From: a virus | UHGV virus genome: UHGV-0072853 | DNA: 10,782 nt | Reading direction: 5' to 3' (one strand) | Shown here: piece by piece, positions 1 to 10,782 of the stretch | How positions within the stretch are numbered: position 1 is the stretch's first letter | Layout of the letters: every line of letters begins with the position of its first letter | Notes under the pieces: model-generated | The model's database searches: none | Seen by the model: the letters and a program-made list of their open reading frames with translations, nothing else | Told to the model about the DNA's origin: nothing | Translations under genes and position numbers: made by a program

Positions 1-761
<761 letters not shown>

Positions 762-769
762 GACATTCC

Positions 770-801
770 CGCTCTTACACATCCCAGCCCTGAAAAAGGG
801 C
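770..801 (+). promoter_or_regulatory. nutR-like N-utilisation site (boxA CGCTCTTACAC, boxB GCCCTGAAAAAGGGC)
   Basis: boxA-like CGCTCTTA at 770..777. At 787..801 a 5-bp stem GCCCT/AGGGC around a GAAAA loop matches the lambda nutR boxB hairpin. It sits immediately downstream of cro as in lambda. Confidence 0.75.
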
Positions 802-827
802 ATTACCAGAAACAAATCTCTATGGTT

Positions 828-841
828 TTGCGTTTCTTTGC
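828..841 (-). promoter_or_regulatory. Candidate CII-binding direct repeat TTGC-N6-TTGC (PRE-like)
   Basis: TTGCgtttctTTGC lies 37 bp upstream of the cII ATG. This is the motif bound by lambda CII at PRE. Orientation and promoter activity are not determinable from sequence. Confidence 0.35.
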
Positions 842-877
842 GAAGCCAACTCTATCTAATCATTAAGGAAATTATCT

Positions 878-1159
878 ATGGGTACTATTGCAACTAAAAG
901 CAAGAAAGCGGCTCGCATCGAGTCAGCCTTGCTGAACAAACTGGCACTGATGGGGCAGAAGACATTCGCTCGAGCAATGGGGGTTCCTGAATATCAGGTA
1001 AGCCGATGGAAGAATGGTTTCTTCTCGCAGGTAAGCATGATGCTGGCTGTTCTGGAATACGGAATCGAAGACGATGAAATGGCTGAGCTGACTAAGCGGC
1101 TTGCCAATTACCTGACAAAAGAAAAAGCCCCGAAGAACGGCGAATTCTTCGAGGCCTGA
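878..1159 (+). CDS. cII: CII-like transcriptional activator (93 aa)
   Basis: AAGGA 9 nt upstream of the ATG. The protein contains RIESALLNKLALMG...SRWK...SMMLAVLEYGIEDDEMAEL, clearly similar to lambda CII (RIESALLNKIAMLG...SRWKRDW...SMLLAVLEWGVVDDDMARL), and is in the conserved position after cro/nutR. Confidence 0.85.
   Translation: MGTIATKSKKAARIESALLNKLALMGQKTFARAMGVPEYQVSRWKNGFFSQVSMMLAVLEYGIEDDEMAELTKRLANYLTKEKAPKNGEFFEA
1117..1154 (-). terminator. Intrinsic terminator on the minus strand (oop-like antisense RNA terminator)
   Basis: On the minus strand a 10-bp stem (CCTCGAAGAA / TTCTTCGGGG, one G-U pair) with a 7-nt loop is followed by CTTTTTCTTTTGT. It overlaps the 3' end of cII, as the lambda oop terminator does. 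Confidence 0.6.
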
Positions 1160-1193
1160 TGTAGAAAGACTGGATCAATCCACAGGAGTAATT

Positions 1194-1355
1194 ATGACAA
1201 AACGTCGTAAGAAATACCAGGAAAAAGAAGAGATTCGACACCCTGATTCACCTGAGGGATTAGTGGTAGCCGCAGCAAATAACAGGGCGTTCGCAGAGCG
1301 CCTTGTTGGTGTTTACAGACTAGCCAAAGCAGGAGTGAAACATGGGCGTCGTTAA
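1194..1355 (+). CDS. Small basic hypothetical protein (53 aa) between cII and the replication initiator
   Basis: ATG at 1194 with GGAG 7 nt upstream; own translation [53 protein letters not shown], stop TAA at 1353..1355. Below the ORF-track size cut-off. Positionally analogous to the small ORF between c1 and gene 18 in P22-like phages. Confidence 0.4.
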   Translation: MTKRRKKYQEKEEIRHPDSPEGLVVAAANNRAFAERLVGVYRLAKAGVKHGRR

Positions 1356-2163
1356 GTTAGCTGATTACAGGCCTCAACTGGAGGTCGTGGAGCATCGCGT
1401 GGCAGATACCGAAGATGGTTTCATGCGCGTTGCTAACGAGATTACCGACAGTCTGCTGATGGCTGATTTAACCGTCCGGCAGATGAAGGTGATGCTCGCT
1501 ATCATGCGCAAGACATACGGATTCAATAAGCCGATGGATCGACTCACAAACACGCAGATAGCAGCCATGACAGGTATTCATCACACTCATGTTTGCGCTG
1601 CCAAGCGCCAGCTTATTGAGCGTAAATTCCTCATTGCTGATGGCGTGAAAATCGGAGTGAACAAGGTGGTTTCTCAGTGGATTAGCCAGGACAGCTTAAC
1701 ATTAGCTAAAACAGCTAATAAAACATTAGCCAAGTCGGCTAATGGGTATAAGCCAAGTCAGCTAAACACAAAAGACAATATACAAAAGACAATAAATACA
1801 AATACCCCCTTACCCCCTAGCGGGGGCGGCGATGGGCAGGTTAAACCTGAACGTCGCAAGGCAGAACGAATCGACTACGAATCCTTCCTGAACGCCTACA
1901 ACACCGAAGTCGGTGACAGACTTCCACACGCTGTTGCGGTCAACGAGAAACGAAAACGCCGCCTGAAGAAAATCATTCCGCAACTGAAAACGCCAAACGT
2001 GGACGGTTTCAGAGCGTATGTCAGGGCGTTTGTGCATCAGGCCAAGCCGTTTTACTTCGGAGACAACGACACTGGCTGGACGGCAGATTTTGATTACCTG
2101 CTGAGGGAAGATTCGTTAACGGGAGTACGGGAAGGGAAGTTTGCAGACAGGGGGATTGCATGA
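1342..2163 (+). CDS. Replication initiator, lambda O-like N-terminal domain (273 aa)
   Basis: AGGAG 7 nt upstream of the ATG. The N-terminal region [37 protein letters not shown] resembles lambda O (DLTKRQFKVLLAILRKTYGWNKPMDRITDSQLSEIT). Iteron-like repeats lie inside the gene. The stop overlaps the helicase start (ATGA at 2160..2163). Confidence 0.8.
1681..1826. repeat. Putative origin of replication: four ~20-bp iteron-like direct repeats, an AT-rich tract and a C5/G5 hairpin inside the O-like gene
   Basis: Repeats ATTAGCCAGGACAGCTTAAC (1681..1700), ATTAGCTAAAACAGCTAATA (1701..1720), ATTAGCCAAGTCGGCTAAT (1725..1743) and TAAGCCAAGTCAGCTAAAC (1749..1767), then an A-rich tract (1768..1805), then CCCCCTAGCGGGGG (1807..1826). 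Same organisation as lambda ori within O. Confidence 0.65.
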
Positions 2164-3536
2164 GACAGGATATCGAAGCGAGCGTTATCGGTGGCTTGCT
2201 GATTGGTGGATTAACACCAACCGCCAGCGACGTTCTGGCAACGCTGGAGCCGGAAGCGTTTTCAATTCCGCTCTACCGGAAAGCCTTCGAGGTTATCCGC
2301 AAGCAGGCGAGAAACAGAAACCTAATCGACGCGCTGATGGTTGCCGAGGCGTGCGGAGAGGAGCATTTCACGTCAATCCTGATGACCAGCAAAAACTGCC
2401 CGAGTGCCGCAAACCTGAAGGGATATGCCGGAATGGTCGCGGATAACTATCACCGCCGTCTGGTGCTGGAAATCATGGATGAAATGCGTGAACCAATTCA
2501 GAGCGGAACCATCGACGCATCGAGTCAGGCGATGGATGAGCTTGTAAAGCGTCTTTCAGCCATCAGAAAGCCCCGTGACGAGGTTAAACCGGTACGGTTA
2601 GGGGAAATCATCACCGACTACACTGACACGCTTGACAGGCGTCTGAGGAACGGAGAAGAGTCAGATACCCTGAAGACCGGAATCGAAGAACTTGATGCCA
2701 TCACCGGAGGGATGAACGCGGAAGACCTGGTGATAATCGCTGCTCGTCCTGGTATGGGGAAAACCGAACTGGCTCTGAAGATTGCCGAAGGCGTTGCAAG
2801 CCGCGTTATTCCTGGTTCTGACGTCCGGCGCGGGGTATTGATTTTCTCAATGGAAATGAGCGCATTGCAGATTGCAGAGCGAAGCATCGCCAACGCCGGG
2901 AGGATGTCGGTTAGCGTGCTGCGAAATCCTGCATCGATGGATGACGAAGGCTGGGCGCGTGTTGCTAACGGCATGAGTCAGCTTGCAGATTTGGATGTAT
3001 GGGTAGTCGATGCCTCGCGGTTATCGGTCGAAGAAATACGCTCAATCGCAGAACGGCACAAACAGGAAAATCCAAACCTGTCACTCATCATGGCGGATTA
3101 TCTTGGCCTGATTGAGAAGCCGAAAGCAGACCGCAACGACCTCGCAATTGCTCACATCTCCGGAAGCCTGAAGGCGATGGCGAAAGACCTGAAAACGCCC
3201 GTTATCTCCCTGAGTCAGCTTTCGCGCGATGTTGAGAAGCGACCAAACAAACGCCCGACAAACGCAGATTTGCGTGATTCAGGAAGCATTGAACAGGACG
3301 CAGACTCAATCATCATGCTCTATCGGGAAGCTGTATATGACGAGAACAGTAGCGCCGCGCCATTTGCTGAAATCATTGTGACGAAAAACCGTTTTGGCTC
3401 ACTTGGTACGGTTTACCAGCGGTTCTGCAACGGACACTTTGTTGCATGTGACCAGGATGAAGCCAGACAGATTTGCACAACATCAAATGCACCTGCTGCA
3501 CGTGGCAGACGATATGCACAAGGGGCTGACGTATGA
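2160..3536 (+). CDS. DnaB-family replicative DNA helicase (458 aa)
   Basis: Walker A-like GMGKT ([18 protein letters not shown]) and DnaB-like C-terminal motifs ([41 protein letters not shown]). Length and position after the O-like gene match the P22 gene 18 / gene 12 arrangement. Confidence 0.85.
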
Positions 3537-3561
3537 CCATCTACATCACTGAGCTTGTAAC

Positions 3562-3593
3562 AGGCCTGCTGGTAATCGCAGGCCTTTTTATTT
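3562..3593 (+). terminator. Intrinsic terminator between the helicase gene and ninB (tR2-like position)
   Basis: 8-bp GC-rich perfect stem AGGCCTGC / GCAGGCCT with loop TGGTAATC, followed by TTTTTATTT. Confidence 0.75.
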
Positions 3594-3609
3594 GGGGGAG
3601 AGGGAAGTC

Positions 3610-4050
3610 ATGAAAAAACTAACCTTTGAAATTCGATCTCCAGCACATCAGCAAAACGCTATTCACGCGGTACAGCAAATTCTTCCAGACCCAACCAAAC
3701 CAATCGTAGTAACCATTCAGGAGCGCAACCGCAGCTTAGACCAAAATCGGAAGCTTTGGGCTTGCCTTGGTGACGTTTCGCGTCAGGTTGAATGGCATGG
3801 TCGCTGGCTGGATGCAGAAAGCTGGAAGTGTGTGTTTACCGCAGCATTAAAGCAGCAGGACGTTGTTCCTAACCTTGCCGGGAATGGCTTTGTGGTAATA
3901 GGCCAGTCAACCAGCAGGATGCGTGTAAGCGAATTTGCGGAGCTATTAGAGCTTATACAGGCATTCGGTACAGAGCGTGGCGTTAAGTGGTCAGACGAAG
4001 CGCGACTGGCTCTGGAGTGGAAAGCGAGATGGGGAGACAGGGCTGCATGA
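3610..4050 (+). CDS. ninB: NinB recombination protein (146 aa)
   Basis: Translation MKKLTFEIRSPAHQQNAIHAVQQILPDPTKPIVVTIQERNRSLDQNRKLWACLGDVSRQVEWHGRWLD... matches my memory of lambda NinB; length 146 aa as in lambda. G-rich RBS upstream of the ATG at 3610. The supplied ORF starts 18 nt earlier in frame. Confidence 0.88.
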   Translation: MKKLTFEIRSPAHQQNAIHAVQQILPDPTKPIVVTIQERNRSLDQNRKLWACLGDVSRQVEWHGRWLDAESWKCVFTAALKQQDVVPNLAGNGFVVIGQSTSRMRVSEFAELLELIQAFGTERGVKWSDEARLALEWKARWGDRAA

Positions 4051-4892
4051 TAAATGTCGTTAGTTTCTCCGGTGGCAGGACGTCAGCATATTTGCTCTGG
4101 CTAATGGAGCAAAAGCGACGGGCAGGTAAAGACGTGCATTACGTTTTCATGGATACAGGGGCAGAGCACCCTAAAACATATGAGTTCATCCGAAATATCG
4201 TCAGTAACTGGGAAATAGACTTACATTGCCTTCGTGTAATACCTAATCCAGAAATGGGGAAGGCCAGTAGTTATGAAGAGATAGGTGTCAATGATATTGG
4301 TCCAGATCTTATACCGTGGAAAAGGATGTTGAATAAATACGGACATCCATATATCGGCGGTGCGTTCTGTACCGACAGAATGAAGTCTGTTCCATTCACC
4401 AAATATTGTCAGGAAAAGTTTGGGAAAGGAAATTACATCACATGGCTTGGCATTCGCACAGATGAACCAAACAGGATTAAAAGGGCTAATGGTTTTCGGT
4501 ACCTGGCTGATATAAGCGATTTTGAAAAACAGGATGTGCTTGATTGGTGGAGTGAGCAGAAGTTTGATCTTGGCATACAGGAGCATCTTGGTAATTGTGT
4601 TTTCTGCATAAAAAAAAGTATGCAAAAGGTGGCGCTGGCAGCCATGGATGAGCCAGAACTTGCAGATGCATTTATCAACATCCTTGATACAGAAATAAAA
4701 ACAGGAAAGGAACCGGTTATGTATCGAGGGAATAATACACTTAAATCACTGATTGCCTTGTTTAGTGATATATCAAGAGATGAGTTAGCCTCAAGAATGA
4801 CATCAATGCGACAGTATGATTCAGGTTCGTGTTCTGAATCATGTGAAGCATTTTCATGTCAGCTTGGATTTAATTTTGAGGATGTGGCATGA
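4047..4892 (+). CDS. ninC: NinC-like protein, PP-loop / PAPS-reductase-fold family (281 aa)
   Basis: ATG at 4047 overlaps the ninB stop (ATGA). N-terminal PP-loop-like motif [16 protein letters not shown]; Cys motifs NCVFCIKK and [12 protein letters not shown]. Position after ninB corresponds to lambda ninC. The supplied ORF 3987..4892 is a 5'-extended version. Confidence 0.75.
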
Positions 4893-5065
4893 GACGACAG
4901 CGACGAAGCATCACCGACATAATCTGTGAAAACTGCAAATACCTTCCAACGAAACGCTCCAGAAATAAACGCAAGCCAATCCCAAAAGAATCTGACGTAA
5001 AAACCTTCAACTACACGGCTCACCTGTGGGATATCCGGTGGCTAAGACATCGTGCGAGGAAATGA
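4889..5065 (+). CDS. ninD: NinD-like small protein (58 aa)
   Basis: Own translation [58 protein letters not shown]; ATG overlaps the ninC stop (ATGA). Cys-x2-Cys and basic composition as I remember for lambda NinD. Below the ORF-track cut-off. Confidence 0.7.
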
Positions 5066-5067
5066 CA

Positions 5068-5427
5068 ATGGATTATTCACAGTTAAGTGATTTTGAAATT
5101 AACGTGGCGGTATTCGAAGCCATTCATAACGGATCACCGGATTACAAAGAAGGTGAGAATGGCGATATGGTGTTTGTCTCATTTGAGGGAGACATTGTAA
5201 ACGGAGACGCAGTTGAAGTAGAAGTTGAGCGCGGTTCCTTTAACCCATGCGCAAACCCAGCAGACGCATGGCCGATTATTGAAAAATACAGGATTAGCAT
5301 TATCAATCTCGATGAAGACGAGTGGGGTGCACGCGGTGTGGCCTACTGTAAATCTAAGCGAGCTATACATGAAAATCCCCTCCGCGCCGCCATGATTGTC
5401 TTTCTCATGATGCAGAGAATCCAATAA
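5068..5427 (+). CDS. Acidic hypothetical protein (119 aa) in the ninE slot, possibly NinX-like
   Basis: GAGGA 7 nt upstream of the ATG at 5068; an in-frame ATG at 5062 overlaps the ninD stop. The first ~95 residues are strongly acidic (many D/E), with a short basic/hydrophobic tail. The stop overlaps the next gene (TAATG). I recognise no known fold. Confidence 0.6.
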   Translation: MDYSQLSDFEINVAVFEAIHNGSPDYKEGENGDMVFVSFEGDIVNGDAVEVEVERGSFNPCANPADAWPIIEKYRISIINLDEDEWGARGVAYCKSKRAIHENPLRAAMIVFLMMQRIQ

Positions 5428-5603
5428 TGCTTAGCCCATCCCAATCCATTCAATACCAGAAAGAAAGCGTCGAGCGAGCTTTAACGTGTGCTAACTGCGG
5501 TCAGAAGCTGCATGTACTGGAAGTTCACGTGTGTGAGCACTGTTGCGCAGAACTTATGAGTGATCCGAATAGCTCAATGTACGAGGAAGAAGATGATGGC
5601 TAA
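5427..5603 (+). CDS. ninF: NinF-like small Cys-rich protein (58 aa)
   Basis: Own translation [58 protein letters not shown]; CxxC...CxxCC zinc-ribbon-like pattern; sits immediately upstream of ninG as lambda ninF does. Below the ORF-track cut-off. Confidence 0.65.
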
Positions 5604-6207
5604 ACCAGCGCGAAGACGATGTAAAAACGAAGAATGTCGGGAATGGTTTCACCCTGCATTCGCTAATCAGTGGTGGTGCTCTCCAGAGTGTGGAACAAAG
5701 ATAGCACTCGAACGACGAAGCAAAGAACGCGAAAAAGCGGAAAAAGCAGCAGAGAAGAAACGACGACGAGAGGAGCAGAAACAGAAAGATAAACTTAAGA
5801 TTCGAAAACTCGCCTTAAAGCCCCGCAGTTACTGGATTAAACAAGCCCAACAAGCCGTAAACGCCTTCATCAGAGAAAGAGACCGCGACTTACCATGTAT
5901 CTCATGCGGAACGATCACGTCTGCTCAGTGGGATGCCGGACATTACCGGACAACTGCTGCGGCACCTCAACTCCGATTTGATGAACGCAATATTCACAAG
6001 CAATGCGTGGTGTGCAACCAGCACAAAAGCGGAAATCTCGTTCCGTATCGCGTCGAACTGATTAGCCGTATCGGGCAGGAAGCAGTAGACGAAATCGAAT
6101 CAAACCATAACCGCCATCGCTGGACTGTCGAAGAGTGCAAGGCGATCAAGGCAGAGTACCAACAGAAACTCAAAGACCTGCGAAATAGCAGAAGTGAGGC
6201 CGCATGA
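5593..6207 (+). CDS. ninG: NinG (Rap) recombination protein (204 aa)
   Basis: [89 protein letters not shown]... matches my memory of lambda NinG/Rap; 204 aa as in lambda. The supplied ORF 5560 start is an upstream GTG in the same frame. Confidence 0.88.
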
Positions 6208-6410
6208 CGTTCTCAGTAAAAACCATTCCAGACATGCTCGTTGAAGCATACGGAAACCAGACAGAAGTAGCACGCAGACTGAAATGTAGTCGCGGTACGG
6301 TCAGAAAATACGTTGATGATAAAGACGGGAAAATGCACGCCATCGTCAACGACGTTCTCATGGTTCATCGCGGATGGAGTGAAAGAGATGCGCTATTACG
6401 AAAGAATTGA
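6204..6410 (+). CDS. ninH: NinH (68 aa)
   Basis: [68 protein letters not shown]; HTH-like, 68 aa; matches lambda NinH in sequence and position. The start overlaps the ninG stop (ATGA). Confidence 0.85.
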
Positions 6411-7059
6411 TGGCAGCAAATACCGAAATATTTGGGTAGTTGGCGATCTGCACGGATGCTACACGAACCTGATGAAAAAACTGGAGACGATAGGATTCGA
6501 CACCAAAAAAGACCTGCTTATCTCGGTTGGCGATTTGGTCGATCGCGGTACAGAGAACGTCGAATGTCTGGAATTAATCACATTCCCCTGGTTCCGAGCT
6601 GTACGTGGAAACCATGAGCAAATGATGATTGATGGCTTATCAGATCGTGGAAACGTCAATCACTGGCTGCTTAATGGCGGTGGCTGGTTCTTCAATCTCG
6701 ATTACGACAAAGAAATTCTGGCTAAAGCTCTTGCCCATAAAGCAGATGAACTTCCGTTAATCATTGAACTGGTGAGCAAAGGTAAAAAATATGTCATCTG
6801 CCACGCCGATTATCCTTGTGACGAATACGAGTTTGGAAAGCCAGTTGATCATCAGCAGGTAATCTGGAACCGCGAACGAATCAGCAACTCACAAGACGGG
6901 ATCGTGAAAGAAATCAAAGGAGCGGACACGTTCATCTTTGGTCATACGCCAGCAGTGAAACCACTCAAGTTTGCCAACCAGATGTATATCGATACCGGCG
7001 CAGTGTTCTGCGGAAACCTCACATTGATTCAGGTACAGGGAGAAGGCGCATGGGCATAA
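6388..7059 (+). CDS. ninI: Ser/Thr protein phosphatase, lambda NinI (PPase) type (223 aa)
   Basis: [38 protein letters not shown]...GDLVDRG...RGNHE: the calcineurin-like metallophosphatase motifs GDxHG, GDxxDRG and GNHE, as in lambda protein phosphatase. ATG at 6388 is inside the supplied longer ORF 6313..7059. Confidence 0.88.
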
Positions 7060-7568
7060 GAGAACTAAACCTCACCAAAGAGCAGCACGAGTGGCTGAAT
7101 GGCTGGCTTGAACTGTGGGGCGCATGGGTTTATTCAGGTCGTCTGGAAAAGCGCATGAGCAGCGTAATAGCGAAGTTCATGGAGAGCGTAGAGCCGGGAA
7201 GAGTTATGACAAGGCCAATGTGCAATGATGATGATGGAATGTTGATTTCTCAGGTCGTCGATTCCGTCATGTACATTGACAAGAAAGCCTTTGGCATCCT
7301 CCTCAGCTACTACGCTCATGGTTCATCTAAGCGAGCAATTGCATCCTACTATCACGCGACTGCAAAGCCACGCAAGATGTGTGGACGTGGTGGCGATGGA
7401 TGGAGAAAACCTTCACTGGCAACCTGTAGAAACGAAATTGACGACATCCTGAAAGCGTCGTTATTTGTTTTGTACCAACCAATGCAAAATGCTTTTAAAA
7501 TGCGTAAACGTGTTGAGAAAGTTAAGCATGTTGCTGTTAAAAGCCTTGACATGCAATTATCCATTTAG
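7050..7568 (+). CDS. Q: Late-gene antiterminator Q, QuuD / 933W / phage 21 family (172 aa)
   Basis: Located between ninI and the lysis cassette. Shares the pattern W-x-x-WGAW ... C-x-DDD-x-M-I ... YY-x-x-G with Q proteins of this family as I remember them (for example E. coli QuuD). Cys/His-rich. The ATG overlaps the ninI stop. Confidence 0.7.
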
Positions 7569-7575
7569 CCATAAT
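7546..7575 (+). promoter_or_regulatory. PR'-like late promoter
   Basis: TTGACA at 7546..7551 and CATAAT at 7570..7575 (18-bp spacer) at the 3' end of Q, upstream of a terminator hairpin: the expected layout for the Q-modified late promoter. Confidence 0.5.
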
Positions 7576-7585
7576 TAGAAGGTAA

Positions 7586-7627
7586 GCTGCCGTTAGTGAC
7601 TCTTAAGTTGCAACGGTGGCTTTTTTT
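7586..7627 (+). terminator. tR'-like intrinsic terminator
   Basis: Imperfect 9-bp stem (GCTGCCGTT / AACGGTGGC, two G-U pairs) with a 17-nt loop, immediately followed by a run of seven T (7621..7627). This would give a short PR' transcript unless Q acts. Confidence 0.55.
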
Positions 7628-8145
7628 GTTTGCACAACAGGTAAGAGCATTGAACCCGCAGACCTCGCGGAATTGGTGAAAGGTGCCGCGCAGTGCTCTT
7701 ATCGTTGTGGTGAATACGCAGGCTGATGCGTTAATCAGGTGAACGAGATACCCGCCGGTCCGTGATATGGCACACCGTGCCGGTCATATCTGCCGCGGTT
7801 AGGTTTACGAGGATTTCGTAAAGCTGGTCTAGGGTGAAGCCGTGAAAGCGGAGGAAGTAAAACGAGGCGTCGGTACACGCCTATCGTCATTAAGTCGGAG
7901 TTCAGCACCGACCGCCACAACCCAAACTGAGCCGTAGCCACTGGCTATCCTGAATTCATCAGTGATAGTTACGCTGCGGCCTTCTACACATGATCTTCGT
8001 GAAAGCGGGTGGCAAGAGGCTGCGCTAACAACCCCCTGCCGTTTTGCCCGTGCATATCGGTCACGAACAAATCTGATTACTAAACACAGTAGCCTGGATT
8101 TGTTCTATCAGTAATCGACCTTATTCCTAATTAAATAGAGCAAAT

Positions 8146-8159
8146 CCCCTTATTGGGGG
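8146..8159 (+). promoter_or_regulatory. Stem-loop CCCC-TTATT-GGGGG upstream of the S dual start (sdi-like)
   Basis: Perfect 4 to 5-bp G/C stem overlapping the S Shine-Dalgarno region, 7 nt upstream of the Met1-Lys2-Met3 dual start, as in lambda S translational control. Confidence 0.5.
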
Positions 8160-8165
8160 TAAGAC

Positions 8166-8489
8166 ATGAAGATGCCAGAAAAACATGACCTGTTAGCCGC
8201 CATTCTCGCGGCAAAGGAACAAGGCATCGGGGCAATCCTTGCGTTTGCAATGGCGTACCTTCGCGGCAGATATAATGGCGGTGCGTTTACAAAAACAGTA
8301 ATCGACGCAACGATGTGCGCCATTATCGCCTGGTTCATTCGTGACCTTCTCGACTTCGCCGGACTAAGTAGCAATCTCGCTTATATAACGAGCGTGTTCA
8401 TCGGCTACATCGGTACTGACTCGATTGGTTCGCTTATCAAACGCTTCGCTGCTAAAAAAGCCGGAGTAGAAGATGGTGGAAATCAATAA
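8166..8489 (+). CDS. S: Holin S, class I, lambda type (107 aa; antiholin S107 from Met1, holin S105 from Met3)
   Basis: [107 protein letters not shown] matches lambda S in my memory, including the MKM dual start. Confidence 0.9.
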
Positions 8490-8949
8490 TCAACGTAAGG
8501 CGTTCCTTGATATGCTGGCGTGGTCAGAGGGAACTGATAACGGACGGCAGAAAACCAGAAATCATGGTTATGACGTCATTGTAGGAGGAGAGCTATTCAC
8601 TGATTACTCCGATCACCCTCGCAAACTTGTCACGCTAAATCCGAAACTCAAATCAACAGCCGCCGGGCGCTATCAGCTTCTTTCCCGTTGGTGGGATGCC
8701 TACCGCAAGCAGCTTGGCCTGAAAGACTTCTCTCCGAAAAGCCAGGACGCTGTGGCACTGCAGCAGATTAAGGAGCGTGGCGCTTTACCGATGATTGATC
8801 GCGGTGATATCCGTCAGGCAATCGACCGTTGCAGCAATATCTGGGCCTCACTGCCGGGCGCTGGTTATGGTCAGTTCGAGCATAAAGCTGACAGCCTGAT
8901 TGCAAAATTCAAAGAAGCGGGCGGAACGGTCAGAGAGATTGAGGTATGA
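8473..8949 (+). CDS. R: Endolysin R, lambda-type lytic transglycosylase (158 aa)
   Basis: [83 protein letters not shown]... matches lambda R in my memory; 158 aa; overlaps the S stop. Confidence 0.9.
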
Positions 8950-9404
8950 GCAGAGTAACCGCGATTATCTCCGCTCTGGTTATCTGCATCATCGTTTGCC
9001 TGTCATGGGCTGTTAATCACTACCGTGATAACGCCATGACCTACAAAGAGCAGCGCGATAACAAGGCCAGTGAACTGGAGAAGGCGAACGCCACCATCGC
9101 TGACATGCGGAAGCGTCAACGTGATGTAGCAGAACTCGACGCAAGATACACAAAGGAGCTTGCTGATGCTAACGCGACTATCGAAAGTCTCCGTGCTGAT
9201 GTTTCTGCTGGGCGTAAGCGCCTGCAAGTCGCCGCCACCTGTGCAAAGTCAACGACCGGAGCCAGCGGCATGGGCGATGGAGAAAGCCCAGGACTTACAG
9301 CAGATGCTGAACTCAATTATTACCGTCTCCGAAGTGGGATCGACAAGATAACCGCGCAGGTTAACTACCTGCAGGAATACATCAGGACGCAATGCCTTCG
9401 ATGA
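8946..9404 (+). CDS. Rz: Rz i-spanin (152 aa)
   Basis: N-terminal transmembrane segment [30 protein letters not shown], then a coiled-coil-like region; same start and architecture as lambda Rz; overlaps the R stop (ATGA). Confidence 0.85.
9166..9351 (+). CDS. Rz1: Rz1 o-spanin lipoprotein, embedded in the +1 frame of Rz (61 aa)
   Basis: AGGAG 7 nt upstream of the ATG at 9166. [20 protein letters not shown] has a signal peptide and lipobox (VSAC), followed by the proline-rich [13 protein letters not shown] typical of Rz1. The supplied ORF 9160 start is an upstream TTG. Confidence 0.7.
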
Positions 9405-9579
9405 TAGCGATAATTTTACTCATCATCCTTCACATTTGGCTCTGTAGGCAGGGTGGTGATCACTTCTGGAGTGAATCCAGATTAAACATCTCATTGCTGA
9501 TGCTTGAAGTTGAGCATCTGGCGCGCGGTAAGGGGCTGCGTTGAGATAAGAGCCAGTTCATTACAAATACCAGGATTTA

Positions 9580-9603
9580 GCCTCGCATTCGCGGGGCTTT
9601 TTA
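9580..9603 (+). terminator. Intrinsic terminator downstream of Rz
   Basis: 7-bp stem GCCTCGC / GCGGGGC (one G-U pair) with loop ATTC, followed by TTTTTA. Confidence 0.6.
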
Positions 9604-9746
9604 TATCTGAATTTCACAGCGCATCTCACGCGCATATTAACGAGAGCCTTTCAGTAAGCGAGCCTGAGAATTGCCGTTATAGGTGGCGACCTCTCTCGGG
9701 CGGCTTTTCTGTGAGACAGGCTCACTTTCTAAAAGGTAAAGACGCT

Positions 9747-10244
9747 ATGAAAGCAATCACGCTTTTTAATACACCGATCCGTGTTGATGAATCAGGAATG
9801 ATCTGCCTCACTGATATGTGGAAAGCCAGTGGTAAAAGTGAATCTGAATCGCCTTACCACTACCTGCGAAACAAGCAGACCAAAGAGTTCTTAGCCGAGC
9901 TGGAGAAAAACCACGAATCTGTGGTTTTTACTGAGCGCGGTGTACACGGTGGAACATATGGCGGGAAGTTTGTTGCATACGATTATGCGGCTTGGTTAAA
10001 CCCCGGGTTCAAGTACGCGGCCTATAAAGTCCTCGATGACTACTTCACCGGAGAACTTCAGCATCGCAACAGCTTAAGTGCGCAGCTCAACATGAAATGT
10101 CATGAGTTTGACCAGAAGAAAGACATGGCGAGCTTCTGCGGACAAGGGCTGGCAGCATGGCGCTATACGAAGCCAGTGTTGGTCGCTGAGATTAACTCCC
10201 TGGCTAACCAGCTGCAGATTACGATCCCCGGGCTTCCGGGATGA
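9747..10244 (+). CDS. KilA-N domain protein (165 aa)
   Basis: ATG at 9747 with AAGG about 11 nt upstream. MKAITLFNTPIRVDESGMICLTDMWKASGK...GGTYGGKFVAYDYAAWLNPGF fits the KilA-N / APSES-like DNA-binding domain pattern. The supplied ORF 9504..10244 has an 81-codon 5' extension that I consider non-coding, since it contains the terminator. Confidence 0.65.
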   Translation: MKAITLFNTPIRVDESGMICLTDMWKASGKSESESPYHYLRNKQTKEFLAELEKNHESVVFTERGVHGGTYGGKFVAYDYAAWLNPGFKYAAYKVLDDYFTGELQHRNSLSAQLNMKCHEFDQKKDMASFCGQGLAAWRYTKPVLVAEINSLANQLQITIPGLPG

Positions 10245-10498
10245 GTGATCGTGTCATTGAATGCGCCTCCAGAGCGGGGCGCGACTTCTCAGAGTTCATG
10301 AAAGGCGAGAAGGGCATGATGGAAGCATTGGCCTCGGTGGATGAGTTTGGCGAGCAGCTGCGCCTCAACGGCTGTGTCAATCATCACTTTGTTAGCTACA
10401 TGATGCGGAACTCGATCATGCAGGCATTCATGGACATGGCAAAAGCCGAGAGGAAAGAAGAGCGCCGGCGTAAGCGAGCGGAAGCAAAAGCGAAGTAG
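10241..10498 (+). CDS. Hypothetical charged protein (85 aa), translationally coupled to the KilA-N gene
   Basis: ATG overlaps the KilA-N stop (ATGA at 10241..10244). Acidic N-terminal two-thirds and a strongly basic tail (KAERKEERRRKRAEAKAK). I recognise no domain. Confidence 0.55.
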   Translation: MSDRVIECASRAGRDFSEFMKGEKGMMEALASVDEFGEQLRLNGCVNHHFVSYMMRNSIMQAFMDMAKAERKEERRRKRAEAKAK

Positions 10499-10782
10499 CC
10501 ATTACAAAGCCTATCTACGGGTGGGCTTGATAATGAAACCGGAGTTAATTTCTGGTCACTAATTAACAGCAGTACCACGAAACAACCCAAGCCAGTAAGT
10601 GGGGAAATAACACTGGCAGCCACTGAAAGATGAACCTCCTGCCTTATGGCAAAAAAGATTCTTTGTGGTGGCGGACTGATGGAAAGACATCGGTTATTGC
10701 AGAGACCATTCAATGAGTGGTCTCGACAATGGCTTATACCCTACACGGGATAACTTAACTGATATCCCTTTTAACGGATAAA

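Follow-up and report, generated by a model that had tools for sequence, protein, structure and literature searches.

ORF53 between cII and the replication initiator

The window, by which we mean the whole stretch of DNA that was analysed, comprises 10,782 nt of the virus genome UHGV-0072853 and is an HK446/HK97-like phage segment (97% identical). Reading its plus strand from the ATG at 1194 to the stop ending at 1355 gave an open frame of 53 codons, which we designated ORF53. It lies between a cII-like activator gene (878..1159, plus strand, 93 aa; PF05269 Phage_CII, E 7.6e-30; phrog_191) and the gene for an O-like replication initiator (1342..2163, plus strand, 273 aa; PF04492, E 4e-33; phrog_345), and the latter is followed by a phage-encoded DnaB-type replicative helicase (2160..3536, plus strand, 458 aa; PF03796 and PF00772). 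The origin lies inside the initiator gene, with four 18-nt iterons at 1681-1765 and an AT-rich stretch next to them (~1766-1819, GC 0.33-0.38). A sequence-only reading of this DNA had placed a basic 53-aa ORF at 1194-1355, in a gap of about 180 bp where lambda has about 30 bp, and both statements held: the ORF53 peptide is basic (pI 10.7, 14 K+R in 53 residues), and the gap measures 182 nt in the window against 32 nt in lambda. The strong ribosome-binding site that it described is present as well, as the Shine-Dalgarno (SD) sequence AGGAG at 1184..1188 on the plus strand, and an SD also precedes the frame in divergent loci. The spacing of 7 nt given for it, however, has to be changed to 5 nt between GGAG and the ATG, which is a difference of counting.

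The 3' end of ORF53 runs into the initiator gene. As had been proposed, the two overlap by 14 nt (1342-1355) in different frames, and the shared nucleotides comprise the initiator start and its first four codons. The SD of the initiator, GGAG at 1332..1335 on the plus strand, sits inside ORF53 codons A46-G47-V48, 6 nt before the ATG at 1342. The junction GGRGTGAARNATGGSCGTCGYTAR accordingly contains the initiator SD, the ATG and, 11 nt later, the ORF53 stop, and it is conserved in 17 of the 18 displayed sequences, the start being offset in the remaining one (L098).

Bare sequence is weak evidence for a gene here, because about 3% of shuffles of 1160-1400 give an ORF of this length, and comparative data had to decide. 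The ORF53 peptide matched phrog_1331 over its entire length (E 1.4e-37, residues 1-53 on profile positions 1-53 of 53) and was 100% identical to HK97 gp53 (AAF31131.1). Its length, in a range of about 51-55 aa, and its position, immediately before a phage replication initiator whose start it overlaps, also fit the PHROG 1331 family. ORF53 is contained in 97 deposited phage records, including HK97 gp53, ST104 ORF27, ES18 gp58 and epsilon34 gp49, as well as in several Stx-converting phages such as Stx2-1717 (gp23), whose record note cites Sf6 gene 42 for the family. The full cassette was carried by 561 of 5426 complete E. coli genomes. On comparative grounds, ORF53 is a genuine protein-coding gene of the HK97 gp53/PHROG 1331 family. 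Phage records always annotate it as hypothetical or miss it altogether; it is left without annotation in IME10, 2851, YYZ-2008 and ENT47670, in line with the expectation that so small a coding gene is easily missed.

The gene is already known: its annotation goes back to the publication of the HK97 genome, the PHROG catalogue lists it as PHROG 1331, and its position has been described in the literature. The sequence-only reading was silent on this catalogue entry. A literature search on HK97 gp53, the peptide string and DUF2740 found no functional study of ORF53 and no evidence of its translation. What is added here is the selection analysis, the boundaries of the cassette, the initiator tag shared with it and the association with helicase-encoding modules.

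On the upstream side, the 3' end of cII is overlapped by a predicted oop-like antisense RNA of about 65-69 nt (~66) on the minus strand (1115..1183), recognised by homology to the lambda oop 5' end and by its terminator. The 5' end of the predicted RNA, G1183, was set by homology between GTGGATTGATCCAG in the window and GTTGATAGATCCAG in lambda, and the RNA would be antisense to cII over the final ~43 nt of that gene. The terminator scan placed a leftward intrinsic terminator inside the cII 3' end, with a 14-bp stem from 1157 to 1125 and a T-run to ~1115, and the ~66-nt RNA was predicted to fold with -27.2 kcal/mol (z = -5.1). An Rfam scan of positions 1-3000 returned no curated family matching the oop-like RNA. 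In alignment, a conserved block ACTGGATCAATCCACAGGAGTAATTATGACAAA at 1163..1200 is common to the window, lambda, P22 and HK97; within it lie the oop 5' end, the -10 element of the pO promoter and the SD/ATG pair at which the replication operon's first cistron begins, and past it the four sequences diverge. Partial matches in E. coli genomes were likewise confined to roughly the initial 42-44 nt of the query (1160-1203), a stretch that includes this block. The same 33-bp conserved sequence was quoted by Hayes et al. 2012 (PMC3349717), who described a 'cII-oop-orf-O-P' layout and, in a comparison that takes in HK97 and ES18, the orf of P22 that is naturally absent from lambda.

The predicted pO promoter (1191..1220, minus strand) has a -10 element identical in position to the lambda pO -10 'ATTATG' (PMC3349717): CATAAT at 1196->1191 is the complement of ATTATG and thus contains the complement of the ORF53 start codon. 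The minus strand reads TGT (an extended -10 at 1199->1197), CATAAT, 7 nt and then G, the predicted RNA 5' end, while a weak -35 candidate, CTGGTA, lies at 1220->1215 within ORF53 codons 8-9. A simple sigma-70 consensus scan did not call pO because this -35 is weak, and the assignment therefore rests on homology to lambda and P22 together with the extended -10. For P22, the deposited record likewise marks both a promoter and a terminator of oop at matching positions, and the promoter overlaps the start of orf48. By eye, a -10-like hexamer (CATAAT, TATAAT, TAGAAT or TAAAAT) abuts the start codon in most of the 18 displayed sequences. Locus L100, in which the upstream gene is not cII, is clearly without such a hexamer, and it is also the exception among the divergent loci, which otherwise keep leftward terminators analogous to that of the window. 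The idea that the 5' end of ORF53 overlaps the promoter of an oop-like RNA, so that coding and antisense-promoter functions would be overlaid there, is supported at the sequence level by this agreement with lambda, with P22 and with the published layout.

Conservation and purifying selection on the peptide

In a database of 5.8 billion proteins, the ORF53 family formed 68 protein clusters, all from Enterobacterales and mostly of 51-55 aa. A species-dereplicated genome scan yielded 17 loci with identity down to 57%, and the hosts of the divergent loci were Edwardsiella, Yokenella, Citrobacter, Chimaeribacter, Serratia, Rahnella and Brenneria. In all 17 divergent loci the ORF was intact, began with an ATG preceded by an SD and encoded 52-55 aa; frameshifts and stops, by which the sequence-only reading could have failed, were found in none of these relatives, from 57% identity upward. 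Indels in the family alignment were in-frame only, and six residues were invariant across Enterobacterales.

The copies on viral contigs were all 100% identical and of no use for dN/dS, so the species-dereplicated genome loci were used instead, and Nei-Gojobori dN/dS was calculated on a codon alignment of 16 sequences (the window and 15 loci). Across these sequences the median dN/dS of the ORF53 frame was 0.17, or 0.16 without the overlapping ends, against 1.3-3.8 in four control frames. The wobble-aligned (mirrored) antisense frame also gave a low value (0.21-0.24), but it is broken by stops in about half of the sequences. Stops in the ORF53 frame occurred in none of the 16, whereas all other frames were interrupted in most or all of them. 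Variability by codon position was 0.16/0.10/0.34, third positions varying most.

Along the gene, the segment-wise pN/pS was 0.17-0.35 in all internal segments, with bootstrap confidence intervals below 1, and synonymous sites varied throughout them (pS 0.53-0.73). Codons 20-29 and 39-50, which are free of overlapping elements, gave pN/pS of 0.26-0.35, and the ratio was distorted only in the first 4 codons, where pO overlaps, and in the last 5, where the initiator does. Judged from these substitution patterns, purifying selection clearly acts on the ORF53 peptide throughout its interior. The synonymous/nonsynonymous comparison that had been suggested as a check thus came out in favour of a real coding gene, and it is comparative conservation, not ORF size, that makes ORF53 more than a chance frame.

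In the AF2 model of the peptide, which is of moderate confidence (pLDDT 68), residues 1-20 form a highly charged, disordered N-terminal stretch, and two helices follow at 21-29 and 31-49. Homology of ORF53 to a characterised protein was sought in Pfam, NCBIfam, PADLOC, PDB folds and an exhaustive HMM search, and none was found: there was no Pfam family at E<=0.1, Lambda_CIII included, no NCBIfam match, no family among the PADLOC defence-system models and no PDB fold matching the model in Foldseek. The exhaustive profile search of 1.84 billion representatives returned 24 relatives, all of <=84 aa, and among them no fusions or informative remote homologues. Two specific candidates were also rejected, namely a diverged initiator N-terminus as in lambda O, by hhalign, and a relationship to P22 orf48, for which BLASTP and hhalign found nothing.

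A mosaic cassette at the initiator 5' end

The first ten codons of the initiator (1342..1371, plus strand) are conserved as protein and co-inherited with ORF53. Codons 5-10 vary synonymously, and the conservation of the first ten residues is therefore at the protein level. These residues, or close variants of them, are kept even where the remainder of the initiator belongs to another class. One class has 273 aa and a Phage_rep_O domain; the other has 296-300 aa and a DnaD-like N-terminal region, without the Phage_rep_O Pfam domain. Among the fetched viral loci, all of which encode the identical ORF53 peptide, about half carried the DnaD-like initiator (296 aa) and about half the O-like one (273 aa). 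The two classes diverge after codon 10, which sets a right mosaic joint at ~1372, and the window and L040 part in the same way. To the left, megablast breakpoints fell either at ~1037, within cII, or at 1203, just past the ORF53 ATG. Upstream partners of ORF53 included three cII types, YdaT-like proteins and a clamp-like protein, and these varied partners, together with the shared initiator 5' end, indicate that ORF53 travels with the initiator and not with cII. Comparison of the loci shows that ORF53 and the first 10 initiator codons behave as a mosaic cassette of ~200 bp.

In 93 of the 94 ORF53 loci with enough sequence, the initiator was followed by a DnaB-type helicase gene, and these helicases fell into two widely differing types; the count stands for few independent lineages (two dominant module types plus ~15 divergent loci). 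Stx2-1717 and ENT47670 fit this order of initiator and then helicase, and a lambda-P-type loader followed the initiator in none of the 94 loci. In a lambda-type E. coli prophage, the conserved block leads directly to O and then P, with no small ORF, and in a DUF2740-type prophage a toprim protein comes after the initiator. A link between ORF53 and replication is thus suggested by gene order and co-inheritance.

At the RNA level, RNAalifold predicted a conserved mRNA hairpin inside ORF53 (1281..1307, plus strand; codons N30-V38, including the invariant F-A-E-R), in whose core 1285-1292 pairs with 1296-1303 around a GCA loop. Of the cells scored for this pairing, 86% were paired, compared with 37-47% in slid controls, and the covariation score exceeded all 500 shuffles; even so, this is suggestive only of a real RNA element. 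No conserved structure masking the SD or ATG of the initiator was detected (z = -0.66), and obligatory translational coupling is therefore not supported. The arrangement expected of a coupled pair, with the downstream start and SD inside the upstream ORF and conserved in relatives, is nevertheless what ORF53 and the initiator display.

Possible role of ORF53 and comparison with known systems

Taken together, ORF53 is a real gene, which in HK97-type lambdoid phages probably opens the pR-driven block of replication genes and acts as an accessory of the replication module. The peptide (6 kDa, basic, with a charged tail and one long helix) would be made stoichiometrically with the initiator by way of the overlapping stop and start. 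Its binding partner may be, for example, nucleic acid, the helicase or the initiator, in the last case possibly by way of the conserved N-terminal tag, and the peptide would be a non-essential accessory of the module; lambda has no such gene and P22 an unrelated one, so ORF53 is not a general requirement of initiation. The predicted oop pairing ends one base before the ORF53 SD, for which reason oop-directed mRNA cleavage would strike ORF53 synthesis first, and initiator synthesis might be hit too through coupling. A more specific version, to which we give distinctly less credence, is that ORF53 serves as a dedicated small partner of helicase-encoding phage replication modules, recognising the co-inherited tag that otherwise unrelated initiators have in common, and controlling initiator stability or helicase recruitment at the origin. 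The tag resembles the N-terminal pattern of lambda O that ClpX reportedly recognises, said to have been described by Flynn and colleagues in 2003. If the tag is indeed read in this manner, the oop/pO block would, with ORF53 and the tag, make up a single regulatory 'front end' that can be moved between different initiators.

Other explanations were weighed against this replication-accessory reading. ORF53 could be a real gene unrelated to replication, a moron-like accessory for host takeover, exclusion or anti-defence that settled in a recombination-permissive junction. The cII-initiator slot is taken by either of two unrelated families of small genes, PHROG 1331 or DUF2740, and in lambda by neither, a pattern typical of accessory-gene hot spots, and the mosaic joints on both flanks and the small, lineage-restricted, orphan nature of ORF53 would suit such a history. 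Yet ORF53 has no promoter or terminator of its own, and it is locked to the initiator by the conserved 14-nt overlap and never apart from it in the loci examined; the lack of a PADLOC match speaks the same way, though these models describe defence and not anti-defence. We regard a moron-like gene of this kind as unlikely. In another reading, ORF53 would be a lysis-lysogeny regulator that acts with cII and oop, for example by shielding CII from FtsH as CIII does or by modulating oop action. It adjoins cII and overlaps pO, and its 53 residues and predicted helix recall lambda CIII, a protein of 54 aa. This regulatory role is nonetheless very improbable, as ORF53 travels with the initiator, the same peptide occurs beside three cII types as well as YdaT-like or clamp-like genes, L100 has ORF53 without any oop signals, and Lambda_CIII was among the Pfam families that gave no match.

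Two further readings leave the peptide out of account. ORF53 might act as a leader or adaptor bringing ribosomes to the initiator start, or as a mere spacer between pO and the origin: its start codon is the positional homologue of the lambda O start, the stop/start overlap is conserved, and the pO-ori distance is functionally critical in lambda (PMC3985674), to which ORF53 and P22 orf48 each add ~140-150 bp. The low pN/pS in every internal segment and the six invariant residues are difficult to reconcile with an irrelevant peptide, however, and the initiator has a good SD of its own that no conserved structure masks, which leaves this account with very little weight. Least probable of all, and scarcely credible, is that the conservation belongs to overlapping nucleic-acid elements and that the frame is open by accident. 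Three such elements do exist (pO, the hairpin and the initiator SD/start), the most conserved codons (R-A-F-A-E-R-L) coincide with the hairpin that shows some covariation, and the low dN/dS of the wobble-aligned antisense frame is as expected for a mirrored frame. Against this stand the three-base periodicity of substitutions with high pS, the low pN/pS of the element-free codons, the restriction to in-frame indels and the complete lack of stops in a frame whose alternatives are mostly interrupted. The selection pattern and the linkage to the initiator, both read from sequence comparison, leave the leader or spacer, the cII regulator and the nucleic-acid explanations disfavoured.

The locus has a wider bearing, since roughly a tenth of the complete E. 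coli genomes, and a number of Stx-converting phages, carry ORF53 at the junction of lysis-lysogeny control (cII/oop) and replication initiation. Its purifying selection, its fixed overlap with the initiator and a tag co-inherited across two initiator classes are the reasons for interest. If ORF53 modulates the level or stability of the initiator, prophage induction, and hence the replication of Shiga-toxin phages, would be affected.

Among known systems, HK97 is the closest. Its order of cII, gp53, O-like gp54 and DnaB-like gp55, with the 14-nt initiator overlap, is that of the window, and the gene in HK97, as in ST104, ES18, epsilon34, Stx2-1717 and, per the record note, Sf6, is ORF53 itself with nothing different. 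P22 has in the same slot orf48 (48 aa; PF10872 DUF2740, PHROG 1913), which uses the same conserved SD and ATG within the pO -10 and shares 8 nt at its 3' end with the beginning of initiator gene 18, compared with 14 nt for ORF53 and its initiator. The statement that P22-like phages hold a small ORF here was therefore right as to position, although orf48, which matches PF10872 at 2e-28, is unrelated in sequence to ORF53, which does not match DUF2740; some P22-like phages, such as ST104 (and Sf6 per the record note), carry the ORF53 family itself. The N-terminus of the P22 initiator also differs from that of the window. The RefSeq label 'tail protein' on P22 orf48 looks like an annotation artefact. 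Translationally coupled phage gene pairs share with the window a downstream ATG and SD embedded in the upstream 3' end; at 14 nt, the overlap of ORF53 and the initiator exceeds the classic ATGA or TAATG type, and the search for an inhibitory structure detected none.

With lambda, the window shares the 33-bp block, the oop 5' end, the -10 (ATTATG/CATAAT), the SD and ATG, the leftward terminator in cII and an antisense RNA, which is 77 nt in lambda and predicted at ~66 nt in the window, the difference being due to an 11-nt gap in the alignment. The lambda -35 region and everything rightward of it are unrelated to the window. In lambda the ATG of the block opens O itself, with no small ORF, whereas in the window and HK97 it opens ORF53. 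The description of ORF53 as 'inserted' is thus apt for the slot and needs refinement in wording: ORF53 uses the SD and ATG of lambda O, and the initiator start has been moved to the ORF53 3' end. The iterons of the window stand at a lambda-like distance from the initiator ATG, and its pO is ~148 bp further than lambda pO from the initiator gene and origin. In lambda, plasmid replication is crippled when as little as 6-10 bp is inserted between pO and ori (PMC3985674); with pO ~148 bp further away, any pO-ori cross-talk would therefore be set differently in these phages.

Annotation of the slot between cII and the initiator

The sequence-only reading had warned that ORF53 (1194-1355, + strand), which encodes a 53-aa basic protein, is easily missed, and this was borne out: homologues with 79-100% identity are left unannotated in JF974339 (IME10), FM180578 (2851), FJ184280 (YYZ-2008), NC_019927 (ENT47670) and several Stx-phage records. 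In P22, a 48-aa DUF2740 protein (orf48, 1850-1996 of the P22 locus) lies between c1/cII and the initiator; this protein, also found in mEp043 and Sf101 (matches H61-H64), is called 'tail protein' in RefSeq and PHROG (phrog_1913). Because the gene sits in the early replication operon, this label is almost certainly a propagated annotation error. Enterobacterial lambdoid prophage sequence was also found in two assemblies with non-enterobacterial labels, a 'Bacillota bacterium' MAG (L085, JAEZIN010000021; ORF53 100% identical) and 'Chryseobacterium sp.' (L088, CACSKA010000001; 83%), probably through contamination, mis-binning or mislabelling.

Upstream genes, oop signals and a hairpin within ORF53

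The gene upstream of ORF53 is not always cII. Some Enterobacter and Entomohabitans prophages carry at this position a gene for a 180-aa YdaT_toxin-domain protein (PF06254; phrog_163, 'CII-like'; 1871-2416 in L090 and 1870-2412 in L097), and both of these loci retain a leftward terminator-like hairpin between it and the ORF53 homologue. In Serratia fonticola (L100), cII is replaced by a gene for a clamp-like protein of 178 aa (1955-2665) with a weak DNA_pol3_beta_2 match, assigned to phrog_3007, which is labelled RusA-like. Neither a -10-like hexamer nor a leftward terminator was found at the ORF53 homologue of this locus, indicating that ORF53 can exist without the oop unit, the predicted leftward antisense RNA with its promoter pO. 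Near the 5' end of cII, the minus strand of the window (900-916) contains another hairpin, a weak one that resembles a terminator and has a T-run.

Within ORF53, an mRNA hairpin of 12-13 bp with a GCA loop was predicted on the + strand at 1281-1307 (core 1285-1292/1296-1303), coinciding exactly with the codons of the invariant R-A-F-A-E-R-L. In every pair, a third codon position is matched with a first or second one, and 86% of cells were paired at the hairpin versus 37-47% in slid controls. One pair occurs as G-C, C-G, G-U and U-G variants, and the G-U pairs indicate that the structure is specific to the + strand. The hairpin might be cut by RNase III, be bound by a protein or cause a pause.

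Two initiator classes with a common N-terminus

Eight loci (L040, L048, L080, L086, L088, L091, L093 and L101) encode an alternative initiator of 296-300 aa, at about 2649-3550 in each, which lacks the Phage_rep_O Pfam domain. The DnaB-type helicase that follows is a different one, at about 31% identity. Although DnaD-like in its N-terminal part (phrog_2514/186), this initiator is grouped with the O-like proteins in phrog_345. The N-terminal decapeptide is common to the alternative and window initiators; the C-terminal part is probably also common, and nothing else is shared. These first ten residues (1342-1371 and equivalents in L040 and L086-L097) show protein-level conservation spanning two otherwise unrelated initiator classes, always with ORF53 alongside. 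Once the Met is removed, G-V-V-K-L of the decapeptide fits polar-phi-phi-basic-phi, reportedly the pattern by which ClpX recognises the N-terminus of lambda O (Flynn et al. 2003).

Origin-like structure and comparison with lambda

Inside the O-like gene, an origin-like structure (1681-1819) consists of four 18-nt iterons of the ATTAGCCAAGTCGGCTAA type, spaced 20-24 nt apart, and, 3' of them, an AT-rich stretch (GC about 0.33) containing two 14-nt ACAAAAGACAATA repeats. As in lambda, about 339 bp separate the start of the iterons from the ATG of the initiator; since this distance is lambda-like, pO lies about 148 bp further from ori in the window than in lambda.

Follow-up and report, generated by a model that had tools for sequence, protein, structure and literature searches.

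What does the product of ninC do? Literature searches for a described function turned up NinC only as 'poorly understood', the term used for it among other proteins in a lambda-wide interaction study, or as non-essential. The question arises again at an ORF in the viral genome UHGV-0072853 (10,782 nt; hereafter the window, meaning the whole stretch of DNA analyzed), which a preliminary description had called a NinC-like PP-loop protein of the PAPS-reductase superfamily. That assignment was borne out. The ORF matches Pfam PF01507 with 34.3 bits (cut-off, 22.5), PHROG 33262 at 1.3e-112 (the NinC family corresponds to lambda Nin290; PHROG 33262/424) and lambda NinC (Nin 290, NP_040635) with 57% amino acid identity over 286 columns (BLASTP, E = 9e-120). 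As in lambda, the gene is placed directly after ninB and starts over the ninB stop codon, here through an ATGA overlap, and its own stop overlaps the start of ninE (Table 1). Full-length homology to lambda NinC, this position and the signature motifs mark the ORF as a genuine ninC, that of a lambdoid prophage, with ninB and ninE on either side. Its product belongs to the PAPS-reductase superfamily and has the ATP-pyrophosphatase fold of PP-loop proteins: an SGGxxS-type PP-loop follows the first strand, and the fold is of the Rossmann-like alpha/beta kind. The upstream ninB is 96.8% identical to lambda ninB at the nucleotide level. No tRNA gene and no Rfam match were found anywhere in the window. 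Public databases already contain the ninC gene and this very allele, and the mosaicism typical of lambdoid nin regions is known from them too.

Table 1 Features of the ninC locus; positions are those of the window and residue numbers those of the encoded protein
Feature	Position	Strand	Remarks
ninB (Orf-family recombination mediator), lambda-type allele	3610..4050	+	Pfam NinB PF05772, 1.1e-54
ninC CDS	4047..4892	+	846-nt ORF, ATG 4047 to TGA 4892, 281 aa
Lambda-identical 5' part of ninC (codons 1-37 + 2 nt)	4047..4159	+	111/111 nt over codons 1-37
PP-loop SFSGGRTS, aa 6-13	4062..4085	+	S8, S13 invariant; G9, G10 in 46-48/49 family members
Crossover interval, lambda-type 5' part / low-GC allele	4137..4159	+	Junction alignments
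Ten-residue motif, aa 36-45	4152..4181	+	Counterpart of CysH TDTGYLFPETY
Low-GC ninC allele segment	4160..4892	+	99% shared with Salmonella phage SE16 and E. coli prophages
C108-T-D-R-M-K113	4368..4385	+	C108 and K113 both 49/49
GIRTDEPNR, aa 135-143, superfamily Arg-rich loop	4449..4475	+	G135, R137, E140, R143 invariant
GNCVFCIKK, aa 182-190, invariant CxxC	4590..4616	+	G182, N183, C184, C187, K190 49/49
CSESCE, aa 262-267, cysteine dyad	4830..4847	+	C262 48/49, C266 49/49
C271, lineage-specific cysteine outside the family signature	4857..4859	+	0/48 other sequences of the family alignment; lambda = Gly
ninE, 3' flank of variable cassette	4889..5065	+	Pfam NinE 7e-44

Conservation was assessed in a family alignment of 49 NinC relatives (the window protein and 48 others) reaching down to 30% identity, and in a viral set of 77 sequences and their loci, window included. 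All elements of the NinC signature (SxSGGxxS, GIRxDExxR, GNCxxCxKK and CxESCE) are present in the window protein and are invariant or at least 90% conserved among the 49 relatives; lambda NinC shares the PP-loop and the GIRxDE, GNCxxCxKK and CSESCE motifs. Of the motifs named in the preliminary description, SFSGGRTS was located at the N terminus and CVFC at aa 184-187 (nt 4596-4607), with C184 and C187 also conserved in 77/77 viral sequences. The C-terminal cysteine cluster that it proposed needed trimming: C262 and C266 are invariant or nearly so, but the last cysteine, C271, is confined to a lineage (16 of the 77 viral sequences, window included). Five cysteines (C108, C184, C187, C262 and C266) are kept down to 30% identity. 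Together with the PP-loop residues, K113, GIRxDExxR and GNCxxCxKK, which are invariant or almost invariant over the same range, they point to an enzyme rather than a decoy. The tail carrying the dyad (aa 262-281) has pLDDT values below 50 and is predicted to be flexible.

Kinship with CysH, DndC and QueC had also been suggested, and it holds for the superfamily but not for the individual families. The closest solved folds are CysH and the APS reductases. Single-sequence and profile searches of the PDB gave alignments confined to the first 70 residues; a fold search of BFVD returned just further phage 'PAPS reductases' and QueC. Within the superfamily core, the motif at aa 36-45 was equated with its CysH counterpart by profile alignments to PDB CysH and APS reductase chains and by hhalign to E. 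coli CysH, and hhalign also aligned K113 with the lysine of CysH 'INKVEP' and GIRTDEPNR with CysH GLRREQ. NinC further differs from CysH in an extra insert (approximately aa 65-90) and a helical region spanning aa 190-255. Among curated models, CysH (EC 1.8.4.8) was rejected with 18.5 bits against a cut-off of 154 for PRK02090 and 12.4 against 254.2 for TIGR02057, only the superfamily model PF01507 passing, and the Fe-S APS reductase model TIGR02055 gave 18 against 235.3. Set beside the assimilatory APS/PAPS reductases (CysH; PDB 2goy, 1sur and 6vpu), NinC stands out by a canonical SGG PP-loop, in contrast to SSSFG in E. coli CysH, and where E. coli CysH ends in KRECGLHEG, the 22 terminal residues of NinC contain no ECGLH. 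DndC was likewise rejected (TIGR03183, 13.8 bits against 290.4; no dndA/D/E in the window or in the 77 viral loci), and QueC fell below the PF06508 gathering cut-off.

Fe-S APS reductases ligate their [4Fe-4S] cluster through a Cys-Cys pair and a CxxC. NinC has one cysteine (C108) five residues ahead of a conserved lysine, with a CxxC following in matching order, and C108 and the CxxC may correspond to the cluster ligands. The C-terminal half of NinC does not align: a mid-section profile (aa 92-196) retrieved nothing from the PDB at E ≤ 10, and hhalign of the mid-section to the C-terminal half of CysH was insignificant. A parallel can be drawn with DndC, which has been described as holding a [4Fe-4S] cluster on three cysteines and using a cysteine dyad for sulfur relay; the three-plus-two pattern of DndC is matched by three plus two cysteines in NinC. 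In the PADLOC library of defense proteins, the best match was SspD (2.9e-14, 51 bits), followed by BrxP (1.2e-7) and DndC (1e-4). These three, sulfurtransferases of the PP-loop type that belong to DNA phosphorothioation systems, share the PAPS-reductase-type PP-loop with NinC, and the matches are limited to its N-terminal half (aa 4-144); that to SspD spans profile positions 3-122 of 277, and no ssp genes are neighbors. Unlike SspD, DndC and BrxP, NinC is solitary and phage- or plasmid-borne, without DndA/D/E or SspA/B/C genes.

The genomic partners of NinC were surveyed at the 77 viral loci. An unbiased search around them found no obligate partner gene; the neighbors are general early-region genes (NinG, DnaB, NinB, exonuclease, CI and Q) and Dam. 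Fusions join NinC modules to Dam (PF05869), in either order, and also to a D12 methylase; they were found at 7 of the 77 loci, and an adjacent Dam gene at 3 more. The slot between ninB and ninE is a swappable cassette site, which elsewhere is empty or holds Dam, Dam plus NinC, or lambda-type NinC plus NinD. In phage Sf101 a Dam gene occupies this same slot. Of the 28 E. coli genomes that carry the window's allele, 18 have a Dam gene directly upstream that overlaps the ninC start. The window itself has no Dam gene, and its NinC stands alone. Beyond the viral set, NinC-like genes have N6 methylases nearby on conjugative Acinetobacter plasmids and in one Chi-like phage, and a plasmid search found them on phage-plasmids as well. 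No DndA/D/E or SspB/C partner was found beside NinC at any of the 77 viral loci; for NinC to complete phosphorothioation by itself would therefore be without precedent.

That the role of ninC is unknown, as the preliminary description had it, is nearly but not fully true, since a preprint (Piel et al. 2022) links a protein with PAPS-reductase and Dam domains to Dnd resistance. This 479-aa protein, p0018 of the Vibrio crassostreae podovirus 44E38.1, belongs to a two-gene cassette that confers the resistance: once p0018 and p0019 had been moved together into a phage whose own genome encoded a stand-alone Dam, 96% identical, that phage grew on a Dnd+ host. In the cluster-mate 34E29.1, p0018 (QZI91449) agrees with the protein of the preprint in size (479 aa), locus-tag number and architecture, a full NinC module followed by Dam (aa 300-476). 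Its aa 1-278 are 61% identical to aa 1-270 of the window NinC and include all five conserved cysteines. The p0018 fusion is the only member of the NinC family with a reported phenotype, anti-Dnd jointly with p0019. It differs from the window NinC, whose 281 aa include no methylase domain, in its C-terminal Dam and in its neighbor p0019, a DUF6475 protein in 34E29.1. Because p0019 was transferred together with the fusion, the NinC module is not established as the anti-Dnd determinant. DndFGH is not blocked by GATC methylation alone. The one other anti-Dnd protein in the literature, JSS1_004, is a kinase and unrelated.

From these data we infer, as the likeliest reading, that NinC is an anti-restriction enzyme directed at DNA and dependent on ATP and Fe-S. 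A DNA-directed anti-defense role has, in our estimate, a probability of roughly 0.45. NinC would act as a stand-alone PP-loop enzyme in which SFSGGRTS binds ATP and the substrate, most likely DNA, is adenylated; C108, C184 and C187 would hold an Fe-S cluster or a metal, and the C262/C266 dyad on the flexible tail would carry sulfur. Often acting together with a phage Dam methylase, the enzyme would mark phage DNA with sulfur in some form or counter phosphorothioate-dependent (Dnd-type) restriction in another way. The specific sulfur-transfer chemistry is the more doubtful part. A self-sufficient writer of a DNA sulfur mark (phosphorothioate or thiobase), for which ATP, the Fe-S cluster and sulfur from a host cysteine desulfurase would suffice and a fused Dam would supply DNA targeting, is unlikely; if it existed, an unnoticed DNA modification that disarms phosphorothioate-dependent immunity would be present in lambda and in hundreds of further phages and conjugative plasmids. 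Besides the co-transfer of p0019, the lack of Dnd or Ssp partners and the restriction of the defense-library matches to the N-terminal half, two reports count against the proposed role: NinC is dispensable in K-12, and lambda remains subject to a 3- to 60-fold restriction by cloned Dnd systems (ninC status of the stock unstated). The value of the proposal is as a functional lead that ties NinC to DNA-directed anti-restriction and turns an 'unknown nin gene' into a testable hypothesis. Its basis is the NinC module in the p0018-type protein; the fusion to, adjacency to and slot-sharing with Dam; the three-plus-two cysteines; and SspD as the best match in the defense library.

Alternatively, NinC might mimic DndC or SspD and jam host phosphorothioate systems without marking phage DNA, either by binding and sequestering proteins (DndD/E, IscS or DndFGH) or by depleting activated sulfur or ATP. 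Such a mimic would account for the anti-Dnd phenotype tied to a NinC-Dam fusion, for the N-terminal likeness to SspD, BrxP and DndC and for phage loci that lack dedicated partner genes. It nevertheless seems quite unlikely: catalytic-type residues and five cysteines invariant at 30% identity speak for chemistry rather than mere binding, the repeated fusion to DNA methylases suggests co-action on DNA, and incoming phage DNA is not protected merely by blocking host modification.

Improbable as well, and next in order, is action on a free nucleotide or other small molecule, such as a dNTP precursor that NinC would modify or a signaling or sulfur nucleotide that it would make or destroy. The closest solved folds do bind mononucleotides (APS or PAPS), and in the Chi-like phage a nucleoside 2-deoxyribosyltransferase gene adjoins the NinC-like gene. 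However, the canonical SGG PP-loop is unlike the degenerate loop of CysH, no other nucleotide-metabolism genes recur nearby, and the methylase fusions are easier to explain with DNA as the substrate.

The probability that NinC instead modifies RNA, by tRNA thiolation or a lysidine-like reaction that might evade anticodon nucleases or tune translation, is also low. NinC has no tRNA-binding domain (PUA, THUMP or the TilS C-terminal domain), its genomic partners are DNA methylases and replication or recombination genes, and by sequence it is closest to the group of families formed by PAPS reductase, SspD and BrxP. The [4Fe-4S]-dependent PP-loop thiolases TtuA, NcsA, TtcA and LarE-4Fe4S, which have tRNA or cofactor substrates, gave no significant sequence match to NinC and differ from it in cysteine spacing and in their zinc-finger or other accessory domains.

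It is highly unlikely that NinC is a true PAPS/APS reductase, that is, an auxiliary metabolic gene product boosting sulfate assimilation by the host. This is how viromics papers routinely interpret such genes, and the PF01507 match above cut-off and the nearest structures (CysH and APS reductases) agree with it. Against it, the scores fell far short of the curated equivalog cut-offs (PRK02090, TIGR02057 and TIGR02055), the catalytic ECGLH tail is missing, the ATP-type SGG PP-loop is retained, the gene is fused to DNA methylases and E. coli already has cysH. The case of NinC is a caution against routinely reading phage 'PAPS reductase' genes as sulfur-metabolism auxiliary genes.

The origin of the allele was read from alignments to lambda, SE16 and other genomes. 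The gene is a hybrid: a lambda-type ninB and codons 1-37 of ninC precede a crossover, and everything after it, as far as the stop codon, belongs to an old ninC allele of lower GC content. The 113-nt 5' part encodes the PP-loop, reaches the DTG motif and is the sole part of ninC conserved with lambda; beyond codon 37, identity to lambda ninC is 56% over all nucleotides and 36.6% at third positions (Fisher P = 7e-26), with synonymous sites saturated and a GC content of 0.40 compared to 0.46 in lambda. This change from full identity to 56% places a crossover at 4137-4159, bounded by the last SE16-type mismatch at 4136 (the last L005-type mismatch is at 4128) and the first lambda mismatch at 4160. 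Identity to SE16 is reciprocal, 95.5% before the junction and 99.2% after it, and the low-GC segment recurs, 99% identical, in genomes whose left flanks differ. Compared with lambda NinC, the window protein is 9 aa shorter and has Ala in place of Cys39. The variable cassette, flanked on its 5' side by ninB, ends at the start of ninE, where identity to lambda, SE16 and Sf101 picks up again in a four-way alignment; ninD, present there in lambda, is missing here. Taken together, the identity of ninC and its mosaic structure are close to certain.

These results reshape the recombination event that the preliminary description had envisaged, an exchange of the central catalytic portion with a foreign homologue. 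An intragenic junction exists, but the exchanged part extends from codon 38 to the stop and the PP-loop lies in the shared 5' part. The supposed foreign homologue is a NinC allele of the enterobacterial lambdoid/P22-like pool, in which the low-GC ninC circulates as a second allele: in Salmonella P22-like phages and in E. coli prophages, NinC shares 98-99.6% identity with the window NinC, the allele is present at 99% DNA identity in prophages of 28 of 5,426 complete E. coli genomes, and phage SE16 has 98% DNA identity over 4039-5070.

The stretch 4190-4800 is AT-rich as described, with a GC of 0.403 compared to the window mean of 0.484, a value equally low in only 1.2% of same-length windows. 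Its depiction as an island between conserved ends holds at the 5' end (4047-4159) but not at the 3' end, where 4801-4892 has a GC of 0.39 and differs from lambda just as much as the middle does. The actual low-GC block is 4160-4892 (GC 0.402, GC3 0.357; 0.2% of windows as low), approximately the lowest 732-nt stretch of the window (minimum 0.400, starting at 4144). Local compositional drift in an ordinary lambda ninC, with no recombination, has a negligible probability: ninE to ninH downstream are also somewhat under the mean GC of the window, but junction alignments and per-segment identities refute it, given the abrupt drop from 100% to 56% at 4160 with near-saturated third positions, the reciprocal switch against SE16 and the recurrence of the segment behind other left flanks. 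Minus-strand ORFs within ninC (for example, 4221-4625) were judged, from the ORF list alone, to be by-products of AT-richness.

The window belongs to a lambdoid prophage and covers its early-right and late-control region, with the gene order Cro-like HTH protein, CII, O, DnaB-type helicase, NinB, the ORF studied here, NinE, NinX, NinF, NinG, NinH, Ser/Thr phosphatase, Q, holin, endolysin, Rz and KilA-N protein. The ORF is ninC: it matches PHROG 33262 (E = 1.3e-112), its product is 57% identical in amino acids to lambda NinC (E = 9e-120) and the best DNA matches carry the annotation 'NinC'. The gene overlaps both neighbors, at its start with the ninB stop codon (ATGA) and at its stop with the ninE start codon. 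Public databases already contain the gene, this allele and this type of mosaicism, all of which are known; ninC is still described as poorly understood.

Coordinates of features in the window (nucleotides, or residues of its NinC protein) and in comparison loci (L numbers)
Feature	Position	Strand	Details
ninC ORF	4047-4892	+	ATG to TGA; 281 aa
SFSGGRTS (PP-loop)	aa 6-13		
CVFC	aa 184-187		
CSESCE	aa 262-267		
Last mismatch to SE16 before the junction	4136		
Crossover	4137-4159		within codons for VHYVFMDTG
First mismatch to lambda	4160		
Low-GC segment	about 4160-4892		GC 0.402; GC3 0.357
AT-rich island as first described	4190-4800		GC 0.403 (window mean 0.484)
ORFs antisense to ninC	4221-4681	-	several, 43-134 aa
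3' end of ninC	4801-4892		GC 0.39
ninC-ninE overlap	4889-4892		ATGA
Q-holin gene interval	7569-8165		about 600 bp
Endolysin gene by position	8473-8949		158 aa
ninD, lambda	L001:2825-2998		57 aa; PF17466
Dam gene, E. coli prophage	L005:1656-2183		175 aa
NinC, Vibrio phage K137	L008:2501-3541		carries the insertion
Region with NinC-like gene, Salmonella Chi-like phage 37	L009:1346-3834		29% identity
NinC-like gene, Acinetobacter baumannii MOBF conjugative plasmid	L091:4983-5756		30% identity

Comparison with lambda revealed two unlike parts of the gene. Identity to lambda is 97-100% through ninB and the first 113 nt of ninC; codons 1-37 agree at 111/111 positions, whereas codons 38-281 are 56% identical, with third positions at 36.6%, close to saturation (Fisher p = 7e-26). 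Salmonella phage SE16 displays the reverse pattern: ninB is unrelated, codons 1-37 are 95.5% identical and the remainder is 99.2% identical. The ninC of the window is therefore a hybrid, its lambda-type left arm being joined to an old allele of low GC. Downstream, the match to lambda, SE16 and Sf101 is restored exactly at the ninE start; lambda ninD is absent, and ninC is coupled directly to ninE. The preliminary description, which had proposed that a central AT-rich portion was exchanged with a foreign homologue, was partly confirmed in observation and partly supported in interpretation: near-identity to lambda NinC along the whole length was not seen and a junction lies within ninC, but the exchanged part runs from codon 38 to the stop. 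Quantitative analysis bore out the low GC, with the segment being essentially the lowest 732-nt stretch in the window, but not a conserved, GC-normal 3' end of the island, which reaches the stop codon. The minus-strand ORFs lie over this AT-rich block, and the simplest explanation is that they are antisense frames poor in stop codons.

Between ninB and ninE lies a cassette site that takes at least five forms: empty (HK106, mEp234 and JEP4), Dam methylase (Sf101, where Dam takes the place of NinC), Dam together with NinC (18 E. coli genomes, 98218 among them), low-GC NinC by itself (the window and SE16) and NinC plus NinD (lambda). Of 5426 complete E. coli genomes, 28 contain the low-GC segment, with identities of 98.8-99.6%. 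In 18 of these complete genomes, a phage Dam gene lies between ninB and the same ninC allele, the stop and start codons overlapping so that the two genes are translationally coupled. Dam is absent from the window; a crossover with a lambda-type phage in the shared 5' ninC segment would delete it exactly as seen there. A separate GenBank record, MW057783.1 ('Campylobacter phage CJLB-4', 48,361 bp), aligns with the lambda nin region at 97.4%, the same figure as lambda itself, and within about 80 bp of lambda's position; it is apparently phage lambda filed under a different name, or a contaminant.

The NinC family is broad. About 1500 representative clusters match at E<=1e-3, a word-indexed database search returned 2185 proteins, and Tblastn placed the family in 539 phage records (341 from Vibrio phages); it also occurs on phage-plasmids and Acinetobacter conjugative plasmids. 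The PP-loop and CVFC motifs noted earlier are both present, as is CSESCE. Across 49 sequences down to 30% identity, S8, S13, E40, C108, K113, G135, R137, E140, R143, G182, N183, C184, C187, K190 and C266 are invariant, and C262, G9, G10, T37 and G38 are at least 90% conserved. C108, C184, C187, C262 and C266 are kept in 76-77 of 77 viral sequences, while C61, C121 and C271 are lineage-specific. The AlphaFold model (pLDDT 85.6) is confident except at aa 262-281, the tail bearing the cysteine dyad. Many homologues (P0123, P0125, P0131, P0134, P0140, P0145 and that of Vibrio phage K137) have roughly 60-80 additional residues, without a Pfam match, inserted after about residue 145-150 in the stretch that separates GIRxDExxR from the YPLAD motif.

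The proposed membership of the PAPS-reductase/DndC/QueC superfamily held at superfamily level: PAPS_reduct (PF01507) passes at 34.3 bits (cut-off 22.5), but the QueC and generic PP-loop Pfam models stayed below their cut-offs, and NinC missed the curated equivalog cut-offs of PAPS reductase, APS reductase and DndC by ten-fold margins. hhalign aligned aa 3-140 with E. coli CysH (88% probability), pairing K113 with the K of 'INKVEP' and GIRxDE with GLRREQ; neither hhalign nor profile comparison aligned the C-terminal half. The PP-loop of NinC is still of the ATP type (SGG), against SSSFG in CysH, and NinC lacks the C-terminal ECGLH tail of CysH. A true PAPS reductase is the least likely of the functional readings, and the database name 'PAPS reductase' is a superfamily label, not a function.

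The best PADLOC matches were SspD (2.9e-14), BrxP and DndC, all DNA-phosphorothioation PP-loop enzymes, which NinC matches by its N-terminal half only. DndC has been described as holding a [4Fe-4S] cluster on three cysteines, with a sulfur-relay cysteine dyad; by analogy, C108/C184/C187 and C262/C266 on the flexible tail of NinC may follow the same logic. A clue to function comes from p0018 of Vibrio phage 34E29.1 (479 aa), in which a complete NinC module, sharing 61% identity with the window protein, precedes Dam; it matches p0018 as Piel et al. describe it in a preprint. In that study, p0018 and its neighbor p0019 were moved into a phage that had a 96%-identical stand-alone Dam, and this allowed the phage to grow on a Dnd+ host. 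The recipient already had Dam, and GATC methylation is no block to DndFGH, so the likely determinant of the anti-Dnd phenotype is either the added NinC module or p0019, the DUF6475 neighbor.

In the likeliest of the proposed mechanisms, ATP would bind the NinC PP-loop, a substrate, most probably DNA, would be adenylated, and sulfur from the tail cysteines or cluster would displace AMP; the mark left in this way, or some related activity, would protect phage DNA from phosphorothioate-dependent restriction, often with Dam. This provides a concrete, testable hypothesis for the role of ninC. A non-catalytic DndC/SspD mimic is a less likely rival: the N-terminal resemblance to both enzymes and the lack of any recurrent DndA/D/E- or SspB/C-like partner near NinC in 77 viral loci speak for it, the invariant cysteines against it. 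The regular neighbors are replication and recombination genes. A tRNA modifier and a nucleotide-pool enzyme are also less probable readings. As caveats to the main reading, cloned Dnd systems still restrict lambda 3- to 60-fold, although lytic phages suffer up to 1e5-fold restriction on the strongest of them, and K-12 can do without NinC.

Fusions also join NinC modules to Dam (PF05869), at either the N or the C terminus, and to a D12 adenine methylase. Among 77 IMG/VR loci, seven carry fusions, two an overlapping upstream Dam gene and one a Dam gene 203 nt away. In Chi-like phage 37, the order of DNA methylase, hypothetical gene, distant NinC-like gene and nucleoside 2-deoxyribosyltransferase suggests DNA or nucleotide modification. 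The Acinetobacter NinC-like genes (141 plasmid records) lie in a run of small same-strand genes with H-NS-family, thermonuclease and N-6 DNA methylase genes, then ParA/ParB; the annotated protein keeps C108 and CxxC and ends before the CxESCE tail.

Two further intervals of the window were noted. Stx-type phages carry tRNA genes between Q and holin, whereas the window has none there: this interval gave no convincing ORF, tRNA or Rfam match and presumably corresponds to the late promoter, the qut site and the leader. Unlike the neighboring holin and Rz, the positional endolysin ORF had no Pfam match at E<=1e-3; its sequence resembles lambda R.

Follow-up and report, generated by a model that had tools for sequence, protein, structure and literature searches.

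The locus at positions 5062-5427 of the virus genome UHGV-0072853 raises the question of what an acidic protein of 119 residues is doing in an otherwise lambda-like nin region. In the window, by which we mean the whole stretch of 10,782 nucleotides analysed here, the original prediction had placed this protein in the slot of ninE and proposed, as a hypothesis, that it mimics DNA and inhibits host restriction or other DNA-binding defence proteins. We found that the gene is ninX, an already catalogued and very common gene at its usual place. The annotation is routine, and the check serves mainly to correct: ninE has not been displaced, the acidity is a trait of one allele, and DNA mimicry is unsupported. 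NinX is a widespread lambdoid accessory protein, and the functional leads come from its architecture of swappable cassettes and from a chromosomal homologue in the Yersinia and Serratia group.

The window belongs to a lambdoid E. coli phage or prophage, and ninX lies in its delayed-early nin operon. The genes of this region are arranged as follows:

3610-4050, NinB, 99% identical to lambda
4047-4892, plus strand, PAPS-reductase NinC homologue, 57% identical to lambda
4889-5065, plus strand, ninE, 58 aa, Pfam PF05322 with E 7e-44, 94.6% identical to lambda NinE
5056-5059, plus strand, GAGG Shine-Dalgarno-like motif, 8 nt before ATG 5068, read from the sequence
5068-5427, plus strand, ninX coding sequence, 119 aa plus stop (PF10765, PHROG 444, RefSeq start and homologue starts)
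5427-5603, plus strand, ninF, 58 aa, Pfam NinF with E 1.8e-12, 88.7% identical to lambda NinF
5596-6207, NinG, 98% identical to lambda
6204-6410, NinH, 100% identical to lambda
6385-7059, NinI, 96% identical to lambda
7050-7568, Q, Pfam Phage_antitermQ

The gene at 4889-5065 had been read as ninD, but both the Pfam match and the comparison with lambda identify it as ninE. An intact ninE is thus present directly upstream, the 119-aa ORF has no NinE match, and the view that this ORF occupies the ninE slot was mistaken. NinE is present, the ninD of lambda is absent from the window, and the 119-aa ORF comes in addition, lying between ninE and ninF. A direct comparison with the nin region of lambda found no NinX-like sequence there. 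The order ninE-ninX-ninF is of the P22 type and is common to the window, ST104, CUS-3, and the prophage of E. coli VR50; in the P22-type phage ST104, the full order is ninB-ninD-ninE-ninX-ninF-ninG-ninY-ninH-ninZ-23. The P22 nin genes, which include ninX, are described as tightly packed with ATGA overlaps, non-essential, and of largely unknown function (PMC8022706).

Several other features of the window were observed. The replication module (1342-3536, plus strand) consists of a lambda-O-like initiator and a DnaB-type helicase of the P22 gene 12 type, not lambda P; this O and DnaB-type module, the lambda-like nin genes, and the P22-type ninX together make the window a typical lambdoid mosaic. 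The closest phage is HK446, with 73% coverage and 97% identity. The plus-strand gene at the NinC position (4047-4892) encodes a PAPS-reductase domain whose identity to lambda is 57%, while its neighbours reach 89-100%, and its product additionally hits the PAPS-reductase modules in the defence-system models of SspD, BrxP, and DndC. NinF carries a net charge of -8 over 58 aa with a pI of 4.43 and contains a Cys-rich CxxC...CxxC motif. Between Q and the holin gene lies a gap of about 600 bp (7569-8165) with no credible ORF, tRNA, or Rfam match, presumably the site of the late promoter and terminator; in the VR50 prophage, which is similar in other respects, an HNH endonuclease gene stands here. 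After the lysis cassette comes a plus-strand gene (9744-10244) for a protein with KilA-N and ORF11CD3 domains and a weak match to the PADLOC candidate PDC-S22, and it is followed by an 85-aa ORF without a family match (10241-10498, plus strand); both occupy a typical accessory slot.

Two in-frame start codons are available to ninX: ATG 5062 gives 121 aa (MTMDYSQ...) and ATG 5068 gives 119 aa (MDYSQ...). The interval 5062-5427 had been described as encoding 119 aa; its stop at 5427 and its plus strand are correct, but its length is not, as the interval encodes 121 aa. The start at 5068 is the one used by RefSeq (WP_000386657.1) in the 100% identical prophage of E. coli VR50, and in a search of 1.8 billion representative proteins nearly all homologues start at query residue 3, which corresponds to ATG 5068. 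The GAGG motif listed above is the putative ribosome-binding signal of the gene. ATG 5062 overlaps the TGA stop of ninE (ATGA) and the ninX stop overlaps the ATG of ninF (TAATG), and the ninX frame therefore overlaps both of its neighbours. In a scan of 4500-6000, we found no terminator-like site around ninX and no promoter-like site of its own; the sole promoter-like match in this interval, at the start of ninE, is within chance expectation. Rfam and tRNA scans returned nothing relevant within or near the gene. The other ORFs inside 5062-5427 (5142-5306 and 5179-5424 on the minus strand, 5225-5395 on the plus strand) were dismissed as noise. Some assemblies carry NinE-NinX fusion ORFs or N-terminally extended forms of NinX, such as P0001 (179 aa), P0005 (151 aa), and P0156 (229 aa), probably owing to a frameshift or a miscall where the two genes meet at ATGA.

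The identity of the protein follows from several libraries. The NinX of the window matches the Pfam family PF10765, Phage_P22_NinX (formerly DUF2591), over the full profile (positions 1-114 of 114) with an E-value of 3.8e-19 and 69.5 bits, the gathering cut-off of this family being 22.6 bits; all of the 112 aligned relatives match the same family. It also matches PHROG 444, labelled "unknown function", with an E-value of 8.4e-42, and the same DNA is annotated as NinX or DUF2591 in phage and RefSeq records. The fallback offered by the original prediction, a NinX-type protein of P22-like nin regions, is hence confirmed by the full-length PF10765 and PHROG 444 matches, the existing NinX annotations, and the gene order of ST104. 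The motifs SD[FL]E[IV]N, CxNPxDAWPII, and NPLRAAM[IV], nearly invariant in the family alignment, are all present in the protein. NCBIfam has no model that matches it, and PADLOC gave no match for NinX, NinE, or NinF.

The gene is abundant. Under the name "phage protein NinX family protein", the identical 119-aa sequence is recorded on at least 1000 contigs, and its DNA is 100% identical in the VR50 prophage. Among 5426 complete E. coli genomes, NinX-like DNA, counted as a match to part of the gene, is found in 1082, and the full-length allele of the window in 225. The family comprises 695 clusters at 50% identity with an E-value of at most 1e-3. One member has an extra C-terminal extension of about 125 aa without a Pfam match. 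Our literature search on NinX, DUF2591, PF10765, 1R7L, 4PUP, and nin anti-defence returned annotation tables and genome descriptions, and a functional study was not found.

We predicted the structure of NinX with AlphaFold2 from an alignment of 112 diverse homologues, and the model has a mean pLDDT of 95.7 and a pTM of 0.85. The protein is predicted to be a single soluble alpha/beta domain in which a helix (8-20), three strands (26-28, 34-44, and 47-58), a second helix (64-73), three further strands (77-80, 86-92, and 95-101), and a third helix (104-117) follow one another; the pLDDT of the C-terminal helix exceeds 90. Among the matches listed, the only convincing PDB neighbours are 4PUP, from Burkholderia cenocepacia J2315, and 1R7L, a phage protein of Bacillus cereus ATCC 14579, and Foldseek concurs. 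The model superposes over its full length, with a significant score, on the fold group of these two entries, which comprises small phage alpha/beta sandwich proteins. Their sequence identity to NinX is 15-18%, and neither was detected among PDB sequences at E<=10 by phmmer or by the 112-sequence profile, which returned chance-level matches only. The two structures carry no functional information, because their entry descriptions state no function. A Foldseek search against the predicted viral structures of BFVD matched only uncharacterised phage proteins, and no enzyme family or catalytic fold was matched in Pfam, NCBIfam, or the fold searches.

An entropy profile computed from the alignment of 112 diverse members divides the protein into alternating conserved and variable parts:

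5068-5115, plus strand, conserved N-terminal segment and helix 1 (residues 1-16, Y..SDFEIN..V), low column entropy
5116-5238, plus strand, variable cassette beta1 (residues 17-57) with the acidic run DYKEGENGDMVFVSFEGDIVNGDAVEVEVE, near-maximal column entropy and indels
5239-5301, plus strand, conserved central segment and helix 2 (residues 58-78, F-[DN]-P-C-x-N-P-x-D-A-W-P-I-I ... I), low entropy
5302-5373, plus strand, variable cassette beta2 (residues 79-102), high entropy
5374-5424, plus strand, conserved C-terminal helix 3 (residues 103-119, NPLRAAMIVFLMMQ), the most conserved columns of the family

The conserved columns of the 112 sequences form three blocks (residues 3-16, 58-78, and 103-117, the last being NPLRAAMIVFLMMQ) that coincide with the helices and their caps. 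Both beta meanders (17-57 and 79-102) show near-maximal column entropy and many indels. Taken together, the assignment of the 119-aa ORF to ninX of the lambdoid nin operon, as a member of PF10765, and its anatomy of helices and beta cassettes are, as a joint reading, very probably correct. In the model of a distant member, P0242 (33% identical), the three helices and the beta2 sheet are kept with high confidence, and the beta1 region is poorly ordered, with a block-mean pLDDT of 54-67.

The segment from beta1 through FNPCANP (5116-5260) shows similarity to the final strands of the Big_13/Big_7 Ig-like domains that are repeated in a giant surface protein, P0137 (2304 aa). The shared pattern is V.V.F.A.D.N..VEC..DGG.F.PC.SP; the phmmer E-value of 1.3e-14 is summed over nine repeats, and the best pairwise BLAST value is 4e-5. 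This resemblance may reflect chance, convergence, or a hint on the origin of the cassette. A cadherin-like Ca-binding motif, suggested by weak PDB matches to the protocadherin "DYDEGENG", was discarded, with E-values of 0.4-1.5 and a segment that is not conserved in the family.

Comparison of ninX alleles at the DNA level locates the boundaries of the variable parts. In the first alignment block (10 residues, from ATG 5062), the ninX genes of ST104, CUS-3, and HK446 are 100% identical to the window at the nucleotide level. In ST104 and CUS-3, the identity drops within the second alignment block and the middle of the gene is at random level; the DNA of the C-terminal helix is 90-96% identical to that of otherwise unrelated ninX alleles. 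The HK446 allele is a chimera: it matches the window at 99% identity as far as 5279, in the central DAWPII helix, and is unrelated beyond. Since its identity ends at 5279, a recombination joint lies inside the central conserved segment.

The two cassettes also occur in many combinations. Among 116 close relatives, the acidic beta1 of the window is joined to 13 types of beta2, of which about 12 are real; the one rejected type is the +1 frame of the same DNA and probably a frameshifted assembly, not a genuine cassette. Conversely, the P22-type and CUS-3-type beta2 are found both behind a beta1 of the window type and behind their own, different beta1. The cassettes therefore assort independently, and the alignments indicate that recombination inside the conserved helix-coding DNA exchanges beta1 and beta2 separately. 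The alleles are either almost identical to one another or saturated with differences. The exchange pattern agrees with diversifying selection acting on two surface modules, and it also agrees with relaxed constraint combined with recombination that is limited to conserved DNA, in which case no arms race is needed.

In data with one genome per species, full-length NinX homologues are found mostly in the nin regions of Enterobacterales prophages, flanked by O/DnaB-type replication genes on one side and NinG/Q on the other. The place of ninX in the nin order varies from one prophage to another, so that no fixed partner gene emerges and ninX behaves as an independent module. One relative occupies a different setting: P0125 (L002 5001-5366), which is 44% identical to NinX and has a related acidic beta1 cassette, lies between O-antigen modification genes of the gtrA/glycosyltransferase type and a phage integrase, a moron-like position at the prophage end and not in a nin region.

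A gene of the NinX family, about 100 aa long (PF10765, E 4.9e-12), also occupies a non-prophage chromosomal site in about 40 species of the Serratia and Yersinia group. These loci (L110-L163) include Yersinia pestis (L139, 4887-5186), Serratia marcescens (L161, 4887-5189), and about 38 more, and their synteny is yobH on the minus strand, mgrB, yebO, the ninX-like gene, a DUF4060 ORF, and an amino-acid permease. The encoded proteins have a short loop instead of beta1 and keep the helices and beta2; the acidic cassette is therefore dispensable for the function of the conserved core. The chromosomal gene looks vertically inherited, and the conserved core is apparently working in a cellular context. 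Such a vertically inherited homologue suggests that the core may have a role in the cell unrelated to phage-host conflict.

How NinX acts can be considered against these observations. We tentatively favour, as a possibility, that NinX serves as an accessory protein with neither enzymatic activity nor affinity for nucleic acids and that it would work by stoichiometric protein binding, in host interference or counter-defence without DNA mimicry. The invariant part, made up of the helical core and beta2, would provide a constant contact or a scaffold, the swappable beta cassettes would present variable surfaces toward a variable factor of the host or of a competing phage, and the outcome would be interference with the host or counter-defence by a route other than imitation of DNA. 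Binding of nucleic acids is unlikely because the protein is acidic and has a single conserved basic residue, R106.

The main rival to this protein-binding reading is that only the invariant three-helix face matters, that this face binds a conserved protein of the cell or the phage, for example in replication or recombination as its nin neighbours do, and that the variability of the beta cassettes is neutral drift which recombination has redistributed. We regard this as possible but rather doubtful. The helices are extremely conserved on all faces, the syntenic homologue in the approximately 40 Yersinia and Serratia group species retains them with beta2 and drops beta1, and ninX stands among genes that serve recombination and replication (NinB, NinG, and the DnaB-like helicase). 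However, no co-varying or fixed neighbour gene was found, as the nin order is shuffled, and the many discrete and ancient cassette types within one host species exceed what simple drift predicts, although this point is not decisive.

A more specific form of the counter-defence reading treats NinX as a modular specificity protein in which the three helices are a scaffold and each cassette recognises a different factor of the host or a rival phage, e.g., a defence protein. We judge this unlikely. Were it true, lambdoid phages would reassort the cassettes at conserved helix-coding DNA to track host diversity, and NinX would be a counter-defence adaptor with a combinatorial logic like that of HsdS.

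Also unlikely, in our estimate, is a small-molecule binder or minimal enzyme, for example a sponge for signalling nucleotides, with a pocket built from the invariant S7, D8, N12, C61, D66, W68, N103, and R106. This near-invariant polar and aromatic set, which includes Cys, Trp, and Arg, is conserved in at least 90% of the diverse members, but several of its residues belong to helix-capping N-P or D-P motifs and could be there for structural reasons alone, and no enzyme or known sponge matches the fold.

The charge of the protein bears on the DNA-mimic explanation, by which an acidic surface of the Ocr/ArdA type would imitate the DNA backbone and titrate defence proteins that bind DNA, among them type I restriction enzymes. 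The NinX of the window has a pI of 4.42, with 21 D+E against 10 K+R and a net charge of -11; the first ~97 residues have a net charge of -14 and the last 24 of +3. The proteins to be compared are the following:

T7 Ocr, 117 aa, net charge -28
NinX of the window, 119 aa, net charge -11
P22-type NinX, 113 aa, net charge -6
NinF neighbour, 58 aa, net charge -8

The protein had been called strongly acidic with a basic and hydrophobic tail. It is acidic, but its charge density of -0.09 per residue, against -0.24 in Ocr, is below those of Ocr and NinF and does not justify "strongly"; likewise, the final residues are basic as described, but they are the most conserved helix of the fold and not an appended tail. 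Nearly all of the acidity is in one beta segment, beta1. Measured between sequence anchors (residues 13-60) in 119 representatives of the family, the net charge of this segment is -9 in the window, with a family median of -1 and a range from -10 to +6, and it is -9 or below in only two of them. The acidity belongs to one allele of the beta1 cassette and not to the NinX family, whose median pI is 4.69 and whose median net charge over the whole protein is -7.

With these values, a DNA mimic is very unlikely. The acidity of the protein and the mild acidity of the family speak for it, as do the small size of ninX, its early expression, its non-essential nature and accessory location, and the existence of an older relative of the acidic beta1 cassette in P0125. 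Against it, the charge density is well under that of Ocr and is surpassed by the adjoining NinF, the acidic residues fall within a hypervariable cassette whose family median is near neutral, the P22-type allele is only about half as charged, the Yersinia homologue lacks the beta1 cassette, and the conserved residues are mostly hydrophobic or helix-capping rather than acidic arrays. Known DNA mimics of the Ocr/ArdA type were absent among the sequence and fold matches listed, where 4PUP and 1R7L were the only convincing PDB neighbours. The DNA-mimic reading of the original prediction thus finds no backing in homology, fold, charge density, or conservation of acidic residues. A dsRBD-like nucleic-acid binder, with two alpha-beta-beta-beta-alpha units sharing the middle helix, is extremely unlikely given the acidic pI and the one conserved basic residue of NinX, which does not combine this fold with the conserved basic RNA-contact residues of a dsRBD.

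Compared with known systems, the NinX of the window is nearest to P22 NinX, which belongs to the same family, has the same size, contains the SDFEIN, CxNPxDAWPII, and NPLRAAM motifs, and is located between ninE and ninF in the early-right operon; the difference lies in both beta cassettes of P22 and ST104, which are unlike those of the window, with the mid-gene identity at about random level. In the case of lambda NinE, the operon and the neighbourhood are in common, but the sequence is unrelated to the 119-aa ORF. T7 Ocr (gp0.3) is likewise a small, early, acidic phage protein of near-equal length (117 vs 119 aa); however, its net charge is -28 instead of -11, it has no sequence similarity to NinX and is absent among the fold matches listed, and the acidic residues of NinX are not conserved.

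The HsdS subunit of type I restriction systems has two variable modules located between conserved helical segments, and recombination in these segments reassorts the modules. There is no homology between HsdS and NinX, the size and the fold are different, and a specificity of the NinX cassettes is an analogy only; the likeness is architectural, in that both proteins carry variable modules that are flanked by conserved helices and reassorted by recombination.

Follow-up and report, generated by a model that had tools for sequence, protein, structure and literature searches.

Escherichia coli RNase III cuts duplexes of about 19–21 bp with little sequence specificity. It processes the rRNA stalks and the mRNAs of phage T7, and acts on the tRNA precursors of phage T4 and on the E. 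coli tmRNA precursor. In phage lambda, RNase III processing sites in the late (PR') transcript were reportedly described by Daniels, Subbarao, Blattner and Lozeron in 1988 (Virology 167:568); these sites would share a position class with the hairpin considered here, both belonging to the late leader made under the control of Q. This hairpin, found in a stretch of 10,782 nucleotides of the virus genome UHGV-0072853 (the window), consists of a helix, below called the clamp, and an enclosed insert, its cargo. Like the rRNA stalks and the RNase III hairpins of T7 early mRNA, the clamp is an imperfect helix of ~20 bp that flanks structured RNA in a polycistronic transcript. In contrast to them, its cargo is tiny (13–170 nt) and hypervariable, and one clamp sequence is reused both within and between phages. 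Few regulatory regions have been studied as much as the lambda late leader, yet its hairpin after the tR' terminator has no Rfam family, and the clamp family appears to be unclassified.

Other described elements share features with parts of the locus. STnc100 (RF02076) has been linked to the PasD prophage sRNAs, which are found near Q and holin/lysozyme genes (Zhu, Shabalina, Storz 2026, bioRxiv 10.64898/2026.05.13.724894). STnc100/PasD RNAs resemble the module at 7704–7921, immediately 3' of the hairpin (domain B), in their layout, which runs from GGUGAAU and a 5' hairpin through a variable centre to a 3' hairpin and a CACC that closes on the 5' end, but these families do not include the clamp hairpin. 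YrlA (Y-RNA-like) and tRNA-like RNAs have in common with the clamp family a long terminal stem, a tRNA-like domain and the placement of units in tRNA arrays, whereas the YrlA model does not match clamp units and the window insert has no T-arm. Integron attC sites offer an analogy only: they, too, combine imperfect inverted repeats, a conserved fold, extrahelical bases, a variable centre and cassette boundaries. However, attC functions as single-stranded DNA with the IntI integrase and has RYYYAAC/GTTRRRY cores, which the CACAAC/GTTGTGG of the clamp does not fit, and the co-orientation of clamp units with tRNA genes and their placement after terminators point to RNA.

Setting and geometry of the hairpin

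The window contains the late-control region of a P22-like/lambdoid phage, with a Q–S interval that shows 98% identity to phage CUS-3 by BLAST. On the plus strand, the Q gene (7050–7568, PF06530 match) overlaps at its end with the late promoter PR' (7546–7575), found by a promoter scan as TTGACA, an 18-nt spacer and CATAAT (11/12 match). It is followed by the intrinsic terminator tR' (7585–7628), read from the sequence as a stem (7585–7594 / 7612–7621) and a subsequent T-run. In the record of phage HK75, both pR' and a terminator Tr' are annotated at the homologous places. The Q and tR' of the window are of the P22/21 type, unlike those of lambda. The holin gene S, which starts at 8166, is of the lambda type. 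The tR' terminator ends 5 nt 5' of the lower stem of the hairpin, and from this position on the plus strand, between PR'/tR' and S, the hairpin would be transcribed as part of the late RNA. No ORF of at least 40 aa covers it, and the sole ORF of this size in the Q–S interval (7735–7941, minus strand) has no Pfam match.

The sequence-only reading had described a 13-bp stem with two G-U pairs around a loop of ~35 nt. Its left arm, GGTAAGAGCATTG, is found exactly where it was placed (7640–7652), and all 13 positions pair, the two G-U pairs of the plus strand being G7641–U7702 and U7650–G7693, which are C-A mismatches on the minus strand. The right arm, CAGTGCTCTTATC, lies at 7691–7703, 3 nt away from the 7688–7700 given for it, and the loop measures 38 nt (7653–7690). 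A lower helix had been overlooked: CACAAC (7633–7638) pairs with GTTGTG (7704–7709) and extends the stem across the bulged A7639 to 19 bp. A CCGC/GCGG mini-hairpin within the loop is possible judging by the letters, as is an alternative pairing of CGCGG with CCGCG. The RNA fold of the plus strand has an energy of −28.4 kcal/mol (z = −3.3; 1/200 shuffles as good), compared with −22.2 kcal/mol (z = −1.8) for the minus strand. The notion that such a structure is unlikely by chance in 600 bp was overstated for the 13 bp alone, since 5.7% of 300 dinucleotide shuffles of 7569–8165 (597 nt; G-U allowed, loop of 3–60 nt) reach 13 bp. The chance argument is therefore weak, and the real evidence is conservation.

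The GTTGTG strand at 7704–7709 doubles as the first six bases of the closing helix of domain B (7704–7712 with 7913–7921). As it can also pair with CCACAAC at 7915–7921, the lower helix and the domain-B closure exclude each other, and the MFE fold of 7625–7935 picks the latter. Processing could switch between these two states.

Several identities for the hairpin were considered and rejected. It is not an intrinsic terminator: the stem is followed by GGTGAATACG, with no U-run, and the terminator scan was blank at the hairpin. As to a tRNA or tRNA-like gene, ARAGORN found 0 genes in the window, and a T-arm scan found no TTCRANN T-arm hairpin in the insert. A tmRNA (ssrA) was likewise dismissed, as the window has no tag-like frame and the tmRNA mode of ARAGORN was blank both in the window and in all loci. 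The AgvB/AsxR anti-sRNAs, 51–60-nt convergent sRNAs (Tree et al. 2014), were brought up by the CA-rich CACAAC; they have a different conserved 3' part and gave no Rfam match. Rfam searches yielded no relevant family with the complete window (E up to 1), and no match, STnc100 included, with 7560–8170 (E up to 10). Of 25 RefSeq E. coli matches with PGAP annotation, taken as a spread sample, 0 have a feature annotated over the hairpin, and the literature searched by text for the arm sequences contained no mention of the hairpin.

Conservation and covariation of the stem

The sequence-only reading had pointed to similar arms in lambda, and this holds: lambda 44787–44862, directly after tR' (the 6S terminator), has arms identical to those of the window around a different 38-nt insert. 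The DLP12 prophage of K-12, in which a copy might have been covered by published RNase III maps, was checked as well and contains no copy of the clamp. A BLAST search with the Q–S interval showed that 7633–7730 recurs in phages otherwise unrelated to the window phage. Inspection of the loci has shown that CACAACAGGTAAGAGCATTG and CAGTGCTCTTWCCGTTGTG bracket inserts unrelated in sequence and length, and that clamp units are often arranged in tandem, with a second conserved module between them. More than 100 phage contigs have the same clamp around unrelated inserts of 13–170 nt; a left-arm scan of IMG/VR identified at least 120 contigs and at least 114 distinct units with inserts of ~30–160 nt. 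Over 60 inserts without relation to one another are flanked by arms that hardly vary. The clamp is not specific to lambdoid phages, and its stem encloses a hypervariable insert, both of which had escaped the sequence-only reading.

Where the arms do vary, they do so in a compensatory manner, as in GGTAAGGGTA/TACCCTTACC in P1 and in the pairs GATAATGGCA/TGCCATTATC, GTTGAGAACACTG/CAGTGTTCTCAAC and GGTAAATCAA/TTGGTTTATC. So as not to select on the stem itself, a second scan was anchored on the motif 3' of it, GRTGAATRCRYAGGCTGATRYG. In 85 of 117 distinct contexts, a long-range stem abuts this anchor, formed by the 22–23 nt just upstream of it and a partner located farther upstream. These 85 stem-forming contexts fall into 27 sequence clusters, many of them without likeness to the window arms; the near-invariant arm sequence is present in 39 of the 85.

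In a spliced alignment of 35 diverse members, which leans towards pairing because its arms were located by duplex search, 78.6% of cells pair, compared with 38–48% when the partners are slid by 1–3 columns. The covariation score is 0.657, compared with 0.16–0.22, and the observed values are reached in 0/500 shuffles; given how the arms were chosen, the slid-partner control and the shuffled-arm z-scores are the fairer measures. The six basal pairs are paired in 94–100% of these members, and five of the six show 4–12 double changes. The register with a bulged A, as in the window, is found in about one third of the members, and in the others the helix is continuous. Hence the covariation that the sequence-only reading had proposed to look for is present, pairing being kept through compensatory changes and in ~27 unrelated stem sequences.

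The distribution of G-U pairs points to the strand. Duplex energy favours the plus strand in 73 and the minus strand in 11 of 84 informative cases (Wilcoxon p ~1e-11), which indicates an RNA structure on the strand of the late transcript rather than a DNA palindrome. All tRNA genes located within 500 nt of a unit (60/60) are co-oriented with it. Among 125 distinct contexts with the common arms, 41 have the unit at most 14 nt downstream of a T-run, as in the window and lambda, 10 have its start at most 8 nt from a tRNA 3' end, three have the unit abutting a tRNA 5' end, and 87 have GRUGAA 3' of the stem. Arms kept in lambda and many other phages, covarying pairing and a better fold on the plus strand bear out the suggestion of a conserved structured RNA. 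The clamp hairpin is a real, selected RNA stem, homologous to that of lambda.

In the prophage-like contig L016 (6790–6880 and 7030–7183), the end of one clamp unit coincides with the first base of tRNA-Arg(UCU), and a second clamp with the arms CATGAAAGCGCACCC / GGAGTGCGCTTCCAGGTG is situated ~200 nt upstream. The first arrangement shows a clamp in the role of a pre-tRNA 5' leader.

A candidate processing stem and its alternatives

For a conserved helix of ~19–20 bp within a polycistronic transcript, RNase III processing is the most economical function. Our main reading, to which we assign a probability of about one half, is by analogy with rRNA stalks and T7 mRNAs: in late transcripts that read through tR', the hairpin would be a processing stem of the RNase III type. 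The clamp would form only in late transcripts carried through tR' by Q, as a ~19-bp dsRNA (6 bp, a bulged A and 13 bp) bracketing the 38-nt insert. Its cutting by the host RNase III would detach the PR'–tR' leader from the remainder of the late RNA, free the 38-nt insert and leave the module 7704–7921 at the new 5' end. What the data show is the structure with its conservation, covariation, strand and position; cutting by RNase III and any effect on late-gene expression are inferred. The element is a single copy of a cassette of modular build, in which a clamp helix, conserved in pairing and free in sequence, surrounds variable cargo; many enterobacterial and environmental phages chain such cassettes with tRNA genes and other stable-RNA modules, in the manner of the rRNA processing stalks. 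If the hairpin is an RNase III site, its conservation across different Q and terminator types would mean that cutting the leader off the read-through RNA matters to the phage.

RNase III substrates extend over about two helical turns (~20 bp) of mostly Watson-Crick dsRNA, with small bulges or internal loops tolerated, and the enzyme makes a staggered cut in both strands with 2-nt 3' overhangs. The stem of the window has 19 bp, and MFE folds of whole units (cargo of 24–175 nt) give an outer helix with a main mode of 16–21 bp, some members being perfect duplexes of 19–21 bp. Helix length shows no positive correlation with cargo size (r = −0.40). That the stem is present in RNA of the sense strand is consistent with the strand bias (73:11), the orientation of tRNAs (60:0) and the position of the hairpin. 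On the other side, the stem of the window contains a bulge and two G-U pairs, and 19 bp is at the lower edge for RNase III. In a model in which GTTGTG closes domain B, just the 13-bp upper helix would be left. Just 3' of the stem there is a conserved single-stranded GAAU that looks like a site for RNase E, so cleavage may be due to a different nuclease. The near-invariance of the arms may come from horizontal spread in recent times or from a partner that recognises their sequence, the latter being unexplained by RNase III. The lambda tR' hairpin is itself a long irregular stem; hence the RNase III sites said to have been found in 1988 could be in that hairpin instead of the clamp.

A possible but doubtful alternative is that the clamp is a structural insulator and no target of RNase III, joining the ends of a module so that each module of an array folds independently. 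RNase E would then cut the units apart at GAAU, a task that would fall to RNase P or exonucleases beside tRNAs, and the functional part would be the cargo, as a small regulatory RNA or tRNA mimic. Consistent with this, each array module (the hairpin, domain B, tRNAs) is closed by its own helix, GRUGAA follows the stem in most contexts (87/125), and stand-alone copies of domain B look like terminator-bounded sRNAs. Moreover, ~10% of the inserts have a T-arm-like hairpin, with a stem of 5 bp and the loop TTCRANN, directly beside an arm; in background segments, the frequency of such hairpins is 0.3%. However, an insulator needs no ~18–20 bp, and yet the helix length clusters there; perfect 19–21-bp members would be cut by RNase III anyway; and the 38-nt cargo of the window has no recognisable motif and too little variation to show selection.

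The unit could also be an evolutionary leftover, a conserved linker for swaps of RNA or moron cassettes between phages by homologous recombination, which descends from functional tRNA/tmRNA-like cassettes and contributes little to the late expression of the window phage. One insert was found with different downstream flanks and identical arms with unrelated inserts, so junctions fall at the arms. The unit is replaced in BTP1 and P22-type relatives by tRNA-Asn and tRNA-Thr, which occupy the same place after tR', and HK75 keeps the hairpin and differs in the sequence downstream. The record of CUS-3 contains a boundary sequence, bsq4 (1501–1564 of our locus L001; window 7569–7632), that ends at the base before the clamp unit, which places the clamp at a recognised mosaic junction; another boundary sequence of this record, bsq3, covers the S-proximal 240 bp. 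Nevertheless, we consider this reading improbable: recombination linkers need identity and not pairing, whereas here pairing with a G-U strand bias is kept in ~27 unrelated stems, and the exact match of the arms in lambda argues for purifying selection. Least credible of all is a protein-binding palindrome on double-stranded DNA, the other option raised in the sequence-only reading, although an inverted repeat within a regulatory interval, with arms whose sequence many enterobacterial phages strongly conserve, would suit it. A dsDNA operator is expected to have conserved half-sites at a fixed spacing, while the arms are separated by 13 to ~170 nt and occur elsewhere as ~27 unrelated sequences with pairing preserved. 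In addition, G-T pairs are tolerated on one strand only, and a base is bulged on one side.

Domain B and the array family

In the window, domain B extends on the plus strand from ~7704/7709 to 7921 and was delimited by recurrent ends and covarying stems. It comprises the 5' motif GGTGAAT (7709–7715), hairpin 1 with the loop GGCTGA (7716–7731), a variable centre, hairpin 2 with the loop AGTTCAGCA (7894–7912) and the closing strand CGCCACAAC (7913–7921), which pairs onto GTTGTGGTG. The 5' part (GRUGAAU and a hairpin) and the 3' part (a hairpin and CAYC) recur in more than 100 viral contigs. The family layout is G[GA]UGAAU, a hairpin with the loop GGCUGAU, a variable region of 40–200 nt, a hairpin with the loop AGAUCAGCA, and CA[CU]C, which pairs with the 5' G[GA]UG to close the module. 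Covariation is seen in the stems of both hairpins and between GAUG and CAUC. The two loops are complementary (GCUGAU/AUCAGC; GCUGA/UCAGC in the window) and may kiss; as the loop of hairpin 1 was invariable in the search pattern, this complementarity is read from sequence and not from covariation. The STnc100 model aligns only to a P1 copy of domain B, below threshold (33.9 bits, cutoff 47). Some copies stand alone between terminators and look like sRNA genes.

Inside domain B, on the minus strand at 7865–7882, there is a terminator-like hairpin, AGGCGTGTACCGACGCCT, followed by the T-run CGTTTTACTT. An antisense RNA might terminate there, by analogy with the convergent sRNAs that EHEC prophages reportedly have downstream of PR'. 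The window (7730–7747) and P1 (1020–1037 of locus L005) share the related string TTAAYCAGRTGAACGAGA in different positions. Another small module, a hairpin with the conserved loop GUGAUUAAUAA, is located upstream of clamp units at 1386–1408 of locus L004 and at ~1365–1392 of locus L006.

Clamp units also form arrays with a module that contains a 10-codon SsrA-like frame and a stop-codon hairpin. BLAST found this tag module in 326 phage records; they comprise Klebsiella, Salmonella and Escherichia phages with genomes of ~155–160 kb, 45–48 kb and 70–74 kb, and at least one HK97-like phage. Besides P1, phages of the Vi1-like, T1-like and N4-like kinds have the module, as do some lambda-like phages, where it comes right after tR' and one clamp unit. 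While the SsrA tag of E. coli is ANDENYALAA, the phage frames read ANDDLMMVAA, ANEEMYLAVA, ANDDVVLMAA and ANDEQFLAVA (each followed by a stop codon), and there are further variants. Copies were located in P1 (830–908 of L005), in Klebsiella phage BUCT610 (1243–1331 of L004) and in a lambda-like contig (~900–1012 of L019). In the latter, the order is lambda tR', a clamp unit and the tag module, the unit thus having the position of the window hairpin. Rfam tmRNA models align to the tag frame and the stop-codon hairpin below threshold; at the tag-module loci, ARAGORN made no tmRNA call and no convincing alanine-type tRNA-like domain was found. The tag module is absent from the window, and the related loci hold the tag module only and no full tmRNA. 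A 2014 census listed phage ssrA in mycobacteriophages and Bacillus phage G only.

We tentatively suggest that the hairpin is one slot of an unclassified, horizontally mobile cassette system of phage stable RNAs, with a clamp of ~18–20 bp and hypervariable cargo. In such a system, clamps would be chained with tRNA genes, an STnc100/PasD-like module of kissing hairpins and the tmRNA-like 10-codon tag module. If so, the lambdoid Q–S leader would be a docking site for RNA cargo, the cargo would act on host translation, ribosome rescue or tRNA-directed defence, and the clamp would be a signal for processing or exchange that the cassettes have in common. Hundreds of phage RNA arrays (tRNAs, STnc100/PasD-like sRNAs, the tag module) are organised by this clamp, and understanding it would help to explain the packaging, processing and exchange of small RNAs by phages.

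The S leader of the window, which is lambda-like, contains two inverted repeats. One, at 8096–8108 / 8135–8147, has 13-nt arms with 92% complementarity and a gap of 26 nt; the other, a perfect 9-mer repeat at 8065–8073 / 8097–8105, overlaps with it. Both share the segment GATTTGTTC, so the two pairings would be alternatives just upstream of the start of S.

In P1, the arrays lie in the leader of the C1-controlled ban operon, and the small CDSs plp and upl are annotated on the opposite strand of the RNA arrays (1173–1742 of our locus L228, NC_005856). Similarly, a run of ORFs of 31–72 aa is annotated over the RNA arrays of phage Magnus (492–2948 of L006). The plp/upl genes and the mini-ORFs of Magnus overlap with clamp and domain-B structures that are conserved, and they may have been overpredicted; knowledge of the clamp would mark such small "hypothetical protein" calls over arrays as suspect.

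Follow-up and report, generated by a model that had tools for sequence, protein, structure and literature searches.

The locus analyzed here lies in a 10,782-nucleotide stretch of virus genome UHGV-0072853 (the whole of which we call the window) and consists of two overlapping genes, hkbK and hkbL, that follow the lysis gene Rz and are preceded by a noncoding leader. The coding features and the right flank are as follows.

8946..9404, + strand: Rz spanin gene, the last lysis gene and the left neighbor of the module (Pfam Phage_lysis, E = 1.5e-39, and the list of open reading frames)
9160-9351: Rz1, embedded in Rz
9747..10244, + strand: hkbK, 165 aa, with KilA-N and ORF11CD3 domains (Pfam and identity to HK620)
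10241..10498, + strand: hkbL, 85 aa, a three-helix protein (phrog_875, 3.2e-54)
10499..10782, + strand: conserved noncoding right flank, with matches in 207 phage records

The hkbK/hkbL gene pair

The region from 9405 to 10782 is 98.7% identical at the DNA level to the hkbK/hkbL region of phage HK620 (NC_002730), and both encoded proteins are 100% identical to their HK620 counterparts (HK620p38 and HK620p39), which are annotated only as "KilA-N domain-containing" (hkbK) and "hypothetical" (hkbL). HK620 shows no material difference in this region and carries the pair at the same position between Rz and the terminase genes; its next gene, hkbM, begins just past the end of the window. The window genome is a mosaic, because its early genes and its Q gene are unlike those of HK620. 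The gene pair is an already annotated, uncharacterized accessory module, and literature searches found no prior description of hkbK, of the leader sequences or of KilA-N proteins with RNA motifs.

Matches to the region were found in 234 phage records and in 1,091 of 5,426 complete E. coli genomes, or about a fifth. In a survey of gene neighborhoods, the pair was flanked by Rz and the small terminase gene and shared their orientation in HK620, Stx 1717, S107, PhiR49_1 and ECP1; in Dewey it comes after Rz and is likewise co-oriented, the terminase gene being unannotated within the stretch fetched. The whole unit is found between tail genes, not in the post-lysis slot, in Klebsiella phage RAH1. 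Other phages with shared flanks carry alternative cargo (rha or HNH genes) in the post-lysis slot, and the right flank is common to P22-like phages that have rha in place of hkbK/hkbL. The 4-nt ATGA overlap, through which hkbL is translationally coupled to hkbK, is kept in nearly all of the approximately 86 close loci examined. An earlier note on this DNA, made from the sequence alone, had described a KilA-N gene and an 85-aa gene joined by an ATGA overlap as a tightly linked accessory unit in the post-lysis slot. We recovered both reading frames and the overlap at the same coordinates, and the unit proved portable, being present in some related phages and absent from others, with its slot shared with other cargo.

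Profile HMM searches confirmed the KilA-N domain of hkbK (PF04383; residues 7-101, 58.5 bits against a cut-off of 23.8, E = 6.6e-16) and revealed an additional ORF11CD3 domain (PF10549; residues 109-161, 50.5 bits against a cut-off of 25, E = 2.4e-13). The same C-terminus also stands behind Phage_pRha in P22 Rha and behind P22_AR_N in other cargo proteins, and it is found joined to variant KilA-N domains. By this domain content, hkbK is a "Bro network" protein, in which an ORF11CD3 C-terminus is combined with a swappable N-terminal DNA-binding domain. The AlphaFold2 model of hkbK (mean pLDDT 84.7) contains a long helical hairpin at residues 86-156, and its N-terminal domain resembles the APSES fold of Mbp1, which was the best, if weak, PDB fold match (E = 0.04). 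A PDB sequence search with hkbK gave no match, and PADLOC returned just a short local match to the candidate system PDC-S22 (33 bits over about 30 residues). We also considered whether an in-frame 5' extension of hkbK (open reading frame 9504..10244) is coding and rejected this, since the extension is crossed by single-nucleotide indels and compensatory changes in relatives.

The hkbL product is a three-helix protein with a basic C-terminal tail, modeled by AlphaFold2 with a mean pLDDT of 92.7, in which C8, C45, H48 and R75 are invariant and H49 is nearly so. It had no match in Pfam, NCBIfam, PADLOC or a PDB sequence search, the PADLOC comparison yielding a nonsignificant QatB match only, and Foldseek against PDB and BFVD found no structural neighbor. 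The idea that hkbL is a constant companion of ORF11CD3 was discarded: mEp234 pairs hkbL with a KilA-N plus P63C protein, and P22 Rha and other ORF11CD3 proteins occur without hkbL. Distant KilA-N homologues also have no adjacent hkbL. By analogy with Rha, hkbK and hkbL may form a DNA-binding complex that acts late on phage, host or competitor DNA.

Transcription signals around the module

Two signals on the coding strand frame the transcription of this region.

7546..7575, + strand: strong pR'-like late promoter where the Q gene ends, TTGACA-18-CATAAT (11 of 12 matched in the promoter scan)
9579..9603, + strand: intrinsic terminator, stem AGCCTCGC/GCGGGGCT, loop ATTC, then TTTTT (terminator scan)

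The Q gene (7050-7568) matches Pfam Phage_antitermQ, and every gene downstream of the pR'-like promoter is co-oriented. S, R, Rz and the module are probably all transcribed from this promoter. The terminator that the earlier note placed after Rz is indeed there: Rz ends at 9404, and the terminator hairpin (9579-9598) has an 8-bp stem with 6 G-C pairs and a 4-nt loop, followed by a T-run at 9599-9603. When we compared 99 distinct copies of the leader, a terminator-like hairpin with a T-run lay directly upstream of 72, with many and varied stem sequences, and the other 27 had no recognizable terminator. Behind the gene pair, the terminator scan detected no + strand site in 10499-10782.

The earlier note had further proposed a sigma-70 promoter in front of the module and, on this basis, a moron with independent transcription that could be active in the prophage. 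Both hexamers are present in the sequence (TTCACA at 9613-9618, a 5/6 match, then 16 nt of spacer and TATTAA at 9635-9640), but a consensus scan found no + strand promoter-like site in 8900-10782. Position 6 of TATTAA is not the key T, and loci that retain the same downstream element have GTAAAC or other unrelated sequence in place of the -35 hexamer. The spacer itself encodes a small RNA hairpin, P0, which must be transcribed because covariation links its loop to a bulge some 90 nt downstream; the functional RNA therefore starts upstream of the proposed start site near 9647. A weak promoter may lie upstream of P0. Neither the promoter nor the prophage-expressible moron was upheld by these data.

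A structured leader RNA upstream of hkbK

Between the terminator and hkbK lies a leader of approximately 130 nt that folds into a structured RNA hiding the Shine-Dalgarno sequence. Its elements are listed below.

9619..9633, + strand: hairpin P0 ("GCGCA box"), stem GCGC 9619-9622 / GCGC 9630-9633, loop 9623-9629
9634..9645, + strand: A/U-rich linker AUAUUAACGAGA, with the proposed -10 TATTAA within it (alignments)
9646..9737, + strand: long imperfect hairpin, helices P1 to P6 (minimum free energy, z-score, covariation and RNAalifold)
9711..9716, + strand: 3'-strand bulge GUGAGA, the 3' pseudoknot strand, which pairs with loop 9624-9629

The P0 loop carries the 5' pseudoknot strand, UCUCAC (9624-9629), and P0 is kept in all leader variants. 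The linker is A-rich in every variant and has no conserved TAnnnT. The 3' strand of the basal helix, P1, AAAGGU at 9732-9737, is the Shine-Dalgarno region; in every copy, the Shine-Dalgarno sequence lies within this strand, with the start codon immediately after. The long hairpin has a minimum free energy of -38.7 kcal/mol, and across versions it forms an interrupted duplex of about 30 bp with an asymmetric bulge and energies of -38 to -48 kcal/mol. The z-scores against shuffled sequences were -3.5 for the leader in the window and -3.1 for a diverged version, and both fold alike. Conserved unpaired features comprise the bulge, the A-rich linker, and the apical CUCGGG and GGCGA motifs. The inverted repeat GTGAG (9711-9715)/CTCAC (9721-9725), to which the earlier note had drawn attention, is present in the sequence, but a separate meaning for it was not borne out: this 5-bp repeat is not kept in diverged copies, about 6 such repeats per 1 kb are expected by chance (an estimate), and it consists of a pseudoknot strand together with a portion of helix P3 and is no separate operator.

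We then analyzed covariation in alignments produced by fitting to a covariance model, and we set the register of the pseudoknot mini-alignment manually. The covariance model was built from one leader type, and a plain MAFFT mix of both types led to register shifts in RNAalifold. The seed alignment of 8 sequences was 95.5% paired, and 11 of 25 pairs showed compensatory change; in the set of 29 distinct sequences 96.4% of cells were paired, with compensatory changes at 20 of the 25 pairs of helices P1 to P5. For the larger set, none of 500 shuffles was as good and slid controls were 37-56% paired. RNAalifold independently arrived at the same structure (24 pairs, 20 of them compensatory). G-U pairs occur on the + strand only. 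The stem of P0 covaries as well (GCGC/GCGC, GCGCA/UGCGC, AUGCGU/ACGCAU, GCGCUU/AAGCGU and UGCA/UGCA). At the pseudoknot, 5 of 7 pairs were changed on both sides and none on one side only. Further classes occur at other loci, and loop and bulge covary in at least seven classes (UCUCAC/GUGAGA, UCGCAC/GUGCGA, UUCGUAC/GUACGAA, UUCGCG/CGCGAA, UUCUCG/CGAGAA, CCGCA/UGCGG and UCCCC/GGGGA). A rule that the leader copies of one genome always differ in pseudoknot class was rejected, as L113, L140 and L172 each have two copies of the same class.

The leader is not tied to hkbK. It occurs in P22, phi80, HK620, HK97-like and Stx phages, and no copy was found in lambda. Its cargo includes genes for KilA-N, P22_AR_N plus ORF11CD3, Phage_pRha, HNH_3/AP2 and TerB proteins, as well as other genes; HNH_3/AP2 genes are frequent, and the majority of cargo genes are not nucleases. 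In Dewey, the 5' part of the hkbK leader has given way to an HNH gene that brings a leader of its own, and the leader marks mosaic junctions. An identical leader precedes phi80 rha (114.5 bits), and a leader of the diverged type precedes P22 rha. rha has been described as a gene of the late operon and as detrimental in hosts deficient in IHF (PMC4936722). For P22 rha, phi80 rha and N-extended KilA-N gene calls, the annotated starts fall inside the hairpin.

A search of Rfam 15 with the whole window at E <= 1 returned just a chance snoRNA match elsewhere, and 200-nt scans of the leader in the window and of the P22 leader at E <= 10 gave generic hairpin and terminator matches far below gathering scores, with no match to isrK, C4, pistol or a known riboswitch. 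The leader DNA contains no IHF consensus, and the total in the window is at chance level. The novelty of the locus is in the leader, not in the gene pair: it is strongly covarying and pseudoknotted, present in textbook phages and missing from Rfam.

Explanations for the locus and comparison with known systems

On balance, and with moderate confidence, we interpret 9579-10498 as a mobile passenger cassette of the late operon, reached by Q-antiterminated read-through and restrained in translation by its leader, and not as a prophage-expressed moron. The upstream terminator and the buried ribosome-binding site point to silencing outside Q-antiterminated late transcription, and the anatomy of the locus suggests both dependence on Q and translational attenuation. 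Transcription would start at the pR'-like promoter and be carried through by Q-modified polymerase, which would ignore the terminator; in a lysogen, unmodified polymerase would halt there. The read-through RNA would be poorly translated, its ribosome-binding site being sequestered by the leader, and the outcome would be that the two proteins, whose overproduction is probably harmful as it is for Rha, are made late only and at a low level.

The pseudoknot and the conserved bulge, linker and apical loop exceed the needs of a simple attenuator, a hint that the leader is a regulated switch or contains a binding site for a protein. A switch whose Shine-Dalgarno helix is opened or locked by a signal (a small molecule, a phage or host protein, or a trans-acting sRNA in the way that IsrK activates orf45-anrP of Gifsy-1), and which is perhaps the cis element behind the IHF dependence of rha, would account for these unpaired features beyond occlusion and for a leader shared with the rha genes of P22 and phi80, the toxicity of which varies with the IHF status of the host. 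It also has a precedent in a lambdoid prophage in which an antirepressor-like gene stands behind a leader that is inactive in translation (PMC4825925). We nevertheless consider such a switch doubtful, since no conserved alternative "ON" fold was found, Rfam riboswitch, isrK and C4 matches are absent, and the leader DNA lacks an IHF consensus. A cut in the upper stem by RNase III or a similar enzyme could instead free the Shine-Dalgarno arm from the 5' arm, thereby turn on translation, and set mRNA stability. Processing of this kind has parallels in the lambda N leader and in T7 early mRNAs; the very stable interrupted duplex with its asymmetric bulge would suit it, and an active mechanism is plausibly required to open the structure, but processing leaves the pseudoknot and the conserved loop sequences unexplained, and we judge it improbable.

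A classical moron, insulated by the terminator and expressed from its own sigma-70 promoter in the prophage for conversion, exclusion or anti-defense, also appears unlikely. The suitably spaced hexamers, the genuine terminator and the mobility of the unit, with moron-type positions that include the tail genes of RAH1, speak for it. Against it, the + strand promoter scan was negative and the -35 is unconserved, a start near 9647 would omit P0, the Shine-Dalgarno sequence is buried, and neither a downstream terminator nor a compositional difference is seen. Lastly, the hairpin might act as DNA, as a recombination or homing site that moves cassettes, especially HNH endonuclease genes, between phages. 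This fits the mosaic junctions, the replacement in Dewey and the frequency of HNH_3/AP2 cargo; however, the compensatory changes, the restriction of G-U pairs to the coding strand, the invariable placement of the Shine-Dalgarno sequence in P1 and the loop-bulge pairing favor a folded mRNA, nuclease genes are a minority of the cargo, and we regard a DNA site as very improbable indeed.

Returning to the late-operon passenger cassette, we tentatively suggest that terminator, P0 and pseudoknotted hairpin together may constitute an undescribed, portable class of regulatory RNA that is gated by a specific signal and that is also the cis element behind the toxicity of P22 and phi80 rha in hosts lacking IHF, an observation made decades ago. 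The genes gated in such a class would be those for Bro-network regulators, HNH endonucleases and others that temperate phages of enterobacteria carry in their late operons. Should the leader control translation, this would explain how potentially toxic passenger genes are carried inside an antiterminated lambdoid operon, correct several annotated start codons (P22 rha, phi80 rha and the N-extended KilA-N calls) and provide a testable handle on the Rha/IHF phenotype. The leader marks cassette boundaries, which are useful for annotating prophage accessory genes.

Among known systems, the module resembles the lambda bor and lom and HK97 gp15 morons of lambdoid phages in being an accessory insertion with conserved late genes on either side. 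Its slot is that of lambda bor, but it runs in the direction of the late operon and bor lies on the opposite strand. Measured against the moron criteria of Hendrix and Juhala, it is an insertion between otherwise adjacent genes that is present in some phages and absent from others; unlike morons, it has no supported promoter of its own, no downstream terminator of its own and no shift in base composition (GC 0.46-0.55 in the module and 0.47-0.55 in the lysis genes).

In phage T4, hairpins over the Shine-Dalgarno sequences of homing-endonuclease and late genes (I-TevI, e and soc) silence read-through transcripts, and a late promoter located within the hairpin lifts this silencing. The T4 genes are like hkbK in being accessory or selfish genes of an operon that stand behind a hairpin hiding the Shine-Dalgarno sequence. 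No promoter is evident inside the hkbK leader hairpin, in contrast to T4, and the leader has the pseudoknot in addition.

The closest counterparts by position are the rha genes of P22 (orf201) and phi80, which like hkbK occupy the slot after Rz in the late operon with a terminator and leader upstream. P22 Rha has the ORF11CD3 C-terminus in common with hkbK (35% identity in this domain), and phi80 Rha has no ORF11CD3 match. The N-terminal DNA-binding domains differ: that of Rha is Phage_pRha (PF09669), which P22 and phi80 Rha match in Pfam and hkbK does not, and that of hkbK is KilA-N. The rha genes also have no hkbL-like partner behind them. Judged by domain matches and position, hkbK is a positional and architectural analogue of Rha and not a member of its family.

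In the Salmonella prophage Gifsy-1, an antirepressor-like gene (orf45-anrP) lies behind a terminator, and the read-through RNA adopts a fold that is translationally inactive and hides a ribosome-binding site (PMC4825925). Like the Gifsy-1 IsrK/orf45-anrP system, hkbK is situated in a lambdoid late region behind a terminator and a structure over the ribosome-binding site. The hkbK leader differs from IsrK in having neither a sequence or Rfam isrK match nor a leader open reading frame, and whereas IsrK is a trans-acting small RNA, the long-range pairing in the hkbK leader is an intramolecular pseudoknot between loop and bulge.

The hkbK/hkbL pair in the late region

The window is the late region of a lambdoid phage, in which the Q, S, R and Rz/Rz1 genes are followed by the hkbK/hkbL pair (gene names as in phage HK620), all on the + strand. 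A sigma-70 promoter-like site that overlaps the end of Q very likely represents the late promoter pR'.

7050-7568, + strand: Q gene, first of the late-region order
7546-7575, + strand: pR'-like promoter, strong (TTGACA-18-CATAAT, 11/12 matches)
8166-8489, + strand: holin S
8473-8949, + strand: endolysin R
8946-9404, + strand: Rz with Rz1
9747-10244, + strand: hkbK
10241-10498, + strand: hkbL, 85 amino acids

The earlier note had described both reading frames, their ATGA overlap, a KilA-N domain and an upstream terminator, and all four were borne out. The ORF list contained both frames; the 4-nt overlap (10241-10244) was retained in nearly all of the approximately 86 close loci retrieved; hkbK matched the KilA-N profile at 6.6e-16; and a terminator hairpin at 9579-9598 was followed by TTTTT. 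Base composition was unremarkable, and no terminator was found 3' of hkbL.

HK620 was 98.7% identical to the window over 9405-10782, with the pair annotated as "KilA-N domain-containing protein" (hkbK) and "hypothetical protein" (hkbL). The region was matched in 234 phage records, among them P22-like, HK97-like, Stx-converting and Salmonella phages, and in 1,091 of 5,426 complete E. coli genomes. The pair lay co-oriented between Rz and the packaging genes in HK620, Stx2 phage 1717, S107, PhiR49_1 and ECP1; it also followed Rz, co-oriented, in phage Dewey, where no terminase gene is annotated within the stretch examined.

The flanks had distributions of their own. The approximately 170 nt from the Rz stop to the terminator (9405-9578), where some records annotate a 50-aa ORF (9392..9544), accompany this Rz allele in CUS-3, epsilon34, Sf101 and mEp213 and are missing from Stx-type loci. 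The long non-coding stretch 3' of hkbL (10499-10782; approximately 350 nt in HK620) is kept in 207 phage records, some of them from P22-like phages with rha in place of the pair, and contained neither a leader copy nor a + strand terminator. This enterobacterial phage region also occurs, with proteins 94-99% identical, on a contig binned as "Candidatus Nanosynbacter" (JARKOR010000234.1), a label that is probably a binning error.

Besides KilA-N, hkbK matched ORF11CD3 (2.4e-13). In its AlphaFold2 model (mean pLDDT, 84.7), an N-terminal alpha/beta domain precedes a long helical hairpin (residues 86-156) that forms the ORF11CD3 part; among solved structures, the best match to the N-terminal domain was the Mbp1 APSES DNA-binding domain, a weak one (E, 0.04). 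The hkbL model (mean pLDDT, 92.7) comprises three helices and a basic tail; it fell into no Pfam family, and structural searches returned no informative neighbor. Residues C8, C45, H48 and R75 and an ECASRxGRDFS motif are invariant and H49 nearly so; C8, C45, H48 and H49 may form a metal site and the basic tail may bind nucleic acid. Homologues of hkbL occurred only in Enterobacterales phages, behind KilA-N genes with ORF11CD3 or P63C C-termini, and distant KilA-N homologues lacked them. The tight coupling of the two genes suggests that their products may form a complex.

A structured leader upstream of hkbK

The approximately 170-nt spacer between Rz and hkbK exists in two diverged but alignable versions, a window/S107 type and an Stx/ECP1 type, which fold into the same long hairpin pairing the Shine-Dalgarno sequence (z-scores, -3.5 and -3.1). 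The same architecture was also found upstream of KilA-N genes with no more than 35-39% identity, from Xenorhabdus, Pantoea, Leclercia and Silvania. In every copy the Shine-Dalgarno sequence is the 3' strand of the basal helix (AAAGGU at 9732-9737 in the window), and the start codon follows within approximately 10 nt.

In an 8-sequence seed alignment (A7), 95.5% of cells were paired and 11/25 pairs had changed on both sides, with none of 500 shuffles as good. Covariance-model alignment of 29 distinct sequences (A9) gave 96.4% paired cells and 20/25 pairs changed on both sides (0/500 shuffles as good; slid controls, 37-56% paired), figures to be read with the bias of such alignments towards the modelled structure and the relatedness by descent of many of their sequences. 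RNAalifold independently predicted essentially the same structure from A9, with 20 of 24 pairs changed on both sides. G-U pairs occurred on the + strand only.

A small GC hairpin (9619-9633) separates the terminator from the long hairpin. The long hairpin carries in its 3' arm a conserved bulge, GUGAGA (9711-9716), to which the loop of the small one, UCUCAC (9624-9629), is reverse-complementary. The two elements co-vary across variants, in seven classes:

UCUCAC / GUGAGA
UCGCAC / GUGCGA
UUCGUAC / GUACGAA
UUCGCG / CGCGAA
UUCUCG / CGAGAA
CCGCA / UGCGG
UCCCC / GGGGA, found in Klebsiella phage RAH1

In a mini-alignment with the register set by hand, 5/7 pseudoknot pairs had changed on both sides and none on one side; the small-hairpin stem also covaries. 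The inverted repeat that the earlier note had read at GTGAG/CTCAC is present, and its local 5/5 pairing is lost in other variants: GTGAG is the bulge and CTCAC part of helix P3. The leader matched no Rfam 15 family, and we found no account of it in the searchable literature; subscription journals may hold an older one.

Leader copies and their cargo

Searches with the covariance model and the conserved small-hairpin sequence returned many more copies, each directly 5' of a start codon. Their cargo comprised other KilA-N proteins, P22_AR_N + ORF11CD3 proteins, Phage_pRha proteins, three kinds of HNH_3 (± AP2) endonuclease, a TerB-like protein, several small unknown proteins and a large family of 257-354-aa proteins like N15 gp59. 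The last was the commonest (42/106 copies; e.g., 4388-5248 in loci L032/L033 and 3525-4341 in the phi80 locus, L221); its N-terminus is conserved, its middle part variable, and its match to Phage_Tail_Tip weak. In 72 of 99 distinct units, a hairpin resembling an intrinsic terminator abutted the small hairpin with its T-run, and the stems differed widely. Lambda has no leader copy.

Three loci illustrate the movement and recombination of the cassette. RAH1 (L223, 1130-2055) carries a complete terminator, leader, KilA-N/ORF11CD3 gene and hkbL homologue between its major tail and tape-measure genes; mEp234 has a leader followed by a KilA-N/P63C gene and an hkbL homologue. In Dewey (L002, 3368-4037), an HNH_3 gene with its own leader took the place of the 5' half of the hkbK leader, leaving only the 3' arm before hkbK, presumably with an exposed Shine-Dalgarno sequence, an arrangement that points to cassette exchange by recombination within leaders. 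Leader matches also occurred in records of Aeromonas phage AsXd-1 (H36, 94.5% identity) and Elizabethkingia phage EKP1 (H49, 76.6%), both assigned to hosts outside the enterobacteria, which looks odd.

Proposed expression of the cassette and comparison with rha

The earlier note had proposed a moron driven by its own sigma70 promoter (TTCACA, 9613-9618; TATTAA, 9635-9640). A consensus scan of 8900-10782 found no + strand promoter. The proposed -10 lacks the conserved T at position 6 and forms the A/U-rich linker, the small hairpin fills the spacer, and the -35 is swapped for unrelated sequence in many loci that retain everything downstream. Since the loop can pair with the bulge only if it is transcribed, functional transcripts would start upstream of the predicted start, and we consider such a moron unlikely. 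The best-supported reading, which we somewhat favor, is a mobile late-operon passenger cassette expressed by Q read-through, with translation restrained by the leader. Lambdoid Q proteins render RNA polymerase terminator resistant. Q-modified polymerase coming from pR' would thus traverse the terminator, unmodified polymerase would halt there, and the leader would limit translation of the DNA-binding pair, probably dose sensitive, to a low or conditional level.

The leader could conceivably be a true signal-responsive switch comparable to IsrK/anrP (PMC4825925), although we regard this as doubtful. That it serves as an RNase III-type processing site is improbable, and a DNA-level recombination or homing site is very improbable.

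According to PMC4936722, which cites Mozola and Friedman 1985 and subsequent work, rha belongs to the late operon and its product prevents lytic growth in hosts deficient in IHF. The leader DNA contained no IHF consensus site. The leader 5' of phi80 rha is identical to that of the window (114.5 bits), phi80 having a second copy before ORF x171.28, and the leader of P22 rha (orf201) is of the diverged type. The annotated rha starts lie inside the hairpin, at 2576 in P22 (NC_002371) and 2000 in phi80 (NC_021190); the ATG backed by the model and a Shine-Dalgarno sequence is at 2645 (69 nt downstream) and 2036 (36 nt downstream), respectively. The same open frame gives rise to N-extended KilA-N gene calls (213-217 aa; proteins P0001, P0002 and P0005) and to the window ORF 9504..10244. 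Bro-network proteins are DNA-binding, domain-swapping and often regulatory (PMC10111431). Because P22 Rha combines Phage_pRha with an ORF11CD3 domain that is 35% identical to the C-terminal domain of hkbK, hkbK is its domain-swapped analogue, occupying the same slot.
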